NCBI GenBank assembly: GCA_000708835.1
Contig: DF236955.1
Span: forward strand, 1 to 64,000
Length of the DNA stretch: 64,000 nucleotides
DNA from: Klebsormidium nitens
Taxonomy: Eukaryota > Plantae > Klebsormidiophyceae
Direction: 5' to 3'
Below the pieces are notes generated by a model. It was given only the letters and a program-made list of their open reading frames with translations, made no database searches and was not told the DNA's origin. The translations under genes were made by a program, and so were the position numbers. Positions 1 to 64,000 of this stretch are shown here, piece by piece (positions within the stretch are counted from its first letter, which is position 1; every line of letters starts with the position of its first letter).

Positions 1-1104
1 CGTCTGATCTCCAATAATCTAACAATTTTGCAAGAATTGGTCGCTAGCGAGCTTTGCGTAGTACCTGTGGGTGTCATGGGAGACTTCCTGTCCTTGCAAC
101 AAGGTGCAGCTACTAAAGATCATAGGGCAACAAAAAAGCGATTGTCGAAGTACGTACTTTGGGATCCGGATGCGGTCGCAGTTCGTTCAGACCATGCTTG
201 TATCTTATGCTAGCGTGTCAGGATCAACATATAAATCACGACCCGTCGCTACCTACGAGTCCTCAGAGTCCTTTTAGCACACAAAGATCTGGCGGAATGG
301 TCAACGTCACTGCCCAGCATGATAATCAGTGGAGACCCCGCGTAGAGAAACCCAAGTTCTGAAATGATGAGCACGACAGTCATATGAATCAAATGTGGGC
401 TGATCGTTGCTGACATACCACGAGATTCGCAGATAGTACTATGGATGTCTCGGAATCCGTTTTCAAACTTTTGAATCTCTGATCCGCTCATGAACATTTG
501 AAGCTATATGAATGGACTGCATGCACATGAACGTGTTCGGAGGAGACGAATCAGCCCCGCTGCATAACGCGTTGCTTCGAGCCTTTTGTCTGACACTCAG
601 ATGCAAGAAAATCAAAACTTCCCTTCTCGACGGTTTCTGCCCAGGTCATCCATGAGACCAAGGTGAATTGAGTTGACAGCAGTGCCTTATCTGCGTTAAG
701 CTGAAGCGACAGGTGTCACACGGTTCTTGATCGATCGGATTCGAGCCCACCTAGCCTACCATGCACCTCATGTTGAATGTCGAGGTCTCAGAGAGCTGCT
801 GTCATCTGGAGCCCAAGTTTCTAGGTTTGTCCGCGCTTTTGCGGAGGGATGCCCAGCAAAACCCCGGACGTACGTACGGACGTAGCCGCCCGATTAGAAT
901 CGAATGGTGGGGGCCACTCTTTTCGAGTCTTTTGCCTCTCTTTCCTCCTCTTGAGAGAGCCATGCACATTCGAAGCGGCATCAGCACAAGAGCCTTCGAC
1001 TCTCAGGAGCCTGCATTGTGGCTACTGAGGGCAACTTTATGCTGCCCGTGACTGTCACCACCTATGTAGCGTCAATAATTCTCTAGCAGCTAGAATGCCC
1101 GAGA

Positions 1105-3541
1105 ATGAGGAGGGTCAAAGAAAAAGCAAAGAGTTCTGACGAGGAAAGCAGCGCCGAAGAGGAGGGGGCCGGAAACGAGGCTGAAGAAGATTTCTCGAGG
1201 AACAGGAAGAAGAAGAGAGATACACCCGAAGGGCCTTCAGAGAAGGGTAATAGACTGAAGAAGAATCCAATCAGCAATGGAGCGAAGCGGGTCAGTAAGG
1301 TGATGGAAAAGTTACTGCCTACGAACAAACAGAAGGAGAAAGAATGCGACGAAGGTACGGCAGACAGGGGCAGCAATGAGGGGACGAAGAAGGATAGCGA
1401 GGGTAAAGGGGAGACAAGTAGAGGCGAGGGGAACACCGAAGGTAGCGAAGGGGATCCGGAGGGAACAAGTCCACAGAGTGGGCAGAATGCAGAGCCTGGT
1501 CAGCATGCACAGCTCCAGCAGCAATGGTACCCGGTTCAACCATACCCGGCCACGTGTATTCATATCTGCTGCCAGCACTTCTCGCCCGGTGAGTGCTCCC
1601 GCTTGCGAAATGCCTATCGGAAAGGCCTCGTCGTCGGCTTCAGTGATGTGTGGTTAGGGAACTATTCTGTGGGCTAGCATTCGGTCTTGCATGCCGCTCG
1701 AATAAGCCTGCGAGAGACGCAAGATTTCTGATTCCGACTGGCTTTTTCTGAACCATACTCCTGGTCCAGCACCGACTTTCCCATTGCACAGTAGATGAAT
1801 TACTGGTCAACAGACTCTGAATTTAGCTTAAAAAACCCTAAATTCCTGGTTGTGTTTACGAACGCGGGTAGTTGAAGTGTTCTTACACGGCCGTACTAGG
1901 GTTCCCAAGAAGAAACTCAACGACATAAAGCGCCGCGCGATCAACCCTTCAGCAAATGAACGCGTTTCGTTTGTGAGCATGTCGCCCTTGGTTTCTGAGT
2001 TACTTCTGGTAATGCCCATCAAAAGATTCACCTTGACCACATTCTTTCCTCCACCTCTTTCTTCGAACTGTCTATTCTGCGCCCTTCTGTGAGAAACCGG
2101 CACCGGAGATTTGAGATGCCCGCCGATTTGCAAGCTCGTTCCGAGACTGTAAGACGAAACAAAACCGGGACCACAGTTTCCAGAGCGCCCCCAAGGCCTT
2201 GGGCCTCTGCCAGTAGCGCCCCGTAGAGAAGAACGCGCCACTGGACTCTTGCTCGCGCGAATCTCCGAGAGCAGGCTTTCTCATCGGCGCTACATTTCCT
2301 GGAGTGTTGACGGACCACCGGTCTTCAATTTCTTCGAGAGGCATAAGAGAGAAGGCGAATATAGAAAGTTGATCAGCCAAAAGCGTCTATGTTGGCTTTA
2401 GTTCGAAGACTTTGTGCCTTCAATCAGTTCTGGCTGCTCGCTGGGCTTCTGCACGAGGGTCATTAATGCGCAGGCACTGTGGCGTGAAAAGAAAGAGCTG
2501 AACGATCGGAAGTTAAGAATGTGCCCGAGCCAGGAAACTTGCCCAGGATCGAAGGACGTAAAGCCCCAGTTCGAACTTGAATAGGCCGTGCCTTGTTTCG
2601 AGAGTCAGCTATCAGTTTAGTGAGTGTTTGCCGAGGATATTGACTAACTGAACGGAAGTATCTTCTCTCATCAGCTGAGCGAAGCTTCTCAATCACTTCT
2701 CTCGTCATTGTTCGCCGTAACGTGAACGACGACTGACCTTCCCCCCCAGCGAATCTTAAAGAGCCCAGAAGACAAGAAAACACGAGCTCGACGCCTTCTC
2801 ATTTCCAGTCTGCATCTCTGACTCCTTGACCAATCACGTGGCAATGAAGGGTTGCCGTCAGTTGTTTGCAGGCCGTCGGATCTCACCGGGCGGCCGAAGA
2901 GAATAAGCTGCCAGACAACGCGCATCGACACGGTTCTATTTTTCCAGCCCCTGAACATTTCCGTATCCCCGTCCGTTTTGGCAGGTCTCTCTCGCCGCCA
3001 GTTAGTCAGTCTGCCCCACGTGCAATACTGTGGTTACATCCTGGTCTTTATTTCTGTCGTGTTTCCCGTTCTCCTCTTTCGTGTATTACGTCCTTCCACT
3101 TTCGTGTATTACGTTCTCTTACAGCTCGACGGAACAGGCCAACCGCTAACATTTTCCCGTTCCGCTTTTGATGCAGGTCACATACTCCCGCAGTGCCAGC
3201 AAAGCGGCCAGCCAAACGAGCGTCCCGCGGCCGCCTGCTTTCTCCCGGGGTACGTTTCCTTGCCGCAGAACGTTCCGCCGAATCAGTGCGGAAACTTCTT
3301 TGGCGGAAACGGAAATGCTCCCTTGCAGCAGATTGCTCAGCCCAATCAGGGCGGGGGTCTCCCCCGAGGGACTGGTCTCGACGCCCCCGCAGTGCACCAC
3401 GTTGTGAAGAAGCTTCCGAAGCTGACGCAGGCGGAGAGGGGCCGGGACTTTTGGAAGTCCTGCCTAGCAGCGATGTGTGTGTGCTGCACCTTAGAGGCGT
3501 GCGGGGGCGGGGTCAGAAAGAACGAGGAGTCGGACGATTAG
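1105..3541 (+). CDS. CYSTM-domain (cysteine-rich tail-anchored) protein with long charged N-terminus; proposed exons 1105-1588 and 3177-3541 (~282 aa)
   Basis: Last exon encodes DFWKSCLAAMCVCCTLEAC, the CYSTM pattern. Acceptor at 3175-3176 has a GCTAAC branch point and pyrimidine tract and is phase 1. ORF 1105 has a phase-1 GTGAGT donor at 1589 (alternative GTCAGC at 1499). The C-terminal exon is well supported; the 5' exon link is inferred. Confidence 0.55.
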
Positions 3542-3646
3542 CGGAGGAAGAAAAAGATGGAAGGATACAGATATGGGCGGAATTGGAAAGCACGACGAAG
3601 CTGGAGATTAGCGGAAGAACAGAATAATGGAAAGATACAGACATGG
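3536..3646 (+). repeat. Imperfect direct repeat (41 bp, period 70) duplicating the stop-codon region of the CYSTM gene
   Basis: gattagcggaggaagaaaaagatggaaggatacagatatgg (3536) vs gattagcggaagaacagaataatggaaagatacagacatgg (3606), 34/41 identical. Confidence 0.85.
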
Positions 3647-5032
3647 TTTCGGACGAGCGTTTCGAGAAAATTTTCGCATGAGGTGTTCAATGTGAGCGGC
3701 GCGTATCTAAAAGATACCGTCCGGACAGACTATGCACGATTGAGCGGGTATAACTACTCTGAAAGAGAGGGAGAGGATTACTATGTATCCGAAGGGTGAT
3801 GGTCAACCGAGGTACATGATGCATGTAGCTGCGTGGATGTTTTTTCGAAGGAGCGGGCAGGATCGAGGCAATGAACGGTTGTTGTGAATTAGAAACAGCG
3901 CATGTGATCCGATGCATGGGCAAAATCGAAAGTGCTTCGCAATTGGTATTAGACTTCCAGCAATGTTATTTGTGCTCGTGCCCTGATGGGGCCGGGAACA
4001 TTTTTTCTATCGATTCTTGTAAAATGACTGATCAAATTACATGAATTGGCTTGTAAGTTGCATTAATTATCGTCGTAGCGTGCTCATTGCTGTCCTTGCA
4101 TTGAACATATATATCATGCACAACATGCTAAACTAGAGGGTACTCCTACTCAACGTTTTGAGAACGTGTAGCCTGGTTTGTTCGGCGTTTATACATTATT
4201 CGTCAAATAGTCCTTGACAGGAAACATGAAGTTTGTGAAATGTTCTCAGTACATTGTTCTTTCGCAGCCAACTAATTAGTAGTGACGCAACCAGCTCAAT
4301 AGTAGTGACGGAATTTGTGGATGGCTTTTTTCTAATTGCATGTACACAACATTATTTCCAGCGAAAGCATCCAGACAAAGCTCAGCGCGTGTTTGTGAAT
4401 GTGGTTTGTTGCACAGGATGTGTGAAGGTGGACACGTATTTTACAATGGAACGAAACCTTTTTGTCTTTAAAGTAAAGTTTGAGCAGCATATCGAACAGT
4501 AGCTTACCCAGTGGACCATGGTGTATCGAAATTTCAGAGTATCATTATTTTGTCCACGTGTTCAGCAGCAAGTTGCAAATGATGTTTAAATCATTATGAT
4601 TGCGCTGTGAGATATAGTGAATCTGTGAATATGTCATATCTGTTCACTTAAAATATCAATCGAGGTTCAATTGAGGGTTGACTTTGCACAAACATTTCCG
4701 TTGAATGAAGAAGTGATGTTTCTCAACGTTCAGCAGGTTATTTCAAAAGAATGTTCTTACAAAACTTAAGTTTCACACTGAATTTCTAATTTCAATTTCG
4801 GGAGCAATTATGGTACATAATAAACTTCCTGCGTGCGTTAACTATAACCAACCAACAAGGATCAAACAGCCAACCTGTGGCTGACTCCTTTCACTGTAAG
4901 ACAAGCTACTAAATTGTAGCCCCAACAAATTGCAGTAAAATTTAACAACTATTTTGTCTGTGCATGAACAAATCTGCGCGCCCCTGATCTCTGCTTTGGT
5001 AGTTCTCCCAAAACTAGTCTGCTCCAACTGTT

Positions 5033-5740
5033 TTACCCGGCCATCATACAACAGCAGTCCAAGCACTCATCAACGACACAGCAGCAGCACAGTGCCGCCA
5101 GGCAGGCTGTCAGAAAACCACCACCGCCATTTTGGGGGGGTCTCTGTGGCCGACCGCCATAGTACTGTGGCTGACCTCCATATGCAGGGTTCGGGTACGT
5201 CTGACCACCTGCCGGGTAGCCTGCAGCCAACCGATTGAAATCAGAAAGATGAAATGCATGTAAGGTGCATGAATGTGGACTTAGAAATCCACATTCAACC
5301 TGTTCTGAAGCACTCTTTCTGATCGATTCACCACAGTTCTCATGATGGCACCACCTTCTCTGTTGAACACCACAACGATCTGTGCTTGCATGCAACCTTA
5401 CAAACAGACACATGCTGGACACAGTTAGAGTAACTGGCCTCCTTTTCGAAAAAGGTGCAAAAGCCCTTCGCTTCCTGATTCCTGTTCTCGCATAGCCAAG
5501 CACAGGGTTCAGCCATGGTCAATCAACAACCTTCATATAAGGCTATCAACAAACCTTCGTATGAGGCTAGAAAGCTGATTGGAACTGACCTGGTGGAGCG
5601 CCCTGGTTGTAAGCCGGGTAGCCCTGCTGTGGGTATCCGTACTGCTGAGGGTACCCCCCAAATCCCCGCTCCTCAACGACATTCTTGGCCGCACCCTTGC
5701 CCTGTCCTTTGCCCCGGCCTTTGCCCCATCCTTTGCCCAT
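5033..5740 (-). CDS. CYSTM-domain protein (G/Y/P/Q-rich N-terminus), exons 5740-5590 and 5220-5033 (112 aa)
   Basis: MGKGWGKGRGKG...GYPQQYGYPQQGYPAYNQGAPPG|YPAGGQTYPNPAYGGQPQYY...GFLTACLAALCCCCVVDECLDCCCMMAG*; GT-AG phase-1 intron; classic CYSTM motif. Confidence 0.9.
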
Positions 5741-6636
5741 CTTTCACTTGGAAAAGCTTGCAAATCACTTGCAGAAACAGATATTGCTGCTCAATTGACC
5801 ACTGTGTGTAGCAGAGAGTTGATTTGAAAAGGCAGGTCAATGAAGGAACGAATGAACACTGCTGCCAGTTGCACAGCTTGCTCTTGCTTTTGTTGCTTGA
5901 TCGGATTTCTGCACCTTTGCTACCTAAATACCTTCTCTTCAAGAGATGCTCGAAGCTTGAAGAAGCAGAGGAGTGCTCCACAGACTTTGCGGATAGCGCA
6001 GCTTCAAGGAAGGCGACCTGGCAGGAACTTTTGAGGTGTCCTGATCACAGCCCACGGGGGCGCGGACACGTCTGCTGATCTGAGCTGAGGCGATCTCGAG
6101 CTTGAGCCTTGAGGGAGCCCTCTCCTCCGTTGCATGTGCCGCCAGCAGGCCAGTTTGCGCATGCTTCTTTCTGCAGTTCCTACGTTGAACTGCCGAACTG
6201 GATGTGCCCTGCGCATCTCTCATGGCACTTGGCTGCTCCAAGTGGGTGCCAAGTGGCAAGCGCTGGGTGGCAAAGGATGAGATGTACCGTACAGTGTTCA
6301 CACTGCCAGCTTGAGGAAGAATCAGATCTCGCGGTAGCCTACTGCCCTGGGACAAGTCTGCCGCTTTCTAATTCGCTTCTGGCCCCTTCTAGAACGCCTC
6401 TGGATCACCATCCTGCTGCAGTCTCAGAGGGCAGGAAGCTGGGCCTGTGCAAGCACTCAAGGGCGCCTGTCTTTGGACAAGGAGACGAGGCACAGCATTT
6501 GAGGCGGCGGGCCTGGTACAGAGCACCTTGACTCAGGGTCGGTTTTAAGATTGCCCCGCCCAGTTTGTGTCGCCGTCAGTGATAAGGGGCGTTACAGGGG
6601 TGCTTTGCGACGAGGTGACAATCGTTACCGACGGTA

Positions 6637-9600
6637 ATGGCGGCGGCCATGGAGATGTTCCATGTGCAGCACACGCAGGGGCACGTCCTGTGCTGCCTCT
6701 GCGGCACGTCGATCCCGCCCAACCCGTCCAACATGTGCGTCGCTTGTATACGGACGCAGGTGGACATTACGGAGAGCATTCAGAAGCAGGTGCGCTTTTA
6801 GGGTTTGTTGTTTCCTTGATTGGGTTTCTGGAAGTGTGCAAGGGATGTGTGGCGTTGGCAATCTCGAGGGGTGGGGTTTGTGTAAGTCGGGGATGACGTA
6901 GTATTGAATATGCTTTACGGTGGCTGCTGCTATGATTGGGAGTTTGCCCGGAAGTTCGATTGACTGGTCATTTAGCTGGACTCATGCACACCTGTCATGC
7001 GAGCCTTGAATTGCAATTTGGCTGATTCGTCAGACTGCCTGGCTGGCGCGGTTGCTTTTACAAACTGCACAAAGGTGACCAGCAATTTTTTGGTTCCTCA
7101 GCAATTTCTGGTGACCAACATTTTTGTGCCGGCTAGCTGTATCCATCTGTAGGTGCTTTTGCAGCATTTCAATCATCTAAGATGCATACCACCCTTCATC
7201 GCACTCCTCCAGACTGCCTCCAATGAACAATCAAGGCTTTACTTCTTTCTAAGCTTGATGTACCGCAATCCGCGGTCCGCAATTGCAAGCGCCCTCCGGA
7301 ATCTGCTTCAGTTGGTCTGGCTCAAGCTCTGGCCCAAACCTTTGACAAAAACCACGAAGATTCTAGGGTTTTGACGGTTCTTGCTACTTGCCCTCCTATT
7401 CTCAAGTTTTTTCTCCTTTTCTATTGGAGCTCGCCCACTGCGTCAGCTTGAGCTCGTGATCCACTTAAAAGCATTGATTAAGGCCTGATCTGCAAGGAGT
7501 GGCGGATGGTGGCTGCCCTCCTGCTTTTCAAATTCCTGATTCTAGTTAGTTTTAACCCTCATCTGGAAGAATCACCATGTTTTTGCAGCTTCATTTGAAA
7601 GAATCACCGTGCTTTGCAGCTTCATTTGGAAGAGTCTCCGTTTTTTTGCAGCTTAGCGCTTGCGTTTGTATGGAGTGCAAGCGGCGCGCGTTCACTTTTG
7701 TGACCTTTAGGCTCTGCAGTCTTGGTATTCTGCGACCCTCCCTCTTTGATGTCAAGTTGAATTAATGATCACTTATGAAAGCGACACTTTCTATTCTTAC
7801 GCAGGTCACGGTCTTGTTCTGTAAGGAGTGCGAGCGCTGGCTGCAGCCCCCCAAGAACTGGACACGCGCCAAGCTCGAGTCAAAAGAGCTGCTCACCTTC
7901 TGCATCAAGCGCGTGCGGAACCTGAACAAGGTTAAGCTAATCGACGCCGGGTTTATCTGGACCGAGCCGCATTCGAAGCGGCTGAAGCTCAAGCTGACGA
8001 TTCAGAAGGAGGTGTTCAATGGGGCGATCTTGCAGCAGACGTTTGTGGTGGAGTTTGTCGTGGAGGTGAGTTGGGCTAACCTCGGTCGAGGCTCTGATCA
8101 AGGCCGGTCAAGGTTGTGGTTCCCGTTAAGGCTGTGGTTACGTTTTTGGGTTTCGCTTCTGTGTTTTTGTGAAGCTTCTTGAGGACAGTGTGTGTAACCG
8201 GCAATCTCGCCCAAAATGGTGGCCGGACAGTTCTGGTGGAGATGAATCGCCTCAATCTGTTGTCGCATGGTTCAGTCAGTTTTTGGCGGCGTTTCTGGTT
8301 GGGCAGATATTATGGAGGTATAAGCTTTTAGAGGTTGAAAAGCAAAAGGCTGACAACCGACTCACCGGGGCACTTTCCCAAAGGAAGGATTTCGAACGCA
8401 GACGAGATTAGATTGCAGAAAGGTGTCAACTAGTAACAGTACCACATGTCAGAAGACGACATTTTTCGTCAATCCACCCGTGTGTTAGAAACCCGTGTGT
8501 TTTCTAGGGGGGCACAGGCTGGTTTGAACTTTTTCACTGCAGTGCTTAAGGCCGTTCCAAGGAAGTCCGGGTCATTTTGTACTCACAAGGTTAATCGACG
8601 TCTGTTGAGAGATGGGGCAGTATGGGATAACCAGCATCAGCAGACGCATGGTCGCCTGGCATGGATCACAGCATTGCTTAATGCCGCAGATCAGTTCCCG
8701 CTTTGGTCAAATTCCGCTTTGGCAGAGCCTTTTCTCTCCTCCCAAGTTTGAAACGTGTTCGTATCGGACGCTGTAACACCGATTCGCGGCTTTGCAGGAC
8801 CACATGTGCGACAGCTGTTCGCGTGCTGCCGCCAACCCGGACCAGTGGATCGCTAAAGTGCAGCTACGGCAAAAAGTGGATCACAAGCGCACCTTCTTCT
8901 TCCTGGAGCAGCTGATTCTCAAGCACGGCGCGGACTCCAATACGATCAATATCAAGCAGGTAGGTTACGGAGTGATTATAGCAAAGAAGTTGCAAGTTAT
9001 GTACATTGTTGTCCAGGATTTGGATTGTTTGATAGTTTTACGTTGGGGCTCACTTTACTCTTGAGAGAACACCGGTCCCTGTCGGCGCCAGTCGAGCGTG
9101 TCCTGGTAGCGGCCGGGCCGTTGCGTGGGCTCCTCTGGCTGCAGGCTACGGGCTTTTGCACCCTTCCCTTTTTCGTGTCCTTTCTGCTTCCCATCGTTTT
9201 CGTATCTCAAGAGGAAAACGTCACGAGGCGGACCCGAATCCGTTCCCCATAAGCTTCGCGGGGCAAGTCAAATCCTTTTATGGTTTAGCTTCCAGGCCCT
9301 TCGATCGACTCTCGTTGATGCTTAGAAGCATTGCTATTGGCATTTGCAAGTCGTATGTTTTGCGTAGTATCTCCGGGTCGTGGCTTTCGTCATTCAAATT
9401 CATTTCAGCCGCTCATTGGCGAGCTCCCGACTTCACACAACGAGCTCGTATACAAGTCCAGCGGATTGGAAAGTCGATCTGACATCCGTTTCTTGCGGGC
9501 CCTTGCAGATCCACGACGGGGTCGACTTCTACTACTCCAACCGCAGCCATGCGCTCAAGTTCGTTGACTTCCTCAACTCCGTGGTCCCCATCAAGCAGCG

Positions 9601-11172
9601 CGCCGACAAACAACTCGTTTCCCACGACTCCCACTCCATGACCTACAACTACCGCTTCACGTTCAGCGTCGAAATCGTTCCCGTCTGCAAAGACGACCTG
9701 ATCCTGCTCCCGCAAAAAGTGGCCAACGCGCTCGGGAACGTCGGGCCGCTCGTGGTTTGCACGCGGGTTAGCAACACCGTGCAGCTGCTCGACCCGCTAA
9801 CCCTGCGGTTAGTGTACCAGGACGCGAACCAGTACTGGCGCGCGCCGTACCGCCCGCTTATCGTAAGCAAGCAGCTGGTCGAATACGTTGTGCTCGACAT
9901 CGAGCCGGTCGCGGGCGGCCACAGCGCGACAGGTGGCAGCGGGAAGGAGCGGTACGCGCTCGCGGACGCGACGGTCGCGCGGACGTCAGACTTTGGGAAG
10001 AATGACGTCATCTTCCAGTGCCGGACGCACCTGGGACATCTACTGCAGGCGGGGGATCTGGCGCTCGGGTACGATTGCTATGCGGCGAACACGAACGCGG
10101 ATTCGGAGTTGGAAAAGTTCAAGGGGTTCCAGCTTCCGGACGTGGTGCTGATCAAGAAGAGCTACGAGGAGAAGCGGCGGAAGCGGCGCGGGCGCGGGCG
10201 CGCGTGGAAGCTGCGGCAGCTGCCCATGGAGGTGGAGGCGACCACCAAGGTGAGTGTTGTGTGTTTCTCGGTCGCCTCTAGTTCCTGAAAAGGAATTGAA
10301 AGGACGATTCGGCTGAAGTTGTCGAGAGGGGATGATGGCATATCCCCCGGCAATATATGTAGCTTGGACTTCGAGAGCCGAAGTATGGCGGATGCCTTTT
10401 CGTGATCCATTTCCGTCCATTGATTGTTGACCTCCGGCTTTGCGACTACCTTCGTCTATGATGGCAACTATTCGTGGCGGATGCCTTTCAAGAGTTTCCA
10501 AGCTGCTCCGCACCAAACTTGCCTCGCTTTTCTAAAAGCCGGATCTGATTGTGAGCTGTCTTGAGAGCCCGCATCTATTGCTCACATGAGTCGAACATAA
10601 GCTCCACTTCTTTGTTGCGGGCTTGACTTCCAAGCCCTTATATTCAGTTGTGCTTCTATGCCCAGTGGTACCCGAACACCTCGTATTCAATCTGGACAAT
10701 TGCGGAGAGTCAACGCGTTTCTTTTCTCTTGATTCAATGACCGGGGCCAAGTAAGACATAGTCTCGCTAGCCGGACGCTTGAGTCCAGGACGTTTTCTAT
10801 CTACACGATGACAACATGTGCGTCGACTGCAAGCGCTTGCTGCCACTTTCGCTTCCCACGCCGTGAGCAGCGCCAATTAAGAGAACAGCATCGAAAAGAA
10901 ACAGAGCCTAAACCCGAATCGTTTTCCTCCTGCAGGACGACGACAAGGCGCGCGTCGACTACGAGCGCTTCTTGGAGGAGCTTGAGGAAGACCCGGAGAT
11001 GCGCGCCAAGGTGGCGCTCTACAAGGACCCGACGTACGTGGCGCGGCCGCGCGACGAGGACACGATGACGGAGACCGACGGGGAGGAGCCGCCGCAGGTG
11101 CCGCTGGAGGAGTTGCTGGATGAGCTGACGCTGGAGGAACATGCGGACGAGGATGAGGAGATGGAGGGATAG
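6637..11172 (+). CDS. NMD3: 60S ribosomal export adaptor NMD3; exons 6637-6789, 7805-8065, 8798-8959, 9509-10249, 10936-11172 (517 aa)
   Basis: CCLCGTSIPPNPSNMCVAC Zn-knuckle, FCKECERWLQPP, MCDSC, AKVQLRQKVDHKRTFFFLEQLILKH, DGVDFYYSNRSHA, acidic C-terminal NES region; all introns GT-AG, length divisible by 3. Confidence 0.97.
6796..6806 (+). promoter_or_regulatory. Telo-box-like motif (TTTTAGGGTTT) at start of NMD3 intron 1; site II-like TGGGCC upstream near 6439
   Basis: Telo-box plus site II elements are typical of plant ribosome-biogenesis genes; motif match only. Confidence 0.3.
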
Positions 11173-11315
11173 CTTATTGGGGTGTATGGATAGGCGATGG
11201 GGTGGGCGGTAAGAGAAGGCGATGAGTTTGGTGAGCGGGCGCTGGAAGGAGCTGAAGGACGAGCTGACGCTGGAGGAACACGAGGACGAGGACGAGCAAA
11301 TGGAGGGATAGCTTA
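11102..11315 (+). repeat. Tandem duplication of NMD3 C-terminal coding end plus stop (period 139)
   Basis: 11122 gagctgacgctggaggaacatgcggacgaggatgaggagatggagggatagctta vs 11261 gagctgacgctggaggaacacgaggacgaggacgagcaaatggagggatagctta. Confidence 0.92.
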
Positions 11316-12591
11316 GGGGGAGTGTGGATTGGCGATAGAGAAGAGAAGCAGGCGACGATAGGGGAGAGGGATAGGCGATTGGGCGGAGTGGTGGCGACGG
11401 GAAGGAGTTGGGGTCCACCTGTGGAGCTCAAGGGTCCTTTGGACACGGACTGGGCAACAAGGATTAGGAAGGTGAAGCGGGGTTGGAACTAGCTCACGGA
11501 GAGAGAATAGACGGTACCGCGATAGATGGGATGGAGGCATCGACAAGCAGCGGCATGTCAGATGTGACGGGCTGTGGGGAAGTTAAGGGGAGGGGGGGGC
11601 GAGTCAAGTGACGGGGCTCTTGGAAAGTTCATGAGTGCGCGTGGTCGGGTTCCGGAGGGGCTTCTCATGGATTGTGAAACGTTCAAGTGAGCAAAGTAGA
11701 CGAGTAGAACAAGCTTTTAGGTTGGTGGAAGTGCACATTTTACGAGTTAACAAAGTAGATTACCATCATGGATAATGTGGATGCTGTCCGATGGAAAAGA
11801 GACCTTCGTCAATGTACAGCTGGAAATCTACAATTCTGCATGCTCATTGGAAGTTTGGAAACGGGCGAATGCAGATGCTGCTGATTGGTTGTTGGGCTGC
11901 GAATGGCCGGGCAACCCTGGTTTGGGTCGATGTTGACATCAAATCGAACTTGCAAACTGCAGATCTAAAAGTTAGGTGATTGACGCTTCGAGGGCCCTTT
12001 TCAGGAATGCAGGCGATCTGCCAACGCATGCAGTGGCATCGTCGACTGCATGGCCTCACGTGTTGATCGGGACGCTATGACAAATGTCTCATGACCAGAC
12101 GAGCCATGCCCTCTGGATAGACTTTACCCAATATGTTGCATGTGAGGGTATCATGCGTAATTCTAGCCCATGCAGTCATATACGTTCACTTTAAGCTTCG
12201 ATCAATCACATTTGTGTGCCATGAAGTGCCTATGGCCTACTTAGCTGTAGGGATATGAAAAGAGACCATCACGTTGAACAGCAGCTACTGCTTCTGCTCA
12301 TGCCATATGTCGATGATGCCTAGAATTGACTATAATTAACTCACGTACTTGCCCAGCGCAACCTAGGTGTCGATCCTGAGAAAGCATGGGGGCCGCCAAC
12401 TAGTTTGTCATCATGTCAGACATTTCATGGAAAAAGCGAAAGATGCACGGATCCTCGAACACACATCACAACATCCGGCTTTCTATGTTCATGATGCTCT
12501 CGTCTTGATACGGAACGTACCGATGCATGTCAACTTGATGAAATGGATACTGCGCAGTCAAGGATGCCAATTTTACAGGATTACACCGTCT

Positions 12592-15500
12592 CTAAGAGCT
12601 GGTGCCGCTGGCGAGCCGGCCTTGGTTCTTGCGCTTCCTGGTGGGGGCCTCCTCCTCAGTCTGCGGAAGCACCAGACATTGAATGATCCCACTTGCAATT
12701 TCCAAATCAGAGCTCTGAGCAGATAAAATCAGATAACTGGGGAAGCAATGCAATCTCGGACAGCTTCCATTTTACACCCCCGGATCATCAGCAGAAAACC
12801 TAGCCACCAATCAATTTGGACCGTTGATGCTGGGAGTGCTCAGAGGAGGATGCATCCGGATCAAGAAGTCAGAATCTCCTTTCCAGACCAGACAAGTATG
12901 ACTTTCAAATTGCGGGCCGCAGCTACCACTTCAATGAGGAGCAACAAAAGCAAAAGAACGAAATCAACTGAACGCAACCACCAGCATCCAGAACCGGGTG
13001 ATTTGAGGCATGAGAACTCACCTCCTTCTTGACGGTCGTCTCCTTCTCGGACAGGACAAGCTCGATGTGGCAGGGGGAAGACATGTAAGCTGCAAAAGAC
13101 AGGACGTCAGGAAAACGACAAACGCAAACTGGTTGTCTGATTGGGTAAGTCTTGAAATTGGGGATCAACCTGAAGGTCTTGAGCTAAGCGCCAGTTGTGA
13201 TCAATCCGACCAGCAAAGGACAGAGTCACGAAGTAAATCGATGCTGACATATGATGCAGCAGGATGACAGGGCCCCTTGCCCCTCTCATAAATACGCAAT
13301 GAAGATTATGACTCCTCCATGCAAGCAACCGAATCAGCTGGCAAAGCAACCAAATCCCTCATGCTGCTTGAAAAGTCATCAGAGCAGACCCAAACCGCCT
13401 GAGCCGACCAATCTCAACATGCTCACCCTCTTTGCCCTCTGTAAGTGTTGGTAGCCCAAAAACCAGCCTTCACTTGAAGTTCCAGGCAAGAAAAGAGTCC
13501 GAACAGAAGTGGAGCAGAATGGAACAAAGGGAAAGAAAGCGGACTCACGGTTGATGCGCCCGTGGGCACGGTATGTTCTTCTCCTCTGCTTCTGCGCCTT
13601 GTTCACCTGGATGTGCGACACCTCCAGCGTGTCAACATCTAGACCCTTGACCTGCAGAAGAAAAGAAAAATGTCAGAGATGGCAACTTGCCGATGAATCT
13701 AGCAAAGAAGGTACGAAAGTGTGGTCCGGAAAGGGTGCTGTGACATGTGTCCCCCTGAGCTGAAGTCTTGCAAAGGTCACTATTTTGCAATTCGTTTTGC
13801 ACTGGCTACATCAGTAAACTGAATGGAGGTAAGGTAACTCGAAGTTCCCTGCCCACAATCCTTGCACAGGTCACAATGGGCACTACATGATGATGTGCAA
13901 TCAAGTAGCAATGGCCTTCAGTGCCAGATGCTTAGAGCTGACCAATAGTTGTTGCAATCAAGCTCCTCGCGGACATGCAAAATCGTGCCCAGGTATTCAA
14001 CCCGGTTCCCCCTTCTAACTGAGGAACTTATCTTGTGCCTCCAGAAAGGACATACAAGATACATGACCCATTTGCTCAATCCAGCCAAAGCTGGGCAACG
14101 GACACTTTGCGTCCAAGCGGCCAGCTCAAGGGTGCTGTAAGACGGCAAACCGATGCTCCATTCGTGTTTTGGACACAAGGAGAGCCGTTTCTCACCGCCA
14201 GCAACAAACAACTCTCCTCCATCGAAGAGAAACAAGAGAACTAAAGAACAACATGGATCCATGAAAGCGTTGCCTCTCGCGCCCCACCTCTGCGTTGCTC
14301 TCCGCGTTCTTGAGCAGGTTGAGCAGGAACTCGCACGACTTCCTGGGCCAGCGGCCCTGCCCGTTGGCCTGGCCCGCGTTCTTGGCCTGCGCTGTCCGCC
14401 CCACGCCACCGCAGAAGCGCCGGAAGGTGATGACCTCCTTGTGCGCAATGACGTTCTCCAGGTACGCCTTAGCGCGCACCAGGGTCATCTTCTTGATGGC
14501 CTGGGCTGACTCACGCGTGTTCTGCACGGGTGGGGTTAGGCAGTGGGTTAAGGTTGGGGCAGGTTACGCGTGGGTTTCTCGTTTTATATAAACCTACTCA
14601 TGCTTTCCTGTGTGGGAGATTGAGTTGGCGAAACCCGTTGATGGGGGGTTTGCCCGCCGCAGGGGCTTCGCTCGACAGAACTTCAACCAGCGTCGTAAAG
14701 AAAAGACGCTGAGGCGAACCAAATTGTGCAATTGCAGCAAAGACCATCGAGTCTTGTACTGTTTGCCCAGGACCCGATACAGGGATCGCTTAACGCTGCG
14801 TGTCATTTGCCTTTGCTAACCAACCAATTGCGCAATTGAAGTCTACCACTGCGCCCCCCAACCTGCTTCTGCGGCCTTCTGCTGCTCTAGGCACAGGCTC
14901 GTCCAAGTGCCTTGCAAACTTCTACAAATAGAGGCAGGTGGCAAAGCTGTCCTGGTAACGGTGCTGTTGAGACTGTCAAACCTGCTGCTCGCATCTGCAC
15001 CGCTGATCAAAATTCTGACTTGTTGCCATCTCCAAAAGCAGACCCAAGGATATCAGCACTACAGGCCAGATTAAGGCCAGGTTAATTGCTTGGCGTGCGC
15101 TTTTGCCGATGTGCTGAGATGACACCTAAAGGGAGATCAAAAGCTTGTGACTGCCAGCCCAGTATCCTCCATGTTAAGACCTGATTGCACTGGTCGACAC
15201 AGCCGTGTCAAGGTTGACCCGGCGGAAAGGCGCCCCAAACTCCCGCCCAGAGTGTTTCACGCCATGCTACAAGACACAGACATCTGAAGATTTGCGGGCT
15301 CAGTTGGTAAGCACGACCCCCAGCCCCGTGGGTTGAACACAAAGGCCCTGCACCTTCTCCTCCAACCCTCACTGCAATGCTTCCCAATGCCTTTCTGCCA
15401 CTCCTCCTTCCCAAATGCACCCATGCCCCGGCCGCCTTCTGTTGCTGCGGCCTTCCAATATGAAAGCTTTGGCTGCGCTTAAGTTAAGCTCTGGAGTCAC

Positions 15501-16017
15501 TAACCTTGAAGTGCACGCGCAGGTCAGACCCACGGGCCTTGACCGCTGCAGAAAACAAGAGCGACACGATTAAGATAACCATTACCAACCAGAAGATGAC
15601 CCAAAAAAAGGGGCCAAGAGGGAAGGGTATTGAGGAGGTCATTCCTAAGCCAGCACAGAGCTGAAAAGATCCTCTATGCGTTTCAGATTATCCACACAGG
15701 AAAGCCAGTTCCGCCAACAACAAAAGCAGGAAGGAGCATTACACCGCACTTCCCTTGTTCCTGTCTGAGCATACAAACAAGAGGTAAATGACAGTCTACA
15801 TTCGAACAAAGAATAGCAACTCACTCTTGGTGCTGCTATCCGGCTCATTCGCGTACTTCACCTGCAGCAGAAGGAACGCAGAATGAGGACACCTCTCCAA
15901 GCACCAAAAACATAACACCGACATACAAAATCAGTCTCCCTATTGTACAGGCAACCAATCAGCCCGAGCACTCAAGAGCACCTAAGGTGCCCACGGTCTC
16001 AGCGCCTGACTCACCAT
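12592..16017 (-). CDS. RPL17: 60S ribosomal protein L17 (uL22); exons 16017-16015, 15861-15825, 15545-15505, 14521-14288, 13651-13549, 13089-13022, 12660-12592 (184 aa)
   Basis: M|[26 protein letters not shown]|[11 protein letters not shown]...GVGRTAQAK...GRWPRKS...NAESNAE|VKGLDVD...[29 protein letters not shown]; ATG-only first exon; all GT-AG. Confidence 0.97.
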
Positions 16018-16404
16018 CTTGGCGGCCCTTGCGCACCCTTCCGAGCAGGCCCCTGGGTGAAAGAGGACGAGAAACGGGGAGGAGAGCCGCTTGGCGTCTT
16101 CCCAAAAGCAAAGCGTTTTCGACCATCTTCAACTTCGACGGCAGTGTCTGGTTTCAATGGCTGTTCGATAATGGTTATCGTCGAATCTAAGTTCTCACTC
16201 AGCAAGAATTGTTGCGAACTAGAGCCTAGAGCAGATGATTTTTGGCTCTCGAAAAGCAGGCCAGAAAGTTGGGGTTCTGACTCCTAGGCTCGATCTGAGC
16301 AGTTCTGAATTCACTCTTATCCGAGCACTGATCAATCAATGACAATAGCACTAGAAAGCTCAGGAACGCTCATCTGTTGATGTTTCGCCTGTTCCCTGGT
16401 CGAG

Positions 16405-19400
16405 ATGAGAGCTGTTGCGTCTCGGCTCCCAAAGAGAATCGGTGCGTGCACAGCATTGGACGCATCCGTATTGAAAGAAACCCTTGGTAGATCTAAAATG
16501 CTGGCCCGTCCAACTATCCAGCTCCATCGTGCGGCGCCGGCGTCAGAATGTGCTCGATTTGGAGGCCTAGCTGCTGCCTCTCACCTGCGGAAAGTTGCGA
16601 TCTGTGAAGGTCAGCTGCGAACACTCTTCTTTGGACGTTGCTTGGCTAGCCCCCCCTTCTGCAGAAAGGAGCGGTTTTTAGAAAAGCAAGGAATCCATGC
16701 ATCTTCCTCAAGCCAGGAGCCACGATACAAGGCCCTGACTGTGGACATTGGGGGGACGTTTCTCAAGACGTCAGTGCCTGTGGCTGAGGCGTATGCCGAA
16801 ATTGGGAAGAAGTATGGTGAGCAACATTTCCTTGCGCCCCCCTGAGCCTTTAGCGAAATCGAAGGACTTTCTGAAAGATCCTCCAAGAGCACTGGTGACT
16901 GGTGTTGGAATTGTTCCCATAGTCGCTGTCTCATTAGAATTCTGGTAGCAATGAAAGTTCTGACCACAGGAACTTGCGGAAACTCATAGGTTCTGGTCAA
17001 TTCTGGTCTGCTTGTTCACATCTCTTCTCAATAAGTCCATTCAGCCGCTTTGTGCCCCACAGAGATGGTGCAGTACTTCATTAAGGTCGATGTCTGCCGT
17101 TCTGAGTCTCAATCATCTCCGCTTGGAGCTGGTAGATAAAGGCGCTTTTCTCTGACACCCAGGCAAAATGTTAGACGAGATCAAGGCTTATCACTGCAAT
17201 CACTAGCAATCTTGCTGCAGGAGTAACGGCGACCCCTGACGACATCAAGAAGGGGTTCAAGGCAGCCTTTGCAAAGCCATGGCCTGACCGCCTTCGTTAC
17301 GAGGCACGTAAGAACCCTGTCTCCTTTCTGCTCTTGGAAAACTCTTCGGCTTTGAAAGGTGTGTTTTGAAAGCCTCTTCCCTGCATATGCTCGAGATGCG
17401 CCGACAACCTAGTGTCTAAGTGAGTCAAGAAGATGGATGGTGCCAGTCGTTTTTAAGCGGTCACATAGCCCATTTTCCAAGGGGATAAGCTTCCAAGGCT
17501 TTGGCGCTCGCTTGCATGCTTATTGTCCAGATTGCATCACTCTCAGAATTTCGACGGAAGCAGGATTCTGCCTCTGCAAACGATTCGGTCATAATGTACG
17601 AAATCTTTCTTCCCCAAAATGGTCAATCATACATTCGTCGAACACCTTGAATCACTTGAAGAAAAGATTTCTTCAGATTAGCTCGGACCTGACATTGCTT
17701 TCTTGTAAATTACTTACTCTGCTTCACCCGTGGCCCCCTATCTTGATCGTGGACCTGAACACTCATACAGTAGATGTCTTGCGCAGGGTGACGGCCGGCC
17801 CTTTTGGCGGCATGCTGTCGCTACTGCCACAGGGTGTGACAACACTGATTACTTTGAAGAACTGTATCTGGTGAGGGGGTTCTTGATCAGATCGGGATCG
17901 GAAGTCAAAAAGAATTCTAATTTTGAATCTTAAAAACTCGAGAACATGTTTGGCACCCATCAGCTTCCTCGGTCTGGTTTGTAGTCTTCGGTAGCAGTCG
18001 GATATCACATGCCCTGTAGTTCTTGTTGCCCACGCTTTAGCCCTTGTATCCTCTTCCAGGATGGATCAGTTGGGTCCCCTTTCATTGCAACGGGAGCCTA
18101 AGATTTGCCTTGATAGTTGCTGTTCGGCAATCCCCTGGAATCGACTTGCTGTATTCACTCTCCTATCAACCACTCTCTCCCCAAATCTGTCTGCAGCACT
18201 ATAGTCGAGGCGATGCTTGGAAAGTCGAGGATGGGGCTGAAGAGGCCTTGTCAAAGCTGAAAGCAGCGGGTGGTAAGCCGGATATGTCTTCCTTCTCCTA
18301 AGGGCAGCTCGTTTCGCGCAGCTCCTTGACTATTTGAATAAACTTCCAGACTGACCTGCAGCTCGAGACTCTCGTTGGGCGACGCTGGAGTGTTTCGCCC
18401 TGCTTTGAATCAGCGATCAGTTCGCTAGAGGGACACCTCAAGGTCCCCATGCATGCCTACTGTGCATACCTTTCGATCGGAGATTGGCTGCCCGAAGGAA
18501 AACTTTGATTCGTATTGGAGAATCAATGGCTGCAGTAGTCTTTCTTTGTAAGCGAAGAAGACAGGGACGCGCCTCTCATCCACGGCCTCTTGGTCGAATG
18601 CAGACTCTCACGTAGAAACATCAAAGTGTATCTTAGTTCGTTGACCATGCTTGGCATCGGCGACGAACTTAGAGCGCCAGAGTTTACGAGGTTCTCACTG
18701 CAGCGTACTCGCTTCGACCTTGTAGATTTCTCTTGCAGTTAAGCTTGGCGTCGTCTCCAACTTCGACACACGCCTGAGGCCCGTGCTGGACGATCTTGGA
18801 GTGTCCGACCTGTGAGTTACCTAGGCCCGACTCTTGCTTTGACATAAGAGCAGTCGTTTAGGAGTGTTTTTTCAGTCCGGAAATGCTGCCGGCGCCATGC
18901 TAGGGCGTCGAGCCGAGAGCCTTATCTATGCTCTCCTTCGGCTTTCGTCGTGCTCGTTACTCCGCCGTTTGAGGGAGCCTTCTGACGTCATCGAGGCTTC
19001 TGCAGGTTTGATGCAATCATCGTGTCAGCGGAGGTCGGCCACGAGAAGCCGGCGACGGAGATCTTCCAGGCTGCACTGAGTGAGTCCATCATTGAAGCAG
19101 CTCAGATTGACATAACATCACCTACGTTTCCTCCTCGAACTCGCAGCAAAGTCTTTGAAATACGATCCGAGAACGGGCGGAGGCCTTGTAGTAAGCGGCA
19201 GCTTTTGCGAAAGTCAGAGCAGCGTTTGGTTTAATATTTCAACTGAGATACTGCCAGCGATGGTTGTCCCCGGGTCCCAGGCTTGGCTTTCAGCCAGGCG
19301 GAATAGGGCTCCAGGATAGCGACCCGGGAAAATCTCCTTCGGTTTATGGTGTCGTAACGGGTAGAGGGAGACTTGTATATCCTGGCCGGTTCACGCCTTC

Positions 19401-19716
19401 GCCCTTGACTACAAGCCCCCAGAGTCTTTGGTTAGAGTTGAGTGCATGAACAAAATGGACCCGTCGAGGACTCGATTGTAGCCTAAAGGTTTCTACGACT
19501 CCAGGTGCCGCGTCCTCCTTTATCATTCTATCGCATACTTCTTAACCGTTGATCTCCGATGCAGGTGCTCTGAGCATAAGCCGGTCAAGCGAAGCTGCTC
19601 ACATTGGCGACGACCGTACGGCGGATGTCGATGGAGCAAAAGCCGCTGGTATGCAAGCCTGGTTGTGGAAGGAGGATGTCAAGACCTTCGACGAGCTTGT
19701 AAGACTGATCTTATAG
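16405..19716 (+). CDS. HAD-superfamily hydrolase, HDHD3/REG-2-like, probable organelle transit peptide; exons 16405-16816, 17221-17303, 17787-17870, 18197-18272, 18739-18811, 19006-19079, 19565-19716 (317 aa)
   Basis: Motif I ALTVDIGGT, GDGRPFW, motif II GVVSNFDTRL, motif III/IV SAEVGHEKP and AHIGDDRTADVDGAKAAG; phases consistent. Confidence 0.93.
17304..17786 (+). other. GC-AG intron (HAD hydrolase intron 2)
   Basis: RLRYE|GDGRPFW needs the phase-0 donor GAG|GCACGT; the nearby GT at +5 would create R-stop. Confidence 0.8.
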
Positions 19717-20776
19717 CAGGCTGCCGAGGATCCTCCTCAAGTGGCCGATATATCTTGAATGCAATCAGTTCGTTTTCAGCGGACGGCTGTGTGAAACTTG
19801 ATGGAGGGCAAAGTAGCCGTACTTTCAAATCCGTGCTTCTCCCAAGTTTTAGCCCAACCCGTTCGCAAGGCCTCACGAGTCACCAGGAAACCCTGCCCTT
19901 AGCCGGATGGTAGTGAGATTTCTTCCTGCGATGCCATGCAAACGATTGGATGTAGGTCATGCTACCCTGTAATGATAGCATGCTCAGACCCTGCCTTCAA
20001 CGGGTTTGGCTCGAGCGAGACAGGCCGACCATCTGCCAAGCCGGTGACCAGAATAACTAGCTCTCCAGATTGAAAGTAGATGCACCAAGAGCTCGCTACA
20101 AGATCGGCGCACGAATTGACGGGGACCCTTTGACCAGCGGAATGTTTCCGAACTATAGAAAGCTTGGACTGCCGCTTACGAAGTATGAGCATGCGTGGCT
20201 GACTGCTGCAAGCAACGCAGTAGTAGCTCAATCATCAAATGCATGATCTATGTTAGTCGAAGTTTGTTGATATGGTGCATGCCAGAACTGGGCCGCCGCG
20301 GTAGATTCCTTGCGGCACTGAGCCATGCGAAAGTCTGCAGTGTTGGCCACATACGCACCATACCCGCCTCTTGAGTAGGGATCAAGGGGCGGGAAACTTT
20401 GAAGCTCTGAACACGAGTGCCTGTGTGACGTAGGACTGGTAGAGTTTTGCCTTCTTCACGCCACGAGGGATCATCCTGCTTCATGCCTCTTGATTCGGAG
20501 ATCCGTGTCCGTCGGATGGCAAGCTCGCCAGCCAGGGGAACGGTGCAAAAGACAACACGTGTCGGCATTCATGTGTGGAATGGCATCGACGGATGTACGG
20601 CTCCGAAAATTGATCGAAAGGTCCTGTCTTCTACGGTCAAAGGTAGCCTTACTTCTAGAGTAGCACGCCGCACGTTGTTATGCGCAGAGCGCAGCATTGG
20701 CAAAATCCCTCATGCAGCAGTCAGAACAGCATTCTTCTGGTACCAACTGAAGCGGCAGTGCTAAGCATCTTCAAAC

Positions 20777-23700
20777 ATGGCGTCTTGCTCAGCAGCCAGA
20801 GTAGCTTTAGGAACTGAAAATGGGTTAGTATCGACTCAGCGACAGAAGTTACGGAAGTCGCATCCTGTTTGCCGTGCCAGCTCAACCACTTCAACAGCTA
20901 CGAATAGCCCCTGCCTGACAAGAAGCTCATGCTTCCGAGCTCTCCTTTCCAATCGCATGCAATCCTCCACTTCAAGTATGTCAGCACTTGACAGTCAGGG
21001 CCGCTTGCATGCTGGTAGTCAACAGCAATTTGGCGCAAAGCTACTTACAAATTCTGAAAAGGCAAAGGGAAGGCAGCAAATGTCTTCAAGGAGTTCATCA
21101 GGAAACCAGAACGAAACCAAGACTTTAGAGCCCCCAACTGATGAAAACGGGGCCTCAAGTCGGGATGCACAAGCAGATCAGCGGGCAGGGAGTCCTCTAG
21201 AGAAAGCAATGTGGGGCTTCTATGCTGCATACATGGCGTACATGATCTTTCTGCCCACTGGACCGGGCCTGGCACCTGTGAGTGTCCCTGACAAGTCCTT
21301 GATGTACTTTGCCACCACCTGTGGCAGTCTTCTCTTGAGTGGTGCTTTTCAGTAATGCAGACCAGCTGGAGAACATACGATCAGGTGGTGTTCCTGAGTG
21401 GCTGGCAAAACTTTTATAATATAGGAAAAGGGAAGTTGCGTGAAAGTAGGACACCTGTGTCAAGCGATGAGGAAGGGGCAGGAACAGAGAGGAAAGCAGA
21501 AGACAAGAAAGGATCTACATGCTGGAAGTGGGAGCAGATGAATACTTAATGTGGTCAGGCTTCAGGTTATCTCCATCTGATCAGCTTTGAGTGGAATGCT
21601 ATGCCTGATGCATGTATTGTTTCCGAGGATTTCTGCTTGATTCAATCTATAGTGATCTGCCATGAAGTCAGCACTTCGATGTCAATGAGCTGTAAGTCGC
21701 CCTCCCACAACTTGTGTGCATATATTGCTTGTAAGGAGTGCTACGACCCACTTGTTCCTGGAACTTTGGATACTGTAAACGGGCGTGCTTGGGTGAATGT
21801 GCATGTGAAGATTGTAGAGTCCGGTCATGGGAGACCAGACTGACATTGTTTGGTAACTTTTGCAGGGCGATCCTATCTGGGGCATGAAACCACCCGCGTG
21901 GCAGGAGGTCCTGGATCTTTCCTTCAACTTCATGCTCGTTGTGACGGGGCTCAATACAGGCAAGTAGGAAGCCTCTGCCAACTAGAGTAGATGATATCCG
22001 CGGCCTACAATGCTTGCCGGGAGTCACATTTTGTGGGGAGATTAAAATGAATGCAGCCCCCTTTATTTGGATCAGTAAGTGGGATCTGTGGTCTTAGTTT
22101 CAACCAACTACTGTGAAGGCAACGTAGAGCCTCTGCAAGGTCTGCGTAAATCAGGTTGCTTGGTCAAGCGACATATGTGTGTCTTGATAAGCTCTTTGCA
22201 CTCAAAAGGGCTGGGAAGCCTTTTTGGCGACCATCCGAAGCAAGTCACCACCCTCTCTTGCCAGATTTTCCTAACTCTCCGTTGGCCTGTTTCTCCTTTG
22301 AACAAGGTTAGTGACACTTTCGCTCTTGGGAGCTGGATGGGTACACTAAGACTGGCAAGTTGATACGTTGAAATCCGCAAGAAGCACCTTTCAAGGGAGT
22401 GCACCGTTTGAAAGATTGATCACTGTCAATTCCTTGTCGACTGCAGTTGGAGTGCATGTGGTGGAGGCGCCCACTGTGCATCCGGTGAGGACTCTTTGAC
22501 ACCTTGATCTGAATTCCGAAGCTTGCCGCCAGATTGATTATTGGACCCCAGGAAGTGCACAATTGCTGATTCCGTTTGTGCGGGGTTGCTGTCAACGGCC
22601 CTGGCAAGGCACTTTCTTCGAGCTTCAAAAGGACAGTTAAGAGTAGCACTGTTTGATGCATCCTCAGACGCAATCTGTTCAGCTCCTTCATACGTCCGAT
22701 GTTTGTTCGTATGCCGTCTCTGGCCGCTATCAAGTCTTGACGTCGTCGACTCTTTTCCGGATGTAAGTACAACAGGCCCAAGACGGGGCGCCAAGCGATG
22801 CTGAGAAACGACACAAACATGTGTGCCGCTTCTTTCATTGTAAATTTCATTCACTCAGGGTGAGCTCTTGTACGATCGTACCGGGTAAGAGATGCTTGAC
22901 CAACGCAACTCAGTGACGCTTTCCTCGTGGGTCACATGCTCGGTGTTCGTATGCAGGTTAACGAAGGCCTTTTTAACTTCGTCATCATCTGGAGCATTAT
23001 GCTGGCGCCGCTGATCATCGGCGACAAGCGCAAGGTCAGCCTGAAGACGAAGGAGCTGCTGTGGCTGGGAACGATGTTTATTACAAACGGTGAGTCGACT
23101 TTCTGTTGTGAACTCCGTTGTTGACACCTGGAAAAGGTCACAACCAAAAGTGAGCAAACTGTGTTGCCAGCTCTTGCCCGGCGAAGTAGAACTTTTCTAC
23201 ACGGCACAGAAAAGGAGAGCAGATTTGGCCAAGGAAAAGTCAAGCACTAGTAGTTTGACGGCAGTTGAGGCATCTCAATGTGGAGTAGCAATCAGCTTAC
23301 AAAAAAGAGAACAACGGCGGGTCAGGTTGTTGTTCATACCAGAGGACTTTTTGGCTTCGCCGTGGATTTTCTCTCCGTTGAACTGACGTGTCTACTACAA
23401 TCAAACACCTGTGACAGTCCCTGCCTTCAGCAAATCGACTATCTTGTTTCACCAAACGCTCATCGAAGTCCAAGACACACTCTCACACCAGAAGGATCCT
23501 GCTTCATATTTTCATTGCGTCGAAGTGAAATGCTCACACACGTTTGGGGAGAAAGACGAGATATATTTAAACATTCCGCTTGCCTCAAGAGTTTTAGCTC
23601 GTACTACTTGCTTGACGCGCTCCTCTCTTCGTTAATGCAGTCTTCGCGATCCCGTATATGGCTCTACGATCTGGCCGTCCTGATGCAGACTTGCCTTTAC

Positions 23701-24074
23701 AAGGATCGGACAACGATGACCCTTCCTGGGCTCGCGCGTTCGCACGAAACATTCTGGGCGGCAAGAAGGCCTTGGGCATTGTTGGGTTGGTAATAGGCAC
23801 CTTCATGGTTTATTGGGGCTTTTTCGGAAGAGCAGACATGGGTTTTGGGGGCATCGACGAGCGAATTCAGTATTTCTGGGGGCTCGTGAAGTCGGACCGT
23901 GTGATGTTTGCGTTTGTTTGGGATGTCATTCTGTATTCGATCTTCCAAGCATGGTTGGTGTTGGATTCTGCAAAGTCAGAGTCAGAGAGGGGTCTTGCCA
24001 AAATAGGTGCCATCCCGTTTGTGGGCTTGGGACTCTACTTGTTACTTCAACCACAAGAAGAGGTAGATGGTTGA
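20777..24074 (+). CDS. Conserved uncharacterised plastid-type multipass membrane protein; exons 20777-21277, 21866-21959, 22447-22484, 22957-23089, 23641-24074 (399 aa)
   Basis: Ser/Thr/Arg-rich N-terminus (transit-peptide-like); GDPIWGM...LSFNF, VEAPTVHPVNEGLFNFVIIW, FAIPYMALR, FAFVWDVILYSIFQAWL, AIPFVGLGLYLL resemble a plant/cyanobacterial membrane family; 1200 nt in frame. Confidence 0.85.
21960..22446 (+). other. GC-AG intron (membrane protein intron 2)
   Basis: Donor G|GCAAGT (GC-AG consensus), phase 1 matches the 38-bp exon at 22447. Confidence 0.85.
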
Positions 24075-25327
24075 AGAGAAAACGTTGATTACAGACAACA
24101 CGGCTCGCTGTACAGTCTTTTTGCTTGACAAGTTCTCTCCCAAGTTGTGTCAGATTCTGAGCGACATAAACATGTCTGAAGCTTGGCATCCAGAGTCAAA
24201 TTGCTCGTTTTGCCCAAAATGCAGCTAAAGATAGAAAGGTGCCGGCATGGTCTGCAACAATTGATCATATTAGGCATTGAAAATATGTTCTGCTTTCGAC
24301 TTTCTTGTGTATATGCCGTACCGTCAGATGTTGTGATTTGACAATATGTTCTGATGTTATGCTAGAGCACCACGTGAAGCAGCCGCTTGGCATTGTAGGC
24401 GGCTTACAGGTGCACCGCAGACTCATTGTGATTCGTACTTCAAATTATACAACAATTTGTATGGTCGAGTCGTATTTTCTGTGCACTAAGTCTGTCTGGG
24501 GCCCAAGTTTCGAGAGTGAATCACTCAGTCAAGCCAATTTTATCCATCGAACGCAGTTTTTGGGTGACTCAAAGTCTGAAAGCTTAATACTCTAGCTTGT
24601 TCAAAGCCCGGCGGGCCATGCGATGCCCGGCGCGCTTCTGCCACGCACACACCGCATTTGGATTTGCATGCAAAAGCTCCTCGATCAGGCTGAGGAGTTT
24701 TCGCGGTTCCCCGGTTCCAACTCCTTCATCCGAGCCGAGATTGTGAACGAATATAATGGAACGAATGGACGCTGGCCAAGCCATCCCGGACCAGATGAAT
24801 GGGACGCCTGGATCAAAAGTTGCGAGTGTATGAGCATGCTTGCTATAGCGGTCATGTTGCCAGTGCAACGTCCTCTTGCACATGCACAAGGCTGCAGCCA
24901 CCAGGCTGGACTCGAAACATTTGCACGGCTGTACTCTTGCTGTACTCTACTAATCTACTAAGTCTAGCCACCGCAAGCCCACCCCTGCCAGCTCGCCAGA
25001 GCGGCCCAGCACGGCCGCTGCGCCCGCATTCAAAACGGACCGGGCGGCCGCCCGCGCCTCGCGCTGGCCCGCGCTAGGATCGGCGGCCGCCGCTACGTTC
25101 CGCTACGTGCCGCTGCGGAACCAGCTTTGCTTGTTCAAAATTTAGAAGCACCAATGTCAAAACGTTCAAGGCCAAGCTGAGATCTGTGAGGACGCTTTGT
25201 TCAATGCGTTGTTGAATTGTAAATTTATCAAGCAGCAGCTAATGGTGCTTCGATCCGGCTTCTGCAGGTCTGCCTAGGTAGGGAAAAGACCGCGTGAACG
25301 GCGTGGGCATTGCCGGTCATAGTGCTG

Positions 25328-28300
25328 ATGGCACTCAAAGCATCTTGTTCGATGTCTACCGTCTCATTCAGCGGAGTCGCTGTGCGTGCTCCACAGGATT
25401 GGGTCCGTTCCAGCCTGCAGTGGCCAGCCACGTGCATGTATCCTCCTCGGCACATGCACACCGATACCTCCCTGCAACGCTGCCGCACGCCCTGGCACTC
25501 TCCGTGTTGCTCAAAGCGGCAAGAGACTGAGCGGACACTTTCGTTGTTGGGCAACAGGAGCCTTGAGAGAAGGGGCAGCGGTCAGTCTGCCTTGGCGGTG
25601 CCCGGCTCAGAGCATCAAGCAGCTTTTGCCACCACGATAAACAGTCCTGCACGCAGAAGAAGCTCGGAAGTGGGGTCGGGGAGGTATGCCGCCAGCGTGA
25701 TTCGGACAAGGGGAGGGAGGAAGCGCATCCGCCGGGCAAAGGACGGGGATGGGGAGGAAAACGATGACAATATGGATGAGGTGTGTGGGGTTTCATGCCC
25801 AATAGAAAATGACTCCTCTTCCCGTCCCTTGTGTCTTCCTTTCGCTGCCCTCTCCTTAGAGCAAATTGGTCTTTTGGCGGTGGTGTGGCACATAGTGCGC
25901 GCGGATAATCCCGGCTGATGAACTGCAAGATCAGTAGAACAACTGTTCATCATGCCTCGAAATCACAGTAGGAAGGTCTTTGCGCTCAACAAGCAAAGCT
26001 GTGCCGTTGGTGTTTGTTAAGAAGAGCGACACCTGTGGCAACTGTTCTGATTATGCTAATCAAACTCAAGGCTAATTTGTCAGAGGCAGACACGGAGCAG
26101 GAGTTCGTGTCTTATAGAGGTTTTCGGCCCGGGGAGGTTCTCGAAATGTTACTCTCCATTTTCTGGAAGCCTGATTGGTAACTGTAACCAATTCCTTTCA
26201 TGGCTGCCAGCGATACACTTCTCTCGAGGATGCCCCCATCTACGGCAGTGTTCATGGGGACTCTTTTGACTACGATGATCAAAATGAAGTGCCGTCTCCC
26301 CTGGCGGAGGATGCAAGTACAGAGGAGAGAAGTGCGGGGAATGAGGAGCCTGTGGAAGGTGAGCCAGGCATCCGCTTCTGCAAAGTTTGTGAAAGGGTGG
26401 CTGGATGTTGAGTAGCTTTGCAAAGACACCAGTGCAATCTGTATGAAAGCCCTTGGGAAAGGGCATCAAAGTGAAGTTTCCTTTGGGGGAGATCGTGCTT
26501 CCCCTGATGAGCTGACTTCGCAGACTGGGCGTTGAGCTCAAAGTTAGGGTGATTTGACCTAATCTGCTGGCCCAATCGAAAGGACAGTCAACTTAGGCCC
26601 CAAGAATATAAAACGCAAGTAGCGGACTTGTCTTGCCTGTGCCTCCTTCAATCCTCACACTGCTCTTTTGAACAATATCGTTGATTTTCCCGCTTGGCAG
26701 AACAAGAGGCGTCTCCAAGTGACCGGGTGCTTGCCTCCACTTCGGAAGAAAAGGGAACCTCTAAGAACGGGGCGGCCAGCCGTGAGCCAGACATGGAGCA
26801 AAAGGGGATGCTGAGATCAGTAACCGTGTCAACTGCTTTGCCTAAAGAGAAGGTTAAGAAGACGGCAAAAAGCGGGAAGAAGGTAGCGGGTAAGAAGAGT
26901 AGGAGCAGCACGAGTTTGGAAAGTGCAAATGGGGTCAGCAGAAGTGTGGATGAGGACAGAACTGAGGTCACCAGTCAGAAGAAGGGGAAGACGTCAATGG
27001 ACAAGGCTGGGGTTGGTTCTAATACGGAAGCGGAGGGGAGCAGAGCAATCAGGAAAGAGGCCCAAGAGAAGCCTGTGAAAAAGAAGAAGGCCGCTGCGCC
27101 GAAGTTGAAGAGGAGCAAGGCATTCAACGGAAGGATGCGGGAAGGCGAACTGGCAGTGGCAAGGACGGAAACTTTATCCCAAAACGGCGCTCAGCCTTCG
27201 CAAGCGAGCACAGCAGTGGAACAAAAAGAAACCTTATCCCAGAACGGCGCTGAGCCTTCGGAAACGAGCACCGATGTGGAAGAGGAGAGCTTACTGGACC
27301 GCATTGCGAGCAGCTTGCAGGCAGGATCGAGCAGTTCCAAGAGCGACATCAGTAGTGGCGCTCTTCAGTTGAGATTCCATTCGGGTTGTGCATTTGTCGT
27401 GACGGCGGCGGCTGCTAAGCGTGTTGAGGACCTCGTGAAGGAGGGGGAGGCTGCCGGGGTCGGGGCGGGGCTGTTGGGAGCGGCGTCCAGCCTGGTTGAC
27501 AATCTAGTCGATTCTGCGCAGACTGGGGGCGAGGTGCGTAAAACTTTCTTGTGCTCTACTTTGGTGACCTGCTTTCGGCATGATTGCGAAGTGAGTATAC
27601 TTTGTGGTGTTACATTGGGCAGTTGTGTCCTCAGTGCTGCGCTTTGTTCTGGACACGCACTCTCATAAAAGTGCGTTTGTGACATGATCTTGGCCAAGCA
27701 TTGCCGCTTTCGCTGATTGGGTTGCTAGTTAGAGCGGCATGTTCTTTCTGGAGCTGAAGTTAACGTTTATAACTAGGCTGCTTTTTGTGATCGTACGAGG
27801 GCTTCTCTGGGCGCTGAGAAGTGTGCTGTTTAGTTGATGATCCTTTCAGGTGCTTCTTGCTGGGGAAGCACCTAAAACATACTTTTCTACTTTTTTTAAA
27901 TGTTTCGGCTGTTGCGCCCCACTTTCATGCCCCACCTTCTCAAACCCCACGATGACGAACTGAGTTTTTTTTTGACGACGGACTTCTCTTTCGACAAGAT
28001 GGGAATATCAATCCGATTTTGTCAGGTGTAGGGACTACAAAACTTCAGGAACTTGAAATGTATTGGTCAAATTCTAGAAGTTGGAAGCTGGATGATTCCT
28101 CAAGTGTCTCGTACCTGCTTTCGACTGTTGGTCCAATCCTTCGTAGTACGCAAACGGTTTTTCAACACTCGTGTCAACACTCGTGTCTTTCTTCCCGCTT
28201 CCTCGCCACCACAGATTGTGAGCGCGGTTGGGGAGGCTGTGGTTGAGTCTGTGAGTGGGGCAACCGACGCGGTTACGGGGACGGTTAGCCAGCTAAGCGA

Positions 28301-31300
28301 GCAGGTTATGGAGGTGGTTAGCAGCGGGGTAGAGGAGGTGACTGACTCGATCAGCGAGACTGTGGCAAGCCTGGGAGCGCAGGCAAACCCTCGCGCCTCG
28401 TTTGCATTTCTTGTGACTTCATAACTCCGGCAACTTTTCTATCTGTTAAAAGACGAACGGAGTGATACTCGCTCTGCTTGTACGAAGGCATCAGTCTCTG
28501 CACGTCCATTTTGGGGGTGTGAAAACCACACACTTCGCCCCGTTCCCGCTTTGTAACGCGTTTCCCGCTTCAGTCGTTCTGAGTGTTCTATGTTCTTCTT
28601 TCTGCCACATCTCCTTCTGCGCATGCCGGATTCAACACAAGCACAAATCGTTCTGCTGCGACTCTGGCCCTTTCCTCGAAACCACCCAAACAAACCCGCT
28701 GACGTCACTCTGTGCTGGCCAGATCACTGATACCGTTGAATCGGCCGGGGAGTCGGTATCTGCGCTCGTCGAGACTGTTGCCGACACGGTAGACACGGTG
28801 ACGTCGTCAATGGCTGAGACTGTGGACAGTGTGACGTCAACGGTCGCGGAAACAGTGGGTGACGTTGGCGAGGCGGTTGTCAGTCTCATGACGGAAGAAG
28901 AGGAGCTCGGTAGGCCGACATCCGCATCTGGTCTTCCCTCTGCGCTTTTCTTTGCTGCTGTTTGGGAGACGCTGCGTCTCCCTCGTTGCTGGACCCACGT
29001 ATCCGACTGGTGCAAGGTCGACTGGTGAGGTAGTGTTGAAGTCCCCGCGTCAGCGAGGCGAAGGGCTCTGGATGCCAGTCGGATGCAGAAGTCAATATGG
29101 AGTCCTACTTTGAGATCTGGGATGGATCGCCGTCGTCCACTTGGAAACGTCTTGCCTGTGACATTCTACCCGGAATTGAGAGTTGAGCCTTCTGAGGACT
29201 TGGCGCCCGTCAGTCAAAATTTGCACCGTTGTTGACAGACCCTCCTACTTCACTCCAACCGACAGAAATCCTCCGTCCAATGATCTTGATATTGATCTCA
29301 ACCTCTTGGGTTTCTGAATCAAGTCCTCCGTTAGTCGTTATTTCTAAGCACCTGCAGCCCCTGAGATCTAGCCTCTCCCTGCTTTCCTTCAATATAGTGG
29401 GAATCGTACTATCCAACTAGACTCTCTTACTCACTGCCCTGTTCGGCTCCTTCGTTTCGGCGTTACCGAATATGAGGCATTCCGCAAAAAGGCCAATCAC
29501 TGCTTTGCTTCGCATACTCAAACACCAAAACTACCAATTGATTTTAAACAAACAGCCCACGGAAATAAACAGCCCACGGAAATAAACAGGTTACTTCTAA
29601 ATCAAAAATAATAAATCAAATTGACCGAGTTCGAGGCGCTCCGCAACAAGTCTAGCCCACAGCTGCGCGGCCGGACACCCTGCGCCACTCTCAAAACAGC
29701 TCGAATCCAAGTTCTTCGAACCCCTTAGACCTAAACCCCTGGGGTTTGTGAAACCTCGCAGGCGGCACCGAGTTTGAGGCGTTCCGCAACCAAGCCGGCC
29801 CGCAGCTGCGCGGCCGCGCGGAGCTTCGATCTGTGCGCGCTCTCAAAACTGCTCGAACCCTAAAACGGCAAACCCCTTAAACCGCTAAACCTCTGAAACA
29901 TTAACCCGTGCAGGCGACACCGAGTTCGAGGCGTTCCGCAACCAGGCCGGCCCGCAGCTGCGCGGCCGCGCGGGGCTGGACAACCTGCGCGTGCTCTCGG
30001 ACGGCGCGAACCTGATGCAAGTCATCTCCGACGCGTACACGTTCACGCTCAAGCTGCCGCCGCTCCAGTTCTCGCTCGTCGTTGTGGTTCTTCCGCTGCT
30101 CATGAGTTTGGTGTTCACCGGGGTCTACCTGTTAGATATGCAAGGCTTAGTTCCGGACGATAGCGTGCAGAGCATTTATGACGGGCTGCAGAAGGGGGGA
30201 CACGTGGCGGAGGCGCACTGGTACGCGCTGTTCCAGGTGAGGGAGACTGCCAAAGGACCCGCGGTTATTTCCGTTTAGCAGATAACTCTTCAATTTAGCA
30301 ATAGTAAGCTCTAGCAAAAGTAAGCTCCCGCACTAACACTAAAATCCTAACCCACGGAATTACCCGCTCCGCACCCGAACCCATCCTAACCTCCAAACTA
30401 ACCCTACCCGTCCCAGGCTGGTTACCTTACTATTGCTAAAGCTTACTATTGCCAAATTGAAGATTCTTGTTTAGCAGCCCCCTTTGTTCGAGTAATTGGT
30501 TGTTTTTGCCCCAGACCACGTGTTCGTTTATCAAATATACCAAACGGACACATGTTTAACACATTCTGTATATGTTCAATCGGACGTTCCTTTATTGATG
30601 TTCTATTATCCAGTTCTCTTGAAGTGTAGCGTCTCGACTCCGCCACGATCGTGCTTTAAGTCAGGTGGTTACGGACCAGCATACAGGAACCTCACACATA
30701 CCCCGAGTCATTCTTCGACTTGTTCTGCTCACTATAGCCGCACTTGCTCTCTTTAGCGGCTTTGGATGTGCAAACCCGTCTCTTGTCTCCACTTCGAAAG
30801 CCCACTACCAAGTCAATATCAATCGCTCTGTCCGCCTCGCCAGGCGTTATGGTAAGCCTCTGTTAGCATCTGAAGCCATTTTGCCACTCTGACAGGGCAT
30901 TGTGGAGTTACTCTAATTCTCGCTCTGTCTCTCTCTTCAGGTGTTCATGTTCAGCCTCTCTCTGGCGACCGGCTTGCAGCCCGTGCTAGCCCCCGTGACG
31001 CCCTTCTCCTTCGTGGCCGCCAATGTGAATGCGCTCCTCGCCCAGCTGCTTTTCGTCTTCCTCAGTGGCTCCGGCAAGTAATCACACCTATCTGCTTTTC
31101 AGTCCTTCTCTGGCGTCCTTGGTTCCTGCCTCTCAGTTCCTGCCCGGAGCTTCCTGTCGTTCGTTCTTTGCATTTTACAGGGGCATGGTTTGCTCGTCGG
31201 TACCTCCCTCGGTGTCTGGAACCGTTTTCACGTTCTCTCAGTTGGTGTGGCATGCAATATGTGAATGTTGTCCTCAGCATAAGCTCTTCAATCATGGACA

Positions 31301-33767
31301 CTGATCTGACAGCAGAGTCTGAATTTTTCCTGATGGTCCTGTCCCAAGACGACTGGATGGCCCTCAATGGGCTGCCCTCAACAAATCAAAACGACAAGTT
31401 GTTGCTCGGCATCCGCCTCGCATCCGTTCAGCATCTCGTGGGCTTCCATTTTCTCCCAAACCGATTGGTATGCGTCAAGGCTGCCAGTCCTGGAACCTTG
31501 CGCCTACCAAAACATAGAGCAGCGTGGCCGTTATAGAAACAGACTGCGACTAATACAGACAAAGAAGCCCACCTTCCTGTCCATTGACGCAGAATCTTCG
31601 TCTGTTTTGCAGTGTTTGCTCGGTTGTCGCAACGGTCGAGGCCCATCCGGTGCTCTACGGTGGCCCTCATTTGCCCCCCCTGCCACGAGAACCGGTCCGG
31701 CAAAGAGTGGAGTAACAAGTAAGCCTCTCTTTCCGCAGCGACTCGTTTGAGTCCTATTATATCGTAATCTAAAATTCCCTTCAAGGGATGCGGTGCTTGT
31801 TGCGGTGGGGCTTCGACGTTGGTTGGTTGTCTAGAGAGGTTGACCACGAGGTTTGCAAGATTAGATAACTGGCGCGCGGACTCTTCGGTCTTTCAGCGCA
31901 CCAGCGTTGTTGGCATGTGCGCACAGAAGACGCGACCTGCTCTTCATGGGCGGCATGCATCCTAATCTCGCGGCATATAATGCAATTTTCGATTGATGTC
32001 CTTGCTTGTCAGTCCCGTCCGAACCAACGCACGATCTAAAGCGACTGGTTCATTGACCTCTTGGCACAATTGCATCTTCGTCTTAATGGGGTTTCTCATT
32101 GGGCCACCGAAAGAATCTTTTGCCTTCTGCCTGCTGGTGAAGGCACGAGAACTTCGGGACCGGAGCGACGTTGTAGCCCGCAGGCTGGTTCTCTGGTCGC
32201 CGTTCGTGCAGGGTGCTGATTGGACAGGTACGCATTATACTTGTGTCCTCTTTTTTCGGGTTACCTTTTCCCACTCCTTCACGTGGCGCCATCTTGCTGC
32301 GAAGCTCACCTATCTTGTCGCCTTTCGTTGCAGGGTGCTCATGGCCAGGTACGTACTGGTGGGGACGCGCCCCTCGGAGCTGGTGGACGTGAAGGTGGAC
32401 CTGACATTTCACTACAACACGCTGACGCGCAACGGCTCTTACTTCAACCGCCAGGTGTCGCTGAAACTGGTGCGTCGGACAGTGCCACGTGGCAGCTTGT
32501 GAATCACCTAAGCGAAAGTTTGTGCAACTTTCCTGGTCCACCCTGTGCTTCTTGGAGCGATCGAGGGGGCTTACTTTTGACGTTGACAATCTGCGGGCTC
32601 GAAATTTGTGCGAGGAAAAGTTGACTATTGTCGAGCTGGAAGAGCAGCAATGAGATTAAGGGCTGCCAGAGCAACGCCAGAGCAACAAACGATGCAGCTA
32701 TTTTGGGAGTAATTCAATCGATTGAAGAAGCCACAGTCCGCTTCCAAGAGTTCGAGGACTGGTGAGAAAGGGACGTGGAAAAGTGGGCGAACGGAATGGG
32801 GAACCGGAACGGGAACCGGACCGGAAACCGGACCGGAAACGGAAGAACTCATTTGTGCGCAGGTCCGATCGGAGGTGGCCCACCAGACGGGCGGCATGCT
32901 GGTGCGCCACGTCATCGACGAGAGCAGCCCGCTGTACCGGCGGACGGAGGAGATGCTGAAACGGGAAGACGCCATCTTCAAGCTTAGCGTGGTGAGTAGC
33001 ACTCTCATGATGGGTTTTTGATCTGGCATACCATTGTGCCAATGAGGGTGTTCATCGACCGATCGCTTTGGCCTGGCAGAGAGATTGGGCTCTTGAATCG
33101 AAGACGCCCTCTTCAAGCTCAGCGTGGTGATAGCACTTCGTGGAAGGATAATGGGCGTGGCGTTTTTGCGATTGAGATTGTCCTACAGACGATTCGGCCG
33201 AGGCCATTTGGTGTGGCTTAGGAACTGGACACTTTAAATGGAGGAGAATTTTGTATGGGAAAACGCCGTCTTTAAGCTTAGCGTGGTCTTCTACAGCGAA
33301 CTTGTGCGCGGGCGCCGTAGTGTGTGAATGAGGACGTTCGCTGAACGGGGGCGTTTGGTCTCGCAGAGAATCGTGCATTCAAAGAGACTTCCGGTTCCAA
33401 GCTGAGCAGGGTGAAGCTTACTTGCAAAAGGTGCAGTGCTGAGCACAACACTTTGGAACCATTTTGAACCACTCTGCCTGTTCGTGGCAACGAGAGTTGC
33501 GAAAGTGAGGCAGCTTGGATGCGTAACGCCTTCAAGAGGCCGGCTCTCAAAAACGTTCGGTGTGTGCAGGTTGGCCTGGAGCGCTCGTCGATGCAGTCCG
33601 TGTTCGAGTTGCAGTACTACTGTGTGGCTGATGGGGATGTCATTTGGGACGCAGAGTTCGAAGACGTGGTGCTTGTGAACAAGTCTATGCAGAGGGTTAT
33701 TGACCAGTCAAAAGTTAGCCGGTGGAGATCGGTTCCGACCACTGGTTACCGGACTATCAGTGCGTGA
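25328..33767 (+). CDS. Inward-rectifier (Kir/IRK)-fold ion channel with long N-terminal extension; exons 25328-25780, 26211-26358, 26701-27533, 28215-28382 (or -28337), 28723-28909, 29914-30236, 30941-31073, 31613-31718, 32334-32469, 32863-32991, 33570-33767 (~937 aa)
   Basis: M1 (YTFTLKL...LLMSLVFTGVYLLD), pore helix VFMFSLSLATG, M2 ending SGSVFARLSQ, cytoplasmic signature RHVIDESSPLY and WDAEFEDVV; all junction phases consistent. The channel part is more secure than the N-terminal linkage. Confidence 0.8.
27167..27272 (+). repeat. Coding 60-bp duplication (ETLSQNGAQPSQAST / ETLSQNGAEPSETST)
   Basis: Visible in ORF 26694..27668 and in the DNA. Confidence 0.85.
29465..29990 (+). repeat. Three degenerate intronic copies of the 5' end of Kir exon 6 (anchors 29465, 29624, 29767; true exon 29919)
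   Basis: accgagttcgaggcgttccgcaac...cagctgcgcggccg recurs with spacings 159/143/152 bp; identity decays with distance from the exon. Confidence 0.9.
29549..29589 (+). repeat. 17-bp tandem repeat (aaacagcccacggaaat) x2+
   Basis: Direct reading of 29549-29589. Confidence 0.8.
31074..31612 (+). other. GC-AG intron (Kir gene intron 7)
   Basis: Donor G|GCAAGT, phase 1 joins to cag|TG giving LSGSVFARLSQ. Confidence 0.85.
32965..33288 (+). repeat. Two degenerate intronic copies of the 3' end and donor of Kir exon 10 (anchors 32965, 33100, 33259)
   Basis: gaagacgccatcttcaagcttagcgtggtgag / gaagacgccctcttcaagctcagcgtggtgat / gaaaacgccgtctttaagcttagcgtggtc. Confidence 0.9.
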
Positions 33768-34615
33768 AGGTCTCTTGATTCTTGGCCAATAAAGGGTGCT
33801 CAAAGAGCGCGCTTGACCCTTTTTCGATTGCTATCATCGTACTACTAATACTGCAGTGTACTTTGCTAGTGGAAGTCGTTGGTAGAAACTAAGGCAGCCA
33901 TTATTGAGAGAGCTTGTAGGGCAGAGCGATCATTGAGAAAGCTTGTGGGGCACTGCGTAGATAGAGGAGTCAGAGTCAGTGATTTGACAGCACCTTTCAG
34001 CCGCAGCAAGCAGATTCCTTAAATTTGACGTTCTAACATCCCGGCATATATTGATCAGCATCCAGTCCTTCTTGGTGACTCGACGATAACGAATCTGTTT
34101 GAAAAGTTTGCGTCGAGTCGACCCTCAGCAGCAACTTGGTTAGTATCACTCGGATGCTTCGATTGGTGTTCATCAGTGCAGTGCTTAATGGCAAGGGGCT
34201 TGCAAACTGATCGGGTTGCCTGTAGCAAAGGAGATAAACCTGAGTCACATGTGCGTCTATGCAAAACTCTATCACGCGTCAATGCTATGCAGAATTTGAC
34301 ATGATATGTAGTGGGCGGCCATGATCACTGAACACTGCTGCCAGCACCGGTCGGATTGATAAGACCGTCATCATCAACCTATGTGACCACACTGGCGCCG
34401 TTAACTAAGTGTCGATGTCCAGCTTGCGCGCGCACCAGGAAGCGGCGCCACCATAGCATGTCAAGTCTGCGCAAGCTACAAACTTACACAAGATCGCTCA
34501 GCATGCACGATCAACAATCCGAAGCTGTCAAAGTATGACGGCACATATGGCTATCATTATATTTGAGTAAAAGTAATTCATCCTGTTGCATTGTAATTAT
34601 AGCTAGGATGGCCGC

Positions 34616-34667
34616 GCGCACTGCGCTGAGTGACCCGCGGGCCGGTCACTCAGCAACGCGTTGCTAG
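34616..34667. repeat. Cluster of overlapping inverted repeats (11-bp-arm hairpin plus 14-bp palindrome)
   Basis: GCTGAGTGACC (34625-34635)/GGTCACTCAGC (34644-34654); AGCAACGCGTTGCT (34652-34665). Confidence 0.8.
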
Positions 34668-35336
34668 CTCTATAGCCACGGCCTCGATTGTGCACATATG
34701 CATAATGGCACAAGCTCTGAATGTATATACATGGGCATACTAACGATGTACTGAGCTACTGCCAGTGACCGAGGTCAGCTTATAAGTCTTCTAAGATTTC
34801 CAAGAAGCTTACTAGAATAGTGCCGCCCGGCCACGTCTCAAGTCGACAGCATGGTAATCAGTTGAGCGAAACTCATTATATATGGTCTGAGGTTCTGCCA
34901 GATCCTTGTAATTATTGGATTCTACCGTTGACCATTACGACGTGACAGGCTTGCATTCCCCCATAGCGGACCCTAAGTGCAAAAGGGACCAGTCGGATGC
35001 TCGGCCGCCTTTCGAGGTAAATTTTTTATGAATGACGCCATGCCGCGCCAAACTCAGCCGGCATCAGAGGTCAGTGCAGTTGATCGGACAGCTGCTGGTT
35101 TGTATGCAGTGATTCGAGGTTCGAGGCAGTATATTCTCACAAATCAACATCCTACCTACAGCTAGCGGCTAGTACAGGTTTCTCAAGAATCTACAGCTTG
35201 CGGCTAGTACATGTCTTCTAGAACTTTCCAGACATTCCGCGCATTGAGCTCAGGTAATGGTTGCTTGCTTGCTGTGGCTCGCTTGATTACAAATAGAACT
35301 TCAATAGTCCCGCTCACTGAGCTATGGTAAAAGTAC

Positions 35337-35387
35337 CTCGCTTGCTGTGTCTCGCTTGCTGTGTCTCGCTTGCAGTATCTCGCTTGC
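35337..35387 (+). repeat. 14-bp minisatellite (ctcgcttgctgtgt) about 3.6 copies
   Basis: Direct reading. Confidence 0.85.
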
Positions 35388-35492
35388 GTAAGGAAAGTAG
35401 GTCCAGATCTCGTTAGGTTCCGCTTGCAGATCCATAGAACAAGTTACATTTGACACGGAGGACCCGAGAAAGCTTTGACCGCTTCGCATATA

Positions 35493-38400
35493 TCACGCCG
35501 CCTTCTGCTTTCTTGCTGGAGCGATCGCAGTGACGAACCTACGGAGCGCGAAGCTGCCAAGAAGCGCAACCAAACCTAGCGCAGCGGCCCAGAATGCAAG
35601 CACGTCGAAGCTAGTGCGCGCGAACCACCCCATCTCCCAGCTCGCTATCTTCAGGTGATCATACCCAAAGGCGGCAATGTATTCAACGACGTCAGCGGCT
35701 GACGTCACCCCGCCGTACACTCGCATCAGCGCGGCGACCCGCTCAGCGGCTATACGGCAAGGGCTGTCCTTAGACGTGATGCTCCGGATCGCCTCGGTCA
35801 CGGTTGCGGCATCGCCGCTGGTCAACGTCTGCAAGTCGATCGAGCGCCCGGCCCCTGAAGCACGGATCCGCGCCGCCGTCTCGAAGTGGTCTGCAAGAAG
35901 AGCAAATACTGACGGTTATGCAAAGCCCGTTTCCGCACGGATCTGCAAGAAGAGCAGAACGAATCACGGTTAAGCAAAGCCCGATTCCGCTCGGATCAAA
36001 CAGAAGGTATTCTGGGGCGCCAACTCAGAGGAACATTGAGCCTCATGTTCCTCTGGATTGTCGCCCCAAAACACCTGCTTTTCAACTGCACCGGGCTGTG
36101 CTTCAGATCTCATGACGTGAATCAGTTTGTTCAGCTCTGACCTGGATCTGCCTTCTGCCGACGAAGAGAAACGGACTTTCGGATTGTAGGGCACCAAAGA
36201 TGGCTACCCCATGGTCTCACCAGCCATGAACGGTATGCACACAACCGGCTTCCCAAACGCCAGCGTTTGGTGCGTCCCGCCAGTTCCGCAGTGGCCCACG
36301 TAGCCGCTGACCGCGCTGTGGTTCAGGATCGCCTGCTGCGGAACCCACTCCTCGATGCGAATGCGCTCCGGCACTTCCACACCTACGCAAAAGGGCTCAG
36401 CGACTTCCATAATTAAAACAGATCACCTGGAGGTGCCGTTCGCCCTGAGACACTTAAGTTTACAAATACGTTCTGCGCATTTTAAAGTTGCGAAGTGTCA
36501 TGCAGAGATGCCGAACTGCCGGAAGACTTTCGCAGCTACGCAGAACGGCACAAAGATTTGGACCCGTTTTACGACCTTCGCACGTACACAGTAAGACGCA
36601 GAGATAAAGAACCGCTTTGAGGACTTTCACACCTACACCACAGTATGCTCAAGATGCGAACCCGTTCTACGAGTGTGACACTCATCGCATTCACACTTGA
36701 AGGTCATTGCCCCGAACTCTCACAACGACAACGACAACTCGTACGGGAGCCAATCTGCCGCTGAGCCGCGGCGGATTCTGGCACGCCACCAAGCAGAACG
36801 CGTTTCCCCTTTTCTGCCATCATACGAGACCGGGTGAGCTACTGTTCAGACCTGAAAACGTCTCACTGTCAAGTGAGCTTTGTCTTGGGACTGAGAGCAT
36901 CTTCCAACGTTCCGTCAAACACAGAGAGATGCACAGACAACGCCCCCACCTTCAAGGAAGCCGCGATTGCCGGGCCTGCACGGCCAGATCGCATGCACGC
37001 CGGCGTCGATAAGGCCCCGCAGGAACGTCCGGCCCTGCGCGTCGTTCAGGTAGGCCGAGCTGCCAAAGCTGACGAGGACCGTCGGATCTTGGTTGGACTC
37101 CCGGGCCTTGAGCCACGTGGCAATATTCTGAGAGACCGGCTGGATCGTGGAGGAGACGAGCGGACCTGGAGTGCAAGCGGATGGTGATCAGATGCTACCA
37201 GATAGCGGATTTGCACCTTTCGAACTTGTTCGAGGTTGGTAGCAATGCGGATAGAGTGGTCTGGTGAGGGACCCCTCGCAGCGGGATGGGAATCCGCAAC
37301 ACAGGACACGCCGCAAAGGAGCGCTTGTTTAATTTTAGGATGTCCAGGAGTGACAAGGAGCACAGGGGACCTACCAACGAAGGTACACGAGATTTCCCTG
37401 TTATTGCAAGAAAGCTGTGGCGACAAAACGAGCAGCCAAAAGTGAGGGCTTTTATAGTGCTCTCGCACCAGTTGTATGGAAGTGGTAAAAGGTGCCACAT
37501 CGAACGTCCGAGAAGCTCACAGAGAAAGTCTAAGGCGGTTGAATCAAAGAAAGGCTTTAAGAAAGGATTTAGGGAAGGCCCAGCAATGCCAACAAGCTGG
37601 CTGGCTGGTGTTCCTTTGTCCACATTTTCAGATGAGGCCTTAGGCGAAAATGCACATCTGCTCCTAGTTCTTCGAATTGCAACAAAGTTTCAAATTTTCA
37701 AGAAACTTGGCAGATAAGGGAAGTAGTCCCGGATTTCCTACTCGTATAAAGTGTTGCAAAAGCAGGATGTACGTGAACCAAAAAGGCTGTAAAATTAATT
37801 CGATCCTGTACTTTGATCAACGATCAAGAAAACTCTCCATTGATTGGAGAGAGACTCACCCACGAAAAACTGGTTCGGCCCCGCCTCCCTAGGAAAGTCC
37901 AGGCCAGGCACAGTGTTCACGAGCACTGGCTCAGCAACATATCTGTCCCCAACGCTTGCGCTCAGAAACTTGTACCCTGGAGGTTCCATGATGCCCCGCT
38001 CCTTGACTAGCTTCTGTACCTGGCTGTCCTTGTAGGCGCCAAGTCCCTTCCCCACTACGAAGAAGATGCTGTTTCCCAGACGCTTGAGGAAGGGCATGCG
38101 CGCGTCAAAGCCGGAGGGGAAGACGGGGTAGATCAAAGAGGGAGGCAGTTTGGCTGCAGAAAATGGTTTTCATTTAAGTTGTCCCATGTCGTCACATCAT
38201 TTCCGGAGCTGCAAAATGTATGGGAACTTTGCACATTTGGACAAAGCAACCAAGCGGAGTTATGGAGTTATCTGAAAATAAGAATACAACGGTTGTGCTG
38301 TAGACACTTGGCTGACCACTTGCCTTCTTGGATGGTCATGCCTGTCTACATGAACCATGAGAACCTGGTGAACAGACTTCGTTAGTCAAACCCTCTTACG

Positions 38401-39444
38401 TGGATACGGGCGGTCGACAACTGCGTCAGATACCAACGCTTTCATAGCATTGATTCCTGAAAGCGAACGTCTCAAGAGCTCGATGAACAGGAATTGAGAA
38501 ATTGAGACTTTAGACCGAGTTTAGATGAGGTATGACTCATAGGTGGTTGATAATCAGCTCTGTTGGTGGTGCATCAACCTTGCTGCACTTGCATTAAACA
38601 GTGAAATTTTATTGCACTGCACTGAACTTGATACACCAAGTAAGTCATCCAGTCTCCAGTCTTCAATCTCCAAAAGTCCATCCTATCTTCTTCTTGGTTG
38701 AATGGCACTCTTTAGGGCTCTGGAGCTCGAACTAATCCAAATCTCAGTCAGGTGGAACTTTTGACTTAGGTGTTCGTAGAAAGCTGAAGCCTTGCAAAGT
38801 GTCTTGGAGAAGGGCGCCTGGCAAACGTCTAGTTGCTCATTTGAGGAAGCTTGCTCACCAGCAAAGGAGTGAGGATCATTGATGACCACCGGCAGATCAA
38901 ACTTTTGTGCCAACCAGACTCCTGTCTGGGTCATTCCATCCGCAATGATGATGTCTGTACCTCCAAAAGCCCTCCCAACCTCAAAGAGAGGATCCAGCAC
39001 TTGGAACAGATCAACCTCCATCCTAGCAAACATCCGGAAAGCAGCCAAAAGGTTAACCGGATTCTCTGCCAGTTCTTCCAGCAGTTTCTCTAGCTCAACT
39101 TTTGTTTTGTGCAAGTTGCCTGCTTCAAAGAAACTGAGACCCGATTCTTTGACCACTTTCTCGGGGTTTCGATCACCTTCGATACTATTTGCAGCAATTG
39201 TAACGTTATGGCCACGTGATTGGAGCTCGTTTCCTAGGCTTATCAGTGGCATCACGTGACCATTGACATGGAATGTAACCACCAGGATGTTGAGCTTTCT
39301 ACTTGAACCATCTGAAGAGCGGATCGCCACTAGACGCCCACCCTCGTTTTGTTCATGTTCTTCTGACGACGTGGCGAAGCAAAGAACCAGCAAAAGCAAC
39401 ACGACAGGAAGCAGAGTGCTCCATGATAGACTAGCTCTGGCCAT
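35493..39444 (-). CDS. GT1 UDP-glycosyltransferase with ER type-I membrane topology; exons 39444-38859, 38153-37860, 37165-36950, 36382-36221, 35890-35493 (551 aa)
   Basis: Signal peptide (LLPVVLLLLVLCFATS), GHVMPLISLGNELQSRGHNVT, VLVSFGS, UGT signature WVPQQAILNH...GHCGTGG...GKPVVCIPFMAGDH, C-terminal TM and KQKAA end. Confidence 0.92.
35891..35995 (-). repeat. ~52-bp tandem duplication of the last-intron acceptor region of the UGT
   Basis: ctgcaagaagagcaaatactgacggttatgcaaagcccgtttccgcacggat vs ctgcaagaagagcagaacgaatcacggttaagcaaagcccgattccgctcggat. Confidence 0.85.
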
Positions 39445-42400
39445 TGCCCTAGAAATTGTGGTTCTAATTCAAAAGATTTCTAAATTTCTAATTCGTCCCC
39501 TCTTTGTTCCTGCAGCGATTACGCCCCAGCTCCAGAAGGTGCCACCACCAGCCGTAGGCACTATGTTGCAGCCAATTTGCTTGCTCATCACCTAAGCTGG
39601 GCACAAAGAGCTTGACCTTCTCTTTGGTATGGAGCTTGTCTTGACTTTGTGAAGTGCACCATCTAGGTATGAGAGACTGCAAATTTGTCAAAGTCGGGAC
39701 AAATAGTAGGTGAACGCGCGAGGGCCTTATCGACGGTTACAAACTTCAATCTTTTTTCGGACGGTCTCGTACTGCCCATCAAAATCGTGGACACGCGGCA
39801 GGACACGATGTGACCAGTTGGCATTATGAAGCCAACGCATGCTGCCACTTGGCATCCTAAGCAACGCGCATAGGCAATTCCAAACACACGCAGCTCTGTG
39901 CGTTGTTCAGCATTGAAGTCCTTTCCAGGTTGCAGGTCAGTCCTCCATATGCAGGCGCACGAGCATCCAACGGCGCTAGCGGATTCAAACTTCAAACAGA
40001 CTGAGAGAGTGCAAAGCTTAGAACTGCATTCTTTCTGCGGTGGTGAGACAGATCCAAGTAGGCCTTTCGCATTACTCACTGGCGCAATTCAACCCCAAGG
40101 CTTTCCACTTCCAAAGAGCTCTTACCACTTCCCCTATCACGTGCAGAGGTGAGTTCCTAATGCCTCATGGACCGACGTGTGATTATAGGAATGCTCTCAT
40201 GCTGCGTTTGTTCTGACGTGATGGTAGCTTCGAAAACGTGGATTAGCTGCTTTTGAATTTCGATTTGAGTGCCTCATACTGATCACTTTCGAGGTCCATT
40301 GTACACCGTTCGTTAAAACGCACCTCCATTCATCGTCGACCTCTGGTTCCTATCCAGAATTGAGCTCCAAAATTGCCACTTCGTCATGTGTAGCATTCGC
40401 ACAGTGTATCCGTGATGCTTTAAGGATATAAGATTTATCACCACTTCACCATATTTCAACTTGAATTCTGTACTGGATTGATACGCTTCAGTAGGCCAGC
40501 AGCAGCATGTCGTTGTGAGGTGTCTTTCATTCTTCTCAAAATGGTAAAGAAGATGCAAAGAATCTGGATGACGTTTCTGGATGGTGATTGGTCCTTCTTC
40601 AGATCATTGCTTTCCAAGACCTCCTGCGAGAGCGATCAGAATTGGGAGATTCTTGTGGAGAGGTTTATTCTAAGAACACGGTAGATTACCTTCAATCCAC
40701 GTTTTCTGACTTTCAACAGTTGTGACATGGGAGTTCTAAGACCAGCATGTTGCTAACTTGCTGAATGGAACTGATATCATTCCAGTCTTCTTCATTTTTC
40801 TGGCGCAAAATTTTGTATACTGTCTAATACAAGAATACTGGTGGACAGCTACTGCTGAGGCTTATCTGCTCTTTACTACACAGGACACCTGCGTTCTTCC
40901 ACAGCAAGCTTTTAGCCAGCTCCAAGAGTTTGCTAATTTCGACGCTCAACATGGGTTTCATCAAGGCTTGGTAAGTTCAACTTTTATACTTCGCTTGTGA
41001 ACAAGCTTGAGAGGTCTCCATCATGTGAGCTTGTAAGAAACCGAAAGGAAACTTCAGAAACACAGTGCAAATTTGGAGAATGCATAGGTATATGCACGCA
41101 GCTTTGCAGACTGGTGCATAAGGTTGACTTCATTTCAATCCGACCCACTCCAGAAACAATTAGACTCGTTGCGTTCTCGAACATCGTTGACGTGATTGAT
41201 CATGTAATGGCTTGCGTGAACAAGCCTATCGAATTTAAAGACTTATAATTGAACTGACTGGCTGGGATACTGGCAATTGGAATACCAAGTGGTCCTAGTA
41301 TTTTTGTCTGCAACTTCAATGGCTCCTAAAATGAGCTGCAAGCACGCGAATGGTACTTTAGTATAGCGATGGACAAGTTACGTGGTAGTAGCTCTTCGTA
41401 TCATGCTTCGTCGTTGGAGGAATAGATTGGCAGTGCCAAACATGGCTACAAGATACTCCGCCCTTTCCAGCTTTTGTAAAGTCTACTGTTCGGTGAATGC
41501 AAGGAGTGACCATGAAAGCCTAACAAAAAAGCGCTATGAGTGACTAATAGAACTGATTCTTCTTTCACTCTGCACTGCAGCCTGATCACTCTCTGCTGCT
41601 GCTTCGCCGTTGACGAGTGCGCTCAGTGCATTGAGGACATCATTTGCTGTCCTTGCAACCTCTGCTGCGGCGCGCCAGCGGACGAAGTCGTCACAGGGGG
41701 TGCAACAGCAACTTACTGACGTTAGAGTATAACGTGTTGTACGATATTGCAGACTGCAGCTATAGGAACAGGGCCGGATAGAATCGAAAGATTCAGGCGC
41801 ACGCGCGTGTTTTAGACAAGTCTTGCAAGATCGAGACCTCAAAGCTGTAGCTCGTAACTGAAAGTGTGTTATATTGAACTTATATTGCTCGCTTTGCTTT
41901 TGATTTGTTAAGCACTTTAATGCAAAAAATTCACATGTTCTTCAAGGCTGTTGCATGATGCTCCGACGTTCCATATCTAGCTCGAATCACACGAACGCGT
42001 TGATCTGAGTAGACTGCCCCGCGACAATGATCGAGCTTCGGTGTCCATTCACACGCAGTTTCTGGCAATGACATCGATAAAGATCACTCCATGCAGCCTG
42101 TATGAGGCCATGCGACAGAGCGATCGGACGTACCTATCTGGAAAGAATGAATATGCGCACGATGGTATTAGTAAGGCCAGCAAGCAACCAACACGCGGGC
42201 ATGTTCAATATAAGTTGCGCAGCATGCACAAGTGTGTCAAAAGTTTCTTGACCATGGTACTGTTCGTGATCTGAGTATACATAGGTATCGCATGCGTGCA
42301 ATTCCCCATATGGCTTCACCGCAATTGCATATAAACCATTATAAGACCATGCAGTCAATGGACGAAAGAATGATAGTTGCAAAATTATTGACGGACAATG

Positions 42401-42825
42401 ACAGCGCCACTTTATGTGTAACACTGCCAGGCTACATTCGAAACTGACCGCACAAACATACGAACGTACGACGCTTCCATTCGTGTCAACTGAAGGAAAT
42501 CGGTATATCGTGCTGATCCACGCACAGTCAGGTAACGGTGTCAGCCGCCGCAATTAAGAAGGTGCCGTGGATGATTAAAAACCGACGTACTTTAAGCCAG
42601 CCCGAGTACAGCGTCAAAGCTCTCAAAGCTCTGCTAGTGACCCCCAGCTGCAGGACGAAGTACACCATGAAATGCACCTCCCAACAGAATTAAGCACCTG
42701 AGTCGAGCACCCAACTGAATGCTTCGCTACCTTTATCACCTTCTGACCAGCAAGTCAATTGAATCACCTTCGTTACGCTACACCTCCTAGAAGGCTACAA
42801 CCACTCAACTGGATCGCGGCATCTC

Positions 42826-45800
42826 TCACAAGTACAGCCGTACCCCAATGTCCATCGGCCGGTTGTTCCCCGTGATCGCATAGCACACGACCGGCACCGA
42901 CGACAGCATCCGGAGCGTCATCGGCAGCACCGCCGCCTCGACCCCGACCGCGGCCGCGTCCTCCGCGAGCGCATCCCCGTACTCCTCCACCACGGCCGCC
43001 TTGCGCGCCACCTTCTTCGCGCTCCGCCCGCTCTCGCGCGCCTCGCCGATCACGACCGTCCGCGTCGACTCGAAGAACTCCGCCTGCGCGCCCTGCAGGT
43101 CCTCGAAGTAGATCCGCCGCTCGAGGCCGAACCGCGTGACATACACGGTCGCCCACTTGGGCCCGAGCGACACCACACGCGCGTCCGACACCATGCCCCC
43201 GCGCCGCTTGAGCAGCACGCACAGGAACACCTTGTCGCTCGCCTCCTGCGCCTGCTTGCTCGCCAGCTTCCGCTCGTTGCAGTAGGTCGCCACCCCCTGC
43301 AGCTCCGCTTTCTCCGGCACCCCGTGTGCCTTCCCGGCGACCGCCACCGCCCGCTTCTCCACGCCGCGGTCGCCCTTCTCGTCGTCCCAAAGCGCCCCGT
43401 GCCACGTCAGCAGCGCCTCCTTGACGTCCCCGGTCACCGGTCCCGTGAACGGCTGCGAATCGCCGCCGTCCAGACTCGCTAGACCTGAACTTACTCCCTG
43501 CAGTTCGCAGAGGTTGCTCTCGGCCTCGAGCGCCGCCGCAAGGGTGCGGTGAACGACTAGATCGGGGTAGCGCCGGATCGGGGAAGTGAAGTGGGTGTAC
43601 AGGGGGGTCGCTAATGCGTAGTGCCCCCAGTCCTCGGGCGCCCCCAGGAGCTCCCCCGTGCAAAAGTACTTGGCCAGGTTCATCGGCTTGGTCGCGCTCA
43701 GCCGGATGACGTCAGCGATCGCGGCGTCGTGCGCGGTCGCGGCACGGATCTCCTCCAGGCTCGCGTGCAGCGCGCCAGCGCTGCTGAGGTTGATATCGAA
43801 CCCGTGCGCTTCGCAGAGCTTCGCTAGCTCCTCGAGCTTTCGCTCGTTGGGAGGGGGGTGCCGCCGCAGGAGCGCTGCCTCGGGGAACGCCCGGGAGATC
43901 GCCCCGGCCACGCTGCGGTTCGCGAGGAGCATAAATTCCTCGATCAGCCGGTTCGCTTCCAGCGACTCGTAGACCGCCACGCCGTCCGGGTTTCCGTCCG
44001 CGTCTAGTTTGAACACCACCTTCGTGTTGTCCAGCCGGAGCGCGCCTGACTCGAACCGCGCGCGCCGCAGCGAGCGCGCGAGGTCGTTCAGCGCGATGAC
44101 GTCCGCGATGACGTCAGCCCACGCGTGGTTCCCGTGCAGCGCCGGCGGCTTGGGGCCGGTCTGCGGCCCCGGGACGAAGTTTTCCGGGTCGAACCGGTCT
44201 TCAATCATTGCCTGCGCGTGCCCGTACGCGAGCTTGCAGCACGAAGCGATCACGGTCCGGCCCATCCACTGACGAACAATCTCACCCCCGGGGGTCAGCT
44301 CCCAGATAACGGAGAAGGCTAGGCGGTCGACCCCCGGGTTGAGGCTGCAGAGCTGCTCGCATAGGAGCGGGGGAAGCATGGGCAGCACGCGCTGGATGAG
44401 GTACACGGACGTGGATCGCCGGCGGGCCTCCTGAAAGGGACGGGATAGGGCGTCTGAGTACAATTTCGGCAAGGAAGTTTGACACAGCGGCGGAACAATG
44501 GGGCGACGTTTGAGAACGGCTTCTACGAGAAACTTCGTGGCAAGCGATGGGAAGGGGCAAACACAGAGGAAACCTGAGCAACAAGAGAGGGAATTGATAA
44601 AAAACACTCGGCTTTGAAACGACCATTACAAGCGATCGCTTTTCAGCTTTTGATCCGTGCAAGACAGAACAGCGTTACAACCTCCTGATACATTGTACCA
44701 AATAAACCGAAAAGATTTTGCAGTGGACCAGGTTAGTGGTCAAAAGGAGAACGGAGTAGTAAGCTTGATCAAGCGAAAGCAGAAAGAGGTCGTCGGAACA
44801 AGAATCATCTCCCACCTTGTCGAGTTCGGTCCCCGGCCTCACGAAAAACGACACGTCCGCGATGTGCACCCCAATCTCGATGTTCCCGTTGCCCAGCCTC
44901 TTGACCGAAACCGCATCGTCCAAGTCCCGCGCGGTAGGGGGGTCAATTGTAAAGATGCGCTCGCCCCTCAGGTCCCGTCTGCGCGCCAGCTCGTCCGGAG
45001 GGATCCCCCACGGAGTCGGAGGGAGGCACTCAAGCGCTTCGGGGGGAAAGTCGGGCCCGTGGATCTTGTACATGAACATGATGGCTGCAGTTTCGGTCTC
45101 AATCTCTCCGGCCTGGCCGAGGCTTTGACGGACCACCGCGAGGGGCTGGTAGTGCTGGGCCTTCCAGCAGTCGAGGCGTGCCGCGACCAGGGTCGTGTTG
45201 ACGGTCGGGTCGCCCTCCCTAACCCGCTCCTTCAACCCGTCCGGTAACCCGTCCACCCACACCGTCATCTTCGGCATGCGCGGGTCCGCCGGCATCAGCG
45301 TGATCGACGGGCTCGTGAAGGCGGTAAAGGTCGGGGAGTCGTTACCGCTATCCTGGAAGAGTCCCTTCACGGGCGTGTCAGGCGAGGGCTTGGCCGGCGT
45401 GCAGGGTTTGGAGGGTTTGGTGGGGATCTGGAGGTAACCGACGAGCGCCTCTCGTCTGGACGAGAACTCCGCGATCCCAACGACGAAGCCGGTGGGCCGC
45501 CGATTCGGCGCCCCTTTTAGCTCCGCCGCTAGTTTCTCGACCGCCTTCTCCGAGGGGCTCTGCCGGCGCTCCTCTTCCGTTCCCGCTTCGCTGCCCCTAC
45601 TGCTGTACAGATCGCCCTCGGACAAACTCTCGGTGTCGTTGCAAGTATCCCGATCACCCCCCTCCTCAGACTCAGCAACCGCAAGACGCGCCCTCGCACT
45701 CCGTCCCTCCAGACTGCCAACCGCACTGCCGTCCTCGGTTTCCATGCTCCCGACGCTGCCCCCGCCCCGTCCATGCTCGCCGCCAGCCCCCCGCAGCTGC

Positions 45801-48512
45801 CGCAACAGATCGTCCAGCTCTTTCTGCACTTCGTCCGGCCCCTCTGATCCATTCACCCCCCCATGGCCGTTCGTATAGTCCCCCTTGGTCCTGCCGGCAA
45901 AGTTACCAGCAATCCTGCTACCCAAGCTCTCAGCAAAAGAGCTTTCGGTGCCCAGGCTTCCCACGCCGAGGCTCCCCCGGTCGCTCTCGTCCTCGCCGCT
46001 GTCTTCCAGCCCAAACATCCCGCCTCTAGTTGTTCCCAGGTTCAGCTTTTCCAGCACGGAAGAGAGGCCGCTCACGGAACTGGCCTCGGAGGGGGTCTCG
46101 TCGGGTTTGGCGCCCTTGAGGAGGGGCCACTTGGAGGGGGGGTCGACCTTTATGTACACGGTGTCGCCCTCAATCGCGCGGTTCTGAGCAATCAGGCCCT
46201 GCCGGATCAAACGGACATGATCAGGAGAAGACAACATATGGCTGCTGACGTACTGGAAACGAAAGGAAGCAAAACCCTCGTGCTTCAAACCCACGCAGAG
46301 GAAGCCTGCTACCAGCTTACAGATATCACCACTGAGTGGAATCAGAGAAGTGGAATCAGAGAAAAGGCACCAGCTATCCTGACCCATGCACTTCGCAGAA
46401 AAGCAAAGGTTGAACTGGAACCACACGAGATGACAGAAGAAAGTGAAACACGCCAGAACATAAGGACCGGCGTCCTCAACACGGCACAAGCTTTGAGTGC
46501 TCTTTGCCCTGGAACTTCTAGAAGCTTTCAACCATTCTGCACAACCGTAGCATGACCCTAGCACCACATATGAGCGATGACCTGCCAATATCAGGGCAAG
46601 CTTAGGCTATAGATCTCGTAAACTCACATCAATCAGCACGTCCGTCCCGATGCCCTCGATTGTTACGTACGCCTCCATGCGCCGGAACGCATTGACTCGA
46701 AGCACCGCCTTGAACAGCTCGCCCCGCTTCACGCCCTGGCTGATCTCCTCAGGCCTCCAATGCTCAGGATAAGGGGCCCGGGCTGGAGACGAGTTGACAG
46801 CTGGCGCCTTCTGATTGGTTCCGAAATGGGCAGGGGAAGAGAGGATCCCTGGGGTGCCTGACACCATCGCCCAAGCGGCGGCCGCCGCGTCCTGGACCTG
46901 CTTTGCTGGTGTCAAGAAAGCTAACTTCCCCGGGGTGGGGAGGAGGGCGGGAGACGGTGCGGCGTGCAGCGGGGGGCGCTTTGCAGCCGGGGTTTTGAGG
47001 GTTTGCGCCTTGAATGCCGGGGTTTTGACGTTAGGGGTTTGCGGCTGGCTGTTGGGACCAAAGGCGGTGTCAAAGAGTCTAGTCTGCATGCCAAAGCTCC
47101 GCTCGATCTCTTCGAACAGGTCCACCGGCCGCTGCAGTAAAGGGGGTGCCGACGGCTCGATGCGCTGGCTCGGAGGGGCGCTTGCGAGCAGGCCTCTGTC
47201 TCGGGGGGGACTGAAAAGAAGACCGTCACCGAGGGAGGGTGTCATCAGCAGGGCACGCTCGGTAGAATCAGCCCCCTGGTTGTCGGAAAAAATAATCTTC
47301 CTGGCAGGGGTAGCCAGTAGAGGCGATCTGGAACCCCCCGTCTGCGACTGCTCCGCTGCATGACCGAGTCCAGCTGCAGCATTGCCTCTTTGTACACTGC
47401 TGCCAAAAGAACTCTCAGTTTCGTGCAGCCCTTGTCTTTGCTGGTACGCTGACCTCGTCTGACGCTCCCCGCCATAGAAGGGACTCTGGGTGACATCATG
47501 CTGATGCACAACGCCACCGCGAGCAGAGCCCTCCTGAGCAGCGGAATAAGAAAGTGCTGCAGGAGAGGCACGCGCATGACTACCTGACTGCCGGAAGACG
47601 GGCGAGCTACCTAGCGCGACGTACGAGTTCGACGCTTGGAGCGGTCTCTGTAAACCCTGAGGTGCCACTTCATTGCGGGGATATTTCTTGCGAGCTGAGG
47701 AACTGTGCTGAGCAAAGTCTGGCTGCCTGATGCCCCCTGTCTGCCTCCCGCTTATTCGGGGGGTGGGAAGAAGGCCAGGGCTTGGAAGGGGTAGCTTGGT
47801 GGGGGTGGGACTCCGAACGGAAGGGAATGGCTTTCTGGTCCCTTGTGCATGGTCTTGAGATGCCACCTCGGTGTCCCTGGAAGGACCTGAGAAACAAGCG
47901 GAAGGCGCTATCAAAAAACCCTGAGGGATGCAGAAAGGTTAGCTGATGACAGTCATGATTGAGCACAAAGAAAAACCAATCAAGCAACCAATCACATCAT
48001 GACACCCTAAGCCTCAAGCCTCCCCCAAAGATCGACAAACCCTTGCTTTTGAACAGGTATTTGCTCTGCAGTGCTAAGTCTCAGCAAAGACCGAACATGG
48101 CAATCAGCAGAAAAAAGATTGCAACTCCTCCAATTCATCAATCGCGTGCATATCACCTGCTAAACCCACCAAACCTGCAGGTTGCCTTTGAAATTGAACA
48201 ATTTCCCAAGCCCCCCACAAAAGTGTGTGCAATTCAAACCATTTTCACTTCGAGGAATCCTTGAGGATGCAACAAAACGAAGAAAGCCAACACCATACCT
48301 GGAGATTCAAACTTTCTGCGGCCTCCTGACACGCCTTCTTCATTCTCGTCATCCCGCTGCATGCTTGAGGACCCTTGCACGCCACCATCCCTCCTCGCTT
48401 GCGAATGGCCCCCAGCGCCGCCGCCAGAAACTCTCTTGCCCGTGCTAGAGCTTTTTGACGGCTGAGGAGCAGAGTAAAGCCCTGAGGGCGGTGGAACAGC
48501 ATTGTACGTCAT
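42826..48512 (-). CDS. DIS3L2: RNase II/RNB-family 3'-5' exoribonuclease, DIS3L2/SOV type; exons 48512-48299, 47886-46628, 46198-44816, 44430-42826 (~1486 aa)
   Basis: CSD (EAYVTIEGIGTDVLID|GLIAQNRAIEGD), RNB catalytic TIDPPTARDLDDA, GVHIADVS, STSVYL, LIEEFMLLAN, HYALATPLYTHFTSPIRRYPD; no PIN domain seen; start codon less certain. Confidence 0.93.
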
Positions 48513-49279
48513 ATTGGCTGTAGCTCACTAGAACCCGGAGGAGAAAGCGGAACAGCAACTTGCTAAGAAAAGAGGACGCGCAACTGAACAGCTATTGCGG
48601 CTAGCGGACAATTGCAAGGAGCATCCTGCCAGAAGCTTGCAGGGGAACTTGGAAGCCCTGAAAAACAGAGCTCCGCCAGATTGTGCATGTGGCGCAGTGA
48701 CGTAGCTAGCTGTTTCAAGGTGACTTAGCAAAGTCACGACGGATACTTACCAGCCGTCGATAAGAAGTACGGTAGATCCGGTAGCTGACGGATAGAATTT
48801 CATCTGTGCGCAACGACCTGCATTATGCAGGCAGCACAAGTTCGAATGGATTGCTTCCGACTTCGTCCCGACCGACAAACTGCCGGCGCACCCCCGGTTC
48901 TCAAGGCTCGGTAGTCGGCATTTGTCTTTTAATAGTGAAGTCTGGCTGAGCATGCTCATTTCATACCGGCGGCAAGCAGCCGGCAGGGAGCCTCCGGGCG
49001 GGGGCCTGGCACCAGGCTCCGGCTGCAACTTGAAGAGGTGAGCACTGAACTTTTTTGCCTGCGCCACAGCTCGTCATTATCAATATCATCATCAATGTGT
49101 TGCTTCCTAGAGGCCTCCTAGGTAGGGTCCGAAGTGGCGATCCTTCTGTATTTAATAGGTACTGAGTGTGTCTCTTTTAAAAAGGAGACGCAACATCTCA
49201 GGATTTCGGAAGGGGCACATTGACAAAAGAATGGGTATGGATAAGTGGTGCTGCAGGGTATTTCAGTGAGGCAACTGCA

Positions 49280-51675
49280 ATGACAGGACTCGGTGCGGAG
49301 CATCTTTTATGCCTCAGGGGAAAGCAGCTAGTCTTCTCAGCGTCCGTGTTCATTCTAGCAACCATCAGCTGCTTTATCATCGGCATTGTCTTCCTAAATG
49401 TCGAGCAGCCATCTTCCGTATATGAGTACATTAGTTCAGCAGCGTACGCACCATCAACATGGCGGCCTGCTCTGGTGCCGACAGATGCATCACCAAAGCT
49501 CATCCTCATATATTCAGATTGGTATGGACGCGACATTGTATTCCCTGGCTTTGGTTTTGAGCATTGCAGCGAGAGAAATTGTATTCTGAGCACAGATGTT
49601 GAGGCAGACTTCAACCGCAGTGATGCGGTCTGGTTTCATTCTGGGTGGAAGCTGGACATGTTACCACCTTATCCACGGCCCAGTCCGGCGCAGATCTGGA
49701 TCAACAGCGAGGTTGAGGCTCTTGGTAAGGCGTCTGCACGTGTCGCTTTTCACTCATGCTTGGCTAAGACGCTGCCAGTCAGATATTCTCCCCGTCCGCC
49801 GCCAAGGACTGATCTTAGCTCCGTCTAAGTCATGGTATTTAGGGCAAGAGAGGGGGACGACAAGATCCAGCTGTTGTCCGACTGCTTCTTCCAGATTCAC
49901 AGGCCTTCAGATTATGGTGGCACCGTATACTCTCTCGCAACAGATTGCCGTGATCTCCCGCAAGGTTCCACTATTCAGCGCTGCGTAAAAGCTGATAAGA
50001 TGCATCCCTGCATTTCTGTGGCATAATGTTTTGAAATGCTCACTGGAAGGGCTTTCTAGTGCAAGTTGTGTCGTGCCTCCACCTTAGACCCTCAAGACAC
50101 ACATTTTGTGTGGTGATTCCTCACCAAGTCGGGAAACGGTGCGATCCCTGTCCAAGCGCTTTCTAAAAATTGTTTGTGGCAGCAGGATGTGTGTAAAGGC
50201 TGGTGTTACAGCTTGCATCGCCCCTGTCAGAAAGCGTTTGTTGGGGTGCATCCAAGCTTTGACGTCTGGAACACGTAGTATGCAAAGGATGAGAAGGGGG
50301 GGAAAAAGATTGCCTCAAGCGGACAAGAAAACAGGCAATCAGCAGAATGTATCTCTTTTATGTACATCACATCAGTCAACCTCCCCAAAAATTCTCTCAG
50401 TGTGCAAGCAATGATAAGATACAGGGTTGCAAGATGGTCAAGGGTTTTACAATTTTCTGAGTGCGAACTTCAACATCGAGCATCTTGCTTCATCAAGAGC
50501 TCAATCTTAGGCTGCAAAATGTCTCTTCCTGATCTCACAGGGTATCAGAATGCTTATTGAAGGTCACTTCTCATGATTACCACTCCAGCACACTGATCTG
50601 ATCAAACCATCTTTTCTTCCTTCTTTGACTTCACCAAGGCTACTTCAGTTGATCAGTTGCAGTGCCACCAGACTGTCAGAGAGTGGCGGCGACTTATAGA
50701 GAGCCTAAGTTAAAAGTCTGACTTACACTCATCTCTGCCTTGAACTGTAACTTCTTAAGCGGAAGTTTCCAGCGCCTAGCAATGTTGGGCAACTGCGTAT
50801 GACTTCACAGCATTGGAGCCTCTTACATGGTAGAGACCGACAGCTGCTTACACTCTTTGCATTGCTGAGTCTGACATTTCTTTCGTTTGTCATGTCCAGT
50901 ACTCTCCTACTTTGCGGACCAATCAACTCCGCTAGAAATCGATGGGATCTTCAACTGGTCCATGACATATGATAGAGACTCCGATATTTGGATGCCTTAT
51001 GGAAATTCGAGGGAGTTCACGATGCATGACCTCCGATACCCTTACGTCACATGGGACCAGAAAATAGATAGAATAGTGAGAAGCAAGTCATTAGACAGGC
51101 TGGTCGTTTGGCACATATCGTCTTGTCCAAGGCCGAGCCGCAGGGAAGCTTATGTGACGGATATGATGCGGTACATACCAGTACATATAGAGGGGAAGTG
51201 TGCGCTGTTCGAGAACGCGACCAAGCCCAGCGCTGAACCCAGCAGCTACATGTTTTACCTCGCGTTTGAGAACTCTTTCTGCAAGGACTACATAACCGAA
51301 AAGTTTTGGAAGACCGCGCTCCAAAAAGGTGTCATTCCGGTGGCTCGTGGCGGGTTGTCGAGGGCCGATTATGAAGCGGTGGCTCCCCCTGGGTCGTTCA
51401 TATATGCGGACGACTTTGCTGGGCCTCGGGAATTAGCCACATACTTGCTGGAGGTTGCTCACGACAAGGTAAAGTATGCCGCTTACTTCCAGTGGTACAA
51501 GACACATACCTTGACATACGACGACCCCGATTGGTGGGGTCAATCAAAAGAGCTTGAGAGTAGTCCTTTCTGCACAATCTGCGAGAAGTTGAACAAGCCA
51601 CATAAGTCGAAGACGACCAATTTTACATCTTTTGTGCAAGGCAAGTGTCGTTTACCCCGACCTTGGACGGCCTGA
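49280..51675 (+). CDS. GT10 alpha-1,3/4-fucosyltransferase (type II Golgi membrane protein); exons 49280-49724 and 50900-51675 (406 aa)
   Basis: N-terminal TM, C..NCILSTD...RSDAVWFH, FNWSMTYDRDSDIWMPYG, FucT motif YMFYLAFENSFCKDYITEKFW...IPVARG, SFIYADDF; phase-1 intron. In-frame upstream start possible. Confidence 0.92.
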
Positions 51676-52803
51676 AAGAGTATCAAAGTAGCAGAGATTG
51701 ACTGCCAGAGACGCACCAATTTGAAACGTGCCACCAAGATGCAACACGGGTTGAGGGATCAGAACGATCTGAAGACTGTGCTGTGCGATCATGTGATACA
51801 TCCAGATGACCGTCTTTTGTCTGAGCAACAAATTCAGGAGGTTGCAGAAGAAGCCAAAACGTTTAATCTAGTTGCCGATGTCATGCCGTGTGCTGTCGTT
51901 GCCGTGAAGGCTCGGCTATAGGGCTACGCCCATGCTAGTTGCTAGATGCCGCCACTTGGCCGCCCATGCTAGTTAGACCCCACTTGGGGCTCGCCAATCC
52001 CAGAGGGATCCCCGCATAAATTGCCGCATCTTAGTGCACAACCGCCGTCACTAACGGCCGGGGCATGCGCTTAGCGCCATCCGACGCCCCCGGGATCACA
52101 GATGATATGATATGCCGTATGATCGAGTGGCATGTAATCACGTATGTTTTTCGCTTTCGCCGTTCAATCAAGGCACTTCGACTGTGCACCGACATGATAT
52201 CGCACCGACCCATGACCGCATGACACCGCGTGCAGATGTTGTCGTCTTATGTTCACAACTCCTGAATATATATATTCGGTTGTTGCGCGCACCTAATTCT
52301 CGTTTCATTGTCGCATGGCGAACGCATTGCCTCGTGCATTTGATCTTCAATGCGGACTCTTGTCCACCTCAAAGCGACAGTAAAGATCTGAGTGTTCGGC
52401 ACACTGACCTTTCAATCAAAAGTGATTATACAACACATGCAAGGCTACTGAGGAACATCCGGCCCGGCCGGCGTTAGTATATGCCCGGCGGCCAGCATAT
52501 ATCATCCAACCTAATATGCTGTCGGCGCCCGCGCGCCCTGTACAATGATATATGCAAGCCTTGCGCGCATCGTACAACATAAATTAACACGTTGCAACTT
52601 AGCGCCGGGACGTACAGTTATCAAGGGCAATTGCTCGATGGGGCCAGACGAAGAGGCACGGGTCATGCTCGAAACAACCAATACTAGATTACAGACCCTG
52701 AGGTCAGCCCTCTAAGAGATCGCACAGGCTGACAAAGAGACTCTGAAACACCGTCAAAAAGATCCAAGTATCGCACCCTCTCCTCCAACACAGGCCGCAC
52801 TTT

Positions 52804-55800
52804 TCATTGCGTCGGCTGGAGGCCTCCTTGCTCCACGTCACCTGCCTCTTCCCGATTCACCACCTCCTTCTTTCTACCTTCTCTACTTTTCTCGCCTTTC
52901 TTCTCCCTCAACTCCTCGATCCTCGCGCCCGACTTCTTGGGGGATCCCTTGTACTCCAATTGGAGAAGCAACGAGTTGGCCATGACGCCGAGTGAGCTCA
53001 CGCCCATGAGCGCCCCAGAGATGGATGGCGTCAGCATGAGGCCGGCGCTCGGGAAAAACACCCCGGCCGCGAGAGGGATCCCCACCATGTTGTACGCGAA
53101 CGCCCACCAAAGATTCTGCCGAATCTTGTTGAACGTCGCGCGGCTCAGCTCGAGGGCGTCCAGGACCTGCGGGTCAATGCAAAGCTTTACCCCCCCAGGA
53201 ACCATATACCGTTCAGTGTCCGCGTCATTGGCCGTTGCTAATCTGCCTCATTGTTCAAATCTGCGTGTTTCGGAGAACAACTCTGAAAGTATCACTGACG
53301 AATCTTCTGTGCCGCACCGCCGAGCTGCTAAACGTCTTTTCCTGCTGTACGAATCATAGGCCGAATGAATGTGCTCGAGCAAGATGAGTATCACATCTTT
53401 CCCTGTGTTAAAGGACGTGAGATTCCAGCGAGTCTGAATTTGGGCGACCACAGGAGCGCGTACCTGCGGCAAGCGGTCGCCCATGAGCACGATGGACGAG
53501 ACCTCGCTCGCGGCCCCGACGCCGCCCGCCATCGCAATGCCCACGTTCGCAGTCGCGAGCGCGGCCGCGTCGTTGACGCCATCCCCGACCATGGCGACTT
53601 TCCGCCCGTCCTTTTGCCACTGCTGCACCAGCGCGGCCTTCTGGGCGGGGCGCACCTCTCCATAAGCCTGAAGGAGAGCAGTTTAGGTTTTATACTTGAA
53701 ATAAAAAACGCGTTGTGCTTTTAGGTGACGCCGTTCTTTCCCGGTGTCGCCGTTAAATCCGTCCTCTTGCCACTGCTGCACCAGCGGGGCCTCCTGGGGG
53801 GGGTGCATTTCTACAAGGAATCTGGCTTCTATCCAAAGTTTGCACTCAATGGTCTTAAGGTCACGCCAATCCTTGCCAATCAATCTCTAATTTTCAGGCT
53901 CTATGCCTCCGCCGCAACCATGCCTTGGGCGACGGCGGCTCTCCGGCGGTATCCGTGCTAGAGCCAAGCATTCATGCCCCCAAAACAGGTCTAGTCGTTT
54001 GAAGTAGAGGGTAAGGATCGGTGAACGGCCGTCTTCTAGAATCCGTTTTGAAAGGGAAGAGACGATTAAAGCGAGGATTGGATGATTTTTACTTGCTATT
54101 ACGGGACTGGCAAGTCCCACCCTCTTGAGACATCTGAAGACGCAACCGGCGTTAATCTCTTCCAAACCGAGCGTAGTATTAGAACAGGAAAAATGACGGA
54201 CTAGCCTGTGGAAGGCCTTCTGAATCTGTCATATTCTGGCACCTTGCCGGCTCTGATCAGTCTTTAACACCTCCCTCCAAATGCAAAAGGTACGCAGTAA
54301 AGCCCCACCTGCTGCGGATCGATGCCCACTTTTGCCGCGACCGCCTCCGCCGCCGCCTGCTTATCGCCCGAGATCATTGCCGTGCGCAACCCCAGTTTCC
54401 TTAACCCTTCCACTGTTCCCGCCGCGTCCGGTCGAACCTCGTCCTCCATCGCGACAGCGCCCGCGACTCGCCCGTCAATGCTGACGTAAACCACGGTCTG
54501 ACCCTGCTTCGCAAGGTCCGGGAGGCGGCCCAAACCCGCGGGGTTTGGGGGTTTGGCGCCGGCCGACGCGGCCTCTGGCGTGCTCGCCGTTTCGTCGTCG
54601 GTAGCCGTTTGTGATCCGAGGATTTTAGAATCTGAAGGTGTTTGCTTGTCAAACGATCTGGGGTTTGAAGGGGTCCGAGGGATTATAGGGGTCTGGGAGG
54701 TGGAAGTTTCGACGTCGGATGGGGTCTGGGGTTTCACGGAGGCTGAGCCGTTCGACGCCCGGCGCTCGACCCAGTCGAGAGAACCCACGGCAATTCGCCG
54801 GCCGTCAATCGTGGCAGAAGCGCCGCTGCCGGGCTCTTGCTCGAACGTGCCGTCTTGAATGCGGGGGATGACGTGGCCGCGCGAGGAGGCGGCCTGGACG
54901 ACCGCCTTGGCCAGGGGGTGGGAGCTCGCCTGCTCGACGCCTGGAGCGGGATTTGAAGACTGGTTAGAGGACTGTGGTTAAAAGAACGTTTACTTAACCG
55001 TGGTTGGAAGCCGGTCAGACAAGTGTGGTCTCAAGACCTTACTAGGAAAGACTTAGCCATGCAGAGGAAGGAAAAATATAGGGACCGGTCAGATATATGT
55101 ACTCCAAAAACACGAACTGGCCAAGGGCATGCAACGCCAGCGATCCTTGCGTGGAAAGAGGCGGGTTAGGATATCCAATTCAAGATCAATGCAGATGCGA
55201 TGGATTTGGCAGTTGAGCAATACAAGTGACAACTGTGAATCACGTAGTCTAACGCGAGGCTTGTCTCTTTCCGCAAAGGAGTCACATTTCTGCCGTTTTA
55301 AAGCACGGCAAATTCTGTAGGACGGACGCTCGAGAAGAAAACGCAGCGGAGACGAGTGTATCTCCAGAGAATATGATGGAAAACGAGAAGAATCGAGCGA
55401 ATCAAAAGAGACCAAGCCCCGACCAACGAGCTGCTGACAGCGCGACAGGAGGTATGAGATAATTGGCATCCTTGAAGTGCCTTCGCCCATGGACCGTCGA
55501 ACAGTTCTCACGGATCGAGAAACGAGCAGAGAAGCCTCGCAACTTTCGAAGATGACCTCACCTGCCGCCAGCGCCAGCACTTCGTCTTCGCTCCACCCAC
55601 TTTCCCCTCCCCCCCCGACCACTTTCGTCACCACGGGCCGCCCCGCCGTAAGCGTCCCCGTCTTATCAAACACGACCGTGTCCAGCTCCCACACCTTCTC
55701 CAATACGTCGCCCCCCCGTATCAACAACCCCTTGCGCGCCCCGAGGGAGGTGCCAACTAAAACGGCGGTCGGGGTCGCTAAACCGAGCGCACACGGGCAC

Positions 55801-58800
55801 GCCACGACCAAAACGTTGCAAGCCATTTGGAGCGCTAGAAGAAGGGGACCGCCCGGGGGAATCAACCGGGGAAACAGCTGCGGGCCCGCGAGGCGCCAGA
55901 AGGCGAAGGTGGCTGCTGACGTGGCCATGACGCCGTAGCAGAACTTGCCGGAGACGGCGTCGGCGAGGCGCTGGACTGGGGCCTCCCTGTGAAAGATAAA
56001 GGTGCTGCGTAAGCGGGCAACGGGAGGCATTAAGGTTAGGCAACAGGCAGAGGAGTGCGCGAATCTTCACAAAAAGCGGGCTGCAAAGTTGATGGATGCC
56101 GTTTCGGAGCTTCACAATCACTGTCGTCTGATGCCCCCTCTTGTGCGGAGCAGAGAAACTAAGATGCTCTGGGATGTTTCGGGAAGAAGTTTCCGGGTTG
56201 TGGACGCGATCCTGAGCTGTTAGTGACGCTGGCTGAGACTCGGAACCATTGAACATGCGGAACAGATTATGCGTTTTGAGAATCGGCGGCCTTGAATGCG
56301 GCGGAGTTGGCGGCTTTCGAAATCCTCCGCTTGTTACATTTCTACGAGCAGCTCCGTTCTCGTTCGAGTGAGCCGACAGAAATTCTCTTTTCCTTCCCGT
56401 CGTGACAATGGTCACCTCTTGGCAACCTACCAAGTCCTGTCCATTGAACCGCCTCAAGGCCCTTCCACAAGCCCTTATCCAGACCCTCTTACCCCACAAC
56501 ATTCCAACCCCGAACCAAAGCATACCAAACCCAAAATTCCTCCTAATCCTTAAACGCTTCTCAACCCGTTGTCTCACCCGCCTCCAGAATCCCTAGAGCA
56601 CGGTCCAAAACCTAAATCTGAATCTAAACTCCTCAAACCCGGTTCTGAGCGTCTTAACCCACCTGGTTTGCGCGTCCTCCACCATGCGCACAATGTCCCC
56701 CAGCACCGTGTCCCCCCCACCCCGCCGCGCCGCAACGCGCAGCGTCCCGTTGTAGTTCATGGTCCCCGCGGTGACGTCATCCCCCGCCTGCTTGAGCACC
56801 GGCAGCGGCTCTCCCGTCAGGCTCGATTCGTCAACCGTCGTGCGGCCCGACTCGACGGTGCCATCCACCGGGATGCGGTCCTAGAAGCAGAAGACAAATC
56901 TCAAAATAATGTAAGCAGAGCATGAACTGGCGTCAATTTCTCATGCATTGAAAGCGGCTCCCCCGTCAACTCGATTCGTCCACGGTCATGCGGCCCGACT
57001 CGACCCTCCTTCACAGGGACGCACCTTGCCGCCCAGTGATGCTAAGGCGTTTACCTGACGAGGACAGCAACCCTATAAGGTTCAATTTCCATGAAGAAGC
57101 GTCCTAAACCATCCTCACGTACCTAGCATCATAATTTACCTTTGTTTCATCACTTCCAAGCCATCTCAACATCCTATCGTTAACTATGTCGCTCCCCATT
57201 GCTTCCGCTGCGTGACAGCTTCTTCCACCAACGGCTTCTTCCACCAACGGCCTGCAAGGTCGAACCGAACCAAACCACTAAAATATTCGAACAGCTCTCC
57301 CGGCGACCTCACCCCAGGATACACCAGCACGGTGTCGCCCTGCCCCAGCGCGTCCGTTGGCACCTCCACCGTCTTCTCCTTGCCGTCTTTCCCAGTCACC
57401 AGCAGGCGCGCTTTGGGCGGCAGCAGATTCAGGAGCGCGGTCATGTCGCTGGTCGCCTGCAGCTTGGCGCGCTCCTCTACCGCGCGCCCGAGGAGGACGA
57501 AGGCCAGCAGCATTACCGGCTCCTCGAAGAACGTCTGCCACTTCTGCAGGGGCAATGTGGAGAAGTCCTTGATCAGCGTTCGGAACGGCCACGGCTGATG
57601 TACCTTCGAAGTACTGGACTACGGGTTTTTCAACACAGGCTTCGGTTTCTTGGAGAGGACTCTCGAGTAAAAAGGACAGCTCTCGTATCCTTTTCTTTCT
57701 TGATTCTTTCTTCCTTTTTCCAGTCAAGTGGTCAAAGGCGGATGCTTGTCAAGGAACCACTATTTGCTGAGTCCAGGGCAGCTTAGATTCGTCAAAGAGG
57801 CCACATAATGAAGGTAGTCTTTCCAGAGCCAATCGTTTCATATCCTGGCAGCAAGACGATCTGCAACAGCGACTAGGTACCAACCTTCCAGATTAAATCT
57901 ACACCTACGAAGCAATCTCCGTGGCAACCGAGAGGATAAATAACCACTCTCCTGTCAACAGGAGATGAGGCAGACAAGTCCGCTCCTTTTGAAAGCACCG
58001 AGCACTGGCGACAGCAAAACGACCAGACAAGCCAGACACGTGATCAACCACTACCGAAATTGGGTTGGGAATAAATGGAGCACATCTGAGCAGCAATGAG
58101 CGTGCACCTGAAGCACATCTGAGCAGCAATGAGCGTGCCCCTGAGCATACCGAAATCAACAGCAACAAAAGCAAACGGCAACATCAGGCAATCGGAGGCT
58201 GGATTCAGAAAGGGAACGCTCATCAATCTCACTGCCAGCAGCAGTGAGATTGATGAGCACCGACGATCACGGACAAAACGGCAAACGCAAGATGGGCGTT
58301 ACGACGTCACACATAGCTCCACTGTACCCACAAATTCTACAAACATGTAGCTGAAGAACGGAAAATACGGACGGAAAAGAAGGAACAGAACGGATCCCCT
58401 CACCAGCTGCGGCAGCAGCGCGGCCGCCGAGCTGACGGCGAACGACGACAGCGCGCCGAGCGCCACCAGCGTGTTCATGTTGGGGGCATTCCGCTTGAGG
58501 GAGCCGATTCCGTCCACGAGCAGCTTCCGCCCGGGGCCCGCCAGCGCGATCACAGAGAGCGCCACGTGGAACTGCGTGGAGTGCAGGAAGCCCAGCCAGG
58601 GGGGGAGGTGCGCGTGCAGAAAGTGCGCGGCGTGGCCGGCGACGCAGGCGGCGGCGAGGCTCCACGCGACGGCGAGGCGTTGCCCTGACGGGAAGTTTGA
58701 GTTTGAGGTTAGCAGAGGTTGAGCTTTGTCGGTATTGTGGTTCGGGTTAATGAGGTTGAGGTTGAGGTGAAGGGAGGTTGAGGTTCAACAAGATTGAAGT

Positions 58801-61800
58801 CAAACGAGGTTGAGTTTGAATGAGGTTGAGAAAAACCGAGATCGACGTTAAACGAGGTTGAGGTTAAACGAGACTGATGTTGAACGAGACTGAGGTCAAA
58901 CGAGGTTGCAATCAAACGAGATTGAGGGGAACACGATTGAGGAGCTTGAACGAGGTTAGGGTTAAAACGAGATTGGCATTAAGCGGGTTGAGGTGGGTCA
59001 TCTGGTTACTGGCAGTAAAGCGGATGGAGGCCCCATGCCACAGCGAGGTGTTAACCTGAAGAGATTTCTTCGCTGTCAGGTCAAAGTCCAATCACATTAA
59101 GATTCAGTCGGGTCGAGATAGACCAATCCGTAGGGAAATCAGTTGTAGAGCGAACGGTTACGTATGGGTATTTCATCGATCACTGAGAGACGAGTGAGCT
59201 TTGTTTAGCGGCTTGGGGTACTTAACGTGCAGGGAGTCAACTTGGCTATTGACCCTTGGCCCACTGAAGGCATCTCAAAATGGCTCGCTTCAGTGAAAGG
59301 ATCGGAAAGAGAGCGGAAAACGGGACCTAAGAGTGCCTCCAGGATCTTGACAAGATATCCCTTAGTAGGATGGGCAGACTTGATGTTCAATGGGTCCCAT
59401 GTCAATTGTGAAGCCATCGTAGCTGGCTCTCTTCGGAGCTTAGCAATTTGCGGCCCGGTGTTCGAATTTTACAATCACGAGCCCGAGTCCGCTCAACGGT
59501 CGCACTTTTTTGTCCGCTTGGATTCAAAGATACGGAGAATTTGTTGCAGGACGATCCAAGCGGGAAAAAGCAGGAGAAGAAAATTGGCCAGGCACAGGAG
59601 ATGAAGCTTTAGGCGACGACTTACCGCTATCTTTGAGCCTTTGCAACCTCTCTTCTCGCTTTCGGTGGGCGGAGGGGCTCGAACCTCCCGTCTTGGAATC
59701 TGCAAGATGACATAGAATCAAATTGGAGATACTGTTTTGAGTCGAATCGCTCCCGCTTCCGAGGCTTTGAGGAGCATGCTAATCTCGCGAACTCCTGCAG
59801 ACGATGTGGTGGGATCCAAGATCCAGTCAAGCATCTTCAGGTTTGCGCAGACGTAGACTTTGTTCAGAAAAGTGCGCAGACGGAAACATTGTTCATAAGG
59901 GTAAGCAGTCCAAAATGCTTCAAATGCCGTGAAAAGCGGCTCGTATAACAAAGTACAGTGAAACTTGTGAATTAAAACAGCAGAGTGCGAACATGCCGTT
60001 GCAACTGTCTTCAAAGTTACGATCAGGAACCAGAATGTCAGCAGAGCACATTTGACTGTCGGGTCAGCAAACCGGATGTCAGCAACATTGATGATAGATA
60101 CGACATGAATCATTAGTGAATACAGTTCCAGCAGCCTTGCAAAATCATCAAATCCTCTCTTAGTACAATACACAATCCCCTGTTTGATGTCTTCTCTAGC
60201 TACTGTTATGCTGAATCCAAATGCAACCTTATAAACTAATCAAAAGCAGGCACACTCCAGCTACCCCTGGAACCTTCGTTTGTGCACATCTGCACCTTTC
60301 CTACTCCTCAGACTTTCTTCTCTTCCACCTAAAACCTTTGCTAGTCCGGTAACACATTGAGACTGATCTTGCAACAAAGTCTCGCAACTAGCTACTCTCT
60401 TCCGAACGACTGCAACCCCCTTCCGTCAGGCCTTCTTAACTGCACACAGAACATAACTGACATAAGCTGACGTGGTCTGTGTGAGCGTCAGGCCTGACGA
60501 AGGGGGGCCGGTAAACGACACTTTGATCACCTCCCCCGAGAGAAAACTTCCCCGAACCAACTGGGGTGCATCGAAGACTGCTAACTTTGCCAACTTTTGG
60601 TTGTCGAGGTTTGTTATCTAAAAACCGTTTGCTTCTCTTGTCAGAAAATTTTCTGTGACAGGTAGGGCGATGCAGGATTTGCCCATATGCAGCTCAGAGT
60701 CAATCAAACGCCGAAGAGCCCCCGACGCCCCAGCCTGAGAAAAAAGATTAGCGGATACGGTCCAAACGAAGCGAAAGGAGAACCACACGCGAAAACAGAC
60801 CAGTAACATGGCCAAAAGGATGTTCTTACCTCGCAGTGTTGATTTGAAGCCGGCTTTCGTAAGCTGGGCTGCTAGTTGTTCAGCTACTTTTTCCTTCTTG
60901 CCGTCGCTTTCAGCAGACGGCTCCAGTTGGATCAGAGCAGTCTCGGTGGCGAGATTGACCGTGGCGGAACTGACTTCCGGCTAAGGGAAAACAAACGTTC
61001 GGAATAAGGTGTGTAAGCAGATTGTAATGGACGAGCTGGAGGTGACAATCTTGGGCTGCTTGCATCCAGGCATAATCATTTTCGCATACACAGGTCAACA
61101 ATGATTAACGGCTAGTTTTTGAGAACATTAGCCTGATGCGAAAACTATAACAGAACGTGGATAGCCCTCGAACGTATCGTGGCGGTCGAAAAAAGTAATG
61201 ATCAACCGTTTACGATTGAAAAAGTCGCTACAAGGGGAGTGCACAAATCACTGGCTAACATGATTTGACAGGATGTTCCCAAACCAAGCAGGTTTACCCC
61301 ATATGCACAGATAGGTTGAAAGGCAAGACCGCTGGCTTTAAGGGCACAAGATGCCTATGGAGGCGCTTGATTTCAGGGGCTGAGAACTGATGGGCCCGTT
61401 ATCAGTTCTCAGCGACATGGCGCCCTTAAGAAAAAGCATTCATTCAATTTCGTCCTCTGAAAGACAACTTTTGATCGCAAAAGTCCACCGGAAAACCTGT
61501 GAAATCTCGACGAAACAGATAGCAGTTGTTGCCCATCACCAATAGCAGTCGTTGCCTTTGCGATGCTCCAAGGATTATGAGACAAGTGCCCCATTTAGAT
61601 TGTCTAAACTAAATCTAAATCGTAACGAGTGACAAGCAGTGGAGAAAGGGCCTAGGTACGTACCTGTGATTCGAGAATCCGTTTGACAGCCGATGCGCAG
61701 CCCCCGCAAGACATGCCCTGCATGCGCACCAAATTCAATCATTTCAGGGGAATGCGCGTAGCAGAATGGCATATTTGGCCGGATTGAAAAACTGGACGAT

Positions 61801-63524
61801 CTGAGTATCTTTCTCAATCTAATGATGAGAAAATCAAGATTACAAAGATGATGCCAGGTATCACCTTCATGAGACCAGATGCTGACTATTCGGAGACTTA
61901 CACCTGAATAGTCTGTCTATCAAGCAGGTAATAAGCGGGTATCTGAGCTGAAAGGATAGAATCATGGGTTTCCGATTGAATACAGGCTTTAATTCAGCTG
62001 CGGTGTCCTGAGCGGAGCTCACTCAACTATGAACGCAGGCTGTGCAAACAGCGTCGCCTCGAAAGTGTCTTACAGCAGCCAGAAGTCTCTCATTCCCAAA
62101 ACAGACTCAATCGAGTCAATGTTACCGCCTAAAGTGTAACCCACGTCCATCTGTTTTGCATTCAGCTTACAGAGTAGAGCCCCTGAAAAGGTTTGTGCAG
62201 CCCACACCAAGACACCCCTCTGTGACATGAACGTAATCTGCCTGAGCTTTCACCCCCAACAAGTCCTCCAGGTGCGTTGTCCGGGAACAACCTCAAAAAC
62301 CAGAACAACTATAAGCGTGCCAAGTCTTTCCTGGAAGGGCACACAGCATCGGGAACTGGACCCGAGATTCAAAGCCGTCGAAGCCAAAACGTTCAGCGAC
62401 ATTGATAGAGTTGAAGCCCCTACTTTATACCAACGCTTGACCAGAAACATGGCTCCTTGCCCCCCATTGGAGTAACTGTGGGGAACACAAGCGGTCTTCA
62501 AGGGGGAAGCTCACCCCAACATCAAGGACAACAACTTCATCTGACCGGTCGTCTCCTTTCTCACTCGCCACCCCCTCCACGTCCACCACCGCGTGGCCCC
62601 CCCCCCNNNNNNNNNNNNNNNNNNNNNNNNNNNNNNNNNNNNNNNNNNNNNNNNNNNNNNNNNNNNNNNNNNNNNNNNNNNNNNNNNNNNNNNNNNNNNN
62701 NNNNNNNNNNNNNNNNNNNNNNNNNNNNNNNNNNNNNNNNNNNNNNNNNNNNNNNNNNNNNNNNNNNNNNNNNNNNNNNNNNNNNNNNNNNNNNNNNNNN
62801 NNNNNNNNNNNNNNNNNNNNNNNNNNNNNNNNNNNNNNNNNNNNNNNNNNNNNNNNNNNNNNNNNNNNNNNNNNNNNNNNNNNNNNNNNNNNNNNNNNNN
62901 NNNNNNNNNNNNNNNNNNNNNNNNNNNNNNNNNNNNNNNNNNNNNNNNNNNNNNNNNNNNNNNNNNNNNNNNNNNNNNNNNNNNNNNNNNNNNNNNNNNN
63001 NNNNNNNNNNNNNNNNNNNNNNNNNNNNNNNNNNNNNNNNNNNNNNNNNNNNNNNNNNNNNNNNNNNNNNNNNNNNNNNNNNNNNNNNNNNNNNNNNNNN
63101 NGCTAGCAAATCCTGCCGACCCCCCCGCAGCAACTTGAGATGCCTTCAATAGAAGTGCCAATTTCCCCTGTGTTTGAGTGTCCCGGGGAAGCATCCACAT
63201 GACGGTTTGCAGGAGCCTCTGGCGCCGCTGACACGGGCACGCCGCGTTGCTGACGTCAGCGTAGCGCTGCGCCCCCCTCCTGGGTGACGTTCGCCTCGTA
63301 GGAGGGTCCATCCTTCTGGAAGGAGAGAGGAGACTGGGGCGAGGTGACAGCGAGGCGTGATGTGGCGCCCCGGTGTGAATTGGCGCCCTGGCGTGAATTG
63401 GCAGCCTAACGTTGTGCGGTATAGTCATGAGCGCGTGTCCGTCGCGCAACAAACTGCCACCAGCCCCAACTGCAGAAACTTCTCTCAAGGGGACCACCGA
63501 GCATACGGTCACCGCAGACGACAT
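52804..63524 (-). CDS. PAA1: Chloroplast envelope P1B Cu(I)-ATPase PAA1/HMA6; exons 63524-62515 (spans gap), 61717-61664, 60980-60830, 59699-59625, 58684-58404, 57543-57313, 56880-56663, 55986-55562, 54940-54309, 53667-53464, 53166-52804
   Basis: DEVVVLDVG|GMSCGGCASAVKRILESQ|PEVSSATVNLATETA (PAA1-type HMA), PNMNTLV, FFEEPVML, TGE, VVACPCALGLATP, DKTGT, SHP, GDGVND, QNLWWAFAYN; transit-peptide-like N-terminus. Confidence 0.95.
53575..53812 (-). repeat. Intronic degenerate copy of the 5' part of PAA1 exon 10 (period 153)
   Basis: ttgccactgctgcaccagcg at 53614 and 53767; echo translates EMHPPQEAPLVQQWQEDG vs exon EVRPAQKAALVQQWQKDG. Confidence 0.9.
56805..57006 (-). repeat. Intronic degenerate copy of the 5' part of PAA1 exon 7 (period 148-149)
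   Basis: gcggctctcccgtcaggctcgattcgtcaaccgtcgtgcggcccgactcgac (56805) vs gcggctcccccgtcaactcgattcgtccacggtcatgcggcccgactcgac (56954). Confidence 0.9.
58079..58147. repeat. 33-bp tandem duplication in PAA1 intron 5
   Basis: agcacatctgagcagcaatgagcgtgc(a/c)cctga repeated twice. Confidence 0.9.
58700..58970. repeat. Low-complexity degenerate tandem tract (gaggttgag / aaacgag units) upstream of PAA1 exon 5 acceptor
   Basis: Direct reading. Confidence 0.75.
62607..63101. other. Assembly gap (495 N) inside PAA1 exon 1
   Basis: N run flanked by a poly-C run; coding frames on the two sides are not joined by the N count. Confidence 0.98.
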
Positions 63525-64000
63525 GACTCTTGAGCCCCGGCAGAAGCGCCAATGCCGGTGCCTGGTCTGTGTGCGACTAACTCTGTGCCAGCGTCGGGAG
63601 TTGGGAGGACTTCTTCGGGGCAAGCCAGAGGGTCTTCACGCGGTGGCAGGGGACATGCTTTCACCCGCTTGCACTGTCAGTGATAGCACTGATAGCATAA
63701 AATTGAAGCGCCCCTTGGCCCTGAGGCCAACTTTGCCCCGAGTCTTGAGCTGCAGTCTGCAGATGCTGCTGTTTGCCTCACGCTGGAGCTGGCTGACTCG
63801 AGGCCGTGCTGTGGCGGCTAAAGCGTCTTGGTGCAAGCAGGAAAAGTGTGAACAGGCTCCGTATGGATTGTTCATTGCCGGCGCAAGCCAACTCGACAGC
63901 AAACGTACGAAGGTTTTCACAGGTCATCTTTGTGAAGAAGCTCCGATGCTACGTACAGTGACTTTGTCTCTCTCGGCGTCACCCTACATAATGCAAGTGA

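What the first reader, a model, noticed from the sequence alone, without database searches (positions are those of the whole stretch)
25328..33767. Kir-fold channel with no GYG selectivity filter and a probable plastid transit peptide
The fold signatures are clear (FARLSQ after M2, HVIDESSPLY), but the filter reads FSLSLATGLQPVLAP where K+-selective Kir/KirBac have T-[IV]-G-Y-G, so selectivity is probably altered or lost. The N-terminus (MALKASCSMSTVSFSGVAVRAP..., Ser/Arg-rich, few acidic residues) resembles a chloroplast transit peptide, followed by about 500 aa of disordered and amphipathic sequence. True Kir channels are not part of the angiosperm K+ channel set, so this may be an uncharacterised organellar cation channel of early streptophytes.
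Basis: partly seen in the sequence, partly recalled or inferred. Interest (0 to 1): 0.72.

Follow-up and report, generated by a model that had tools for sequence, protein, structure and literature searches.

The report
Plant Kir-fold channel without potassium filter
This is an expressed 11-exon gene of the alga Klebsormidium nitens for a Kir/KirBac-shaped membrane channel that has a different but strongly conserved pore loop in place of the potassium filter, fused to a long acidic N-terminal arm; the family runs from streptophyte algae to gymnosperms, none turned up in flowering plants, and I found no study of it.

Summary
The stretch is the public gene KFL_000060070 of Klebsormidium nitens, annotated "hypothetical protein". 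Spliced contigs from four studies fix exons 4-11 and join the N-terminal exons to the channel exons in one transcript.

The last ~340 residues are a Kir/KirBac subunit:
- Pfam IRK_C scores above its cut-off.
- The family profile hits KirBac1.1 at E 1.5e-18.
- The AlphaFold model hits KirBac3.1 at Foldseek E 5e-23.

The K+ signature T-x-G-Y-G is replaced by T-G-L-Q-P. This is not decay. In 27 orthologues, from Klebsormidium and zygnematophytes through mosses, liverworts, lycophytes and ferns to Ginkgo, the loop (consensus STGLQPELAP) and M2 are the most conserved parts. No angiosperm, chlorophyte or prokaryote was found.

The ~550-residue N-terminal extension is conserved too. It holds a basic Ser/Thr-rich presequence, a conserved GRYSGAVHG plus Arg-rich motif, disordered stretches, and a ~100-residue acidic amphipathic helix with 11/3 periodicity.

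The most likely function is a gated cation channel that is not K+-selective, as shown experimentally for bacterial NirBac channels.

This scan already noted paralogous GYG-less Kir genes elsewhere in this genome.

The parts
25328..25780 (+). Exon 1. It holds the first in-frame ATG at 25328 (the public model starts at ATG 25436), a basic Ser/Thr-rich presequence, the conserved GSGRYAASV plus Arg-rich motif (about 25673-25735), and the start of the acidic stretch.
   Evidence: ORF and sequence. P0055 residues 1-115 match 25436-25780 at 100%. The donor GAG|GTGTGT at 25781 is read from the sequence. The sister-species locus L001 keeps the frame open and keeps an ATG beside 25328. The 5' end of the mRNA was not checked.
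26211..26358 (+). Exon 2, an acidic disordered stretch.
   Evidence: The P0055 match is. The AG acceptor and GT donor are read. No reads were laid here.
26701..27533 (+). Exon 3, a Lys-rich and Ser/Thr-rich disordered region.
   Evidence: P0055 match. The loose end of the contigs at 28213 equals the last 30 nt before 27532, so the 27533|28215 joint is shown in RNA.
28215..28382 (+). Exon 4, an alternatively spliced cassette and the first part of the acidic 11/3 amphipathic helix. It has a GT donor after 28337 (used in the public model) or a GC donor after 28382. The exon is also skipped in some contigs, and the following intron is retained in others.
   Evidence: Joints 28335>28721 and 28379>28720, an exon 3>5 loose end at 28717, and an unspliced contig piece 28213-28908. 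Boundaries adjusted. Both forms keep the frame.
28723..28909 (+). Exon 5, the rest of the acidic amphipathic repeat (VADTVDTVTSS-type 11-mers) and the EEEEL end.
   Evidence: Joint 28908>29913 in all 4 runs. In P0055 residues 443-545 there are 22 D/E and 0 K/R, and hydrophobicity peaks at period 3.667. Weak Apolipoprotein and Perilipin hits.
29914..30236 (+). Exon 6: the TEFEAF acidic motif, the N-terminal segment, the slide helix, M1 and the turret.
   Evidence: Joints. A search with this exon alone found 35 relatives. The model has helices at 40-52 and 56-79 of the domain. The profile aligns M1 to KirBac1.1 residues 45-84.
30941..31073 (+). Exon 7: the pore helix, the filter-equivalent loop and most of M2. 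A GC-AG intron follows.
   Evidence: Joints 30233>30938 and 31072>31612 in all 4 runs. It is 71-75% identical to orthologues.
30968..30994 (+). Codons of T-G-L-Q-P-V-L-A-P, which lie where Kir/KirBac have T-V-G-Y-G-D-M-H-P.
   Evidence: and the HMM alignment. Column identity of this loop in the orthogroup is 0.90, against 0.73 for M1 and 0.81 for the C-terminal domain. The loop is identical in sister species L001.
31613..31718 (+). Exon 8: the end of M2 (VFARLSQ, which carries the Phe that aligns with the bundle-crossing Phe of KirBac1.1) and the linker to the cytoplasmic domain.
32334..32469 (+). Exon 9, the first beta strands of the IRK_C domain.
32863..32991 (+). Exon 10, the IRK_C core with HVIDESSPLY.
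   Evidence: (IRK_C E 0.021 on this exon alone).
33570..33767 (+). Exon 11, the end of IRK_C and the stop codon.

Best explanation
The stretch is gene KFL_000060070 of Klebsormidium nitens. It is an expressed 11-exon gene for a protein of about 890-940 residues.

Shown:
- The last ~340 residues form a Kir/KirBac-type subunit: an N-terminal segment, slide helix, M1, pore helix, re-entrant loop, M2 with the conserved Phe of the bundle crossing, and the beta-rich IRK_C cytoplasmic domain.
- The K+ signature T-x-G-Y-G is replaced by T-G-L-Q-P. Both glycines that let the K+ filter adopt its carbonyl-lined shape are gone.
- This substitute loop and M2 are the most conserved parts of an orthogroup that spans Klebsormidium to Ginkgo.

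Inferred:
- Four subunits form a gated pore that still conducts. It passes small cations with little or no preference for K+ over Na+, as measured for the bacterial NirBac channels, which are Kir homologues with foreign pore loops.
- The ring of Gln side chains, and in most orthologues a Glu two residues later (Val in Klebsormidium), would line the narrow part.
- Gating is expected from the N-side, through the IRK_C domain and the conserved N-terminal arm. That arm has an acidic DSDDEFE-type motif and a ~100-150-residue acidic amphipathic helix with 11/3 periodicity, the periodicity of helices that lie flat on lipid surfaces. Exon 4 splicing varies the helix length.
- The variable, basic, Ser/Thr-rich presequence ends at a conserved x-A|[GS]-[LIV]-G-R motif, which suggests import into an organelle and cleavage there. 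I favour the plastid.
- An organelle location also fits the topology, because a Kir subunit needs its N-terminus on the cytoplasm-equivalent (stromal or matrix) side.
For: - Gene model and expression.
- Kir membership of the cytoplasmic domain: IRK_C 29.5 bits against a cut-off of 22.5.
- Whole-domain homology: family profile against PDB sequences gives KirBac1.1 E 1.5e-18, KirBac3.1 E 7e-18 and animal Kir E 1e-8 to 1e-3, covering M1 and the pore helix through the C-terminal domain.
- Fold: model pLDDT 80. Foldseek finds KirBac3.1 at E 5e-23 and Kir2.2/Kir6.2 at about E 1e-18. The nearest ESM Atlas shapes are bacterial IRK families with TM 0.64-0.74.
- Loop conservation: STGLQPELAPLSPY is nearly invariant in 27 orthologues. 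Column identity is 0.90 for the loop and 0.91 for M2.
- Architecture: it is kept in independent gene models and transcript assemblies of more than 20 species.
- Tree: a separate clade with long N-terminal extensions, with an order close to the species tree.
- Acidic 11/3 helix.
- Presequence and conserved site. The frame stays open upstream of the annotated Met in a sister species.
- Functional precedent: NirBac channels are non-selective for Na+, K+ and Rb+ and are activated by the anionic lipid POPG (PMC4607889).
Against: - There are no functional data for any member.
- Pfam's transmembrane model PF01007 does not hit the protein, even at E 1.
- The model is a monomer, so pore width and lining are not known.
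- Klebsormidium lacks the Glu that most orthologues carry after Q-P, so its pore may behave differently from the rest.
- The amphipathic helix has no basic residues, unlike the apolipoprotein and perilipin helices it weakly matches, so membrane binding is uncertain.
- Targeting: no predictor could be run and no proteomic or imaging evidence was found. Several orthologues have Arg at -2 of the putative site, which also fits mitochondrial processing.
Confidence: 0.6

Rival explanations
1. The protein is a Kir-fold channel as described, but it is not organellar. It sits in the plasma membrane or an endomembrane, and the N-terminal 550 residues are simply a cytosolic regulatory arm. The conserved GRYSGAVHG plus Arg-rich motif would then be a binding or sorting signal, not the start of a mature protein.
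For: - No localisation evidence of any kind was found.
- The public model starts at a Met without a typical transit-peptide beginning.
- Some annotated orthologues (Mesotaenium, Ginkgo, one Adiantum model) have acidic N-termini, although these may be mis-modelled starts.
- All characterised eukaryotic Kir channels are in the plasma membrane or endomembranes (general knowledge).
Against: - In about 20 orthologues a variable, basic, Ser/Thr-rich stretch of 35-85 residues with few acidic residues precedes the same conserved motif. That motif follows x-A, which is the usual layout of a cleaved presequence.
- The frame upstream of the annotated Met stays open in a sister species.
Confidence: 0.3
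2. The pore no longer conducts. The protein is a channel-derived scaffold, sensor or regulator, and the pore loop is conserved for structural or binding reasons.
For: Both filter glycines are lost and a proline sits in the loop. No flux data exist. Pfam's transmembrane model does not match.
Against: - The loop and M2 are the most conserved parts across roughly the whole streptophyte radiation.
- The pore helix, the M2 Phe that aligns with the bundle-crossing Phe of KirBac1.1, the slide helix and IRK_C are all kept.
- NirBac channels with equally foreign loops do conduct (PMC4607889).
Confidence: 0.15
3. The channel is still K+-selective, using a filter built differently from T-x-G-Y-G.
For: The Thr at the base of the filter is invariant, and the distance from that Thr to the following Pro is the same as in KirBac1.1.
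Against: Loss of either filter glycine abolishes K+ selectivity in studied K+ channels, for example the weaver mutation of GIRK2 (general knowledge). NirBac channels with non-canonical loops are non-selective (PMC4607889).
Confidence: 0.08
4. The long protein is an annotation artefact: two neighbouring genes (N-terminal disordered protein and Kir-like channel) wrongly joined.
For: Intron 4 is retained in part of the transcripts, which puts a stop at 28422. That isoform would encode only the N-terminal part.
Against: - The joint 28908>29913 is present in all four runs.
- One contig spans from upstream of exon 4 into exon 7, and other contigs run from exon 5 to the 3' end.
- All frames connect.
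- The same fused architecture occurs in more than 20 species, including complete transcript ORFs.
Confidence: 0.02

Closest known systems
KirBac1.1 / KirBac3.1 (prokaryotic inward rectifier K+ channels; PDB 1p7b, 1xl4 and others)
   Same: They share the architecture and fold: slide helix, M1, pore helix, loop, M2 with the VFAR(F/L) end, and the IRK_C domain with the HVIDE-SSPL motif. They are the best sequence hits (E 1.5e-18) and the best structure hits (E 5e-23; Atlas TM up to 0.74). They are closer to this protein than the animal Kir channels are.
   Different: KirBac channels have T-V-G-Y-G and are K+-selective. They are about 300-330 residues long with no N-terminal extension, and they are bacterial. 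Here the loop reads T-G-L-Q-P, the protein carries about 550 extra N-terminal residues, and the family is confined to streptophytes.
NirBac channels (Zubcevic et al. 2015, Sci Rep 5:15305, PMC4607889)
   Same: They are Kir/KirBac homologues in every domain except the pore loop, which is non-canonical. Experiments show they are non-selective for monovalent cations and are activated by anionic lipid. They are the best functional analogy. NirBac2.1's TTGTD resembles the STGVD of the Klebsormidium paralogue KFL_004050010.
   Different: They are prokaryotic (Anaeromyxobacter, Gemmatimonas), few in number, and their loops differ from one another. The plant loop STGLQPELAP is a different sequence and is conserved across a whole orthogroup.
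Animal Kir1-Kir7 channels (KCNJ family)
   Same: The fold and the IRK_C domain (E 1e-8 to 1e-3; Foldseek about E 1e-18).
   Different: Animal Kir channels have a canonical G-Y-G or G-F-G filter and are regulated by PIP2 through a basic cluster after M2. Here that cluster reads SQPSQPVR in most orthologues. They sit in the plasma membrane and have no acidic amphipathic arm.
Non-selective relatives of K+ channels with altered filters (NaK, CNG, HCN)
   Same: They are tetrameric P-loop channels in which changes to T-x-G-Y-G remove K+ selectivity. CNG filters (T-I-G-E-T-P-P-P, from general knowledge) also pair a Glu with prolines after the filter.
   Different: They belong to other subfamilies with 6 TM segments or other gating domains, and their loops still resemble the K+ signature, which this one does not.
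11-mer amphipathic helices of apolipoproteins, perilipins and apolipophorin-III
   Same: Weak Pfam hits below the cut-offs and the same 11/3 hydrophobic periodicity.
   Different: The plant repeat has no Lys or Arg and more than 20% Asp and Glu. No Pfam cut-off is reached, so this is a resemblance in periodicity only and not membership.

Membership tests
Kir/KirBac (IRK-C family; Pfam IRK + IRK_C) | Beta-rich cytoplasmic C-terminal domain (PF17655 IRK_C) | tested here: met
   P0055, which is this gene's product, scores 29.5 bits (E 6.8e-7) against the curated cut-off of 22.5 and covers profile positions 24-162 of 174. Exon 10 alone gives E 0.021.
Kir/KirBac (IRK-C family; Pfam IRK + IRK_C) | Two-helix pore module with slide helix and pore helix, seen at the level of fold | tested here: met
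   The model has helices for the slide helix, M1, pore helix and M2. Foldseek aligns about 306 columns to KirBac3.1 at E 5e-23. The profile aligns M1 and the pore helix through M2 to KirBac1.1.
Kir/KirBac (IRK-C family; Pfam IRK + IRK_C) | Match to Pfam's transmembrane model PF01007 (IRK) | tested here: not met
   No PF01007 hit for P0055 or for its residues 540-886, even at E 1. Only a short paralogue, P0027, gives E 0.18.
Kir/KirBac (IRK-C family; Pfam IRK + IRK_C) | K+ selectivity signature T-x-G-[YF]-G in the pore loop | tested here: not met
   The loop reads T-G-L-Q-P-V in the window and T-G-L-[QE]-P-[EDA] in the orthologues. No member of the three plant subfamilies has G-Y-G or G-F-G.
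Kir/KirBac (IRK-C family; Pfam IRK + IRK_C) | Tetramer that conducts K+ with inward rectification | not testable with these tools
   Only monomer models are available, and there is no electrophysiology.
NirBac (non-selective Kir homologues) | Kir/KirBac homology in all domains, with a non-canonical pore loop | tested here: met
   for the homology; for the loop.
NirBac (non-selective Kir homologues) | Sequence kinship with NirBac1.1, 1.2 or 2.1 beyond the general KirBac similarity | not tested
   No NirBac sequence could be fetched. The genome-contig scan with family motifs found no prokaryotic relative. Only the NirBac2.1 filter TTGTD is known, from the paper.
NirBac (non-selective Kir homologues) | Measured non-selective monovalent cation flux | not testable with these tools
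   This needs liposome flux or bilayer recordings.
Nuclear-encoded plastid proteins with a cleavable transit peptide | N-terminal presequence that is Ser/Thr-rich, basic, poor in Asp/Glu and variable in sequence, followed by a conserved mature start | tested here: met
   The first 60 residues of the window protein from ATG 25328 hold 2 D/E, 6 K/R and 14 S/T. About 20 orthologues show a variable stretch of 35-85 residues and then x-A|[GS][LIV]GR[YF]SG[AG][VI]HG. The composition alone does not separate plastid from mitochondrial presequences.
Nuclear-encoded plastid proteins with a cleavable transit peptide | Prediction by a trained classifier, or experimental import or localisation | not testable with these tools
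   No TargetP-type tool was available. No paper names the gene or its Marchantia or Physcomitrium orthologues.

The most novel reading that the evidence does not exclude
The gene represents a streptophyte-wide channel family, not found in flowering plants, that is imported into an organelle. Its own conserved filter (STGLQPE) gives a previously undescribed cation selectivity. An acidic 11/3 amphipathic arm gates the pore by sensing the membrane surface or stromal divalent cations. It would be a new molecular player in plastid ion homeostasis of algae, bryophytes, ferns and gymnosperms.
Probability: 0.3. Interest if true: 0.78.

Novelty: new variant of a known kind. Interest (0 to 1): 0.62.

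Why it matters
- Plant inventories: the one inventory I checked (PMC3410407, Gomez-Porras 2012) never mentions Kir, and the plant reviews that my searches returned use 'Kir-like' only for KCO3, a one-pore channel of the TPK family. Here is a whole family of genuine Kir-fold proteins with at least three subfamilies, already present in Klebsormidium, kept through gymnosperms and not found in angiosperms.
- Filter design: the pore loop is not a decayed K+ filter. It is a distinct motif and the best-conserved part of the protein. That makes it a natural experiment in how a tetrameric P-loop scaffold can carry another filter, extending the NirBac finding from a few bacteria to a large eukaryotic clade.
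- Organelle transport: if the protein is organellar, it would give a molecular identity to a cation pathway of plastids or mitochondria in non-flowering plants.
- Tractability: Marchantia (Mp4g12110) and Physcomitrium offer knock-outs and imaging, and the channel domain is similar enough to KirBac to be purified and assayed in the same way.

Tried and rejected
- Exon-by-exon Pfam and PDB sequence searches were nearly blind. Only exon 10 gave weak IRK_C and KirBac1.1 signals, so single exons cannot settle membership.
- The joined spliced model of the window was never built or searched. This applies to the 937-residue form with the upstream start and the long exon 4. I used the public protein P0055, which a search returned and which matches the exons.
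- The genome-contig scan with family motifs found no prokaryotic relative.
- Nine literature searches found no paper on this plant family or on its gene identifiers.
- I could not verify the earlier agent's statement that the family was 'first seen in moss in 2004'.
- The ESM Atlas search with the N-terminal repeat region gave only noise, with TM below 0.3.
- Codon-position analysis of the 36 codons upstream of the annotated Met showed no third-position excess. It neither proves nor disproves that they are coding.
- The gene-fusion artefact and chance resemblance to Kir are rejected.
- A cleaved secretory signal peptide is rejected on topology. It would put the slide helix and IRK_C domain on the wrong side of a two-helix Kir subunit. 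This is an inference.
- The careful tree search did not finish, so the tree cited is the quick IQ-TREE run. The two long-branch rows (KFL_004050010 and one Selaginella protein) are not reliably placed.
Full report
**What is there.** The stretch lies in a eukaryotic, intron-rich region of about 50-59% G+C. Translating all + frames shows the quoted motifs in separate open segments. I laid contigs of four public runs from four studies on 27860-33850. The run type is only guessed by the index, but the contigs lack eight segments with GT-AG or GC-AG ends, so they derive from spliced RNA.

After adjusting for shared bases, the exons are:

| Exon | Coordinates | Note |
|---|---|---|
| 3 | ends 27533 | |
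| 4 | 28215-28337 or 28215-28382 | second donor is GC |
| 5 | 28723-28909 | |
| 6 | 29914-30236 | |
| 7 | 30941-31073 | followed by a GC-AG intron |
| 8 | 31613-31718 | |
| 9 | 32334-32469 | |
| 10 | 32863-32991 | |
| 11 | 33570-33767 | includes the stop codon |

All phases connect. Exon 4 is a cassette. Both donors are used, it is skipped in one contig, and the following intron is retained in part of the transcripts, which puts a stop at 28422.

One 2056-nt contig runs from about 1 kb upstream of exon 4 into exon 7. Other contigs run from exon 5 to the 3' end. The N-terminal exons and the channel exons therefore belong to one mRNA.

**Identity.** A search of 1.84 billion representatives with exon 6 alone gave 35 hits, many of them proteins of 700-1100 residues that match only near their C-terminus. 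A word search seeded with one of these returned named orthologues. One of them, P0055, is 'hypothetical protein KFL_000060070 [Klebsormidium nitens]' (886 aa; UniRef calls it an IRK C-terminal domain-containing protein).
- It matches the window exon by exon, at 100% in the best-aligned exons, with the splice sites inferred above.
- It also fixes exons 1-3 as 25436-25780, 26211-26358 and 26701-27533 (sites read).
- P0055 served as the referenceable product.

**Kir fold, no K+ filter.**
- Pfam: exon by exon, only a weak IRK_C signal appears on exon 10. P0055 passes the IRK_C cut-off (29.5 bits against 22.5). Pfam's transmembrane model PF01007 does not hit.
- Profile search: a profile of 32 family members (A1) finds KirBac1.1 at E 1.5e-18, KirBac3.1 at E 7e-18 and animal Kir channels at E 1e-8 to 1e-3. 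The alignment covers M1 and the pore helix through the C-terminal domain.
- Structure: the AlphaFold model of residues 540-886 (pLDDT 80) matches KirBac3.1 at Foldseek E 5e-23 over about 306 columns, and Kir2.2 and Kir6.2 at about E 1e-18. The nearest ESM Atlas shapes are bacterial IRK families.
- Pore loop: after the pore helix the loop reads T-G-L-Q-P-V-L-A-P where KirBac1.1 has T-V-G-Y-G-D-M-H-P. The Thr-to-Pro spacing is the same, but both filter glycines are gone.

**A conserved family, not a decayed gene.** Orthologues occur in these groups:
- Streptophyte algae: Mesotaenium, Spirogloea, Closterium.
- Mosses: Ceratodon, Physcomitrium, Sphagnum.
- Liverworts: Marchantia, Riccia, Calypogeia.
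- Lycophytes: Selaginella, Diphasiastrum.
- Ferns and gymnosperms: Adiantum, Ceratopteris, Ginkgo.

The loop is nearly invariant across them, with consensus FMFSLSLSTGLQPELAPLSPY. Column identity by segment is 0.90 for the loop, 0.91 for M2, 0.81 for the C-terminal domain, 0.73 for M1 and 0.57 for the turret.

A sister Klebsormidium species (locus L001) has the same loop. It conserves only the exons, at 76-92% nucleotide identity.

A second search in the 190-600-residue range found two further subfamilies:
- STTFGGS, in mosses, Selaginella, ferns, Ginkgo and Cryptomeria.
- A short form with members in Klebsormidium (KFL_003650080) and mosses.

KFL_004050010, with STGVDP, is a further divergent Klebsormidium paralogue.

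A quick maximum-likelihood tree separates the long-extension clade that contains this gene (SH-aLRT 97) from the others. Two long branches in it are unplaced.

None of the 95 hits is from an angiosperm, a chlorophyte or a prokaryote, and a scan of 185,579 prokaryotic genomes with family motifs found nothing.

Earlier notes of this scan list several GYG-less Kir genes elsewhere in this genome, and one follow-up reached a similar reading for a paralogue. So the scan has met this superfamily before on other DNA.

**The N-terminal extension.** All orthologues share the same order of parts:
- A variable, basic, Ser/Thr-rich start of 35-85 residues with few acidic residues. It is longer in Klebsormidium.
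- A conserved x-A|[GS]-[LIV]-G-R-[YF]-S-G-[AG]-[VI]-H-G motif followed by an Arg cluster.
- Acidic and Lys-rich disordered stretches of variable length.
- An acidic helix-like repeat of 100-150 residues.
- A DSDDEFE-type motif just before the slide helix.

In P0055 the repeat (residues 443-545) has 22 Asp/Glu and no Lys/Arg. Its hydrophobicity spectrum peaks sharply at 3.667 residues, the 11/3 periodicity of surface-lying amphipathic helices, and four other species show the same peak. Hits to Apolipoprotein, ApoLp-III and Perilipin stay below their cut-offs.

**Targeting.**
- For a cleaved organellar presequence: the layout is a variable presequence followed by a conserved start after x-A. The two-helix Kir topology needs the N-terminus on the cytoplasm-equivalent side, which argues against a secretory signal peptide.
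- For the longer start: the sister species keeps the frame open, without indels, from an ATG beside 25328, whereas an indel occurs just upstream. 21 of 36 residues are identical there.
- Limits: no predictor or localisation data were available. Arg at -2 in several ferns also fits mitochondrial processing. My only reads call did not cover the 5' end.

**Mechanism.** Shown: this is a Kir/KirBac-fold subunit with its gating parts intact and a conserved non-K+ loop. Inferred: it forms a tetrameric, gated cation pore without K+ selectivity. The closest functional precedent is the NirBac group. These are bacterial Kir homologues with foreign pore loops that conduct Na+, K+ and Rb+ alike, do not pass Ca2+, and need anionic lipid (PMC4607889). 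I found no paper on the plant family.

**Verdict.** This is a new variant of a known kind: publicly annotated only as hypothetical, apparently unstudied and experimentally tractable.

Noticed in passing
window 29608-29682 and 29751-29825 (intron 5), compared with 29903-29977: Intron 5 holds two tandem decoy copies, about 150 nt apart, of the acceptor site plus the first ~64 nt of exon 6. One copy is 91% identical to the real site, acceptor included. All four RNA runs splice to the real acceptor at 29914. Use of the decoy at about 29762 would run into a stop. The sister-species locus L001 also shows repeated matches here.
   Followed up: partly
window 28383-28722 and 31074-31612: Two GC-AG introns sit in one gene: the alternative donor of exon 4 and the constitutive intron 7. 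Both are supported by spliced contigs.
   Followed up: partly
L001 7114-7590, compared with window 27156-27284: The sister Klebsormidium species has about 350 extra nucleotides inside exon 3, in the disordered Lys/Ser-rich region with ETLSQNGA-type repeats, and the frame stays open. The length of this arm therefore changes quickly.
   Followed up: no
window 28213-28908 in run X1: An isoform that retains intron 4 would stop at 28422. It would encode only the N-terminal arm without the channel. Its share could not be measured from contigs.
   Followed up: no
P0064 (KFL_004050010), elsewhere in the same genome: The pore loop of this Klebsormidium paralogue, MSTGVDP, resembles the TTGTD filter reported for the bacterial NirBac2.1 channel (PMC4607889). 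This hints that the [ST]-T-G-x-[DQ] type of loop may be older than the plant family.
   Followed up: no

What the first reader, a model, noticed from the sequence alone, without database searches (positions are those of the whole stretch)
60700..60830. Cryptic acceptor in PAA1 intron 3 predicts a PCH1-like soluble copper chaperone isoform
Right after the exon completing the HMA domain, the GTAAG donor (60829) is followed 95 nt later by a textbook 3' site: CTAAT branch point, CTTTTTTCT tract, CAG (AG at 60736-60735). Splicing there gives ...GFKSTLRG-WGVGGSSAFD-stop (TGA 60702-60700), i.e. transit peptide plus GMSCGGC domain only. In land plants the chaperone PCH1 arises by alternative splicing of PAA1. 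An equivalent here would extend that one-gene transporter-plus-chaperone system back to streptophyte algae, possibly by an independent splice route.
Basis: partly seen in the sequence, partly recalled or inferred. Interest (0 to 1): 0.75.

Follow-up and report, generated by a model that had tools for sequence, protein, structure and literature searches.

The report
Conserved hairpin exon in algal PAA1

Summary
The window is Klebsormidium nitens scaffold DF236955.1. Its minus strand carries one PAA1/HMA6-type Cu-ATPase gene of 11 exons (63524-52804). GenBank splits this gene into a 111-aa HMA-only model and an 819-aa ATPase model.

They are no more than chance gives.
- Sixteen to 28 decoy AGs score as well in this gene's 7.1 kb of intron.
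- In the closest relative the AG is TG and the TGA is CGA.

Intron 3 does hold one island (about 60510-60399) that is 82-85% identical overall across Klebsormidium lineages, and identical between the two closest. Four-fold sites are 61-78% identical and the rest of the intron is barely alignable.
- The island carries an acceptor (AG 60441-60440), an in-phase tail V-K-K-A and TGA (60428-60426). All are kept in all four lineages.
- This is the terminal exon of the GenBank 111-aa model.
- The island folds into a hairpin of about 99 nt (-56 kcal/mol, z -5) that pairs the acceptor and the stop codon.

So a PCH1-like isoform is plausible, by a different acceptor than proposed. I found no RNA evidence. 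PCH1 made by alternative splicing is already reported for Arabidopsis and Chlamydomonas.

The parts
62515..63524 (-). PAA1 exon 1: start Met, transit-peptide-like N-terminus, a poly-Gly stretch hidden by the assembly gap 63101-62607, and the start of the HMA domain (...EVVVLDVG)
   Evidence: reading frame; donor GTGAGC at 62514; the orthologous exon 1 in L002 is complete and has GGGGNSGYGTGGGGEGGGGGGGGEGG at the place of the gap.
61664..61717 (-). Exon 2: GMSCGGCASAVKRILESQ, the MxCxxC copper site of the HMA domain
60830..60980 (-). Exon 3: the rest of the HMA domain, ending ...GFKSTLR plus one base (phase 1)
   Evidence: The same intron position and phase occur in the distant loci L004 and L007.
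59700..60829 (-). Intron 3 (1130 nt), the longest intron of the gene
   Evidence: The exon bookkeeping sums exactly to the 819-aa GenBank model.
60700..60751 (-).
   Evidence: Present. AG, branch motif and stop are all lost in L013. The matrix score is ordinary for decoys.
60412..60510 (-). Conserved hairpin of about 99 nt. The outer stem pairs 60510-60490 with 60433-60413. The inner stem pairs 60486-60465 with 60458-60439.
60440..60452 (-). Conserved alternative 3' splice site GTTCTGTGTGCAG (AG 60441-60440), base-paired with 60486-60472
   Evidence: Identical from CTGTGTGCAG onward in K. nitens, L013, L002 and L014. Predicted P(unpaired) of A and G is 0.07 and 0.003 in the isolated hairpin.
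60426..60439 (-). Alternative coding end: (G)TT AAG AAG GCC TGA, giving V-K-K-A-stop. This is the terminal CDS of the GenBank 111-aa model. The stop codon pairs with 60497-60495.
   Evidence: The only substitution among the four lineages is GTT to GTG, which is synonymous.
52804..59699 (-). Exons 4-11: the P1B Cu-ATPase body (CPC, DKTGT, YN and MxxSS motifs)
   Evidence: motifs in frames. (TIGR01511/TIGR01525 hits collinear along the exons). (splice sites).

Best explanation
This is one PAA1/HMA6-type chloroplast copper pump gene, which GenBank wrongly splits in two. After exon 3, which completes the copper-binding HMA domain, the donor at 60829 has two partners. The distal acceptor at 59700 gives the full transporter. 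A conserved proximal acceptor at 60441-60440 adds four codons (V-K-K-A) and a stop. That product carries only the transit peptide, the poly-Gly stretch and the HMA domain, about 277 aa by analogy with the complete L002 exon 1. It would be a PCH1-like soluble copper chaperone. The proximal acceptor, its pyrimidine/UG tract and the stop codon are locked in a conserved hairpin of about 35 bp. I infer that this hairpin limits or regulates how often the short form is made. Shown here: the conservation, the phase, the fold and the match to the public gene model. Inferred: that the acceptor is used, that the short protein accumulates, and that the hairpin controls the choice.
For: (1) Identity of the locus. 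The window is K. nitens GCA_000708835.1 DF236955.1, with a 111-aa HMA model at 63311-60426 and an 819-aa ATPase model at 60051-52804 on the same strand. The 111-aa protein ends ...GFKSTLR-VKKA.

(2) Conservation of the island.
- Against L002, blastn aligns only the exons plus one intronic island, 60506-60399 (81.6%, E 1e-22).
- Against L013, the island is the only non-exon block at 80% identity or more in 9 kb.
- The 60-nt window holding the acceptor is 90% identical, against 32-56% for the introns and 83-93% for the exons.
- The island as a whole is 85% and 82% identical, against four-fold-site identity of 78% and 61%.
- L014 and L002 differ by 15-19% throughout, yet are identical over the roughly 100-nt hairpin.

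(3) Phase and tail. In all four lineages exon 3 ends in phase 1. The AG lies 390-581 nt downstream of the donor and the tail reads VKKA-stop.

(4) Fold.
- MFE is -56.3 kcal/mol (z -5.2) in K. nitens and -58.8 (z -4.1) in L002.
- It is the most stable 100-nt window of intron 3: -54 against a mean of -20.5, sd 6.9.
- The consensus of 34-35 pairs is 95% paired.
- The AG and the stop codon are paired.
- The sense strand is 2-9 kcal/mol more stable than the antisense strand in all three lineages tested.

(5) Two independent lines, the Augustus model of Hori et al. and cross-species conservation, pick the same one of 78 AGs in intron 3.

(6) Precedent. PCH1 is made from PAA1 by alternative splicing in Arabidopsis (PMC4709454, PMC4622755) and from CTP2 in Chlamydomonas (PMC10669542).
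Against: There is no RNA evidence. Three word-index protein searches found no transcript-derived K. nitens protein for this gene. The GenBank model may be an ab initio Augustus split: its partner model starts with a non-conserved 31-nt exon, and the paper says only that transcripts were mapped and genes were predicted with Augustus. By my small matrix the island acceptor is weak (-2.4 bits, rank 19 of 78), and it is predicted to be base-paired. Covariation is not significant: two double changes, and 125 of 500 shuffles do as well. Structure and sequence constraint therefore cannot be separated. The coding part is only 14 nt, so its phase conservation is not independent of the overall near-identity. 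A long, clean hairpin is equally what a plant miRNA precursor looks like.
Confidence: 0.5

Rival explanations
1. The island is a structured non-coding RNA, for example an intronic miRNA precursor processed by DCL1, or a structural aid to splicing of the long intron. In that case the AG plus VKKA-stop is coincidental and the 111-aa GenBank model is an annotation artefact.
For: The element is a clean hairpin of about 99 nt with about 35 pairs and few bulges, z -4 to -5. -MFE per 100 nt divided by %GC is about 0.96, in the range usually quoted for plant miRNA precursors (my knowledge). One arm is more conserved than the other and the apical loop carries a 5-nt indel. K. nitens has DCL1-type machinery (PMC7994812). 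The island acceptor is weak by my matrix. I estimate roughly a 0.1-0.2 chance that a random conserved hairpin holds a YAG followed by an in-phase stop within 5 codons.
Against: Rfam gives no match at E up to 1. There is no second copy in the 64-kb window or in the related loci. The element sits exactly in the intron where a PCH1-type truncation is expected. The perfectly conserved run on the 3' arm is 32 nt with one variable site, longer than a miRNA needs. An independent gene model uses this very AG.
Confidence: 0.25
2. The acceptor is used, but the exon acts as a poison exon. Including it (for example 60439 to about 60021) puts a premature stop into a long transcript that is degraded, so it down-tunes PAA1 instead of making a stable chaperone.
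For: The two tiny CDS pieces of the GenBank models (14 nt ending at 60426; 31 nt at 60051-60021 with donor GTAACT) are what Augustus would produce if a cDNA contained a single 419-nt exon between exons 3 and 4. Identity between K. nitens and L013 drops from about 0.55-0.6 to about 0.37 near 60050.
Against: The donor at 60020 and the ATG at 60051 are not kept in L013. No conserved good donor follows the island. In Arabidopsis the PCH1 mRNA is described as the smaller and more abundant form (PMC4622755).
Confidence: 0.15
3. One reading: the acceptor at 60736-60735 is a functional, selected route to a chaperone ending GWGVGGSSAFD.
For: The motif is a good-looking acceptor (86% pyrimidines at -16 to -3, CAG|G, CTAAT 12 nt upstream of the AG; 3.5-4.1 bits).
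Against: AG, branch motif and stop codon are all absent at the aligned site in L013. The window 60769-60710 is 62% identical, which is ordinary for this intron. There are many equally good decoys. The 95-nt mini-intron would be three times shorter than any intron of this gene.
Confidence: 0.03
4. The annotation is right: there are two separate genes, a stand-alone HMA chaperone gene and a downstream ATPase gene without an HMA domain.
For: The GenBank models themselves.
Against: Exon 4 continues exon 3 in phase. The same exon 3 to exon 4 arrangement occurs in the distant streptophyte loci L004 and L007. The 819-aa model would lack a transit peptide and a metal-binding domain, and its first exon is not conserved.
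Confidence: 0.05

Closest known systems
Arabidopsis PCH1, the short splice form of PAA1/HMA6 (Blaby-Haas et al. 2014, as described in PMC4709454 and PMC4622755)
   Same: One gene gives both the copper pump and a protein made only of the transit peptide plus the N-terminal MxCxxC HMA domain. The truncation comes from an early stop reached by alternative splicing just after the HMA-coding part.
   Different: Here nothing is shown at the RNA or protein level. The alternative exon is a lineage-specific 14-nt coding end inside a conserved hairpin. I could not read the primary paper (not held), so I could not compare the exact Arabidopsis splice event.
Chlamydomonas PCH1 from alternative splicing of CTP2 (PMC10669542, citing Blaby-Haas 2014)
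   Same: It is an algal case of the same transporter-plus-chaperone gene, which means Klebsormidium is phylogenetically bracketed.
   Different: No sequence of that event was available for comparison. The Klebsormidium island is not found in the more distant streptophyte loci L004-L008.
Structured, regulated alternative exons in plants: the TPP riboswitch in THIC and the P5SM exon of TFIIIA (from my own knowledge)
   Same: A conserved RNA structure overlaps an alternative splice site and a premature stop inside a gene whose output it could tune.
   Different: There is no Rfam match. The element is a simple long hairpin, not a multi-helix ligand pocket. No ligand or protein partner is known.
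Plant miRNA precursor hairpins
   Same: Length, stem quality, a variable apical loop and unequal conservation of the two arms.
   Different: No small-RNA data. A single copy. It overlaps an in-phase acceptor and stop at a functionally meaningful place.

Membership tests
PAA1/HMA6-type P1B-1 Cu+-ATPase | N-terminal HMA domain with MxCxxC | tested here: met
   GMSCGGC in exon 2. PF00403 on P0001. CopZ/CopA N-domain hits.
PAA1/HMA6-type P1B-1 Cu+-ATPase | P1B ATPase core with CPC, DKTGT, and the YN and MxxSS transmembrane signatures | tested here: met
   Motifs read in the exon frames. TIGR01511 and TIGR01525 hits are collinear over exons 6-11. Each exon scores below the whole-protein cut-off because the pieces were searched separately.
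PAA1/HMA6-type P1B-1 Cu+-ATPase | Poly-glycine stretch ahead of the HMA domain (named as the PAA1 trait in PMC4709454) | tested here: met
   Present in the orthologous exon 1 of L002. In K. nitens it falls in the assembly gap, whose edges read GGG.
PAA1/HMA6-type P1B-1 Cu+-ATPase | Orthology to PAA1 rather than PAA2/HMA8 by phylogeny | not tested
PCH1 plastid copper chaperone | Product consists of the PAA1 transit peptide plus the HMA domain only | tested here: met
   The conceptual product of exons 1-3 plus the conserved VKKA-stop exon. The public model P0001 shows it.
PCH1 plastid copper chaperone | Arises from an alternatively spliced PAA1 mRNA (or a duplicate gene) that actually exists | not testable with these tools
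   No K. nitens transcript-derived proteins were found. Only conservation of the acceptor, phase and stop speaks for it.
PCH1 plastid copper chaperone | Delivers Cu+ to PAA1 | not testable with these tools
   This is a biochemical assay.
Plant miRNA precursor | Single hairpin with a duplex of about 21 nt and few mismatches | tested here: met
   Outer stem of 8 + 12 pairs with one 1x1 mismatch.
Plant miRNA precursor | Small RNAs mapping as a precise miRNA/miRNA* duplex | not testable with these tools
   No sRNA data.
Known riboswitch or other Rfam family | Match to a curated covariance model | tested here: not met
   cmscan of 59600-60900, both strands, E up to 1: no match. No tRNA either.

The most novel reading that the evidence does not exclude
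The conserved hairpin is a genuine RNA switch. By opening or closing in response to a signal (copper status, temperature, or a binding protein or helicase), it would expose or hide the proximal acceptor. That would set the ratio of copper pump to its own chaperone from a single gene. It would be a new class of structured regulatory exon in metal homeostasis, so far seen only in Klebsormidium.
Probability: 0.15. Interest if true: 0.75.

Novelty: new member of a known kind. Interest (0 to 1): 0.45.

Why it matters
If the conserved exon is used, an early-branching streptophyte alga makes a copper pump and that pump's dedicated chaperone from one gene, as reported for Arabidopsis and Chlamydomonas. 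It would do so through its own lineage-specific exon. The hairpin around the splice site gives a concrete, mutable handle for asking how the pump-to-chaperone ratio is set. The result also corrects the public annotation: two GenBank models are really one PAA1 gene, and its N-terminus is truncated by an assembly gap.

Tried and rejected
2. Transcript evidence: three word-index searches found only genomic ORFs and the GenBank model. They used the exon 3 read-through ORF, exon 3 alone, and exon 1 with the length range set to catch a protein of about 277 aa.
3. The primary PCH1 paper (PMC4273408 / doi 10.1073/pnas.1421545111) and the review PMC7484467 are not held. The supplements of the genome paper are not held. 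I therefore could not learn whether the Augustus model had cDNA hints, nor compare the Arabidopsis and Chlamydomonas splice events.
4. Rfam and tRNA scans of intron 3: nothing.
5. A covariance model of the hairpin found only the orthologous copies. There was none elsewhere in the window or in L004-L008.
6. Deeper conservation: intron 3 of the distant streptophyte loci L004 and L007 has no conserved island and no strong hairpin (best -30 kcal/mol).
7. Covariation test: not significant with three near-identical sequences.
8. A cassette exon with a conserved donor: no good conserved donor was found.
9. A repeat or MITE origin: single copy locally, and more conserved than four-fold sites.

Full report
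**Where we are.**
The window equals the first 64 kb of Klebsormidium nitens scaffold DF236955.1 (assembly GCA_000708835.1); window and record coordinates coincide. The minus strand from 63524 to 52804 carries a P1B copper ATPase gene.
- Exon 1 has a transit-peptide-like N-terminus, an assembly gap (63101-62607) and the start of an HMA domain.
- Exon 2 (61717-61664) encodes GMSCGGCASAVKRILESQ.
- Exon 3 (60980-60830) finishes the HMA domain and ends in phase 1.
- Exons 4-11 encode the pump, with CPC, DKTGT, YN and MxxSS motifs.
- NCBIfam copper and heavy-metal ATPase profiles hit the exon frames collinearly.
- In a related contig (L002) exon 1 is complete and shows a long poly-Gly stretch at the place of the K. 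nitens gap. PMC4709454 names this stretch as the mark of PAA1.
- I fixed ten introns (297-1130 nt) from three-species alignments.
- With the 31-nt first exon of the public model, exons 4-11 sum to 2460 nt, exactly the 819 aa plus stop of the GenBank ATPase model.

**The observation.**
- donor GTAAG at 60829;
- CTAAT at 60751-60747;
- a T-rich tract;
- CAG with AG at 60736-60735;
- the tail G-WGVGGSSAFD;
- TGA at 60702-60700.

**Is it more than chance?** No.
- A weight matrix from the gene's ten acceptors gives the site 3.5-4.1 bits. That is inside the real range (leave-one-out -3.8 to 5.3), but it is only rank 4 of 78 AGs in intron 3.
- Of the 383 non-acceptor AGs in the gene's 7.1 kb of introns, 16-28 score 3-4 bits or more.
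- Thirty-five percent of all AGs in intron 3 would give a tail of 11 residues or fewer.
- The matrix rests on ten sites and is weak, so I use it only to show that such sites are common.
- The implied 95-nt intron would be a third of the shortest intron in this gene.

**Relatives.**
Word-index protein searches with exon 3 brought in the following.
- The GenBank 111-aa protein P0001.
- Genomic ORFs from related algae in a JGI metagenome: L002, identical to L003 over their shared 11 kb, with 61% identity to K. nitens at four-fold sites.
- A genomic ORF from a Logan assembly: L013, 78% at four-fold sites.
- Through a 90% cluster, a fourth lineage: L014 (and L015, from the sister sample), 81-85% identical to L002 including introns.
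- Two more distant streptophyte groups with about 50% identity in exon 3: L004-L006 and L007-L012.

In L013 the flanks align well, but three things differ. The CAG is CTG, the CTAAT is interrupted by a 5-nt insertion, and GAT TGA is GAT CGA. In L002 this stretch cannot be aligned.

**A different element is conserved.**
- Against L002, blastn aligns the exons and a single intronic island, 60506-60399 (81.6%, E 1e-22).
- Against L013, the only non-exon block at 80% identity or more in 9 kb is 60495-60417.
- The 60-nt window holding the acceptor is 90% identical, against 32-56% for the introns and 83-93% for the exons.
- The island as a whole is 85% identical to L013 and 82% to L002, above the four-fold-site identities of 78% and 61%.
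- L014 and L002 are identical over the roughly 100-nt hairpin, although they differ by 15-19% elsewhere.
- The island contains CTGTGTGCAG followed by T[T/G]AAGAAGGCCTGA.
- With the phase-1 G of exon 3 this reads V-K-K-A-stop in all four lineages. The AG lies 390, 400, 511 and 581 nt from the donor.
- The single substitution is a synonymous GTT to GTG.
- This is exactly the end of the GenBank 111-aa model (...GFKSTLRVKKA; CDS end 60426).

**Structure.**
- The island folds into one long hairpin: K. nitens -56.3 kcal/mol (z -5.2) and L002 -58.8 (z -4.1).
- It is the outlier of intron 3: -54 against a mean of -20.5, sd 6.9.
- It is more stable than any 100-nt window in a 20-nt-step scan of the gene. 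Those windows did not frame the hairpin, and their best value was -51.9.
- The consensus has 34-35 pairs, 95% of them formed.
- The inner stem pairs the UG/pyrimidine tract and the AG (60452-60439) with 60486-60472.
- The outer stem pairs 60433-60413, including the stop codon, with the C-rich 60510-60490.
- A CU[G/U]AU branch-like motif sits at the apex, about 23 nt before the AG (read from the sequence).
- The sense strand is 2-9 kcal/mol more stable than the antisense strand in each lineage.
- Covariation is thin: two double changes and three G-U shifts. The shuffle control is not significant at 125/500. The case for structure therefore rests on stability plus conservation of an upstream arm that has no other obvious role.
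- Rfam, tRNA and a purpose-built covariance model find no known family and no second copy.

**Reading.**
The most economical account is that intron 3 holds a conserved alternative 3' exon. That exon ends the reading frame four codons after the HMA domain, giving a PCH1-like protein.
- Secondary literature says this is how PCH1 is made in Arabidopsis (PMC4709454, PMC4622755) and from CTP2 in Chlamydomonas (PMC10669542).
- The hairpin would hold the proximal acceptor in check.
- Two independent pointers land on the same one of 78 AGs: the Augustus-based public model (transcripts were mapped with SPALN, genes predicted with Augustus; PMC4052687) and cross-species conservation.

Set against this:
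- I have no RNA evidence. Three searches found no transcript-derived K. nitens protein.
- The acceptor is weak by my matrix.
- The element looks equally like a plant miRNA precursor, and K. nitens has DCL1-type genes (PMC7994812).
- A poison-exon role is also open. The two tiny CDS ends of the public models would fit a single 419-nt exon (60439-60021), but its donor and the ATG at 60051 are not kept in L013.

**Reach.**
- The intron position and phase after ...STLR are shared with the distant loci L004 and L007.
- Their intron 3 has neither the island nor a strong hairpin.
- The exon is therefore Klebsormidium-specific as far as these data go.

**What I left out.**
I worked exon by exon by reference and used the public protein P0001.
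- I did not run the large representative search.
- The primary PCH1 paper and the genome paper's supplements were not available.

**Verdict.**
- The finding is a likely new member of the known PAA1/PCH1 arrangement, with an unexplained conserved hairpin that deserves an RNA-level test.

Noticed in passing
window 62607-63101 (gap) and 63311: The assembly gap lies inside PAA1 exon 1, where the relative L002 encodes a long poly-Gly stretch. The GenBank 111-aa model bridges the gap with a GT..AG 'intron' and starts at an internal Met (MDPPTRR). The real start is probably the conserved MSSAVTV at 63524.
   Followed up: partly
window 60021-60051: The GenBank 819-aa ATPase model starts with a 31-nt exon (ATG at 60051, donor GTAACT at 60020) inside intron 3. 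Neither the ATG nor the donor is kept in L013, so the two GenBank models are best read as one gene split in two.
   Followed up: yes
window 56953-57004 (intron 6); L013 6310-6403 and 6476-6587: There is a partial copy of the start of exon 7, the A-domain region around the TGE motif (..IELTGEPLSMHEK against SSLTGEPLPVLKQ). It sits in the upstream intron, and L013 has more copies. This may be a decayed exon duplication or alternative exons.
   Followed up: no
window 60770-60829: The first 60 nt of intron 3 are 80% identical between K. nitens and L013, well above the intron average. Identity stays at about 0.55-0.6 down to about 60050 and then drops to about 0.37.
   Followed up: partly
L004-L006 and L007-L012: These are unidentified streptophyte (land-plant-like) PAA1 loci from JGI and ENA metagenomes. 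They share the exon 3 / intron 3 boundary and phase. Read-through of their intron 3 would add only 9-16 residues before a stop.
   Followed up: partly
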